Position numbers and translations under genes: made by a program. Source: Yuukianura sp. NJ FZ-2021 (lineage: Eukaryota). Taken from it: a stretch of DNA of 64,000 nucleotides. Location of the stretch: assembly GCA_046563655.1 (NCBI GenBank), contig CM102290.1, forward strand, positions 13,454,001 to 13,518,000, read 5' to 3'. Shown here in pieces: positions 1-64,000 of the stretch (the first letter of the stretch is position 1; the number at the start of each line of letters is the position of its first letter). The notes under the pieces were generated by a model. That model did not search any database and had not been told where the DNA came from. It saw only the letters and a list, made by a program, of their open reading frames with translations.

Positions 1-1488
1 ATGGACATGGGAGTCACGAGGCCTGTTCTTTTGCTGGTCGATCCATTTAGGAAAAAAAAAACAGTGCATGGCAAATGGCATCCAAAACTTATCGGAGACG
101 AGAGTGGTAGTACCGTTCTTTTAGAAATACACATGGCAATTCATATCCTAGCCGCCGAAAGCTCAAACAGTAAGTACATAGATACAAATACTAAGCTTTT
201 AGTTTAGTATACCCACTCCACTCGTCATAACACCTCCTCCAGGAGATGATCCACAATAGTACTTAAGCTTAGTACTTGCATGAATAAACTTAACATTAGT
301 TTACTTTACCCCGTCGTTCAAGTTTTGGATGGCCCAATCTTCATTTCTTTGTAAAATGGTAAAAGTGCCCATATTTGTGTGTTTTAGGTCGCCAGTAGAC
401 TTTAAAAGCGAGACAAGAAGAGCCACGACCTTTGGACTTTTAGATGGCAAGCTATGGACATAGTCGTCACTAGGAAGATCTCTCCAACTTAACAACGTGG
501 ACATGATCTCAAATATTTAAATAATGCTGAGCATTAATTCTAATTTGCCTCTTCCTCGTCAGTTTGAATCTAATTCAGACAGATTTATACGTAAATCATG
601 AGAGGATGTACGCGTAGTGCGCAAGGCCACATTGGCATACCGGCTCAAGCAACCAAATCAGCGAAATATTTAAATGCATTAGGTATTAGGTAATCATAAT
701 GATAAATTAACCTCAATTGGTTTACTGACAGTAACAAAATTCACAATTCCCGCGCCAATAACACCAAGATGAAAATACCATGTGTCTGGTAGTATTGCCG
801 CAAGAGAAATGGCGGGAAAGAAATAGATTCTTCACATAAACGTGCGAAAATCTATGGGCAACGTAGCAAGAGCTTTGCATTTAAGTAAATGATGTCGCAA
901 TCCAGCATTATTGCGTAATGCAAATGTGGCATTGGGAGTGTAACTGTAAGTTATGCAGCGAAAAACTACCGTTATACTCCATAGCTACCACGTTAGTTTA
1001 ACTTTAAGTGGCGTATTAAATTCAACATCGTCACTCACTCATGGAAAACTTGAATTCTAAAATCCAAATGTGACACCCTCCAGAGATTCTGCGCTGATTA
1101 GAGCGAATAACGAATGGCAAGTAATACTGTACTAACTACTATTACTATTAACAGCTGAATTTAAAAGTGTCACGTTAAGTACAAAATAGTCCACAAATAC
1201 TCCACAATCATCAAGGTCATCATTCGAATTCATTGCAGGGTCAACCAAAAATTGCAAAATAATTCTATCCGGCCACTCCCACATCTTCTGCTACACTACT
1301 CAACTCCAAAACGTCATAGACCTTGGGACTTGAGACGACCTGACCTGCATGACCTGCTTGACCTGATCTGTTGCGTTCACATTTTTGTGAACTGTAAAAG
1401 ATTTATCAACGCATAACTTCTCCCGCCAAAACTTGTAAAACGAATTTTTAATTTATCTCTATAAGTCTAAAGCTTCTACTTCTACTCT

Positions 1489-3152
1489 CTAAGCCTGGTT
1501 CACACAAATGTGCTGCGTATAGACATTCCGGAAGTACTGCAGCACCTGATGCACAGCGTCTAAACCTAAACTACCACCGAGATACTGGGCATAAAGTACT
1601 TTAGGATTCCCTAACTCTTTCTCGTTAAAAGTAATCTGACAGTGTAGGGCAAAGGGGCCCTCTAATTCCCTGAAAGTAGCGGATGGAAATTCAATTGTAC
1701 TCACGGATGCGACGTCCGATGCTAACTGCGTCCTGCCTGGTTCCATGTCAACTTCTTCCTTTCGAGCCGCTGCTCTCCTCTTGCGGCGTTGCCCTGACCA
1801 GGTATTCGTTTCTCCAACGACTTCAATAACATAAGTGTCGTTCACTAGGAATTTGAATCCCAATCCACTAAGCAGTTTCTTGATGTTGAGGATAAAGTCT
1901 GCGGGAGCACAACTGCAGGATACTTGCCACTGTACTGGTCCATGTAACTTTTTGGGTGGTTCGGATGTAAGAAGAGGGGCAAACTGTGGGTCAAATGTCC
2001 AAGCCAGTCCCCATCTCATTGTTTTCCCTTGAACAAATGACGTTGTTGTGTAAGCGGAGGCATTGTTGGCTTTTAGGAAGTCTTCGAGAAACTTGAGATC
2101 TGACTTGATGCCGACCATTGTCGTGAAAATTCTAGAAACGAGGTATAAATGAGTACTTGGGGTAACATGATTCAATTTATGTCGTGTTTTACCCCACTGT
2201 GGACGAAAATTGTTTAGACTCCAGAATCATTGTACTCAGGAATTCAATTTCCCCTCCCGAAGCTACTAGTTCTGAAGAAGTTCCAGTTTTTGCTGCAGAC
2301 GGTGGTGGGCGATTCAAGTTTCGCGATTTGCCTAACGAGTCAGTTTCCTGCTCAGACGCAAAAAATGGCGGATTGCACATTGAAAAGTGAAACTTTCCCT
2401 GCAACTCGGAGAAGAATAGACCCGAAGACGTCTTGTGTGTAAGCTGAGCTATTTAGAAAAAGTAATTCACATATTCAATTACGAATTAGACACTACATCA
2501 CAAAGAAAAGGTAAGGAATAATGAAAGTACCTTGAACGAGTGAAGTCAATCCATTCCTCTGGATGTTCTTATTGGCAAAGTCTATAGATTCCTGGACGAT
2601 GTCTGTACCAACCATTGTCCAGTTATTTTTCCGAGCGCAAAGAAGCGCATAGATTGCAGAGCCTCCAGTACCTTACATGATAATTAACATTGTGATTAAA
2701 ACTCTCATTGAATTGTCTCATGCTTTTAAAACAATTATGTGTTTCAATAATCATAATGCTCAAGAGTTGAGTCCTTACCAATGTCAACTCCGCGCAATTG
2801 TTCAGTCTTAGATTTGAAGATGTCTTCGATCCAGAGGACATAATTGAGACGTTGTGGAATAACGGGTACTAAGGAGTCCAATGGAATAAGTACATCAAGT
2901 TGAAAATCTTCCTGCAGTAATGCCCTGGTAAGTGCGCGCAGAGCATCTTTGTTCTTAAAATCAATGTGTCCTTTACCCTTGACCTGAAAAATTTCATAAA
3001 TCACTTCTTAACTCCTAACTCATACAGCTTATTTTATATTGATAATTCATAAAACTACTTACAATTGTTACGAAAGGAGCGAGGAAAACATGGTTCTTAC
3101 TCAGCGCTGCAAAGTCCGGTTTCTTGTGCAAATACGGATTCCTCGGATGCAT
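1489..3152 (-). CDS. METTL16: U6 snRNA m6A methyltransferase METTL16 (multi-exon)
   Basis: Exons read MHPRNPY..KPDFAAL, IDFKNKDALRALT..LVPVIPQRLNYVLWIED, GVDIGTGGSAIY, FSMCNPPFF (catalytic NPPF), GGEIEF and QGKTMRWGLAWTF; GT-AG introns. Confidence 0.95.
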
Positions 3153-3775
3153 TTCGTAGGTAGGGATGTACTGGTTGTTAATAATTATTGTTCTCGTTGT
3201 ACATCGTCGAGCGACAAGTTAAAAGCACAACGTTTTGAGAGAAATTCAGAAGGTACGTACAAAGTTTATTGAAACGGACCGTACTGTACACCAGATACAA
3301 CGTGACCGTAAGGTCAATGAATCACGTAAACAGTCAAACGACCGTTCCCTCGCACTGTAAACAGTAACAGTAGTAATGTATAACTTTCAAAAGTAATTGA
3401 AAACGAATGAACTTCACAGAACACTCAATTAATTGACTCGACTCAATTAATTGCAAAACACAAACGCCAGGCATCCGCATCCCTCGCCTCAAGCACGATG
3501 ACAGACCAGAGACCAGAAGAGAGTGAGAAAATTTTTCCCGCGGTTTAAAATTTCCGTGTTATAATTGGCGCCTCCTTGTCTCATTGGATGAGGGCGAAAA
3601 CGACAGTCTCACGTTTCCCAAAAAACGAGCAGCGCTACAAAAAATGTTTAGGACAATAGTAAAATTACTATTGTACTAATAAATGCAACCACTCTGCTGA
3701 CGTTAGTTAAAACTAATTTCAAGTTTAATTGTTCAAAAATAACGATAAAAACTGTAAGTAAATGCACCGAATATT

Positions 3776-5332
3776 CTATGGTTGGTAGCTGTGAATCTTC
3801 TCAACCAACCACTTCACTGATTCTGGAGGCGCATCTGGATAAATTCCGTGACCAAGATTGCAGATGTAATTCGTCGTGCCAAAACGCTGCACCATTTCAT
3901 CCACAACAGCGTCCAATTTCTCCTAGTTTGTGAAATACAAATCAATTAAGCATTTCCAATTGTAGGAATATTACAATTGGCTAAAAAGTTCTTACATGTG
4001 GAGAATAAAGTGCACATGGATCCAGGTTTCCTTGAAGGACAACATTCGGCCCCACAAGTTCCCGAGCCACCTTGGGGTCAATTGTCCAGTCAATTGCGAC
4101 AACGTCGTACCCAATCTCTGCGATTTCCTTTAACGCATAATGGGCGCCTTTGGCAAATATAATCTGGACATACCACAATTGACATAGAATTAGGAAACAT
4201 TAGGACAAACTTAGTTTATCGATTAGTGGCACTCACCATTGGTACTGGTTGCAACCCGTGATCACTCAACGTAGCTCTAACACTATGTAGAATGCTTGCC
4301 AGCATCGGAAGTGCAAATTTTTTGAAAAGATCCGGCGAGAGACTTTCGGCATGAGACTCAAAAACTTGCAAAAGCTATAAAAAAAAACATAAATGCTTGT
4401 AAAATTGTTTCAGTACATATAGTAATACCCAGTATACAATCGATGCTTGTCAATACCTGAGCCCCACTGACGACTTGCTCTACCAGATAATTAACAACAA
4501 CGTGTGTTAATTGTTTTAAAAAAGTTAGAGACTCCTCTGGGAATCGATATAGCCAAGCCTTGGCTTTACTCAGTGTCCGACTTCCCCCACCTTCGATCAT
4601 GTAGCTCATCAGTGTCCACTGGAAATCCAACGAATTAATAAGTATAATACTTATTAGATTATATTAATAAGAATTATTAAGTGTATAATTTGAATAGTTA
4701 AGTAAAAATCCACAAAAAGCTTACAGGAGCCCCGGAGAATCCGATTAAGGCCACATTAGGTTTGGCTTCCGACAAAAGTTTTCTAGTTTCGGTTATAGCT
4801 GCAAGGGTTCCCTTCATAGCCTCCTTAACGTCAACGTTGAAGTTTAGTCTGGTGGTATCGGACGGTTCTGTTATAGGATGCGGTAGAACAGGGCCCTACA
4901 TTTCCGTAACTTGACTTTAGTAACCAGCGTAAATTCCAATTCTTTCTCATTTTATGGTAAGGACTCACTTACAATTCCCGGTTCCATGCGAACCTCCATT
5001 CCCACAGCTTGAGGCACCACAAGAATGTCTGAGAAAATGATGGCTGCATCTAAGTCAAACCGTCGAATAGGCATCATAGTCACCTCTGCAGCAAGCTCCG
5101 GTGTGTTTACGAGCGTAAAGAAATCGTATTTCTTCCTCAACTCCAGAAATTCTGTAGAAGGGAAAATCAGTGAACCATAGTCAGAATTAAAGTACTAAAT
5201 CGTACAATACGAACCTGGTAAGTATCTGCCTGCTTGTCGCATTACCCAAATAGGAATACGAGTTGATTTTTGGTGTTTGGCAACCTGCAGAATGGGGTAC
5301 TCCTTAGAACCTTCTTCCTGTGTCCCCGCCAT
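3776..5332 (-). CDS. UROD: Uroporphyrinogen decarboxylase (multi-exon)
   Basis: Signature [65 protein letters not shown]; stop at 3776-3778. Confidence 0.97.
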
Positions 5333-6159
5333 GTTCCCGCTGGACGTACTGGAATGTTAATGGAAAAATCGGAGGGAAACTCAAAAATCGAATCCAGGAA
5401 TCCAGCAGATATACCTGAAATACATGATTTTATAACTAATTCTTAATTAATTAAGTTAATTAAGCTAAATTTATTTAACTTACCATTAGCGGCGTAACAG
5501 CTGATTTGCAAGAGATTAATAGCGGAATAGCCCACTCAGATTTCGGTGGCTTTAAGGATTAACGACAGTCATTGTACCCGCCTGGTGTAGCCACTCGAAC
5601 TAAGTCATCATGTGTGGCTACAATAAGCAACTAACATCTAGTGGCAACATTTGTAGCCACTCGACCTAAAAATAATAACTTAAAGTGCCAACATGAGGTA
5701 GTCACGTTACATTAAAGTAGCCACCCATTGTAGCCTTTTGCAGGGCCGTGGCTGGCAAGACTGTGCGACACAATAACTGTCGGTACCCCTTGCCTCAACC
5801 CACATTTCAAAAAACCAATTCCGTTTTCCTCCTTGCCGATTTTTCGAATTTGAAACTTTGTTTGTAAGGCGGTTTATTCAAAATTGTCAATTTTGAACTA
5901 AAAACAACCACGCGGAAGTGAGAGGTCCTTTTTGTTCGGGTTTACACAGTGAAACGTTAACGTTTAGACGTTAGTCAATTAATCGATTTAGCTGGATCAA
6001 GAACGAAGGACGAAGGCAGACAGTCAACCAGTGTCGCGTGAGCATAACATCAAGGTATTACTACAACACAATTTGCTTTAATATTATTTACATAAATTCA
6101 GTTTCTCTGATTCTGTTCTAATTTGTTTTTAGAAAAGAGTTTTGACTTGTCCGGAAAAG

Positions 6160-6822
6160 ATGGACACATCAGACGACACCCAAGTTCAGCAAACTAAGCG
6201 ACGTGGAAAGAAACGACAAGTTTCTCATAGCTTTGGAGGTGACATGGATGTGGATACCCCAACTCGGAAGCAAGCACGCGTTGAAGTGCGTAAAGTTTCT
6301 GTTCCCAATCATCGCTACACTCCCCTCAAGGAAAACTGGATGAAAATCTACACACCCATTGTAGAAAATCTGGAGCTGGAAGTCAGGTTCAACTTACGAT
6401 CAAGGAACGTCGAAATCCGGGCAACAGACAAAACCAAGGATCCCGGGTATCTTCAAAAGGCTGAAGACTTTGTGCGAGCCTTCATCTGTGGATTTGAAGT
6501 TGACGATGCCTTGGCTCTAATTCGACTGGAAGATCTTTTCCTGGATTCATTTGTAGTTCAGGACGTAAAGCCTCTGAAAGGAGATCATCTTTCACGAGCC
6601 ATCGGTCGCTTAGCTGGTAAAGGAGGGAAGACCAAGTACACGATTGAGAACTCAACCAAGACGCGAATTGTCCTTGCCGATTCTAAAGTTCACATCTTAG
6701 GTGCGTATCAAAATATTCAATTGGCCAAACGAGCAATTTGTAACTTGATTCTTGGAGCTCCGCCATCCAAAGTTTATGGAACTCTGCGTTCCATGAGTGC
6801 CAGAATTTCTGATCGTTTTTAA
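6160..6822 (+). CDS. PNO1: RNA-binding protein PNO1/Dim2 (KH domains), single coding exon
   Basis: VPNHRYTPLKENWMKIYTPIVE, GFEVDDALALIRL, LSRAIGRLAGKGGKTKYTIEN, GAPPSKVYG; probable 5' UTR intron at 6055-6132. Confidence 0.97.
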   Translation: MDTSDDTQVQQTKRRGKKRQVSHSFGGDMDVDTPTRKQARVEVRKVSVPNHRYTPLKENWMKIYTPIVENLELEVRFNLRSRNVEIRATDKTKDPGYLQKAEDFVRAFICGFEVDDALALIRLEDLFLDSFVVQDVKPLKGDHLSRAIGRLAGKGGKTKYTIENSTKTRIVLADSKVHILGAYQNIQLAKRAICNLILGAPPSKVYGTLRSMSARISDRF

Positions 6823-7286
6823 ATTCATAAGTTTATGAGAGTCTTAGCTTTGTTTCGCATTGAAAAATCAATAAAAAGTGGAACGCTAAAGTTAAAAACT
6901 TCTGCATGCATGGTATACATGTACTAAAAACATATTTACAGAATTTATCCTAACCATACGAGAAACTAAATTGCATGACTTTTTCATTGTGTTTGTCCTC
7001 AAAAGCTACACTTCTGAAATTTTTTTTTAATCATTTCATGCCTTGGGCCGTCCCGTCGTCTATTCTTGGTGTTTTATTTTTACTTTTTTATTTCTACAAA
7101 GTAAAAAATGTAAATTGCATAGCTTTCGCCTCCCGCTTGCATTTACTTTTTACAGTGTTGGAGGAGAGTGCGCTCTGACAGGACGGTTTTCACCACTTAG
7201 CGTCAAGGGCCGAACTTTCTCCCTTATCTTTCTTCCTGTTGAATTTTTTTTTTGTATTTTTTGACTGTCACCAGCTGGATACTTAA

Positions 7287-8623
<1,337 letters not shown>

Positions 8624-8627
<4 letters not shown>

Positions 8628-11600
8628 TGACTGACTGTAATGTAATGACGCATTAGTTTCTCGTGGTTTGGATCCAGAGGAGCCAAGTTACAAGGTGGAA
8701 CGACACGAAACAGTTTCTTGCCTCCATCGGCAATCATAACCTGCAGTAGTCGTAAAAATCCATTTTAAACTTTTAACGAAATTTTTGTTATAAAATACGT
8801 TTTTTTAAGATGAAATCGAAATTGGCAAAGACTAATTCCACATTTCTTTCACGGAATTTTTTGAGCATCAAAATTACTCCTGTAGTTAAAGTGTTTGCCA
8901 ATTTCGAAAATCGTTGCATGTGTTTAAATAGTATCTGTCGAATAAAATTTACTTACCAAACATTCTTTGCCTTGATGCATAACCAAGTCAAAGTCGATGA
9001 CTCCCATGCACTTGCATTTTTTCATAGGTGTAAGATCACTTGCAATTAAGTCCCAAATGACTACTTGGTCCTTGAATGACACGTAAAAAACCGAGTTGCG
9101 CTGTTTGCTCCACAGGACTTTTGCAGGCACTTCGACACAAGCAATGGAAATTATGGCTTTTTGCTTCGACATTTCAAAAATCCGAACTGAGAAATCGTTG
9201 CAGGCAGCCTGAAATGAGTTAAAATTGATTACTATACCGATGAACTAGATAAAATTTGAAATTTCGCGGTTTTCTTACAATGATCAGATTAATTTTGACG
9301 TTGACGTTGATATGTTGAATTCGAATGAGAGAGTCTCTTGTATTGGCAAAGAACTTTTCACAGTGAGTTCCAAATGTTGAGCCAACAATTCGCCCTTTCC
9401 CGACATAGCCATTGTTAGTGGCAACGAGAAAGTACTTGTGGTTACCTTCCCAGACGTTCAAGCAAGTAGAGTTGAGGGAGTTCATTCTGAACAATTCCGG
9501 AAGATTTAAAACTTGACGCACACGGACACGCAGGTTAGACCAGGCCACACTGTTGACTGAAAAATCCTCTCGATCTACCACTGGAGAATGAATGACGCTC
9601 CAGCAAATGATTTTGTTGTTTTTCTCCATCGAAATGATCTAAGTAAACAAAATCGGAATGAAGATTTTTAATTTTTATAGGGTTAGAATTTCAGTTTCAG
9701 TTTTCTAAACTTACCTGCGCAGAAGAACTTGTTTCAGGAAGGACTTCTAGCCCGATGATTTCAGATTGATGATTCTCGCCATCCAAGCATCCTGTAACAA
9801 AAAAAAGTCAAATATTTTGAAACAACGTAATTTTGTCGTTTTTTTCAGAGAAAGAACTTCTGTTTTACCAGTGTGGAAACTTGGTGTCCGCACGTAGACT
9901 CCTTCAAAGTAGACATGTTTCTTCTCATCTTCTCGAAGATCCCAAATATTCAGTCCTCCGTTGTGTGAACCTGCCGCAATAATGTCCGCGGAGAAGGCCA
10001 ACTTGATGGCCGTGACCTGACCCCAAACGCGAAGAAAGAACTTGGGACAGAAAATATTTCTGGCTGCCCATACTGTAATGATGTTCTTCACTTCTGGTCC
10101 AGTACGGGTTCTGGAAAGTATTTGGGGTAATGTGAGAATATTTTGATTCAGTTTACAGAAAACATCAATGGACGTCAAATTGACGTCAAACGTCAAATGG
10201 ACGTCATATGAACTTACTCGTTCCCACTTCGATCGGTGAGTGGAACGTTGGCACAAGCGATATGGCTGCTGTCGCAACACAGTGTGTGCATGGCTAATTT
10301 GTTCAGGTAGGACAATCCCCGGTCAAATTCGGTAATGATCGACTTTTCCCGGATTTTCTTCTTTATGGATTTGTGCTTGCCCACAGTCTGGTTGTCTTCA
10401 GGTACTTCGATATTGATGTCGCTTTTGACGTCATCGACGTTGATGAGCGACAACAACAACTTGCTCGTGTTCCGTGCAAATGTGGCCAAATTCTGTTCTT
10501 GTTCTTCTGACAAGGAAGTGAAGGAAGGAATGCTTACGGCTTCTTTGACTTTGGGTTCTTCCGGGATTGTCTGGAGGTCACATCCACATCCATCGGAATC
10601 CTGATAAAAAGCAATTGTAAGAATGTTTCAATTGATTAGTATCAATCACTAATTGTAATTTCATTGCCTGACCTCATGGAGCAATCGCCGGTTAGCTTTT
10701 TTGGCAGAAGATTTGATTGGTTTTTGAGTCCATTTGCTATTGTTGATGTCGAGTTCCGTTTGACTTTCCTCGTTTTCCGTACTGTCAAACTCATCTGTTT
10801 GTGTGGAATCCTGAGATATGAAAGGTATTGTTACAACATGGCAGCATCAATACAGCATTAACTGTTTAATTTAACATCAAATTACCTCGATACTGCTAAG
10901 TAAAGCGTCAAAAGCTTTGTTTTTGTGCCACCCATCATGTACACTGGAACTAAAAGTAGTGGATGAGTCCGATGGAGAAAGAGTACAGTATGCCAGAATA
11001 GTGCTTGATCGAGCCCCGATTAGACTATCCTCGAACTGAAAGTTTATCAAAAATGTTACGCTATTCCAATTTTCAGTAACTTCTTTAGCACTAGAACTAA
11101 CGTTTAACAAAACTACTTTGACACTTACGGATTTTGATTTCTTTGGCCATCGTTTGTCTGGTTTAATTTGAAAATCATAGGATACCAGTGGCGTCCGGTG
11201 ACGGCGATCTATGGGTGTATGACAAGGACTTTCTATTTCCACTGTCTGCATAAGTTCTTGGAGCGATGCTGATGGGGTAATCCCGAGCGATGTCTCCATC
11301 CGGTAATATGTAAGCTGAGGCCTTCCATGACTTGATTTCAGGGGTCGCAAGGTTGATGATGATCTATTGCCAACCAAGATTTCGGAAACTTGTTTCCGGG
11401 CAGGCAGAGGCAGCCAGTCGTCGGTGATGTCTGGAAGGCTTTCTCCAGGAGCCGGTTTCCCAATTCGAAGTGTGGATGAGCGCCTGGTGGCCCTTGCTCC
11501 AGCCAAGATTTGGTCAATTGATTTCCGAGGTTTTATCAAGGACTCGTCGTGAGGACCTTCGATTTCGTCGGGTTCACGTTTTTCTGGCCGTACTTCGGTT

Positions 11601-11764
11601 CTTCCAGCCAGTAGTTCGTCGACAGACTTTTGAGCCGTGACGGGTCTACCTCCTGCGACGAACTTCGGAGGACCCTGCGGCGGAGGAATGGGTTCAGCAG
11701 GTTCTTTTGGCTGAGTCTTTCGAAAAGACTTGAACAATGACTGATACTGTGCGTTGTTGTCCAT
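8624..11764 (-). CDS. WDR60: Cytoplasmic dynein-2 intermediate chain WDR60 (multi-exon; start codon approximate)
   Basis: WD40 segment [47 protein letters not shown] and [16 protein letters not shown] resemble WDR60; long low-complexity N-terminus; X-box upstream. Confidence 0.8.
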
Positions 11765-11977
11765 TTCAACTGACAAATGACTGTGTTACTGTCTACTACT
11801 TCAAATTTAAACGATTAACCAGATACTGAGACATCCGACGACGTTTCCAATTTGGGATTTTAAACGGTGGTGTAAAAGACTGGTTGCAACTGGACTGCTG
11901 CTAAACAAGAAGTAGAAGTTATAAAATTTTGATTCAGAGATGTAAACAAAATAACATTAAATGAATCAAGAGATTGA

Positions 11978-11991
11978 GTTTCCATGGAAAC
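11978..11991. promoter_or_regulatory. RFX X-box
   Basis: Palindrome GTTTCCATGGAAAC about 215 bp upstream of the WDR60 ATG; forkhead-type TGTAAACA at 11941-11948. Confidence 0.75.
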
Positions 11992-12494
11992 AAAATTTTA
12001 CAACAATAACTTGTGCAGACGCTTCGCGAATCCATTTGTACGCTTGCTTGAATTATTCCAAAATCGGTTGGGATAAGGGGTAACGAAAGTTGTTGTAGCG
12101 GCACATTGTAGCTACTCCGCCATTTTTAGTGGTTCCACAGGGTGGCTACATTGAGCGGCAACGTATATTGCCACTATAGCTTAGGCTACGTTAAAGTGGC
12201 TATTTAAGATACTGGCCACGTGTATCCACCCACTGTAGCTACTAAAAATCCAGGTTTGGCTTATACTGCGAGGATACAATGACGCTCGTTATTCCTTATC
12301 GAGCGACTTTTAGTCAACAAAACTTAATCATATGTTTCGGTTTATCTTGGTAAACAGCAGATCTAATAATTTTAATTACCTCATTTTAACGTTAAAAATA
12401 ATTCAATAGTTAGTAGTTTTTAGTGTAATTGAAAACACCAATAATGATTAGAAATAGCACTAGATGTTCCAGTTCATCCACGGACGAAGCAAGG

Positions 12495-15400
12495 ATGTCG
12501 GTAGCCAGTAGCTGTGGAGCTGACGATGGTGACCCGTATGCCATCAATGGAATCCATTTCAATCGCGACATGTTCATCAGTAAAATTGTTCAGGTAACAT
12601 TGACATTTGACAATGCCAGAAAGCAAAGACGTCTCCTGTAGCTATTGATTTTGTGTATCTGTCAACAGGAATATCCACTGGACAAACTAATGCAAACAGA
12701 AAAGAAGTTGATACGGGAGATTGGTGACCTTGGATCTGATATGCAAACGTTAGTGTATGAAAACTACAATAAATTTATTCTAGCTACGGATACGATTAGG
12801 AAAATGAAGATGGATTTTAAAGAGATGGAGGATAAAATGAGCCTTCTTTCGGAGAATATTGCCAAAATCACTGAAAGTTCTACAAAGATAGCCGGTAATT
12901 TGAAGGTAAGTTTACTGCAATCAATTTTACAAACATAATGAAGTCGACGTACTAATACTAATTGCAATTAAATTATTTGTAATTCACAGGAGAACAGACA
13001 GAAGGTTAGCAAGTACTTCAGTATACATGAGTTACTGAAGAAACTCAAGTTTCTCTTTGAGCTTCCAAATACATTGAAACAGCATTCGGAAGAGAGTAAC
13101 TACGAAGAGGTATCAACAACTGAATGAAACTTTAGCTAATGTCATAATCATGTTATTTATATTGTTTAGGCTGTTAGGTGTTACCTGAATGGTCTGCAAT
13201 TCATGGACGAATTCAAACGATTTCCTAGCCTGGAAGCGATTAAGGTGGATTGTCAAGAAATTGTGGCTCGAATTCGGGCTGATTTGTACGAAGATTTTGA
13301 AGATGAGGATGTACGATTCAATTATAAGGCAGAGCAATACAATGCTAATTCAGTCTAAAATTATTCGTTATTTCTTCTGTTCCAACGTTTAGAAGTCGTC
13401 ACAAGATTTGACACGAAATGTTGCACTTCTGGTAAACTTGAAGGAAGACCCTGTACTACTAGCGGACCGATTTTTGAAAAATTCGTTGCCAAAGCTAGAT
13501 ACCAATTTAGAGTCCCTCCGGACAGCCAGCAATCCAAACGTATGTAAATTAACCTAGTTACACTAAATTCCGGCTCATAACGCTCGGGATATCCACAAAA
13601 TTTGAACTCAATATACTAAACGTTTATGGTTGCTGATTTTAGGTTCCCTTGGATGAATTTATGGAGCTCAGTTGCGGAATATTTTTGAGTAACCTAAGTT
13701 TTGTAGTAGCTTCCTTTTCTCAAGCATTTATACAAGCAACAGAGTAAGTACTGTAAAATAATCATTGGTAAACACATGATGAGGGCTGTAAGCCACTTCT
13801 GTCCCCTCAAATCTCAATTTGCCCCAGGTATTTATGACATGATGGTAAAAAATGTAATACATTGTGCATTTTTTTTGCCATCATTTCATAAATACCTGGG
13901 GCACCTGGAGATTTGCGGTGGCAGAAGTGGCTTACAGCCCTCATCAAACACATGACTTGAACAAATACATTTCAATGATCATTTCAGGCTATCCGAGGAA
14001 TCTAAGGAGGACTCTCAAAATACATTACAGAAGTTCGTACTGCAACTACTGGATGCCTTTTTAGACATCATGGAGTCAAGGTTGACAATAGAAGTAAAAA
14101 CTTTAGTGGACCAAGATCCGGAACTTAGAGTCTCCTTCTTGAAGACTCTGGATAGACTTTATCGTCGTCTTATGGCCATGGGAACTGTTATAGCAAACAC
14201 AGATTTCACATCGTAAGCAACTTAAAATCCTATTGGTTGATGTGCTGAATAAAATGATAATTGACAATTCTGTTACAGGTTAGGATTAACATTAATTGCA
14301 AAGATTACTCAACTGGATGCTGAATTGAGTCTGGAACGAGTGAAGACCTCTTATGAAAAATCAGTCAAAGAATCTGGATTTGAAATGAGATCACATCCTG
14401 GATCTAGTCCTGAAATCCTGGGATCCATTTTAGCAACGTTGAAAGAACGTATGAAATCTGGACTTGACAAGTTACGAGACTACACCCACTCTGACTACCA
14501 CTTTTCTCAAAACTCCGAATTTCGTCAACGAGTTGCCATTTCGATAGTACGAGAAGGCTATGTCATAGCCTTTTTCAAGTATCTTATAGACTTTGGCAAA
14601 CGTTTGCTTGACGACAAAAACTGCGACAAACTAACATGGCTACTTATAGCAAAGCTGTACTTGGAGATTGAGATGAGTACTGTTGCATATATGGTAAGCT
14701 TAGCCAATATTCTTTATTTTCATTATCAAGTGCAATTTACATTCTAGCGCGACACATTTTGTTTGTTTTAGGTAAACTCTGTCGAAGCTGAGTATGACAT
14801 AAAACGGGACAGAAGAAATAATCAATGGAATGTTACGAATGTTGCCGACATCACAGCAGCCTTCGGTGTAACCGCCAAGAAACTCGTGGAAGAGTTCGTA
14901 AGCTGCCAAGGGAATGAAATAGGAGAGGTGAGTTTTGAAAAAAAGAAGAAGAATTTTTGAGTAATTTGAGTAAAAAAACTAATGAAACTCTTTTTTTTTT
15001 GGCTCCAGTTAATGAGAGAAGGAGTTACGACCAAGAATTTAATATCTGTGACGACAGATCCTACTGGACCACAGCCTCAGATGAGAAAAATTGTTGACAT
15101 TTTGACAAAGTTAGAGAAATACGTCGAGTCAATATTTCCAGACACAGATCTCCTGGCTAGTCTGAAGAGCGAGAAATCATCGGATTCTTCAAAACGGTCG
15201 TACAGGTTAGTTTTTTTTTCAAAAAAAAATCGAACAATGATGATAACAATTTCTCGAAATGTTTGATTTTTAGCACACTTCCCAGTGGTGGTGTTAGCAG
15301 CAAAAGCGTTCCTATGCAAAGATCTGCTTGGTCCAACAATTATGACCCCAACATGTCATCCAACATTCAAAAGTTGTTTTCAGAAAAAGTGGAGATATTT

Positions 15401-15838
15401 GGAGAAGTAGGGTTCCAGAAAAGTGAAATTTTAATGTCAATTGTGAAGATTGGACTAAGGGTAATCAATTGTAATTGCAATTGTAATTGAAACCTAGAAT
15501 GTCATTCCTGATGCTAATTTTAGGCACTACTGGAAATTGTCCGGACGAAGACATTGGGGAGACAAGGATTGCACCAAATCCAAGTAGATATCCACTACCT
15601 TCAACTTTATTTATGGCGATTCGTTAATAACGAAAGGTATAAAATGGATGACTTGTAAAATACTTTCGCATTCCTCCGGAATTGACTCCCGGCTAAACTT
15701 TGTTTGTTTGTTGTTTTTTTTTTGTACAGCTTCCTGACGTTCCTGCTTGATGAAATTTTGTCAAGTTCGATTCAGCGATGTGTCGACCCTGTTCAGTTGG
15801 ACACGACTTTAGTAGAAATTCTGGCGGAGAAAAGCTAA
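12495..15838 (+). CDS. VPS51: GARP/EARP complex subunit VPS51 (multi-exon)
   Basis: [87 protein letters not shown]. Confidence 0.93.
13778..13945. mobile_element. MITE in a VPS51 intron
   Basis: TIR GATGAGGGCTGTAAGCCACTTCTG / CAGAAGTGGCTTACAGCCCTCATC; 8-bp direct repeat AAACACAT on both flanks. Confidence 0.85.
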
Positions 15839-17586
15839 TGTCACAGCATGCTTAAGTAATTATTCGTTCAGATCAGTTTGAATGACCGGCGGACTGATTT
15901 TGATTCTCAGTTGTCAAATCCGTGTCAAAAAATAATTTTAAACATTTAATTATATTTTATTTCTACTTTTGAAGAAGAAATAGGTAATGAGGTGCTAGTT
16001 TTTACATTCGATCATTATTTAACAAACAAAATTAATCAGCTTGTTACAGTAATACATTAAGCAGTTTTGCTCAAATCTTCATGTCACCATGTACAGAAAA
16101 ACCTCTCTTATAGCAACCCTCCCCGATACCGTGAACTCTCTCATTGCATCACAGCGGTATCGTACTACCCAAAGTCAATATAGTTGATTCTAATTATAGT
16201 TGACTTTAAAGTTAACTTCCCGCCAAAAACTTAGGCAGTGTTGCTTTGACAGTGATTGTGATTTTTATTAGTCGTTACGTTACACATAGGGGGTGCGATG
16301 TGTTTTGTGTTGTTTTTTTCTAAACATTTAAAATCTAGTAATTTTCGGCTCAATGCGGTAGTACGTTTTTGTATTAGTATTTGGTAAATATGTGCAAATG
16401 TGATTGTGTTTTTATTTTTTTGAAAGTGTAAAGTTGAAGGTGAGCATTCTACAGATTTAATTGACGTCGGTGTCAGCTTCAGCAATTATGAACAAAGCGG
16501 TTTCCCTGCTTTCTTTTGGAACACTTAATTTCATCCTTCTCTTCCACGCACAGTACACAGCAGTGACGAAAGCAGCTTCACATGAAAATAAAGAGTAAAC
16601 GATATGAAATGAGAATAGTCAAAAAAATTGTAACGAATGCGATAGTGTTAGGCGTCACAAAAGGCGACATTTGAGCTGTGGTGTTCATATTACGTTCATG
16701 TCAACTTGATCATTGTCAGGGTGTTTTTCGTATTTCGTTGTTCATCTGTTGCAACTCCTGTTGGAGTAGTGCAGCTAGATAAGAGGAAAATATTACCTAA
16801 GACAATGAATCCTCCGCAGAAGCCGGCAATCGCTGCTGGCCAAAAACTGCCCTCTTCTTCAGCGGCCTTCCCCACGACCCCCTCGACCACTTCTCCAGTA
16901 CTGCTCCGCAGAGATCTTTGGCGAGAAGACAACATACATATGAAGCTCCGACTCGGCCTCCGGTGGAGAAAAAAAGAACTACAAGGAGTGTTTTGAGAAG
17001 TCAGTTAAGGGTGGTACACACAACTTTTTCTATTCACTGCAGTCCCACTGCATAGTCTCCAAAGGTAAACTCAGTCTATGCGTGTGTGCACTACCCTTAA
17101 CCTTAATTCTCACAGTCTCCACCAGAGGTCGAGTCGGAGCTTCATATGTATGTGTCCAGACTCGCCAAATAGCTCTGCAAACAAGGCCTCCCTGCAAAGA
17201 AAAAGTTGAATGTACAACATAGAATGAAAGCGGTAAACATCTTGCTTTATGTGACGAGAATTGTAGTAGAAGGATTAAATTCAAATTTCCGTACTTACCG
17301 ATTTTCTGGGCACTTCCAAGCTCGGTAGATGGCTCCGCGAAGAGCCTTGATGTTGTTTGGATCTTCGCACATGCCCTTGACCCACACGCAGGAGGCATTG
17401 ACGCAGGCAACACAGGAGCCCAGCAATTCTTCGCAGGGGCCTGGGTAGTCCATTTCTACAAAGACTAAAGTGTTCTAAAATCTCTTGTTTTTTTTGTCAT
17501 TCGTGCAACTGGTGTTAGTTTAGGCTTAAGTAAGTTTAGTAGCTTAGTGGTTTCGTTAAGTTGTTCATTCGCCAACTGAGTGAATA

Positions 17587-17778
17587 GTTCGTAGCGATTA
17601 TGACGTGCAAATCAATCGTCTGAACTGGATCTATGGGCGAGAGACTAATCGTACCATCTAGCAATCTGGTTCCCACCGTAATTTCCCATAGGATACTCGG
17701 CGCTTAAACCAGTGTCATCCGGTAAATCGAATGATTAGACGCCCAGGGGCCGAAACGATCTCAACCTATTCAAAAAAC
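17587..17778 (+). pseudogene. Degenerate 28S rRNA fragment (conserved core, domain II)
   Basis: Colinear match to the remembered LSU core: CGTAGCGATT.TGACGTGCAAATC, GACTAATCG.ACCATCTAG, CTGGTTCCC, ATCCGGTAAA.CGAATGATTAGA, GGGGCCGAAACGATCTCAACCTATTC, with scattered substitutions. Confidence 0.9.
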
Positions 17779-18702
17779 AATGAAGGAAGAGTTCGCTTAC
17801 CTTGTGTTGGAGTGGATGTTGTGCGTAAATGAAGATGGATGTGACGACGAGTTACTGCTGAGTGAATGTTGTAGTAATTAGTTGAGTAATTGGTAAGTAT
17901 GTTTGATGTGTGAATTTGAGTTGAGTGAATGTTTAGTTTTGATCGAATGAATGTGTTGTGTGGAGAGTGGAAGGTGCGCGCTTTTTTTTTGTAATGGGGC
18001 AACGGCAGGATGGGAGAGACTAGTCCTCGGAAACTAGAGATTCTGAGTCGCAGTCGCATCTGAGGGTTTTAGTCTCTCTTCTCCCTTAGGGATGGGGAAA
18101 GGTTCAAATCCAGCTGGATATCCACTTTTAAATACTTTGTCCAGGCCATAAATCGATAAATCCGGATAAAATTCAGGTGATAAATGGATAAATCCGCATA
18201 CAATGCAGTTTCTGATGGACGAAATTGAGTTTAGGCCGGAAGAAATCAATAAAGTCCAGATATATCCATCACTTTCGAGGAGAGTGGAAGAAGTATTTTA
18301 TCCATACAGCAACACTGAACTTAGCTTTTACCAAATAAAAAAAATTACCAAACTAACGCAATTTTACGAAGGCACTGGTCGTGAGTTTCGTAAAATTCAA
18401 AAACGTTGCGTTTGACGGTATCCCGCCGGGAAAAAAAAAGAGTTCATAAAAGAGAAGTTCTTCTGTATTTATATTTCTATCAACTCTTTTTCCTGACATG
18501 AGTATGTATTAACAATGTTGCTAGATATCCACTTTTTCGACATTTCATCCAAGGCTGATATCCAGTGGTAGAAACGGACGAAATGGAGAAACCCAAAGGG
18601 GTGGAGCTTTGCCCTAGGGCTTTGAATTCATTGAATACAAGCTTTAAAAAATGGAAATATACTCCATATACGAAGTAAATATCGTCTTACAAATACTTTT
18701 TC

Positions 18703-18890
18703 AACAGAATTCCAAATTTCAAGAGTACAAAAATTTAATAAGAAAATTTATCGATTAACAAACAGAATTCCTCAACAGTGCAAAAAATTAATTAGAAAAT
18801 TTGTCTGATTAGATTAATTCCAATTTTCAAGACTGCAAAAATTTAAAAGGATGTCTGATTAACAAGCAGAATTCCAAATTTCAAGACTGC
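18703..18890 (+). repeat. Degenerate tandem copies related to the 59-bp satellite
   Basis: AATTCCAAATTTCAAGAGTACAAAAATTTAATAAGAAAAT resembles the satellite segment AATTCCAAATTCCAAAAAGTTAAAAATTTAGTAGGAAAAT; about 3-4 irregular units. Confidence 0.55.
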
Positions 18891-20233
18891 AGTTTGAATT
18901 TTTCTTGAATTTCACGCTAAATTTTTAATTTCTTCCATCCACTCATAGTTTCGTCCATTTGGATATCCAGTGGAAGTAGCAATTAATCCACTGGACGTTT
19001 AAGCGTCCAACAACACTGTGTGTTAACCTAAAAGTCTTGGGAGTATCCATTGCATTGGAGTGGGTGGATTTGGATCCAGGTGATTTGGTCTAATTAAGTG
19101 CGAGGCCAGGTATGAATGGAGGTCATTCAACAGTTCAAACGGAGGAGCTCAGACGAAATGACTTGGGAGCTTATTTTAAGCTTAAGTGGCCTCATGTAAC
19201 AAAAGGTGGAGACAAGGCATGGAAGTTCTGTTTTGTGATGAAGATGATGAAGTAGTACATAAATTAGAGCAAAACGGCATTACTATTCTTCTCCGCCAAA
19301 GAATGGGAAGTTTGTGGAGACTGAACGGTGAACATAAGCTGTTGTGGTAACTCGTAGAATGGAAATTTGAACAACGTTGTCCAATATCATCATCACTTCA
19401 TCTTCCCAAAGAGTCGTTTTCTTATGAATGTTTTATGCAATAGGACCACCATCCACTCTTCTTCTAAATTGTATCTATGTTGAGTAGCTAAAACTGAAGT
19501 TTAGTAAACCTATATGCCTGCTACTGTTTGAATTTCCCTGGTTACCGTGTGGAGACAACTCCCCAGTATTCCAATACTATACTTGATGAATATTCAATCA
19601 ACCAACACACCTGTGCCATATGGACCACCACACTCTTAGTATTACTCAAACCTACCACAGCCAAAACGCTCCTGGAAACACGAATTCAGTCCCCAATTGC
19701 GGTTTTCAGCAGACACACACTAAACCAAGTCTTCCGCAATTTCAAACACCAGTACTTCCAGGCCAGAGCCACCGCAGTCCCACCTGAACAAACACGACAA
19801 CGCATTGCGAACTCCAAATTTTCTGGAATTCGGTTCGGTTCGGAGTAGGTTCATACGCTGGCAAAACTGCGCTGGCGCTGATTTGGAAGCTGGAGGAAGA
19901 AAAAGCTGGAACTGCGGGGACGAAAGCTGTCGTTCTTGGAGCTATTCGGCATAATCTAGGCGGACTTTTCGGACGTTTTCGCACATTTTCGGACATTCGG
20001 TGTCCGCACTTTGCAGTGACAACCAATGGCGACATCGGGCGTAAGAAGGTAGCTGAACTCCGATCGGAGCGTGGTCTGAAATTGGAGCAGCCCATAGCTA
20101 GAATTCACGTTTTTCGAGCATCACGAATATCCTGATGCGGAAGGACTTTTGAACAGCATTGGACTTTCTTCAATTTTGAAAAAAATGAATTTGGAATTTT
20201 GAAATTTTCAGAACACCTCTCAGATCTCATGTC

Positions 20234-20299
20234 GTTTGTGACCGTTCTAATGGGCAGTACAATTTTTACAAAATTTTGCTCGTGAGTCCGATCGCAAAC
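20234..20299 (+). ncRNA. mir-2001: pre-miR-2001 (mature 5p about 20236-20257)
   Basis: TTGTGACCGTTCTAATGGGCA is nearly identical to remembered miR-2001 and pairs with TGCTCGTGAGTCCGATCGCAAAC (20277-20299); clustered with miR-252. Confidence 0.88.
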
Positions 20300-23200
20300 T
20301 TTGTGTTGAACTCTGAAACTTCAACGGCATTTCTACATTTTACATCTTCCGAGAATGAGACACTGGATTTGATTCCTTTTGGCTACATTTTTGAATAGTA
20401 TTATACAAATTTAATTCGAAATTGAAGTTTTTTCTTTTGTTTGAAAACGATTTTGATATATTTCTTACCAAAGTCTAATTTTAGGCACACTTTATTCGGA
20501 AATTGTAATTAAAGCATTATTGAAATTTTGTTTGTTTAAACTGCCTAACAGAATTCTTAGAACTTTTGAATAAACAAAGTGCAGGTTTACCTTTATAAAC
20601 TAACGTTATGCATTTTATTATACGTGAACTAAATCATGTTGCCAAAATTTGAAAATGAAAGATTTTGAAAACGAAAAGAATTTTGGTTTTGGATTTTCAT
20701 CAGTTACTAAAAAGTTGCAGTAAAAAGTAAGAGTTGCTGCGTTCTACTAGCGATGTCTTCCAAACATCGCGAACCAGTTTCCGGGTTGATGGAAATTCTC
20801 TAAACAATTTTTTTGAATTCTGCATTCACTTTTTTTTATAATGAAAATTCGGAAATTATACATTAAAAAAATTTTTTAAACTAAATCAAAACTTTTGTAG
20901 AAAGAAAACTTCTAAGCTGATACCACGAAAATTGTTGAGTTTCAGAGGAACAATTTGCTATAATTTTCCTTTGTTTATTTTTAAACCTAAACAAAAATGG
21001 AAGTTTCAGTGACAAAAAACGTCAGCCGCGATGCTCTAGAATTTGCACAAACGAATGCCTTAAGTTTATGCTGAATTGAAACAAGAGTCGAGAATTTGAC
21101 AATTCTGATTGAATTGAATCCACTTAAGAACCAAAGGAAGTTCGGATTTCATTCTCATGATTCACAAAGTCACTAGAATTTGAATCGTAGAGGCTATTTT
21201 TTGGTTTTGGGAAGATGCCAATCGACAGTCATGTCTAGGAAATCCGATCTCTGTCTGAATGAGATGAGTCCACTTTTGAATATCCTATTTTAAATTTTAT
21301 GGTTAGGCAATGCTCTTGTTATACTTTTTGGAACAAGGGGTGGACAATCAAAAAAAAAAGTTCATGTTCTGGAATTCATGACTTCTTGAGCGTCCCACTT
21401 TGCAACTTAGTTCATACAGTAGAGTGTGGAGGTTTAAATCAAAATTTCAATTTCAATTTTGATGCTGCAGAATTGAACACTTCAAAGCAATGTACTGCCG
21501 ATAGCTTTTCATCCACTCTGCGCAAGTTATAAAACTAACTTTCCGCTAGCTCGCAAGAAAAAACCATTTTTAACATTGACAGCAGCCTCAAATGTGCCAG
21601 AAGATTTTACTTTGGCCTCACCGCTAAATTTTATACAGAGTTCATGATTTCGGCTTAAATTAAAACCCAAACAAACAAAATTTCGATAAATCTCAGTTCA
21701 AATTTTTTTTTAAATTCCAATTTTCAAAATATTTTTTGAATAAAACTATGCAATGCGTACGTTTAGACTTTAGCATGTTCACCTCCTCTTGTAGAAATTA
21801 TGATGCTCTCATGTTGAAATTATGATGTTGTCGGATCCACTGTATTTTGGTTCATCTTGTAAATTTTTTTTGAAATAAAATTACATGTAATTTTGTAAAC
21901 AATTTGTTATTTTGAAATGGAAAGGACTTTTGGTTTAAAGGGCTTTAATTTTTTTTAATTTTTGGGTTTTCATTCAAGTCAAATTCCAAAAACGCCAACT
22001 TTTTTTTCCAGTTTGGTAGTTTCTAATTGCAATCCATCATCCACCAGTATATATTGTGGCATGAGAATGCTAAGTATGAGTTTAGAATTATGAACGACTT
22101 TGGGATGATGATGAGGGAGGTCATTTGATTCCTATTAAGATAAACCATTTGACACATTTGTTTCACAAACAAATTCTCAATGCATGGCAGGCAGGAGGCC
22201 CTTAAGTCTCCTTGCATCTTCACACTTCGTCTCTGCATATTGTTAGAAATGTGTTTAAAACATGCTAGGAAGGCCTTCACATCATTTTCTAAACCAAACC
22301 AACGCAAATTTCAACCAGCCCGCAACAGCATCTGCAACCTACTTTTGTCCTAGCTTGTTAAAAAAAATACAACAACTAGCAATTGTTAAAAAAAAATTTG
22401 GTTGCAACTAATTAGTACTGCGACTCATCCACATTTTTTTCCTATTTACTAGGTAATGTAAGCGCCTGTATTTGCTTTTAAAACAGTCCATTTTACCGCA
22501 AACCAGCCTTCGCCTGAACTGATTTGAGCTAAAACTTGAGTAAAATACTCAACTTGCATCGTTTTTTAATAAATTTTCCAAGGATTTTGATAATTTTTTA
22601 GTAGTTGCAGTTGGAAAAATAACATGAAATATGGCGGTGTCTCCTTGCGGTGACCTGTTTGCTCCAACTTTTTTTTTAAAAGTTGAAAGTCTGTTTTGTG
22701 TATTGTTGACAATGGAGATGGTGGAAGGTGGGATGTGGGACTTTGTAGTCATTAGGGAAAAGAGGGGCTTTTGCCATTAGTTAGGCCCATTGTGATCAAC
22801 TATTATTTGGTTATTAGTTGGCATCCCATTTGGACTCCATTTTATTAGAAAATGAGTTTGAGGGGGGCTGGATTCAAGGAAAAGCGGGTTTTTGAAACCA
22901 CAGTGCCAACAATAGCCTTCTTTTGACTGATTCTTTGTTTGATCAGCTACTACTTCAAAGACATCGCACCTTATAACTAACGCTTCCAGGATTCGTGTCC
23001 AATCTGGTCCTCAGAACGAGTCAAAATTGGGAGCGTCCAACTTTCGACCAGCTTTTGGCCAACTTTTGACGAAAAAGTGGAATTTCGGCGGAATTTGGTA
23101 AGTGTATACTTGGAAATTTGGATTTGCTGGTGCAAAATTGTTAAATAGCGAGTATAATTTGAGTTGAATTTAAACCCAGTTTTTGGTTGGTTGAAAATTG

Positions 23201-23710
23201 ACAGATTCTGCTTTTGGATTGTGGATAATTTATTAATGAAATGTGAAGACGTGGAAGGTGAAATGTTCTGTTGAATTAATTTCCATTCTTCTGCTTATGC
23301 CCTCAACACATACGTAGTACATAACTTAATTCCTTCGTCTATTTCCTCACATACACCCAATCCTCCAGAACTTTTTTTAATAATTGAATTGATTTTGACT
23401 AAAATGTTGGTCTAGATTCGCCAAAAAATGAAAAGCTTTACAACGAGATGAGCATGGAAACTTTCATATGCTGGCCTAGCTTCAATTTTCAGAATTTTTG
23501 ACGCTTGTATTCTTCAGAATTAGTCAAAATTCAATGATTTCATAAAGGTTAGGATTTCATGAGGGTAGTGTGTTTTGACTAATGCTTTTTGTTTGACAGT
23601 GGACCACTACTGGTGACCATGATGCTTTCTCTATGACAACGGACGACTGGTGACCATGATGCGGGACTTAACCTAGTTAACGTAGGGGGCAGTGTAACAT
23701 GGGAGTCAAG

Positions 23711-23783
23711 GTGCCTAAGTAGTAGCGCCGCAGGTGAAAGGACTGGTGAAAGTCATCCACCCGCGATCTACTGCTTATGCTAC
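23711..23783 (+). ncRNA. mir-252b: pre-miR-252b (mature 5p about 23715-23736)
   Basis: CTAAGTAGTAGCGCCGCAGGTG pairs with CACCCGCGATCTACTGCTTATG; near-identical to the miR-252b family sequence. Confidence 0.92.
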
Positions 23784-23894
23784 CATGAACTCCACAAACA
23801 GCTCAACCCACACTGCCTCTGCATTACTAGGATACTCCGTGTATGCAATAAGAAACAATACAAATGTATTTTTGATTGTTTTATAAAAATTTAT

Positions 23895-24186
23895 TTCTAA
23901 AATTTTACTTATATTATACTCTAAATTTCCTACTAAATTTATAGCGTTTTGAAATTTGGAATTTTGCTTATACTTTACTATAAATTTCTTACTTAATTTC
24001 TAGGTTTTTGAAATTTGGAATTTTGCTTATATAATGCCTTAAATTTTCTATTAAATTTCTAGCGTTTTAAAATTTGGAATTTTCATTATACTGCACTATA
24101 AATTTTTTACTAAATTTCTAGCTTTTTGAAATTTGGAATTTTGCTTATACTATGAGTTAAATATCCTACTAAATTTCTAGCTTTTT
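23895..24186 (-). repeat. Diverged 59-bp tandem array (about 5 units), same family as the large satellite, opposite strand
   Basis: (G/A)AAATTTGGAATT recurs at 23951, 24010, 24069 and 24128 (period 59); TTTCCTACTAAATTT is near the reverse complement of the satellite core. Confidence 0.8.
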
Positions 24187-25994
24187 GTTTTGTTTTGAGT
24201 TTATTTTCTTTATTGGAGCAAATTTCCAACTTATGAAACAAAAACTTCAACTTCAAAAACTTTTTTTTAGTTTTAAAAAATGGAATTAAATTTCGACCAA
24301 GAAAAATACCATTTTCGTGCTGCATTAAATTGACCCTTGTGTCATTCATTACTCAGACTATTGTTCATTTCCGTCATTTTATGAGGTGTCAAGTGCCGTC
24401 ATTGTCTCATTTCACTTGATCATCATCCTAACTCGTCCCTTGTCCAAGGACCCCTCAAGTTCCCTTAGAAATAAACTATAAACCATATTCCCAAGAACCT
24501 CCATTTGAACATAAATAAACATCAATTTCTCACTAGACGAAGAGAGTGGCTCTAAAAGAGCAATTTGACAAACAATATTTGTTAATTTTGGTCATAAATC
24601 CGCAGGAGTGAAAGACAATGGAAACTTAAACAGATGCTGCAAAGAGTGTGAGTCATTCCAGAATTCAGTCAAGTCACACCACACTCAGCTTCCGATGAAA
24701 TCCACACCACTAAAAAGCACCACTCTCAATTTGACACTTTAAAGTGACTGTTTAAAAAAACTTAAAAAAATGAATGATTCATTCCCGAGAGTATTTCAAA
24801 AGTTTATTCGGAATTTCATTTTTGCAGAATTGGGGCAACGCAGCAATGCTTCTTTCGCACCTTAAGCGCGAACTCCACAACGTGGCAACATGCACCTTCA
24901 TTACAAATCAAACCAAACCACTTTTTTTAAAAACCGTAAACTACACCGCAATAAGTTTTAGTTCCACTGTTGCCAACTTGCTCAATTCGCGCTTTTTGTT
25001 TTCGTGCTAACGACCTGTTGCTTTTTTTTGCTGTTATAAACTGCATAATATAACTTTAAAAATACGTTTTGCTGTGTAAAAAGACATTTTTGGCTTCAAA
25101 ATTTTTCAGTTTCTTGAATTTGAAATGGAGGGAAACTGTTGCAAAAAGGGAGACAAAATAGTTGCTGTGTCCAGATCATTGTGGAGATGGAAGAAGATGA
25201 GCTGTGTATGAAAGTAGCGGAGGCTGAGGATGGGATTAAAGTGGGAATTAAGGGATGACGAAGATCTGGTAGATCTGTGCTTATGGCCTTCAGCCTATCC
25301 TTTCTTTCTAAATAACTAAATAAATTGGTCTCAATTAAGTGGATCTAAAGTGGGTTGGCCAGTATACATAGTATGCAACAAACCAAAAAAAAAATCCTGG
25401 TTGAGAAACACTTTTCAAATCAAAGTTCTTTTAAAACTTTTTTTTTCCAATGAAGATTAATTCTCATCAAGATGAAGCTTTGTTCACAACTGAAGCGTCG
25501 CTAAAGTCTTTGTATTTTGGAATATTCAAAAGATTCAAAATTCCACTTGTGCCTGTAAATGATGGTTGCTCTGTCCGTGGCCTCACTTGGCCAAACCGTG
25601 TCCATGGTGACGAGAGGGAGGGTGTCTGAATTGTGTAGATTGGAGGAGGTCATTTAAAGGAGCCACTTAATAGGACTGATTGATAGTTGTAGCCAAGTGG
25701 GAACGTGGACGAGTTAAGGGCCACATCCTGTCATGGCATCTGAGCCAACATAAATATTCATTGGGAGGCATCTGAGATCGGTCACTCAGTTGGCTCAGAA
25801 GTGTCCAAGACGACAGACACCCTCTGGACAGCCTCTCCTGCTCAACCTCAGCTCCAAAAGCCTCTTTAGCTAGGCTTAGTTCAGCATTCGTAGCTCTCAG
25901 AGTAGTTTTTAGATCTTGAAGGATTTGGATCTCTTGGACATTCTTGGACAAGAGCGAGAGCCGGAGGACCTAATCTTTGGTCATCTTAGGAAAT

Positions 25995-26083
25995 CCCTGT
26001 TTCGTTCCTAAGTACTAGTGCCGCAGGAGATTGGATTTTGGCCGATTTGCTCCTGCTGCTCCAGTGCTTATCAATGGAAAGGG
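25995..26083 (+). ncRNA. mir-252a: pre-miR-252a (mature 5p 26008-26029)
   Basis: CTAAGTACTAGTGCCGCAGGAG matches remembered insect miR-252-5p; pairs with CTCCTGCTGCTCCAGTGCTTAT; basal stem continues. Confidence 0.95.
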
Positions 26084-28258
26084 TAGTACTTCTGGACATC
26101 CAACATCATCCAGCACCACGGTGGCCAAAATTGAGAAGCCACAGGTACAGACTCAAAATGCTTTTAGTAGTTTCTGACATACTTTCTAAAAGTAAATGAC
26201 AACTGATGAGACTTTCTGCAAATTTAGAACTTACAAATTTAAAATTTTCGTAATTCTAGGCTGTTTCATTCTTGTTTTGAATTTTTTCCAGCCACTCTCC
26301 TGCTGTGACGTAAATCAATCTGCACTCAATCAAATTCATCTCCATTCCTCCTGTAATCCTGCCATTTGTGATGCGCAGGCATCATATGCAAAGCATTTCC
26401 TTTAAAACTGGAAGTACTCGGACAAAATCAGACTAAAGTCATCAAAATTTCAAATATCGAAAAAACTCAGTTTAAAAAATTGTGCAGCGGGAGAAAGTTA
26501 GTCCTTAGCCAATCAGAATCGAGTATTCGCGGTGAAAGCGGGAAGTGAATGTTCCATTAAATTAAAAAAAAAAGTGGTCTAAAACGCGTAGATTTGCAAC
26601 AATTTATTTACGAAACTAAATCAAAGTTAACTAAAAGTAAACTTGAGATACTAACAGTTTTTTACATCTTAAATCTAAGCAATTTTAACTAACTAACTTT
26701 TTAGCAGCACTATTGTAAAGTTAACAACTTCAGTAACAAGGCGGCTGATTCTTTTTTACAAAACAGATCCCCAAAAAATTATTCTGAAACATGAACTCAA
26801 AAAATCCGTTTCCTCAAAACAATTGAAAAGTTCAAAATCAATCAAATGTCAATGCAAAACAAACGAGAGAAAAGAAATGTTGGATTTGACTAAAAATTAA
26901 TTCCGCCGGTAGCTATACATGCTAATGCCACGAAAGAAATTCATCCGCGGTGTAATTTTTTATCATAACGGAAACCGAAAAATTCTAAATTCAAATTTTT
27001 ACAAATTCAGGACTTCATGAAAAATTTCAAAACCGAAAAATCTATACCGACAACAAATACACTAACAGTTGTCAGTAAAATTCAGTCTTTTTAGAATTCA
27101 AGTGTTTTTTTTTCTCGAAGAAATTTTGTCTAGAATTTAGAACCAACCGGAAGACAAATTGTTCACTTTTTGTACAAAAGTTGAAACGTTTTTTGATTTA
27201 GAATGAAATTGGCACCGGATTCATACCATAATAGAATATTTACTATGACTATTTAGTAACATGGTTCTGTCGTTCATTTTGTTTGAGTGTAATTCCAATT
27301 TGCAAAACAAAATTTTGCACTACAGTTGACCGACACCTCTTACGTTTATGTTCTACAACTTGCATTTGAAGTTGCCATTTGTAGAATGATACTTTTAATA
27401 ATATAATTATATATTATAATAATATGTGTTAAGCTGTCATCGAAAGAGAGAGACAGTTTGAGCAGTTAGTACAAATACAAAATTTTGTAGGTAACGTTAA
27501 CTACAACCACAAAATAGTTTCCTACCTAAGTTACTAAAAACTAAAAGTACCCTAAATCCTGGCCTATAGTGATTATGACACATTTACCCAAAGTCACTGG
27601 TGGTAGTTTACACAATGGTTTCAGTATTCTTAACACAACTGTTGTAAAAACAGGTTAACAAAAAATCGTGTTTAAAACTTATAGTTTAAACTCCTATAAA
27701 AACAAAAATTGTCACTTCTAAGTACTTCGACGTAATTTTACAAGTAAGGCTCTTATGCATCAATTCCAAAGGTATTTTGCAACCTACTGGAAATTGTGGG
27801 AAAAACCACAATCAAACTAAACGTGATCGTTATGATTAAACACTAATTCTAACAATTACTTAAACTAACAATTACTAAAACAGTGTCCTTACCGGTGTTT
27901 AAAAAGTGTTAACAAGACTAAAATCCATCTTGGACGACTCTCTTCTGGAAATAATAATGTGGTATTTAACACTAGGTTAACTTAAATTAAAACTTAAAAC
28001 TTTAAGTTAAAATTAAAACTTAAACGTAGTTGCAGGAACTAGTAAAACCCTAACATTTTAACCTACACTTTACAAAATTCGATTGCATAGCCAAGCCCTG
28101 CCTTTACAATTAAGCTTAAAGCTTAAAAGTACTAAAACAACTATTAGATAGTAACAACAAAATTTCTAAGTACACTACAGAAATTCAATGTGATAACTTG
28201 TGGATGTTCAACACAATTAGTGAAAAAAAAAAACAGGTTCTGTAGTCCGAGGTCACGA

Positions 28259-31200
28259 TTATGACAACTTGACAGAGGACACGAGAACAGGCGGAATATA
28301 TTGGAACAAAATTCCAACAAAGATTCCAGTAATGAGACATGCAGCTCCAAACATTCCTGCCACCGGAGCATCTCTACTCTCCACAGATCTGTTTTACAAG
28401 AAAAAAAAAAGTTAAAAATTCAGCAAGGTTCGTAAACAACCAAATTGTTTATTCTACACCAGGTTGTCCAATAACTCGAAGTTTTTAATTTTCTCCGATA
28501 ATTTCCAAAACTTGTGTCGCTACACCTTTCTATGGTAATGATTTGTATGTAATTTAATAGGAGTTGAGGGGAAAATTGTTTGGAGATTTTTGCAAATCCT
28601 GAGTTATTGGACAATCTGTTGTAGAAAATACAATCTGTTGGGTTGCCAAGGCACCTTGAAAATTCAGGATTTTGGTTACCTTGGTCCGTAAATCATTGCG
28701 AGGGAGCTGAAGTAGCCACTAGTGAAGCCCATGAGAATTCCACCGGCCCAGAACACCCAATCATTGTCAATGTACACTTCTAGTGTCCGCACTACTGAAT
28801 TAGGATAATAGTTACAGAACAGGAAGAACGGAATAAAAATCACCCGAAGAAATACTGGAATCCACAAGTATTTTGGACCAGGCTGTAAATCAGACAATAC
28901 AACTTAAAAACTGCTTACAAGCACAACACAACTTACTATGTAAAAGTATATTTGTACTTACAAACATTATAACCGAGGGAAGCATACTTCCCAACATTGC
29001 AGTAACATTGAACGTCAAAAAGCACATAATTGGTGAGTAGTAAGTTTCGCTGATGAAAAAGGCGGGATCTGATTTCTTCACATCTAAAATTCAAACAGCA
29101 TTCTTTTAGACTGTTTTAGTACTTTTCGGTAGAACTTCCATTCTTTTGTGATTACCTGAATGAATTGCTGGAAAAATAGCCAGTGTGACAAAGAAAATGA
29201 AGAAGACATTGAGGAGTTGTGGCCAACATTTCTTCACAATGGCCAAGTACGGTGTCCGTGGTACTCTGCCAATCTGCAGGGCCATTTGGCGTCTGTTCTC
29301 CTCGTCCTTGGCACTTTGTGCTTCGTGGTACCGGTAGAATTTCTACAACAACAAAAATCGTTAGTATGTTTTAAAAATTATGAGAAACTCTGTACCAAGG
29401 TTTTTTAAATTCGATTTTCTTTAACAGGTTGGGTAATACCTCATGTTTTTCCGATTTTACAAGAAAAAGTATCTTTTCATTTTGGGCTATCCATGACAAT
29501 ACAGCTATAATGTGTTTTAAATTTAGCGTAGGAATTGGTACCAAATTCTCGGATTCGTACTAAATTGTTACGAATTTTTGTTGTTATTTTTTTCGTTTTT
29601 TTGTCAACAAGCGAGGTAGTACCCAACCTGTTAAAGAAAATTAACTTTTCGTTCTCAAGGAACCTTGGTACGGACTAACAGACTAACTACCCAAAAATTT
29701 GGCTAGTAGTTTGTGTGCTAAATGATGATTGGCTTACAGTGAGCGGAAGAGCAAAGAAAGTGTTAAAACAAAGAAAGAGGATGAAGAGGGCTGTGATGAA
29801 GTAGTAGATTGCTGATGTTCTTTGTGATGGTGCAAAGTACATAGCACCGATACTGATTACTGATGTAAACGTCCCGGAGATATTCTAAAACAAAATTCAA
29901 AAAAGTGTTATCATTTCCACAAAAAATACGCAGGAAGACAGTTTATGTCGTACAGATCCCAAAACGACTGCTCCAGCGTATCCCATTTTCGCTGCAATTC
30001 CATAGATGGAGCTTTGATAAATGCCACCAGCCACTGAAACCAAATCAATCAACATTTATAACTATTAATTTGATCAGTATTTTAAATTCAAGTGTAGAAA
30101 TGTGACGTACTATTGATTAGCACAACGGAAGACAGAGTCAGGTAGTAGAAGAGTGCAGGAACACTGAAGGTGTCGATCATTGCAAGAGCAACCGTACCCA
30201 CGAACAGCACAGCTTCAATTACAATTGACCAAACGATTCGAACTTTCAAGTTTCCCCTAATAGATTATAACAAATATAATTTTTATAATTATAATTTCTA
30301 TAATTTATAATTTCTATAATTTATAATGTCTATAATTTATAATTATAACATACCCCATCTGAACAAAAATGTTGAGCCAGTTGAAGAAAACATTGGGAAC
30401 TTGAGCAGCAAAGCCAATAGTCGGCAAGAAATTTCCGCGATAGTCAGTTTCGTTCCCAATATTGTCTGGGTTGAGTTTATAGTCTTCAAAGTACTGGAAA
30501 CAACAGATTAAAAGTTAAAATCAGTTAGGTAATACCGTAAAACTTCTAATCTGCGCCGGTCTCAAACAAGGGACGTGTCTCCAGTGAACGCCGGGGGTTC
30601 AACTCCAGCAGGCGTTAAAGGTACCGCGCAAAGATAGCCCAATTAAAGAGAAACGCCAGGAGTAACGTCGAGATTTTAAGTACACGCCCAGGCGTTCATT
30701 AGACGTTTTACGGTAACTGGATCAATAAACATTAATCAATCATTAATTATTAAAAATCAATATTTTATACCCCTTTCGCAGTAATAAACATGTTCCAAGG
30801 CATCAAAGTCCCAATTCCGTGTATCACAAGGATCAAATAAACGATCTTGTACCTGCAATTAATCAAACAATACTAGAAATTAATCGAAGAAAACTCGAGT
30901 TTAACCAAAATTAGCGTAGATTCGGTATCGACGTTGGTCACAACCTGTCAACAGGCACCTTAACCAAAGGCCGTAACTTTCTGGGTGCATTGTACTTGGC
31001 AATAATTTCAACATTGTCGTTATTCTCCACTAATTCAATACTTTCGTCTCCTTCAGACTTGGCACAGAGCAGTGGTGACGAAAACGACGTCAGTTTTTTG
31101 GATAACCGCGGGGAGTAGTAGTAAATTGACGCAAAATCTTCCACAGACGCCAATGGAGCTCGACCTGACATTTTCTTGTGGTTTTTAACTTTCAAAAATT

Positions 31201-32630
31201 TAGCCCAAGCAGCAATTACCAAGTTGAACTTTAATAGTTGCTATGAGCCGAATGTCATTGTTTTTAGGCAAGAACACTAAAACTTCTACAGTCACGTGGT
31301 GTATGACGCAGTTAAATCCTGCGTCAAAAACACGACAATGCACGGAAACCTTTCACTTTAACAAATCCTACCCAGACATTGAATTTAGGACAAAGTTAAA
31401 ACCATGGTACCGTTAAAACGTTGTAAATAACAATAAATCTGTATCAACAGGAACGAACTGTTCAAAATCCAAACTGTTGTGAACTAAACTTAAGTTTTGA
31501 AATTGAAAAAAAAACAATGGAAAGTTAATTCAAGAATGAAAAGTAAATCGGAGGCGAATTGAACTGATGAAACCAGGGAAAGTTGTAGGCTAAGATGACA
31601 ATAGACATCAATCGATATCTCAACGGGCGGTGAATGAGTAGAACTCGCAGGGGAACGTCAATGGGTCACGCTGAACTGCTATGCCCATGGCTTTACAGCT
31701 TCTACTAACATAACAACCTACAACCGGCCGGTAATACCCGGGTAAGAGGGAGAAAAGGAACAAAAGAAACCGAATCGGGCATCTATCTTTCACACCGAAT
31801 TCCATAAAAATCTCTCTCACTTCCCCTTCTACAGTGTTGTTCAAAAGTACAAAAGTACCTAGTACAAAAGTAACTCGAAAATTTGTTCATTTTGAAAATT
31901 GTGCGGGGTAATTTGAAACAAATTCAAAGAAAATAATCTGCCCACTAAAAAAATAAACTCCCTGTTTTTGGCGTGAAACTCCCTCCAGAATTTGCTAGTT
32001 TGGAATTTAATTGCCATGGAAACATTTTGAGGTGTTTACTTTTCCGTGAACAACACTGTACTAAAATTTTTCTTTTGTAGTACCCAGAGACTGAACAATA
32101 GACTATCCGTATCCATGGACTTTCTCAAATAATTTACATAACGACCATGAAAAAAACTTGGATATAATGGAATTTTCATGTCCAACGTAGAAAATACCCG
32201 GATTTTTACGAGATTCCTGGGAATTGTTTTTGCGACGTTTGCGTACTTGCCACATGGGTTTTTGCAGCGCATGCGTACCTGTCATGTGGAGCGGGACTGC
32301 TCGAATTGCTACTTTTCAAAATGTCATCAAATGGAGGCGGACTTGTGTCTTCCCAGCCTGGAGTTAGCTTGACCGGCCCATTTATTGACACGACTGAGGC
32401 CGTAGTTGGTGTGCTGGGCAAAAACTGGTCCTTCTCCTCGCCCTTTCCATCGGTACGATATGCATCTGAAATTTCAAATTCAACAAAAAATTTGTAAATA
32501 CGTAATGTTTAAAAAAAAAATTCAAAATTTTTTTCTACAACTCTTGTGTTAAAAAATGGCCTGTCGCTTTTCAAATTGTACCTTCCTTCATTTTATAATC
32601 CAACAGCTCGACGTTGTCTCGTCTACTCAT
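28259..32630 (-). CDS. Equilibrative nucleoside transporter (SLC29/ENT), multi-exon
   Basis: DRYKIVYLILVIHGIGTLMPWNMFITAK, GSNISGTFTS, NVFFIFFVTLAIFP, LRVIFIPFFLFCNYYP, MGFTSGYFSSLAMIYGPR, AGMFGAACLITGIFVG. Confidence 0.95.
28452..28626. mobile_element. MITE family A in an ENT intron
   Basis: TIR TTCTACACCAGGTTGTCCAATAACTC / GAGTTATTGGACAATCTGTTGTAGAA; related copy at 45603-46330. Confidence 0.85.
29395..29668. mobile_element. MITE family B in an ENT intron
   Basis: CCAAGG..CCTTGG ends with TA flanks; subterminal IR TTTCTTTAACAGGTTGGGTA / TACCCAACCTGTTAAAGAAA; second copy at 50737-50999. Confidence 0.85.
30535..30713. mobile_element. TA-flanked MITE with CCGTA ends
   Basis: TA-CCGTAAAACTTCTAAT..ATTAGACGTTTTACGG-TA; relative at 62150-62260. 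Confidence 0.8.
30945..31171 (-). CDS. Alternative first coding exon of the ENT gene
   Basis: ATG-started 227-nt frame ending ..KVPVDR at a phase-2 GT donor, the same phase as the distal exon ending ..PAPHDR; both fit the acceptor at 30852. Confidence 0.7.
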
Positions 32631-35600
32631 GCTGTCGCGGAGTTTTGGCAACAGTTCAAAACCTTAGCGTCGTAATAATTATTTCTCAAAACTAGTGCAA
32701 AACGCGTGTGCACGCTGTGTACAACGTGCTTCGAGAAAGACAAACTGAGACTACGGGAGCCTCAAATCTTTGTTTCGGTTTTAATCTTATACAATGATGC
32801 CCGAGTCGCACAGAATTTTAGCAGCGTCAGCTCCCACTCTAGTGCCGGGTAGCATTGGCTAAACTGAAATGGCAAAGTGCTCGTGGTGTTTTAGTCGTAG
32901 AAGAAACCGCAACTAGCGTCTTATCTCCTCTCATTTATCCACTGGGTTTAGCCTTACTTACTTTTCATTAGAAGTGGCACATTATCTTAAAACGCTGTGT
33001 CAGCCCCAGTTCCCGCAGTCTTTAGAATAAACAAAATGGAATCTACTGCAGGCGTTGCAAATATCAAGTGTCGAATCTATTTGCTTCATTCAGAATATAA
33101 AAATAGAGGTTATCAAAACTGCGACTTGACATCACCAAGACATGTTAAATTTGTACCCTAAAAGTATCCGCGTCGCAAAGTTGACACAGGTCAGCGGGGT
33201 AGCAACCCTAACGCATATGATTTTCGTACCGCGAAAATTTTTTTGGTACAGATTCTTTGGAAGTTGAAATTTTTTTAAAATCGAAAATGAGAAATCCTTA
33301 AAATTGAGTTGACTTACTTGAAGTTCCAGGAAATGTGGAATAATTTTTATGCATTTCTAACTGTTTACATTAGTTAATTAATCAAACAGAACATAAAATT
33401 TTACGGAATTTGGCAACATTTGTCGGTTGCAATTTTCCGCTATTACGAGGATGTCTGGGAATTTAATTTTATAATGCAATTAAGGAATGTAAAAAATTGA
33501 TCGTAAATTTTTATGCTGTCCGAAGTCTAGAATGTTACGGAGTTAAAAATGTAGGCAGTACAGAAACTAATCTGTAAATTGCTGATTCTAGCGTTTGAGC
33601 ATTGCTAAAATCCTTTCATCCTTAGCTGTCCCAGAGGACTTAAAGCGTTGTATCTCAGAATTGTCTACTAACAGAATTATCTGCTGACTTCAACGAGATT
33701 TGAAGGTTAACTGTAGTCCTCTAAAATAAAACGAATCAATCATTTATTTGATAAAGGATTAAGTGTCCACTTAACCTTAAAGCCATTCACACCTCCTACA
33801 GCAAACAATTCTTTCCCACAATCCATCCAGGCATATCTAAGCATGTGTGACTCAAGAAAATGTGCGAGAAAGAGTAAAATCGACATAACGGAGCAGCTAA
33901 ATAATAAACTCGCTGCAAACGCTAATTTGCAAAGAACTTTTCTCTTAAAAACAAGAAAGATGTGACTAGTGTTAACGGAACGCGTGAGACCTATCAAAAA
34001 TAAGACAGAGGCCAAAGGCCAAGTTCATTCAATTTGTGGCGTCCACTATTACATCGCACTATTTACAATTCGTTGTAAGTAGGGGGCCAAAAACACACTG
34101 AAGAAAAGATCACGGTCATACAGAATCTGCACCAGATTAGGAAATTACATTAGTATACACATGTTTCGCAATGCCTTTTTACGAACTCTTGTTTTTGATA
34201 CAGCAGGTTCTTCCACAGATGTGTCATAGCATGAGATAAACACATTTGAAATCATAAAAATTATGAAATAATGTGTCATTCCATGACAAAAACACATATA
34301 ATAATTTCATAATTTTTATAGTTTCATAATGAAATTTATTTAAAAAGAATATGAAATTATGAGCCTGAACAAGTCCATTATAAATATGACTGACAATGTC
34401 CTGAAATGAGTCTCTTCGGCAGTACCATAAATGATAAGCTAAGATTAATTAATTACTTAAGAACTGTTAATCGTTAAGAGTTAAATCGTTAAAGCCTGTA
34501 AGGGAGTTTTAGAGAATGTTTACAGTAAGCTTACTCCAGTGCTGTGAACTGCGATTCGACTGTGGCTGTTGCGGAAAGTAGTACGTGTCGGTTCGTCCCA
34601 TGGTGTAACTCGTGACCTTACTTGGGAACTTACTTAACCTGAACGTGTCACTTAAAGACTAAACGGACTTAACTTTAGTACTTCCGAGTCCCAGGAAGCA
34701 GTTGACTTGGTCCATGGCCTCAGTTTTACCAGCCTAAAAGAAACCAAGAATGAAAACCGCCTTCCCACCCACATGGGAATTTGCCTCATTCAACTCATGT
34801 TTTCCATTCCATGTTGTATATCCGCCGTCCTGTGAATTCTAACTGGATCCTCGGAAGATGTGTCCGTACTCCCGTACTTCTGCTATTACTTGCCGTATAT
34901 ATCCACAAAAACCCACCTCTATCGCTACTTCGGTACACGCTACACAATTAACTACGTAAAATTAAATAACTAGCCAATTAAGTTACCGTCTGTTTAGAAC
35001 GACTTAATTAAAACCATTTTGGAAAGTGCTTACATTTTTAAACTTGTCTGGAATATGATGTGACCATAGACGCCATTTAACATCGTTCAACGTTTATATT
35101 TACAAGAATAACCGAAATTTAATTTAAGTTAATCACGATTAATTAAAAATCAACTACTATAGGGAATACCAACAGAAACGGTTCACGTAGAAATTGAGTC
35201 TGTTTTTTGCGTTGCTATTGCTAATTGGACTATTTCCCACTCTCAGTGGAATCAAATCAGCCAATCACAATTCAAACATTCAAAAAATACCGCTGAACAT
35301 ACCATTTTTTCAATTGGAAATTGTCGTTTCTCGTCGAAAAGACGATAAATTCGACGTAAAATCTTGTTGAATTTTATTTTGCACGATTCATAAAGCCCGT
35401 AATGCAGTGTTTTAAAACATTTTGGAAAACTTTAGGAAGAAATCGACAACATGTCGTATAAATTGTTGAGAATTGAAACATTTTTGAAAACGTGAAACTT
35501 AAAAAAAAACTGGAAATGGAAGTGAGTACTTAGGAAAAGTTGCGTGGGTGAAAGCGTTCATACCCCCAATCTAAACTTTTCGTGGGCGAGGGAAGCCCAA

Positions 35601-36063
35601 GAGGCTTCATGAAAAACCCGGGTAAGATATGTTAAGCTTTTCATACATTTAAGACACGAGGGTCCTGGTGCATATGACGTAAGTCAAAATGTCCAGACAA
35701 TCCTCAGTCTTTTTTTCTACGTATTCAGTAGTAAATACTAATGACGAAGAAGAAGAATTGTAACATGCTGCTGCTGGTTTACCACAAAACATTCATGTTT
35801 CTTATTTAGCAACAGAGTTTTTACAGGGTAAAAAAAGACTGCGGCCAGCGGTTGAGTCAGTCACGCCTTTCCCCAGGAGTCTGGAAATTCGGGAATTTCG
35901 GATGATAAAGCTACCGGCTTCCGGCGGCTATTGATTACGCAAGACACCCGTCTCAGCATGCCATTTCTCAATTCAAGTGCTTTTAGTCATAACTTACCTT
36001 ACACTTACACAAATCTTCGAAGAAACACTGTTTTTGCTTTTTCAATATTTTTTTCAATAACTT

Positions 36064-39000
36064 TAGGAAAATCACTCTTTTTGAATAACATAATTCCAAA
36101 TTCCAAAAAGTTAAAAATTTAGTAGGAAAATCACTCTTTTTAAATAACATAATTCCAAATTCCAAAAAGTTAAAAATTTAGTAGGAAAATCACTCTTGTT
36201 AAATAACATAATTCCAAATTCCAAAAAGTCAAAAATTTAGTAGGAAAATCACTCTTGTTAAATAACATAATTCCAAATTCCAAAAAGTCAAAAATTTAGT
36301 AGGAAAATCACTCTTGTTAAATAACATAATTCCAAATTCCAAAAAGTTAAAAATTTAGTAGGAAAATCACTCTTGTTAAATAACATAATTCCAAATTCCA
36401 AAAAGTTAAAAATTTAGTAGGAAAATCACTCTTGTTAAATAACATAATTATAAATTCCAAAAAGTTAAAAATTTAGTAGGAAAATCACTCTTGTTAAATA
36501 ACATAATTATAAATTCCAAAAAGTTAAAAATTTAGTAGGAAAATCACTCTTGTTAAATAACATAATTATAAATTCCAAAAAGTTAAAAATTTAGTAGGAA
36601 AATCACTCTTGTTAAATAACATAATTATAAATTCCAAAAAGTTAAAAATTTAGTAGGAAAATCACTCTTGTTAAATAACATAATTATAAATTCCAAAAAG
36701 TTAAAAATTTAGTAGGAAAATCACTCTTTTTAAATAACATAATTCCAAATTCCAAAAAGTTAAAAATTTAGTAGGAAAATCACTCTTGTTAAATAACATA
36801 ATTATAAATTCCAAAAAGTTAAAAATTTAGTAGGAAAATCACTCTTGTTAAATAACATAATTATAAATTCCAAAAAGTTAAAAATTTAGTAGGAAAATCA
36901 CTCTTTTTAAATAACATAATTCCAAATTCCAAAAAGTTAAAAATTTAGTAGGAAAATCATTCTTTTTAAATAGCATAATTCCAAATTCCAAAAAGTTAAA
37001 AATTTAGTAGGAAAATCACTCTTGTTAAATAACATAATTATAAATTCCAAAAAGTTAAAAATTTAGTAGGAAAATCACTCTTGTTAAATAACATAATTAT
37101 AAATTCCAAAAAGTTAAAAATTTAGTAGGAAAATCACTCTTGTTAAATAACATAATTATAAATTCCAAAAAGTTAAAAATTTAGTAGGAAAATCACTCTT
37201 GTTAAATAACATAATTATAAATTCCAAAAAGTTAAAAATTTAGTAGGAAAATCATTCTTTTTAAATAGCATAATTATAAATTCCAAAAAGTTAAAAATTT
37301 AGTAGGAAAATCATTCTTTTTAAATAGCATAATTCCAAATTCCAAAAAGTTAAAAATTTAGTAGGAAAATCATTCTTTTTAAATAACATAATTCCAAATT
37401 CCAAAAAGTTAAAAATTTAGTAGGAAAATCACTCTTTTTAAATAACATAATTCCAAATTCCAAAAAGTTAAAAATTTAGTAGGAAAATCACTCTTGTTAA
37501 ATAACATAATTATAAATTCCAAAAAGTTAAAAATTTAGTAGGAAAATCACTCTTGTTAAATAACATAATTATAAATTCCAAAAAGTTAAAAATTTAGTAG
37601 GAAAATCACTCTTTTTAAATAACATAATTCCAAATTCCAAAAAGTTAAAAATTTAGTAGGAAAATCACTCTTTTTAAATAACATAATTCCAAATTCCAAA
37701 AAGTTAAAAATTTAGTAGGAAAATCATTCTTTTTAAATAGCATAATTCCAAATTCCAAAAAGTTAAAAATTTAGTAGGAAAATCACTCTTGTTAAATAAC
37801 ATAATTCCAAATTCCAAGAAATTTAAATTATGTAGGAAAATCACTCTTGTTAAATAACATAATTATAAATTCCAAAAAGTTAAAAGTTTAGTAGGAAAAT
37901 CACTCTTTTTAAATAACATAATTCCAAATTCCAAAAAGTTAAAAGTTTAGTAGGAAAATCATTCTTTTTAAATAACATAATTCCAAATTCCAAAAAGTTA
38001 AAAGTTTAGTAGGAAAATCACTCTTGTTAAATAACATAATTCCAAATTCCAAAAAGTTAAAAATTTAGTAGGAAAATCATTCTTTTTAAATAGCATAATT
38101 CCAAATTCCAAAAAGTTAAAAATTTAGTAGGAAAATCACTCTTGTTAAATAACATAATTCCAAATTCCAAAAAGTTAAAAATTTAGTAGGAAAATCACTC
38201 TTGTTAAATAACATAATTCCAAATTCCAAAAAGTTAAAAATTTAGTAGGAAAATCACTCTTGTTAAATAACATAATTATAAATTCCAAAAAGTTAAAAAT
38301 TTAGTAGGAAAATCACTCTTTTTAAATAACATAATTCCAAATTCTAAAAAGTTAAAAATTTAGTAGGAAAATCATTCTTTTTAAATAGCATAATTCCAAA
38401 TTCCAAAAAGTTAAAAATTTAGTAGGAAAATCACTCTTGTTAAATAACATAATTCCAAATTCCAAAAAGTTAAAAATTTAGTAGGAAAATCACTCTTGTT
38501 AAATAACATAATTCCAAATTCCAAAAAGTTAAAAATTTAGTAGGAAAATCACTCTTGTTAAATAACATAATTATAAATTCCAAAAAGTTAAAAATTTAGT
38601 AGGAAAATCACTCTTTTTAAATAACATAATTCCAAATTCCAAAAAGTTAAAAATTTAGTAGGAAAATCACTCTTTTAAATAACATAATTCCAAATTCCAA
38701 AAAGTTAAAAATTTAGTAGGAAAATCACTCTTGTTAAATAACATAATTATAAATTCCAAAAAGTTAAAAATTTAGTAGGAAAATCACTCTTTTTAAATAA
38801 CATAATTCCAAATTCTAAAAAGTTAAAAATTTAGTAGGAAAATCACTCTTGTTAAATAACATAATTATAAATTCCAAAAAGTTAAAAATTTAGTAGGAAA
38901 ATCACTCTTTTTAAATAACATAATTCCAAATTCCAAAAAGTTAAAAATTTAGTAGGAAAATCACTCTTGTTAAATAACATAATTATAAATTCCAAAAAGT

Positions 39001-40545
39001 TAAAAATTTAGTAGGAAAATCACTCTTTTTAAATAACATAATTCCAAATTCTAAAAAGTTAAAAATTTAGTAGGAAAATCACTCTTTTTAAATAACATAA
39101 TTCCAAATTCCAAAAAGTTAAAAATTTAGTAGGAAAATCATTCTTTTTAAATAGCATAATTCCAAATTCCAAAAAGTCAAAAATTTAGTAGGAAAATCAC
39201 TCTTGTTAAATAACATAATTCCAAATTCCAAAAAGTTAAAAATTTAGTAGGAAAATCACTCTTTTTAAATAACATAATTCCAAATTCCAAAAAGTTAAAA
39301 ATTTAGTAGGAAAATCATTCTTTTTAAATAGCATAATTCCAAATTCCAAAAAGTTAAAAATTTAGTAGGAAAATCACTCTTGTTAAATAACATAATTCCA
39401 AATTCCAAAAAGTTAAAAATTTAGTAGGAAAATCACTCTTGTTAAATAACATAATTATAAATTCCAAAAAGTTAAAAATTTAGTAGGAAAATCACTCTTT
39501 TTAAATAACATAATTCCAAATTCCAAAAAGTTAAAAATTTAGTAGGAAAATCATTCTTTTTAAATAGCATAATTCCAAATTCCAAAAAGTTAAAAATTTA
39601 GTAGGAAAATCACTCTTGTTAAATAACATAATTATAAATTCCAAAAAGTTAAAAATTTAGTAGGAAAATCACTCTTTTTAAATAACATAATTATAAATTC
39701 CAAAAAGTTAAAAATTTAGTAGGAAAATCACTCTTTTTAAATAACATAATTCCAAATTCTAAAAAGTTAAAAATTTAGTAGGAAAATCACTCTTTTTAAA
39801 TAACATAATTCCAAATTCCAAAAAGTTAAAAATTTAGTAGGAAAATCACTCTTTTTAAATAACATAATTCCAAATTCCAAAAAGTTAAAAATTTAGTAGG
39901 AAAATCATTCTTTTTAAATAGCATAATTCCAAATTCCAAAAAGTTAAAAATTTAGTAGGAAAATCACTCTTTTTAAATAGCATAATTCCAAATTCCAAAA
40001 AGTTAAAAATTTAGTAGGAAAATCACTCTTTTTAAATATCATAATTCCAAATTCCAAAAAGTTAAAAATTTAGTAGGAAAATCACTCTTGTTAAATAACA
40101 TAATTATAAATTCCAAAAAGTTAAAAATTTAGTAGGAAAATCACTCTTTTTAAATAACATAATTCCAAATTCCAAAAAGTTAAAAATTTAGTAGGAAAAT
40201 CATTCTTTTTAAATAGCATAATTCCAAATTCCAAAAAGTTAAAAATTTAGTAGGAAAATCACTCTTTTTAAATAGCATAATTCCAAATTCCAAAAAGTTA
40301 AAAATTTAGTAGGAAAATCACTCTTTTTAAATAGCATAATTCCAAATTCCAAAAAGTTAAAAATTTAGTAGGAAAATCACTCTTTTTAAATAGCATAATT
40401 CCAAATTCCAAAAAGTTAAAAATTTAGTAGGAAAATCACTCTTTTTAAATAGCATAATTCCAAATTCCAAAAAGTTAAAAATTTAGTAGGAAAATCACTC
40501 TTTTTAAATGACATAATTCCAAATTTCAAAAAGTTAAAAATTTAG
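36064..40545 (+). repeat. 59-bp AT-rich tandem satellite, about 76 units
   Basis: Unit TAGGAAAATCACTCTTGTTAAATAACATAATTCCAAATTCCAAAAAGTTAAAAATTTAG with a few recurrent variant sites. Confidence 0.99.
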
Positions 40546-40781
40546 GTTAGTTTGTGGTTTTGTGTCATCAAAGATTTTTAGTGTAAACAACTTGATCTAG
40601 AAAGATCCTAACTATTATGCGGTCAGGGAATTTAAAATCAACAAACCATCGGTTGCTATGCATTCGCCGAATCACCAGTGCTCATTAGTATTATAATTGA
40701 TAGATATTGATTTGAGAATAACCGAACGAATTGGTATGGTAACTATGCATTGGCGCAATTACAAATTCTCATTAATTGGTA

Positions 40782-40998
40782 TAGCTATTCCTGAGAATTA
40801 GAAGTTCTTCACCAAGTCCAAATTGTAGCTATTCAAGAGAATTAGAAGTTTTTCACCAAGTCCAAATTGTAGCTATTCAAGAGAATTAGAAGTTTTTCAC
40901 CAAGTCCAATTGTAGCTATTCCTGAGAATTAGAAGTTTTTCACCAAGTCCAAATTGTAGCTATTCAAGAGAATTAGAAGTTTTTCAGTCCAAATTGTA
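40782..40998 (+). repeat. 44-bp minisatellite, about 5 units
   Basis: Unit TAGCTATTCAAGAGAATTAGAAGTTTTTCACCAAGTCCAAATTG. Confidence 0.95.
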
Positions 40999-41080
40999 AT
41001 TGTCGTTTTCTTGTTTTAATAGTATTGTTAATATTGATGCGGAAAGAATAAAATATTATAGCAAATGTTAACTAAAAGTT

Positions 41081-43093
41081 TCAAAATCGAGCTGAACATT
41101 TTTTTAAAGTAATTCCATTGTTGTCTTCAACTGAAGAGTGGCCAGTCGCATCATCTCCTTTTGCCGTCATGTCATAACGATCTTGCCGCGTTGGTCGAAT
41201 CACAAACACGGAGACTTGATTGTTTGAACTTGACTTTTTGTTAGAATAGAACCGAAGACATGTCCACCGGTTAAAGAAGTTTCTGTTTGTCCCGTTCCTG
41301 GAATTGACCTTTGACCTCAGTGATTTGTTCCAAATGACGTACATTAGAGGACTCAGTGCTGTACTCAAATTGGATAAAAGATGAAGGAAAAGCATCAGTG
41401 TCATTGTGACTGTCGTTGTAGTAAGAAGCGCCACATTCATGACAATTATGAAAATCCATACTGGGATTCTGCAAATGCAGAAAATCAAGATGAGTGTTAT
41501 GATCAAGCGGATTGTTTTGTGGTGACGACTTTTGGCTGGCTTGCGTTCGATTCCTGGTGGAGCAATAGTTGCAGTACTGCTGGCTGTTGCCGTGGGGGTA
41601 CTTAGTTCCAGTCCACCATTTCTTGGCTTAAATTTTGTACCGTGCGTTTTAATATACTGGATGATGGACAAGTAGCAAAAGAGAAAGCCAATCACCAGAG
41701 CTGCAAACATAACGCCGGCTGTACAGTAGAAAATGGTGTTTGAACGTGTCCAATATTCTTCTGGCTGGAAACAAATGTAGTACGTTTCACTAGAAATTTG
41801 TGGGTCAGAGGCATCGTAGAGTGGATCCAAATCGTCGTAAGTTTTGTAGGAGTAAAGGCTATATGACCACAACGTCGGAATTGTAGTTGCTAAAAGTCAG
41901 ATAAATATTATAATTTTTTGAATTGTGCATAAACATGTTAAGAAAAAATACCCTAAATCCTCGCCTATACTGCTCACTCGTGTTTTGCTGCACATTGCCT
42001 TATTCTCAGGGATGTCAAAAATATTTAGTCCTCATGCCCGTAATGTTAATAAAAAAAATACTAGTGTTTTTTTTATTACAAAATATTTATTTATTTGTTC
42101 ATGCACCTTAATCTTAAATAAATGAATATTAGGGCAATTTGAAAAAAACATTTCTTTGTCAATATGTGTCGTGTTTTAGCTCATATTTTTGACAACCCTG
42201 CTTATTATTAATTAACTTTGGTTAATAAATATGGATTTCCGACAGGAACAAATCCAAACACAGTGAGGACGCATAAAAAATGTGCAATACCACATGCGCG
42301 CTATAAGCGAGGATTTAGGGTACTATCGCCTGGAATCCGATTTAACTTGGCCCGTGATTCTTACTGAGCGGAATAATCCAGACGAGAAACAGTCCAGCAT
42401 ATGGAAGATATTTTCGATATTGACTTTTAGCCACTGACTTGGTCAGTGACCCCGTGACAGACAAGTACCGGTCAAGTGCAATTGCAAAGAGACAAAATGC
42501 GTTGATCATGACCGCTGTAGTTTGGAAGTAAGAAACATTTTCACATAAAAAAGGCCCCAGGATCTGAAATTTCAAGATATTTCTGACATTTCTGAAATTT
42601 TTCAATTTGATTCCATTTTGACATAAATTCAAAATTGAGCATACCCAGGAGTGATATTTGCTAACGATGAGTCCTAGGTCAATTGGAATGGAAGAGAGAA
42701 CAAGGATGACGTCACTGATGACCAGGGTCAATAGGTACAACTTTGTGGACAGTTTCGTCAACCTTACAAATTTAGTGTTAAAAACTTCATCAAATTAAAA
42801 TTGATGGATACAATTCTTACCGGGATTTGGAAATTATGAAAATGGCAACGGCATTTCCACAAAGTGCCACTGCGAGGACTAAAATGTTGCCAATTGTTAG
42901 AACTGTCTGAGCCCATTGCGACAACAGCACAATGAACGACACGGGAACAATAAAATCCACTTGTTCCTAAATATATTTAAAAAAAAAAATTTAAATCTAG
43001 TTCTAATTTTGAAAAACTTCTAAATTGCATCCTATTTAAATTTGTTTTCAGAAACTTTATATAAAAATTCACATCTCTCTTACTCACGTCCAT
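41081..43093 (-). CDS. Rhodopsin-family (class A) GPCR, peptide-receptor-like, ligand unknown; start approximate
   Basis: TM1 ALCGNAVAIFII, TM2 LVISDVIL, LGPFLCENVSY, IALDRY, TM6 LIFCICRIPVWIF, TM7 LSTALSPLMY. Confidence 0.88.
41951..42320. mobile_element. TA-flanked MITE carrying a nested hAT-like MITE (42007-42200)
   Basis: Outer TIR CCCTAAATCCTCGC / GCGAGGATTTAGGG; inner TIR CAGGGATGTCAAAAATAT / ATATTTTTGACAACCCTG with near 8-bp TSD CTTATTCT / CTTATTAT. Confidence 0.82.
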
Positions 43094-45127
43094 CTCAATT
43101 TGGTAAATTTTCCAGAGGTTTGTAAAATTTTGAAAATTTTGTTAAATTTAACTTGTTCAGTTTTGCTCAAGCGAATGACAGAATTTGAAACAAAGTGGAC
43201 CTAAAGTTGAATTCTACCTACAACTAAAATAGATTAAACGTTGAACTTGGATACTGTGTTGTGGCTTTTATGAAATCTGTTCCATACTCCATAATTTAAA
43301 ATCTGTAATCAGTAGCTCAGCCAGATTTCGGATTTATCAAATCTCCGTTTGCGGGTATTAGAACTAATCCAAAACTAACAATATTCAACCCAATAATACA
43401 ATTTTTTTTTCTTTTAAGGCAAAATTGTCTCCAATGCTGTCTAATTTGATTAAAATTATTCAATATTGATGCATTCAAATACGTCATTCAGTTTCCATTG
43501 TTATAACAACAAGCATGCATGGCATGCGTGATGGGGTTTCGCCCCATGCTGTGTCAATCCTGATAACTTTTTTTTGGCTTAAAGAAGACTTTTTTTGAAA
43601 AGAAAGTTAGAAGGTGTGATGGAGTCTTAAAAAAAATATTTTAGAAATTTTGAATTTTTAAAATTTTAGAAATGAGCGCCATCCTCCGGCGATGGAAACC
43701 TTTTTGACTAAATTATAGGTTAACTGAAAGCTTTTGTGACCAATGGACAAAACGGGCGAAAATTGAAGGAAATGAAGATAGAAAGCAGACTTTCTCTTTT
43801 TCTAAACTAGAATGATTTATTGAAAAGAATTTAAAGTACATGTATAAATAACAAGATGTTGAATAATATTATAATACGACTTACACCTTACATGACAAAG
43901 CCCTTTCGTACACTTTTCAATTGCAACGAACTTCCAACACTGTTCCCTTTGAAATCAATTTGGCAACTATCTTTTACGTTTAACATTCAGAAAGAGACAT
44001 TCTTCCCAACCACTCAGATTCACCAAGTTTAACTTCAAAGAACACAAATGCAATGTAGAATTATCAAAATCATAAGCACTCCAAATGTTTAAGCCTAAAC
44101 TGGATTACTTAATTGTATTGTTAGAAGGTGCTCTCTCACACTTAACTAAAAAAAGACAAGGTGACAAATGAACTAGAACTTAAACTCATCTTATTGCAAG
44201 GACACTCAAGTCAAGTGCCATTGCCAGTTAATTGTAGTGCAAACAAGGAATTCAAAAAAACCAAACATTCCTTAACAAATTTCCACTAAAATATGAACTT
44301 ACAAAAATTATTACAGTTTTAGTCAGAACGTCTATTATGTAACTAAAGTTAGCTTCGTAGCACAAGCGAAAAGTATATGAAAGCTAAAGTGTAATGCTTT
44401 TCTTCCAAATTCTAGTTTTGAAAGGAGAGATTAAACTAAAAATTAAGTTTTAAGGTGAGAAAACTAAACTGTAAAAAATGGAAGCCCCGTTAATTTCTAT
44501 TTCATTCGAGAGTATTTTTGAAAAGTTTGTTAAAAAGATTTAGTAAAAGAGCATTTTTCTGAAATCGTTCTCATAAGAAAGATTATTTAGTAAATCACAG
44601 TCGCTAAACAACTGATTGTTTCGAATACAAGTTTGTGATATGTTTGAGATAAGTTCAAAGTGAAAGTGAAACCAAAAGCCAGTGAAAGTGAAAGCGAGAA
44701 TAAATTTTTACGAACTATTTTGAAGAGGCCTGGCTCGACCTAAAGCAAAAAGTGAACAGTTGTCCTCTCTATACGAAGTCATTGCAATTTAAATTTAAAT
44801 ACTCAATCTGGATATGATGTGTTTCATGTGCCTTCTCAAAGAAGGATTTTTAAATACTTTTAAAATGAAAATTTTTTAAGAATTATGATTTAGCAAATAA
44901 CTTTTACAAAAAAAAAAACGACTTAAACATTTACAACACATTGAAAATAGGTCCCATGTACACAACCAAACCACGCATTTAGCACACTCTGCAACATTAA
45001 ACAAGCAATTCCCTTCCAGAACATGCACTTGAGATATAAGAATTAACATTTTGGTGTAATACCAACTTCATGAAAAACACGAGAAAACTTAATATGGACG
45101 ACTGATCCATTACTAAATGCACAATTC

Positions 45128-48100
45128 CTAAAGTGTTACGATCTCAGAATGAAACGCTGTCGGTTTCCCACGTATGTCTTCCAGATTGATTTGAGGTCGA
45201 ACCAATTTGTTAAATTTCTGAATTTCAAAAAAATAAATTTCAAAAATTGGAAATCTTGTTTTGAAAATCGTAAAATGTCTAACCTGCTGGAAAGTTCCTG
45301 GTGTAGTGACCCATAGGTAAATGGCGTACCCTGGGATGCATAGCATAGAGGAGAGGGCCGTAAACCATCCAAAGATGTGAGCAAACACTGGATAATGGTA
45401 GTCCATGTAAGTGACCTCTGACCACTGCAGAAATTTGAAGACAAAGACGCCCTGCAACAATATTTGGTCAATACGGTAAACAATTTGAAAAGAAAAACAG
45501 AATAGGATACTAATATTTCGAAAAAGTTAAATCAAAGTTTCTGATATGGCACCCAAAAATGCGATTGCTTGAATGAAGGTTTGTAAACCAAAAAAAAAAA
45601 CTTTTTCTACACCAGGTTGTCCAATAACTCGAATTTTTAAATTTCTTGTCATAATTTTCAAAATTTAAACCGGCTCCATTTCCATGGCAACTTTTAAAGT
45701 TTTTAAACTTTTCTTATATTCCTATACGATTTCGGAACAAATTCGGCAAAACGGCGCTTCGATTTTTTGCGATTAAAATATCATTTTGTATCAATTTTTG
45801 GGCGTAGATTCCGAATCTGAAATACGTTTTTGGCGGTCCTTCCTGGTAAGATTAATTAATTAACATTTTAATTAACAGTGAGTGCGTTTCATATGTAGAA
45901 TGAGTGTGTAACCAATGGAGATTCGAATTTATTGCTGTTATATGCTAACCAAACCTAACGCGCGCCTTCGGCGCGGAGATATAACAAACAACAATCATTG
46001 GTTTCCGTTGGTTACACCACAAATTCTCATTCTGTATATCAAATTCACACTGTTAATTAGAATCTTAATTAATTAATCTCACCAAGAAGGAGGTGTGACC
46101 GCCAAAAACGGATTTCAGATTCGGAATCTGCACCCAAAAATTGATATAAAACGACATTTTAATCGTAGAAAATCGAAGCGCCGTTTTGCCGAATATAAGC
46201 CACGATTTCAAGTGTTCAAAGTTTGAAAAAAATTGAGGTAAAAAGCATATACAAAATTGGAAAAATGGGGGAACAGATGAAAGCAAGATTTTTGTAAACT
46301 CCGAGTTATTGGACAACCTGTTGTAGAAAATAAATTTCCGTTGTAAGGGAACCTTGGACAGAACTTACGAAGCACATGGCAGGGCAACTGATGACCCAAG
46401 TGAACTTCCACCATGGCAACGGGTAGTAACCAATCATGTCCCGAATTGCTTCGTAGAATCGATCCACTCCAAAGGCCCATGAAAAAGCAATGCACTCGAA
46501 GAATATGACCCAGAGGAGAGCCAAGCCACTTACGGCATACTCGTTCAGCAGGTTGAAAACAAACATTCCGCCCTGAAACAAATTGACCTTTGACCTCTAA
46601 TTTCACTATTCAATTTGTCATTTAAAAGTTACCCGGGTCACACAGGACAGTCCAACGAGGTAAGAGAGGAGACAGACGACAGCTATGAACAGTTCCTTGC
46701 GTCGACGCAGACGATGTGGCCATTCATCAACCATAGCCGTAATGAATCCCTCCAGAGTGCAGAACTGCGAGTCAAGGCCAATGAACAGAAGCATGATGAA
46801 GAAGAGGCATGACCAGAGCGACGGCAGAGGGAGCTGCAGAATGGCCGACGGATACACCAAGAACGCAAGTCCCGGCCCTGAAACCAACGAAAAAGTCCGT
46901 TCGGTTAAAAAACTTCACAATTTTCTGAAAAATTGTCAAGTTTTTCGAAAATTACTCAATTTTTCAGAAATTACTAACAAATTTGTCAGAACTTACTCAA
47001 TTTTTCAGTAATTACACAGAAATTTTTTTAGAAATTACTCAGAAATTTTTTGAAAAAACTTTCAAAACTGGTATAGTTACCCGATGCAGCGACCTCTTCC
47101 ACTGGTTTATTTTGTGTCACTGACATAAATCCGATAACCGAAAACACAACGAATCCCGCAAAAAAGCTTGTGCACGAATTGATGATGCAAACCAAGATGG
47201 CGTCCCTTCAAGACAAAAAGAAACAAGTTCCAAGTTAAAGTAAATGCATTTAGAGCAGATCGCTGCTGACAAAGACATGAAAAATGCCACATGGCCATCA
47301 AAGTTCCGCCGGAGCTTTGGATGACCTTGACATGTAAGCTGCTTAGACACAAGATGAGTGACAGGAATAGGCTTAAGGGCTTAAGTGAGTTCCCACAGTT
47401 GACTTACTTGTAGACATTGTTGTTGTACTTGTTGTATGATCCGAGGGCATTGAGTGTTCCTAAACCAAGACCATAAGAGAAGAAGATCTGCGTCACTGCG
47501 TCCACCCACACTTGCGACTCTCCCAACTTGGACAGTCGTGGATACAAGTAGAAAGAGATGCCTTGAGCCGCTCCAGGCAGAGTGATTCCACGGATTAGGA
47601 GAATTGTGAGGAGAAAGTAGGGGAACAAGGCTGTAAAGTACACGACTTTCCCCGTCCACCGAACGCCTTTCCAGATGCAAAAGTAGCACAGAATCCACAC
47701 CAAAAGAAGCGTCCCGGCCAGTTCCCACCGGATCCCACCAACATCTCCCACACCCGTCGAAATGTCCAAGGCACGGTTTCTAAACAAACACATTTAGCAA
47801 ACACAAAATTAATAAACATTTTCCCCAGTACTTAAGTAGTAAACTAAATAGTACCCTATTTCACGGCGTATATCTCGCACCTTAGTATACCACGCAATGA
47901 GATAAAATAAAGGTAAAACTTGAACTTTGATGATCAACTTTTGCAGCAAGAGATAAACATGTTTATCTTGTTCTCGTTCTTGTTTAAACAAGATAAGCTA
48001 GATAAAATCAGATAAGACGCGGGATATACGCCGTGAAATCGGGTAAATTTTCAAACGACAAAACTTTTGAGATAAATAATTGAGAAAATTGGAAACGTAC

Positions 48101-49634
48101 TGCCAGAATTCCTTTACCGGATCCGTCAAGTTTTGAAGCGGCACAAGATCCGTGGAATTTGGGAGTGCACACATCGTGACATTGTACATGTTGACTTGAC
48201 AGTACTTTTCCCGTTGGTACAAAGTTGGTACGCAAAATTTCGTGTTCCAGGAATTAGTGCAGTCACCCCATGGAAGTACTGCGCGACAATTTATGAAAAA
48301 AAATTGGGATTTTAAACATAAAAATACGAAAAAACACATCTTTAAAAATTACAGAAGGCAAATCTTTTCAAAATTTTACCTGAGCTAAAGGACATAATAA
48401 AGTAGAAGATTGCCCAAGCCAGTAAGACTATGTAGTAAATGTTCATCCAGCAAGACATAACGGCAGCACAGTATCCCACACCTAGTCCACATTCAATTCA
48501 ATTGGAAACAAGTTTACGACAACTAATGCTTCTGCGCAGTGCAAGTTGGTACCTTTGAAAATGGGCGTGAGTTTCCAGACCCCAAGTCCTCCGATTGTTA
48601 AAAATTGGCCTACGGCTAGTTCCATAAAGAACATGGGTATACCGCCCAAAATTATCGTCAACACGTACGGTACAAGAAAAGCACCTTGTTCAAAACAAAC
48701 AACATTTTATGAAAAAAAAAGTTTTTGGAAAAAAAAGTTTTTTAAAAAAATCTGTTTTTATAGCACTTTTTCAAAAAATGGAAATGACACGAAGGATGAC
48801 AAAGTGACAAGTTGAGGAGAATGAGAATTCATGCTTTGAGTCTCCACGGTATTGAATTATTCAAAAGAGTGAAAGTACATTTTCACCCTCCGAAAACCAA
48901 ACGAGTGACAGTTATGCTTTACAAAGTGTCAAAAAAAAAATTTTTTTTTGGAATTTTTTTACAGTTGAAAATTCAATTTTTTAAAATCCAACAAACCGAA
49001 AGGGAATTTCTGATGAGATATTTACAAAATACTAAATTTTACAATAAAAAGTTATTTTTCTTGAGTTTTTAATGTTGGCGCCGGATTGTTTTTGTTGTTG
49101 AATTTTTGTGTACTTTCTCTACGTATACTTTGCTTTATGACTTTCACTTTCCATTTTTGTGAGAATATTGGACAAATATTTCTATATAAAATGAAGTTCA
49201 GATGAAACTGGTTCCATTATCACTCCAGAAGGCGCTCGGAGTGAAACGGGAAATGAACATGTGAAAGTTTCAAAATGACAAAGAAAGTTGTGCTTACCTC
49301 CTCCGTTTTTGTAGCATAAATATGGAAATCTCCAAACATTTCCAAGTCCAATGGCCAATCCAATGGTTGACATGATAAAGTCAAGTTTGGAGGACCAAAC
49401 GCCACGGTGGGGCAAGCCGTCATCGTCATCAGGAACTTTGACCTGCTGGTCCTCTTGCTGCCGCGACTGCGCAGAGATGGCGTTGGTCATTTTGGGAGAA
49501 ATGGAGGCTTGAGAAGATGGTGGCGGTGGCGGCGGCGCATTGGCACTTTCGTTGTCGTTTCCCGCCGTAAGTTGATTCATTTCCATGCTGAAACCTTTTG
49601 TAACTTCCTTTTGTCCCTCCTGGGCTACACTCAT
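45128..49634 (-). CDS. Gat: Sodium- and chloride-dependent GABA transporter (SLC6), multi-exon
   Basis: [92 protein letters not shown]. Confidence 0.92.
45603..46330. mobile_element. MITE family A with a nested long-TIR foldback element (about 45741-46194)
   Basis: Outer TIRs as at 28452-28626; inner arms ATTCGGCAAAACGGCGCTTCGATTTT.. / ..AAAATCGAAGCGCCGTTTTGCCGAAT are complementary over more than 130 bp. Confidence 0.88.
47854..48043. mobile_element. TA-flanked MITE in a Gat intron
   Basis: TIR CCCTATTTCACGGCGTATATCTCGC / GCGGGATATACGCCGTGAAATCGGG. Confidence 0.85.
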
Positions 49635-50736
49635 ACTGGCAAGGAACAATCCTCACCGTAGACTTTCTCCACAAAGAAACAAGCAGCACACTTTCACTTT
49701 AGGATGTCAACTGCCCAAGAATGTCCAAGATTGTTGATACGGAAGTAAAAAACTGTAAGTTCCTGGAGTCGATGAACTTTCTAAAAAAGTCAAATATTGT
49801 TTTGAAATTTTGGTTAAGAGCCTACTGTGGAACTACTGGAGTCACTGGACGGTTGGAGAGGAAACAAAGACGGTTTTTCTTGGACCTGAGGCCACGACAA
49901 GTCTCGGACTGACAGGTCACACTAGCTTACTAGCTTCGTAGAAACAACTACAGGCTAGCTGAACTTCAGACGAGCTTGTGATCTCAAAATTTGCAGTCCC
50001 TACGAACTATATGATTGAATTCTAGGCGTCTTTGGAACACGAACCACCACGTCCAGCCCTTCCAGAACCACTCTCCTCTACTTTAAATTGCGGAAGTGTC
50101 AATTGCTTCTGCTCCTAAGGTATCATCATCAATCCAACAGTTTACTAAGGCAGATCATGCCAAAAGACGACGCCTTCCTTTCCTTCGAATCAGCGCGTCT
50201 CTCCCTCGTACCAATTGAACCACCGAAAAAAAGCCAATTCTCTGGAACTGAGCAACGAACTGCGGCAGCCATTTTGGGCACTCGTCACACAATCCACTCG
50301 TCTGCTAATCCCACACCGCACTTCAATCACTTTTTACACACTTTGATGAAACTGAAAAATGAGCAGTCTGACTCAAACTCTAGACTTAGTTAATCGTCAT
50401 GGCCAAATTGTGATGGACGCTTCAAAATAAGAAATCTGGTAATTTTCAACTGCCAAAAGCCGCTTGGAATGTTTTACACACTTGAAACATTTCTTTAATT
50501 TTATGCAAAGACACACAAAATTTTGCAGAAGGCCTCTAATTGCATTTATATAAAGAAGAGAATGGGATTTAGCAGGCCGTTTCAAAGTGATTGGATTCAT
50601 TGGCAAAACAGACAAGCGGTTTTCTTTTGGCAAGTTCCATTAAACCAAGGCTGCTTCCGTTGAATAATTCATTTAGCAACAGACAACGCTCAAATCCTAC
50701 CTGCTTTCTGTAAAAAAAAGTTTTAAACTGTAAATT

Positions 50737-50999
50737 CCAAGGTTTGTTGACTTTTGATTTTCTTTACCAGGTTGGGTAATACCTCATCTTTTTTCGATTT
50801 TGCAAAAAAAAAGTATCTTTTCAGTTCGGGGCATCGTAGTCATAACAATACAGCCAATTTGTTTAAAATTTTGCATGCAAATTGTACCAATTTTTTGGAT
50901 TGGTATTAATTTTTTTTTTTTCGTTTTTTTTTGGCAACAAGCGAGGTAATACCCAACCTGTTAAAGAAAGTTAACTTTTCGCTGTCATAGAAACCTTGG
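50737..50999. mobile_element. MITE family B, second copy
   Basis: Colinear similarity to 29395-29668 with CCAAGG/CCTTGG ends. Confidence 0.85.
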
Positions 51000-53252
51000 T
51001 AAATTCGTTCTGTTCTGGATGACATGGGAGTTGGAGCATGGTGGAGTAAATGAGCGGGACACTTTGATTCAAGTGCGACATGGACGCATGATCATGTCAC
51101 TTTGTGTCATTGGCCTAGATTCCTTGGAAGAGGGGACTGAGATCATTGACACATGACTAACACCACGACGACATCCTCATTAGCACTCCACTTCCAGCGT
51201 AGTGTGAAGTCCTGACAAGACTAATTCTACATTTGTCATTATTAAGTTCCTCTCCAGTAGTCCTTGCGTTCCCAAGAAAAACGAAAAAAAAATTTTTTTT
51301 ACAAGAAACGAACATTTTTGTTTAAAAAAGTGAAGATTTTGTAGCTCTCGGGCAGCATTTATCTAGAAAGACGCTCGGTTTCAACCTGTTGCGGCTTTCA
51401 ACCAAAAAAATAAGAAAACCAAAAAATAGAAATGTTTTTGAAGATAACCGCGCATGCTCGTTTTGGAAATTTGTTATTTAGTAAGCACACAAGAAGTAAG
51501 TTGTTTGTAATTTTTTTTACCTGTACCGTAGGTCAGGGTGATTCAAGGCTCGACTAGCGTCTAGGAGCGTATTTTGAATTCCAGATTTTAGAAGATCCGT
51601 GCTTGGGAGAAAGTTGAAAGTGAAAGTGGGATGCTGCTGACAACTGAGGTTTTGGAATAGCTAGGCTGGATAGACTTAAAAGTCCAGTAGAAGCGTTACA
51701 GCTTCTAATAGAGGCTGAAAATGTCAAATCCCAAGGAAGTCACTGCTTTCTTTGTCCTCTGCTTTCTCCAAGTCCCATCGAAAGAAATGTTCTTCACCCT
51801 CTGTTCAACAATTTCCTTGGTAGGAATAATAGACGGCTTTCCAGGGCCTAGGTGCCTTTGATATGCTTCCAAGTCCCCCTTTCACCATTACCACCGAAAC
51901 AATATGAGAACACTTTCTCTGTCAACTCAGAAATGAGGATCAACGGGAGCACGAGGACTCCAGGAGGAAGCTGTGGTCCAACACAGTGGCAACTTCCGAC
52001 CAATCCTGCGCTCTACTTAAAATTTCAAACTATCCGAATCCGGTTTCCCGCTGACTTTTCTAATGTTGACTCGCAGGGAGAAAAGTTCTCCAAAACAATT
52101 TAAAATCACAGGAGAAAGTTTTCAGAGCATAGAATAAACAAGAATTTAAAACATTACATAGTACGACAGTCTATTGTTTAGCATTGAACATAATGGAAAG
52201 ATTACGTTATAAAAATTATAGAAATTATGAAAATTATAGAAATTATGAAAATTATAGAAATTATGAAAATTATAGCACTTAGGAGAATTGTAAAATTTAT
52301 AAATCATTATAGAGTTTATGCGAATTATAAAATTTATAAATCATTATAGAATTGATGAAAATTTTATATAGAATTTATAGGAAGTCCCCCCTCATTCCGA
52401 CCCCTGTCACCAGCTTTAACGCTGTCGTGATTGGTGGATTTCGGGTTCTCTGATTGGTCGATTTCAAATTCATGACGTCACTTTTCAAACATTTTCGTAG
52501 CTATTATGGTAATTATAGGCCGTATTTATTCACTTTATAAAAAAGTTTGATAAGTGACGTCACCATGCACCATAAATTCTATAATTTATTTATAATATGA
52601 ACTCGTTATTAACTGAAAATCCCTGGGATGGGATATTTTGAGTTTAATTTTGAACAGTAGTATGAAAGCAGTCATTTTTGAATCATATCCTAAAGTGATG
52701 TTGTAAATTGCAGTTAATTTAGGTTACATTAAGAACTGAGTTCCTGTTTGGAAAGGAATTAAATAGCGGGGGACTGGAGTGTCCTAATTCTTGTGTCTGA
52801 GCCCCTCATGAAGCGACCGATTATGAGTTTGCGAGATTAAAAAGTTTAGAAACGTTGGGCCAACAAGAGGAGATTCAAAATCTAAAATGTTAAATTTAAA
52901 ATTCATTCATTCATCAACAAAACTACTCTTGATAGAAAGTCGACAAGGCGTAAAGTACGTGTGTGTTGACGCTCTATGCCTGTCTTCTCCGTTTCCAGCT
53001 CTGACTGTGGCCATTTTGAAGCGAGTGAGCTCGGTTTGGTTCACCATGGATCATCAGTCGTCCTTCCTCAGAAATTCTAATAAATTGACCTCGATGGTTT
53101 TTTTCCTTATTACAACTATTATTTATGACCAATCTAATCCAATGACACCATGCTACTTGCATCGTCTCACAGCTCAGCACTAGGACCAGCGTCTGAAGCC
53201 GTGCGAGACCTCTCAAACATGTCCGACGATTACCTCGGTGTCAAGTTCCTAG

Positions 53253-53387
53253 TTGAGGTAAACTTTAACGGTCATCATTGTAGCCGTGCAGTGTAGCCAC
53301 GTCGCCATTTTAGTGGCTACACTGTGCGGCAACTTATGTTGCCACTCTGGGCTAGAGTTTTGTAACGGCCGTTAAAGTTTACCTTGA
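53253..53387. mobile_element. MITE-like element with GTAGCCAC/GTGGCTAC motifs upstream of ALG2
   Basis: IR TGAGGTAAACTTTAACGGTC / GGCCGTTAAAGTTTACCTTGA; internal motifs shared with 5560-5760 and 12100-12295. Confidence 0.7.
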
Positions 53388-53918
53388 CCTTATGTATGAA
53401 CCATGCGAATTTCCCTGCTGATTGAGTTAATTAAGAGACGAATGTGTCAATTGTGGTAGGAAATAAGCTAAAATTCGATGACTTTTCAGTTCTTGTGACC
53501 AACTTTCACCAATTGACACATCTGAATTCATTTAAGCTAGCGTTGGTTATGTGAAGTGTCGTCCTCTGTGTTTTCTTGTGGTGAAAGTCGCTGTAGAAAT
53601 TGTCATGCTCAGATCAGCTGGCCAACACCCGCAAAAACTCTCACTCAAAAGAAACAAAAGTTTATAAAATTGACATTGACAGGAACAAGGCAAGAGGTAG
53701 CGTTTTGTAACCTGTCAGATTTAATTGACGTGTCAATTAACACCTTCTTTGTCCCGGGATCGGTGTATGAGTATCAGCTGGAAATCATCTGGTAAGTATT
53801 ATCACCATAACAACAGTCATTAAAAATGGAGTTCAAGTTTAAACACTTCATAAAGTCTTCAAGAAAACGTTTACAACTTCATCAATTTTGATTTGGATAG
53901 TGGGACATTACTGACAGG

Positions 53919-55537
53919 ATGACGCAGGGACAAGTGCAATCCAAAGGTCAGACGGTCGCGTTCGTCCACCCTGACTTGGGAATCGGTGGGGCAGAACGAT
54001 TGATTGTTGATGCAGCGGTGGGACTACAGCAGAAGGGCTACAAAGTCATCATCATCACAGGTTACCATGATCCTCTCCGAGCTTTTCCCGAAACTGTGGA
54101 CGGGACACTTCGGGTATTCAACGGAAATCATTAAACTTATTATTCTGGATAGCAATGTTAACTGACAAGTTTACTTTTAATTTACTAGGTGATCAGTGTC
54201 GGTTGGTGGCTTCCTCGCAGCTTATTCGGTAAATTTGTGGCTCTCTGTGCTTACTTCAAGATGGTCTACGCAGCACTGTACTTAACTCTGGTGTCTGGGA
54301 TCAAACCAAACTTTATCGTATGCGACCAGGTAAGTCACTTCCAAGTTATTCTCGTCAGCAGCTAATTAGCAATTGAATTCTTAATTGTTTAACTGAATAG
54401 GTCTCCGCCTGCATTCCGTTCCTTCGATGGCGCTGGAGTTTCTGGACCCCTGCTCCCTCCATTCTCTTTTACTGTCACTTTCCTGATCAGCTTTTGACGC
54501 AGCGTATGACTTTTTGGAAAAGTCTTTACCGATGGCCGCTCGACTGGTTTGAACAGTTCACTACTAATTTGGCTGACAAAATTGTTGTCAACAGTCAATT
54601 TACGCGTGAGTAAATTACATAATACTATGATAGACTTAATTTTCAATTGAGAATTTTAATTTGTCTTAGGTGGAGTGTTCAAAGAGACTTTCAAGAGTAT
54701 TTCAACAGTTCCAGATATTCTCTACCCCTCCATCAACTCTCAACTGTTTGACCGAATTATTCAAGAGTGTCTCCCAAAATCCACATTCCGACTACCAGTG
54801 GAGGCTCCTCATTTGTTCGTTTCTATCAACCGATTTGAGAGGAAGAAAAACATTGAGCTGGCCATTCTGTCTATGAGTAAGTCTCCCAGACTTAAATAGA
54901 AATCGGTGTATTTTAACGTCTCTTTACACGTTGTACCTTAGAAAAAGTGAAACAGTGTCTGGACGAGAGGGAATGGAACTCAGTGCACCTCGTGATTGCT
55001 GGTGGTTACGATGAGAGACTTCCTGAAGCAGTGGAATACTACGCAGAGCTCCAGGAACTCGTATTGAAGGAAGATATGGTGAAGAAGGTCTCTTTCATAT
55101 TGTCACCCAACGATGATGTCAAAGTCTACCTGTTGTCTGTCTGTACTGCCCTCATTTACACTCCATCAAATGAACATTTTGGAATTGTGCCACTGGAGGT
55201 AATGTATACCGTGATTCCTCCAAAATTACTTCATTTAATAACTCTTTTACATGTACATTTATAGGCAATGTACATGCAGAAACCAGTGATTGCCGTGGAA
55301 TCTGGAGGCCCACGAGAAACAGTCCAGAATGAGCTGACGGGTTTTCTGTGTCCAGCTATCAATACCCATTTTGGAGTTGCCATGGCAAGACTCGTCAAGG
55401 ATCCGGCTTTGACTCAGCGATTGGGTGCTGCTGGAAAGAAACGATTCCAACGACTATTTTCCTTTGAAGCATTCTCAACCAATTGGGTCAACGCTCTAGA
55501 ATCGCTTCAACAGCAGCGAGTCAAAAAGACCAAATAA
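53919..55537 (+). CDS. ALG2: Alpha-1,3/1,6-mannosyltransferase ALG2 (multi-exon)
   Basis: FVHPDLGIGGAERLIVDAA, LFYCHFPDQLLT, SINRFERKKNIELA, AGGYDERL, YTPSNEHFGIVPLEAMY, SGGPRETV. Confidence 0.97.
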
Positions 55538-57277
55538 TAACTGCAATATACACCTTTACGACAGCACGGAAAAGCAAGAATTCAAAATTACTGCAATGAT
55601 TAACGGCAAAGCCAAGTCAAAATTCGAAGTATTTCTGATCCTTTTATTATTTCTAATGTACCAAAATGGTACACCTAATAAGTTAATTTATTTATTTCGC
55701 TTTCCCAGTAGGTTGCCAAACTCTTTAAAAACAGGGCGACTCAGCCTTTTTGAGATTAGAAAAATTATAGAAATTACTCATTGAATTAGAAATCTCAAGA
55801 GTTGCCTGAAAAATTACACTGGAATTTTTGGGAAAACGAAAGAAAAACTGATGCATATCAAAATAAAATAATGTTTTTATTTAAATTTTTTTCTGAAGTT
55901 GCGAATGATGCTTTCATCTATCCGTTTCGATTGGAAGTACAGTAGAACCTCTCATTCCGCAACTTTTAGCTCCGCCTCTTCTGATTGTGGGATACCGTAA
56001 AACTTAATTGGTTGAAAATTTTTTTTTTAAATTTACAAATGAGAGTTTTCGTTTTAAATGTGATTTCTCCTTTTATTTCTTCAAAGTTATTGAGAGTGTA
56101 ATGTCCTACAAGGATATTAGGGGGGCAAGTCGATCGATCATTCCGTTGGGATTGATTTTTGTAAACAATGCTAAAGGTTTTTTTCTTGTTAACGAATTAA
56201 TTCACTCCATTAAAACTGGATTATAGTAATTATGAGAACTAAAGTGTGCCAACCATACACCTTCAAAAAATCTAAAAGTTAACAATCATCATTCCCTTCA
56301 AAGGCTCATGCGGATCCTTTAGTTTTTTGTTGGGCAACAAGCTCTAAAAAGGGGGGAGTGAAGTTAATGACAAGACTTTTGTATTATTATTATTATTATT
56401 AGCAATAATTATTAATTATTATTTGTATTCTCACTTCACTACAGTCACTCCAAAAAATAACGTTCACAAAGGAACAAAAATTAAAACGGACTTGGGCTCC
56501 TCTATTTTGGGCAGAGGGCGTCATCCTGCATGTCACCATGGTTACTCTACCGATAATTCCAATCTCACCATATAATATACTATGTATAATATATCATCAC
56601 CTCCTCCTTAATAACCAAACCCTGCCCTCATCACACATTTACAACAACTCTAAAAAAACAACGTAAAGTTTAAAACATAACTACTAAATACTAACTGAAT
56701 ACTCTAAGGATTAACTACAGATTAAATTTAGAAATTAAAACGAATGAATAGCGTCGAACCGGAAATTAAAAGACACGGTGTGATCTAAGCCTAACTTTTT
56801 AGTCGAAGTTAGGAGAAACACTTTTTGAATAACTAGCCTATTTGCGCCGCAGGCGGCGGCGCAGAGTGGTAGTTTTAAATAAAACCCATAAACAATAAAA
56901 TCAGGATGGGATTGATTGCATATGTATAACCTTAAATGAGAGTAATAATAGTAGTACCCGGGGATAATTAATTGACGACGCTAGTACTTAAGGTCATGCC
57001 CTTCTCTGTTATTTACGAATCCTAAAATGTTAACAATTCACAAACTCCTATTCTCTCCCAGCACTGCAAGGTCAAAGGGGGGCTGATTTAAGAAGAACCA
57101 AAGAAGATGTCACGGTTTTGTACGCAAGGAACCAAAAAATAATTTAAACAAAAAGAAATCTAAGTTGTTCGGGACAAAAACAGAGAAATGCAAGGTAAAC
57201 CGAATGAATGATGATGACGATTCTTTAACAAGAGCAAATTAAATTTTCTAGTTTCATCTTTTTCAATATTCCAGTCT

Positions 57278-62960
<5,683 letters not shown>

Positions 62961-63108
62961 CTAGAAACAACTTGTACTCATTTACTTTGTTCCGTAGCAG
63001 GTCATTAGCAACAAAAACCATAAGCAACAATTCACAAAGTTGGCAACAATGCAACTCAATGAAATTGGGTTTCAGGTTTGTACAAGGTATGGGTTAATTT
63101 TTCATAAG

Positions 63109-63301
63109 CAGACTTGCCAAAAGTATTTAGTTCCGCCTGTAATGTTAGCAAAATCCATATTTCGGGTCTTTTCGTTACTGAATATTTATTTATTTACCAA
63201 CGCCGTTGTGTTAAGTTCGTAAATATTTCGAGCTTTTTCAGTAAATATTGTATTTATTTAAATATTTCGCTGGTTTTTAGTAAATATTTTTGACAGGTCT
63301 G
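63109..63301. mobile_element. hAT-like MITE
   Basis: TIR CAGACTTGCCAAAAGTATTT / AAATATTTTTGACAGGTCTG; perfect 8-bp TSD TTCATAAG; internal similarity to 42007-42200. Confidence 0.88.
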
Positions 63302-64000
63302 TTCATAAGGTAACGGGTTAATTTTTTTTTTGAAGGACGGGGGTTTAGGTTTCATTGGTAATACAGTGTTGCCAAGTTGCTGAAAATTCGGGCTTATTGT
63401 TTTCGAGCTAATGACCTGGAACCAGCTTGTTCAGCTCAAAACGCACCAAAAGCCAACAAAAATTTTAAACAAAAAAACCAAAAAGAAAGCAAATACATCA
63501 AATCAGTAAAAAATTAAGCACTTTTTAGACATTTCAATTCAGCGAGTACTCTTTTCCAGCATATGCTAATAACAAAAAACGATGAAACTTTCGTCTGAGA
63601 AAACTTTGAGAAAGCGATACGCAAAGCAATAAAGAAGAAGTATGTCAAAATGATCAAAGTGAAAAACTAATGAGAATTTTGCTCCTTTCAACAACAAATC
63701 CGAAACCACTTGTTTTTCAAAAGCTTAAAAAAATTAACTATTGTGAAAAAAAAATAGTTTAGACGAATCATTAGACTTCCAACATCAAAAAAATATCCAG
63801 TCACTACTAGCACCAAGTACATTTTGACGTAACGTGAAGCACTAAAGCTAACTTTAGTTTAGCACCAATGACGCACATTGTAATTATTTGAACATAAAAT
63901 CTCATTTCCTCTTCGCACATCCAAAAACGGCTTGCAAAAAAAAGGCAATTCAAAGAACCAAAAAAAGAAGCATCCGCTTCTAACGCCTAAATTATGAATA

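Follow-up and report, generated by a model that had tools for sequence, protein, structure and literature searches.

Introduction

In yeast introns, downstream stems and zipper stems represent one of the described systems closest to the structure examined here. They are defined from 6 bp upward, have been probed in vivo, and shorten the path between splicing signals (PMC12350175). The hairpin described below, located in a 64-kb stretch of DNA that was analysed as a whole (hereafter, the window), resembles these stems in being a stable stem within an intron which, when formed, would bring the polypyrimidine/branch region near a distant 3′ AG and hide the intervening AGs. However, it differs from them in consisting of an interrupted duplex of about 120 bp that would have arisen through duplication, in belonging to an animal gene, in being known from sequence alone, and in having one arm that carries the normal branch-point zone.

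The hpRNA loci of Drosophila are also built on inverted repeats. Their hallmarks are Dcr-2-dependent small RNAs, a primary transcript that goes up in dcr-2 mutants, and homology between the arms and a target gene (PMC10317233). Like these loci, the hairpin consists of an inverted repeat, which seems to come from the duplication of a segment beginning with an acceptor-like site, and it could yield long dsRNA; unlike them, it has short arms, sits inside the intron of a coding gene, and has been recognised only through its nucleotide sequence. Inverted Alu pairs provide a further precedent, in that complementary sequences within one pre-mRNA could alter exon use. In such pairs, both repeats are intronic transposon copies flanking an exon (PMC13019027), whereas in the present case the candidate exon would be one of the arms, and the repeat corresponds to no known transposon.

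Two other groups of elements show a similar symmetry. The internally symmetrical stwintrons and related introns of the Hypoxylaceae share with this locus an inverted internal symmetry and what looks like the succession of a short canonical intron and a second spliceable unit; however, they form a fungal, multi-copy family of similar sequences (PMC8469720), while the hairpin is a single animal locus whose nested splicing is putative. With MITEs and foldback transposons, exemplified by the element at 13778–13945 of the window, the hairpin has in common a hairpin-forming inverted repeat of similar size, a position inside an intron, and a genome rich in such elements. That element has an 8-bp TSD and 12 of 12 matching termini; the hairpin has neither, and no high copy number was seen for it. 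Inverted repeats abound in this genome. With moderate confidence, the hairpin is regarded here as a single-locus inverted duplication that is looped out and removed with its intron, and not as a dedicated regulatory RNA.

Structure and Stability of the Hairpin

The hairpin is genuine, very stable and statistically striking, and it is found in an ordinary setting, between two putative exons of a minus-strand gene (Table 1). At its core, the initial annotation had reported a perfect 24-bp stem within a 38-bp helix, and a pair-by-pair count agrees with both statements: all positions of 16932–16955 and 17130–17153 are paired, the first non-Watson-Crick pair being 16956/17129, and the complete main helix (38 nt, 95% complementary) comprises 36 Watson-Crick pairs, one G-U pair and one mismatch, whichever strand is read. 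The imperfect extension to 16908/17178 that had been described corresponds to the outer helix, with 16 of 18 positions paired, and the enclosed second helix to the inner one, where 17 of 19 positions are Watson-Crick pairs and one is a G-U pair. Altogether, the interrupted duplex amounts to approximately 120 bp. The main and inner helices contain four non-Watson-Crick positions, all of them transitions. On either strand, each of these helices has one G-U pair and one mismatch; the mismatches are symmetric between the strands, so that neither strand is favoured.

Table 1. Positions in the window of the parts of the hairpin, of the putative host gene and of a candidate exon.
Feature	Position	Strand	Remarks
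Whole foldback	16908..17178	none	271 nt; weak pairing extends to ~16901–17185
Outer helix, left arm	16908..16925	none	16/18 pairs; TC insertion polymorphism directly behind 16925
Outer helix, right arm	17161..17178		read on the gene strand, contains an acceptor-like TTTGCAG|AG whose AG is 17176–17175
Main helix, left arm	16932..16969	none	38 bp; inverted-pair search and pair-by-pair count
Main helix, right arm	17116..17153	none	inverted-pair search and pair-by-pair count
Left-arm-only stretch	16970..16990		~21 nt; unpaired bulge; pyrimidine-rich tract when read on the gene strand
Inner helix, left arm	17004..17022	none	inverted-pair search and pair-by-pair count
Inner helix, right arm	17083..17101	none	inverted-pair search and pair-by-pair count
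Putative coding exon, Cys-rich, PSI-like	17299..17453	-	ATG 17453; donor CG|GTAAGT; no strain differences listed
Putative intron holding the hairpin	16901..17298	-	398 nt; joining the flanking exons keeps the frame
Putative exon, acidic linker and first half of transmembrane segment	16797..16900	-	acceptor GGAGCAG|, 9/20 pyrimidines upstream
Putative last coding exon	16457..16575	-	remainder of transmembrane segment, KRR, short tail, stop codon
Candidate 78-nt in-frame cassette exon	17114..17191	-	largely the gene-side hairpin arm; acceptor TTTTTCTTTGCAG|, 15/20 pyrimidines; donor GACT|GTGAGA

The stability of the structure was assessed against dinucleotide shuffles, as had been proposed. As plus-strand RNA, 16900–17185 folds with an energy of −139.6 kcal/mol and a z-score of −14.3; the corresponding values for the minus strand are −148.8 kcal/mol and −12.5, and none of 200 shuffles was as good in either case. 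When the whole intron was folded within a surrounding stretch of 431 nt, the hairpin was retained, with a z-score of −11.9.

Other elements of the initial description fared differently. The hexamers GCATAG and CTATGC are present in the sequence, but remain unused in the minimum-energy fold of the plus strand. The outermost helices that had been suggested, formed by CAATG..CCTCCGC with GCAGGAGGCATTG and by CTCCTGT with ACAGGAG, are matches of 5+5 and 7 bases separated by more than 570 bases; of the 37 inverted pairs listed, the 25 with the greatest length do not include them, their partners sit in the two coding exons, and they look like chance matches. The GC rise noted over 16750–17450 is real (0.484, versus 0.357 and 0.413 in the flanks), mostly because the segment contains the two coding exons (0.568 and 0.577) together with the hairpin (0.465).

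The Host Gene on the Minus Strand

The hairpin lies within what we infer to be a small minus-strand gene of an invertebrate animal, encoding a single-pass membrane protein. The three-exon model has canonical GT/AG dinucleotides at all four junctions, and its product of 125 residues contains no internal stop and reaches 2.28 in its best 19-residue Kyte-Doolittle window. Within this model, the hairpin accounts for 271 of the 398 bases of the first intron, and its base is only 6 bases away from the 3′ AG. The Cys-rich exon matches the Pfam PSI family (PF01437) with an E-value of 0.009 and 16.8 bits, under the gathering cut-off of 23.1. The architecture of the protein presumably resembles that of PTTG1IP-type proteins.

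Searches for relatives of the Cys-rich exon gave no homologue among longer proteins when based on words, and no usable match in a protein atlas. A full HMMER search retrieved three matches at E ≤0.001 among 1.84 billion proteins, all of them spurious (a pair of HEAT-repeat proteins and a protein with internal repeats), and the matches obtained in the PDB were restricted to TPR proteins at E>1, as expected by chance. No convincing candidate for an upstream signal-peptide exon was found within 6.5 kb, suggesting that the ATG at 17453 may be the start of the protein.

Presence in Sequencing Runs and Strain Variation

Five public DNA runs from two studies cover the region, four of which were compared here (X1 to X4) through their DNA contigs. 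The hairpin is present in contigs of all four, representing both studies. In X2, one 15-kb contig spans it entirely, covering 16243–17900; in X1, it is covered by two contigs (16243–16957 and 16928–17795); and in X4, which comes from the other study and carries another organism label, by three overlapping pieces. Its presence in the contigs of the four runs, in one case whole within a 15-kb contig, shows that it is not an assembly artefact. The loose ends observed in X3 at 16913 and 17363 both abut GATC sites, and they were set aside as probable library ligation junctions.

Some contigs, nevertheless, join parts of the hairpin to other flanks. A short contig of X1 (record 3; 81 bases, depth 42 versus 161) carries 16908–16957 with an insertion of TC behind 16925, and has 29 unrelated bases to the left of 16908. 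In X4, one contig (record 21) starts at 16908, and another (record 23) exits the hairpin at 17120 into unrelated sequence. The two foreign flanks, one from X1 and one from X4, gave no match within the window at up to three mismatches. These contigs may represent either a diverged partial copy located elsewhere or a structural allele.

The comparison of X4 with the window lists 23 differences over 1701 bases. The coding bases (378, or 22% of the stretch) hold one of them versus about five expected (binomial P ~0.02), a depletion that supports the existence of a real gene. In the case of the hairpin, which makes up 16% of the stretch, four were found against an expectation of 3.7. Across the runs, the hairpin carries four substitutions. 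A change of G to C at 16995, in X4, breaks a G-C pair, with no change of its partner at 17111 listed, and another change of G to C at 17004, in X2, also removes a G-C pair, with no listed change at 17101. The substitution of A by G at 17041 keeps its pair on the plus strand only, while that of C by T at 17081 touches a pair in the minus-strand fold only, breaking it. Among these four substitutions between runs of one species, none is compensatory and two break G-C pairs. There is no evidence in these data for selection on the structure, and the signs are of drift rather than of maintenance.

At 16415, 16451, 17631, and 17641–17642, the four runs have the same bases, which are not those of the window; the latter therefore represents a slightly different haplotype or strain, or it contains small consensus errors at these sites. 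Around 16243, contigs of X1 and X2 depart from the window, and the sequence they enter has 18 bases in common with the terminal repeat at 59651–59678, while a different contig of X1 continues through this position with the sequence of the window. Such a pattern resembles that of a MITE, downstream of the host gene, which is polymorphic for presence or absence.

Origin of the Inverted Repeat

An alignment of the left half of the hairpin to the right half in reverse complement yields three conserved blocks with indels between them, one of these indels being the stretch of about 21 bases found in the left arm only. Such a pattern is expected of a single segment that was duplicated in inverted orientation and subsequently drifted. 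The arms are approximately 86% identical over 64 nt (blastn). Both of them start with a pyrimidine run followed by GCAG|AG, which indicates that the copied segment would have included an acceptor-like site. The TC insertion found in X1 brings the left arm closer to the right one (GGCGAG-TC), and this suggests that the arms were formerly more similar. Under the model proposed here, some 125–135 bases would have been copied in reverse beside themselves, leaving a centre of about 60 bases, within the putative intron that follows the Cys-rich (PSI-like) exon and precedes the transmembrane exon of the minus-strand gene.

The absence of a TSD and of MITE-type ends, which had been noted before, holds after a scan of all boundary pairs, since no direct repeat of at least 5 bases with matching termini was detected; as a control, the same scan recovered the 8-bp duplication and the 12 of 12 terminal matches of the inverted repeat at 13778–13945. 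The 64-kb window contains no second copy of the hairpin, with blastn at E<0.01 returning only the self match and the matches between both arms, and the exact 24-mer of the stem had no matches in metagenome contigs. Contigs pass from the interior of the hairpin into unique flanking sequence without branching and at ordinary depth (16928–17795 in X1, and the 15-kb contig of X2), so that nothing points to a high-copy family; in contrast, the repeated piece of 46 bases at 17534–17579 matches a contig with a depth of 2748. Foldbacks and MITEs are frequent here, with 19 inverted pairs of at least 24 nt occurring within 1.5 kb of each other in the window.

These results bear on a different possibility, namely that the hairpin belongs to a mobile family with few copies, of the foldback or another non-TIR type, and was inserted at the border between intron and exon, where its 3′ end (...GCAG) would have provided a new acceptor in an introner-like manner. 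The point at which other-flank contigs begin is precisely the base of the strong repeat, 16908 (record 3 of X1 and record 21 of X4), and the distance from the strong acceptor to the exon is 291 bases, i.e., 3 × 97, both of which speak for such an insertion. However, an element of this kind has to be reconciled with the lack of a TSD and of matching termini, with the lack of another copy within the window, and with the ordinary depth at which hairpin contigs enter the unique flank, when the true high-copy piece nearby reaches 2748×. Moreover, the other-flank contig of X4 leaves the hairpin at 17120, which is not the end of the element. All in all, a mobile origin is given only a slim chance. 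The inverted duplication of a local segment is the reading preferred here, although the two other-flank contigs, by hinting at a second, diverged copy elsewhere, speak against a purely local event.

A single locus came out of a protein-guided scan for related loci, and it is a tandem repeat rich in GC rather than a relative. The idea that the arms are what is left of a coding exon belonging to some other gene was rejected, since no family match was obtained and an indel shifts the frame between both arms; Pfam searches with five ORFs running through the arms returned nothing below an E-value of 0.04.

Possible Fates of the Hairpin in RNA

If the duplication is simply part of the intron, the hairpin would be transcribed only within the host pre-mRNA, would fold there as a long imperfect hairpin, and would leave with the intron; its transcription, its folding in vivo, and any effect on splicing are what we infer from this arrangement. 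Once folded, it would occupy 271–285 of the 398 intron bases, and an effective intron of around 115–125 bases would remain. Folding would also place the sole good polypyrimidine tract (17196–17210), with 15 of 20 pyrimidines before the AG at 17193–17192, near the AG of the transmembrane exon (16902–16901), whose upstream 20 bases contain 9 pyrimidines. The internal acceptor-like AG at 17176–17175 and the GTGAGA donor at 17113–17108 would be buried in the duplex, with P(paired) values of 1.00 and 0.78, respectively. Removal of the hairpin with the intron needs no function in small RNAs, editing or lncRNAs. Some features of the locus, however, fit this model less well. Both the intron and its folding are predicted, and the host gene has no detected homologue, with the sub-threshold PSI match as the only family signal. 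The acceptor that the model requires is weak (9/20 pyrimidines), and its usual branch-point zone falls within the stem, where the mean P(paired) is 0.84. The geometry of a stem that separates the branch point from the 3′ splice site would fit if the branch point lay upstream of 17196. In addition, a much better acceptor (15/20) is present just upstream of the hairpin, which, together with the weakness of the required one, means that the hairpin cannot be taken for granted to leave simply with the intron. The in-frame segment of 78 nt with good signals that follows this acceptor is explained at least as well by a cassette exon. According to this alternative, 17191..17114 would be an exon, and the other arm of the hairpin an inverted copy of it at the 3′ end of the next intron, so that pairing of both would conceal the exon together with its GTGAGA donor and lead to skipping, whereas the exon would be included in the absence of the hairpin. 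The segment is in frame and stop-free, and its inclusion would extend the 125-residue protein of the skipped form to one of 151 residues, both isoforms being open; when the acceptor at 17191 is used without the donor, the frame hits a stop after 26 codons. Its acceptor is the best of the region, its donor GTGAGA is near consensus, and the first 107 bases of the intron resemble a complete short intron ending in TTTTTCTTTGCAG|. In the ensemble prediction, the exon and its donor are mostly paired, with mean P(paired) values of 0.83 and 0.78, respectively, and the looping out or masking of exons by RNA stems is already known as a mechanism (PMC13019027). Nevertheless, a stop-free stretch with a length divisible by three is estimated to occur by chance in about 1 of 10 cases, the resulting peptide of 26 residues has no family match, and uncompensated variants break pairs in the secondary helices. 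A cassette exon controlled by the structure is considered unlikely, although it deserves attention. An extended version of it, in which the hairpin would act as a built-in RNA switch, with the exon paired with its own inverted copy, isoform choice dictated by duplex formation, and the duplex possibly feeding Dicer or ADAR as well, is regarded as improbable. Such a switch would make duplex formation dependent on transcription speed, helicases, temperature or editing, and, if Dicer or ADAR were fed, isoform choice would be coupled to dsRNA pathways.

The duplex itself raises the question of whether it is a source of small RNAs or a substrate for editing, as the initial annotation had proposed. 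A near-perfect duplex of 38 bp in a pre-mRNA could undergo dicing or editing, and the hairpin does provide a long inverted repeat able to form dsRNA, since its 38-bp helix, with 24 perfect pairs, is embedded in an interrupted duplex of some 120 bp. An hpRNA, endo-siRNA source or ADAR substrate would imply that the duplex is diced into siRNAs or edited, whether it is carried by the pre-mRNA, by the intron after excision or by an antisense transcript, and that it acts on either the host gene or a paralogous copy elsewhere, and the other-flank contigs hint at related sequence elsewhere that might be such a target. However, the arms are far shorter than the homology of about 200 bp given for one hpRNA (PMC10317233), no homologous target is located within the 64-kb window, the hairpin is intronic and not a transcript of its own, and its arms have drifted to ~86% identity over 64 nt, with uncompensated variants. 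Taken together, this role is seen as quite unlikely. The last alternative, a structured domain of a plus-strand lncRNA or of a primary miRNA transcript that feeds the downstream mir-2001-like and mir-252 hairpins, was suggested by the position of the hairpin, at 3 kb or more from miRNA-like hairpins that are encoded on the strand opposite to the host gene, at 20230, 23707, and 26000; the plus strand, moreover, folds well too (z −14.3). On a plus-strand transcript, the hairpin would be antisense to the host gene, and the transcript would have to run antisense through the coding gene and cross 3 kb that include the start of this gene and a 28S-like fragment. The notion of an lncRNA domain of the miRNA cluster is weakened because the hairpin is intronic and separated from the first miRNA-like hairpin (20230) by the 5′ end of the gene and the 28S-like fragment. 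Furthermore, the mismatches show no strand preference, and Rfam, searched at E-values of up to 10, gave three matches over 16700–18200, none of them on the hairpin on either strand. This alternative is thus held to be very improbable.

Returning to an inverted duplication that leaves with its intron, the hairpin as it stands matters little, given that intronic inverted repeats are common, particularly in this genome with its many foldbacks, and nothing shows a function for this one. If, on the contrary, its gene-side arm were a used exon, the locus would be a clean example from nature in which an exon is silenced by its own inverted copy, the product of a single duplication. Masking of an exon in this way would also bear on the origin of new alternative exons and of new introns.

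Other Features of the Window

A 28S rRNA-like fragment is found on the plus strand just upstream of the putative start of the host gene, at 17511–17661 and 17683–17847. These segments match positions 822–947 (34.8 bits) and 967–1124 (15.6 bits) of the Rfam LSU model, both scores being below gathering. The contig of X1 with a depth of 2748, which is 59 bases long, matches 17534–17579 with six differences, as expected if the true rDNA is a high-copy relative of the fragment.

The MITE at 13778–13945, located 3 kb from the hairpin, has arms of 76 nt, and its 12 of 12 matching termini are flanked by the 8-bp TSD AAACACAT, a length by which we take it to be hAT-like. It occupies a gap between the coding ORFs of a plus-strand gene, which looks to us like VPS51.

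The miRNA-like hairpins of the plus strand lie at 20230–20300, 23707–23787, and 26000–26079. The last one is the only match of the whole window at the Rfam gathering score (mir-252, 71.3 bits). The hairpin at 23707 is mir-252-like, with 41.7 bits against a cut-off of 45, and the one at 20230 shows weak matches to mir-360, mir-2001, and mir-274. The largest inverted repeat of the window is a nested foldback at 45603–46330, with arms of 98, 44, and 35 nt that are 91–92% complementary. Finally, some 4 kb at 36000–40000 are very AT-rich (GC 0.20), with a strong negative GC skew and a positive AT skew that set them apart from the remaining window.
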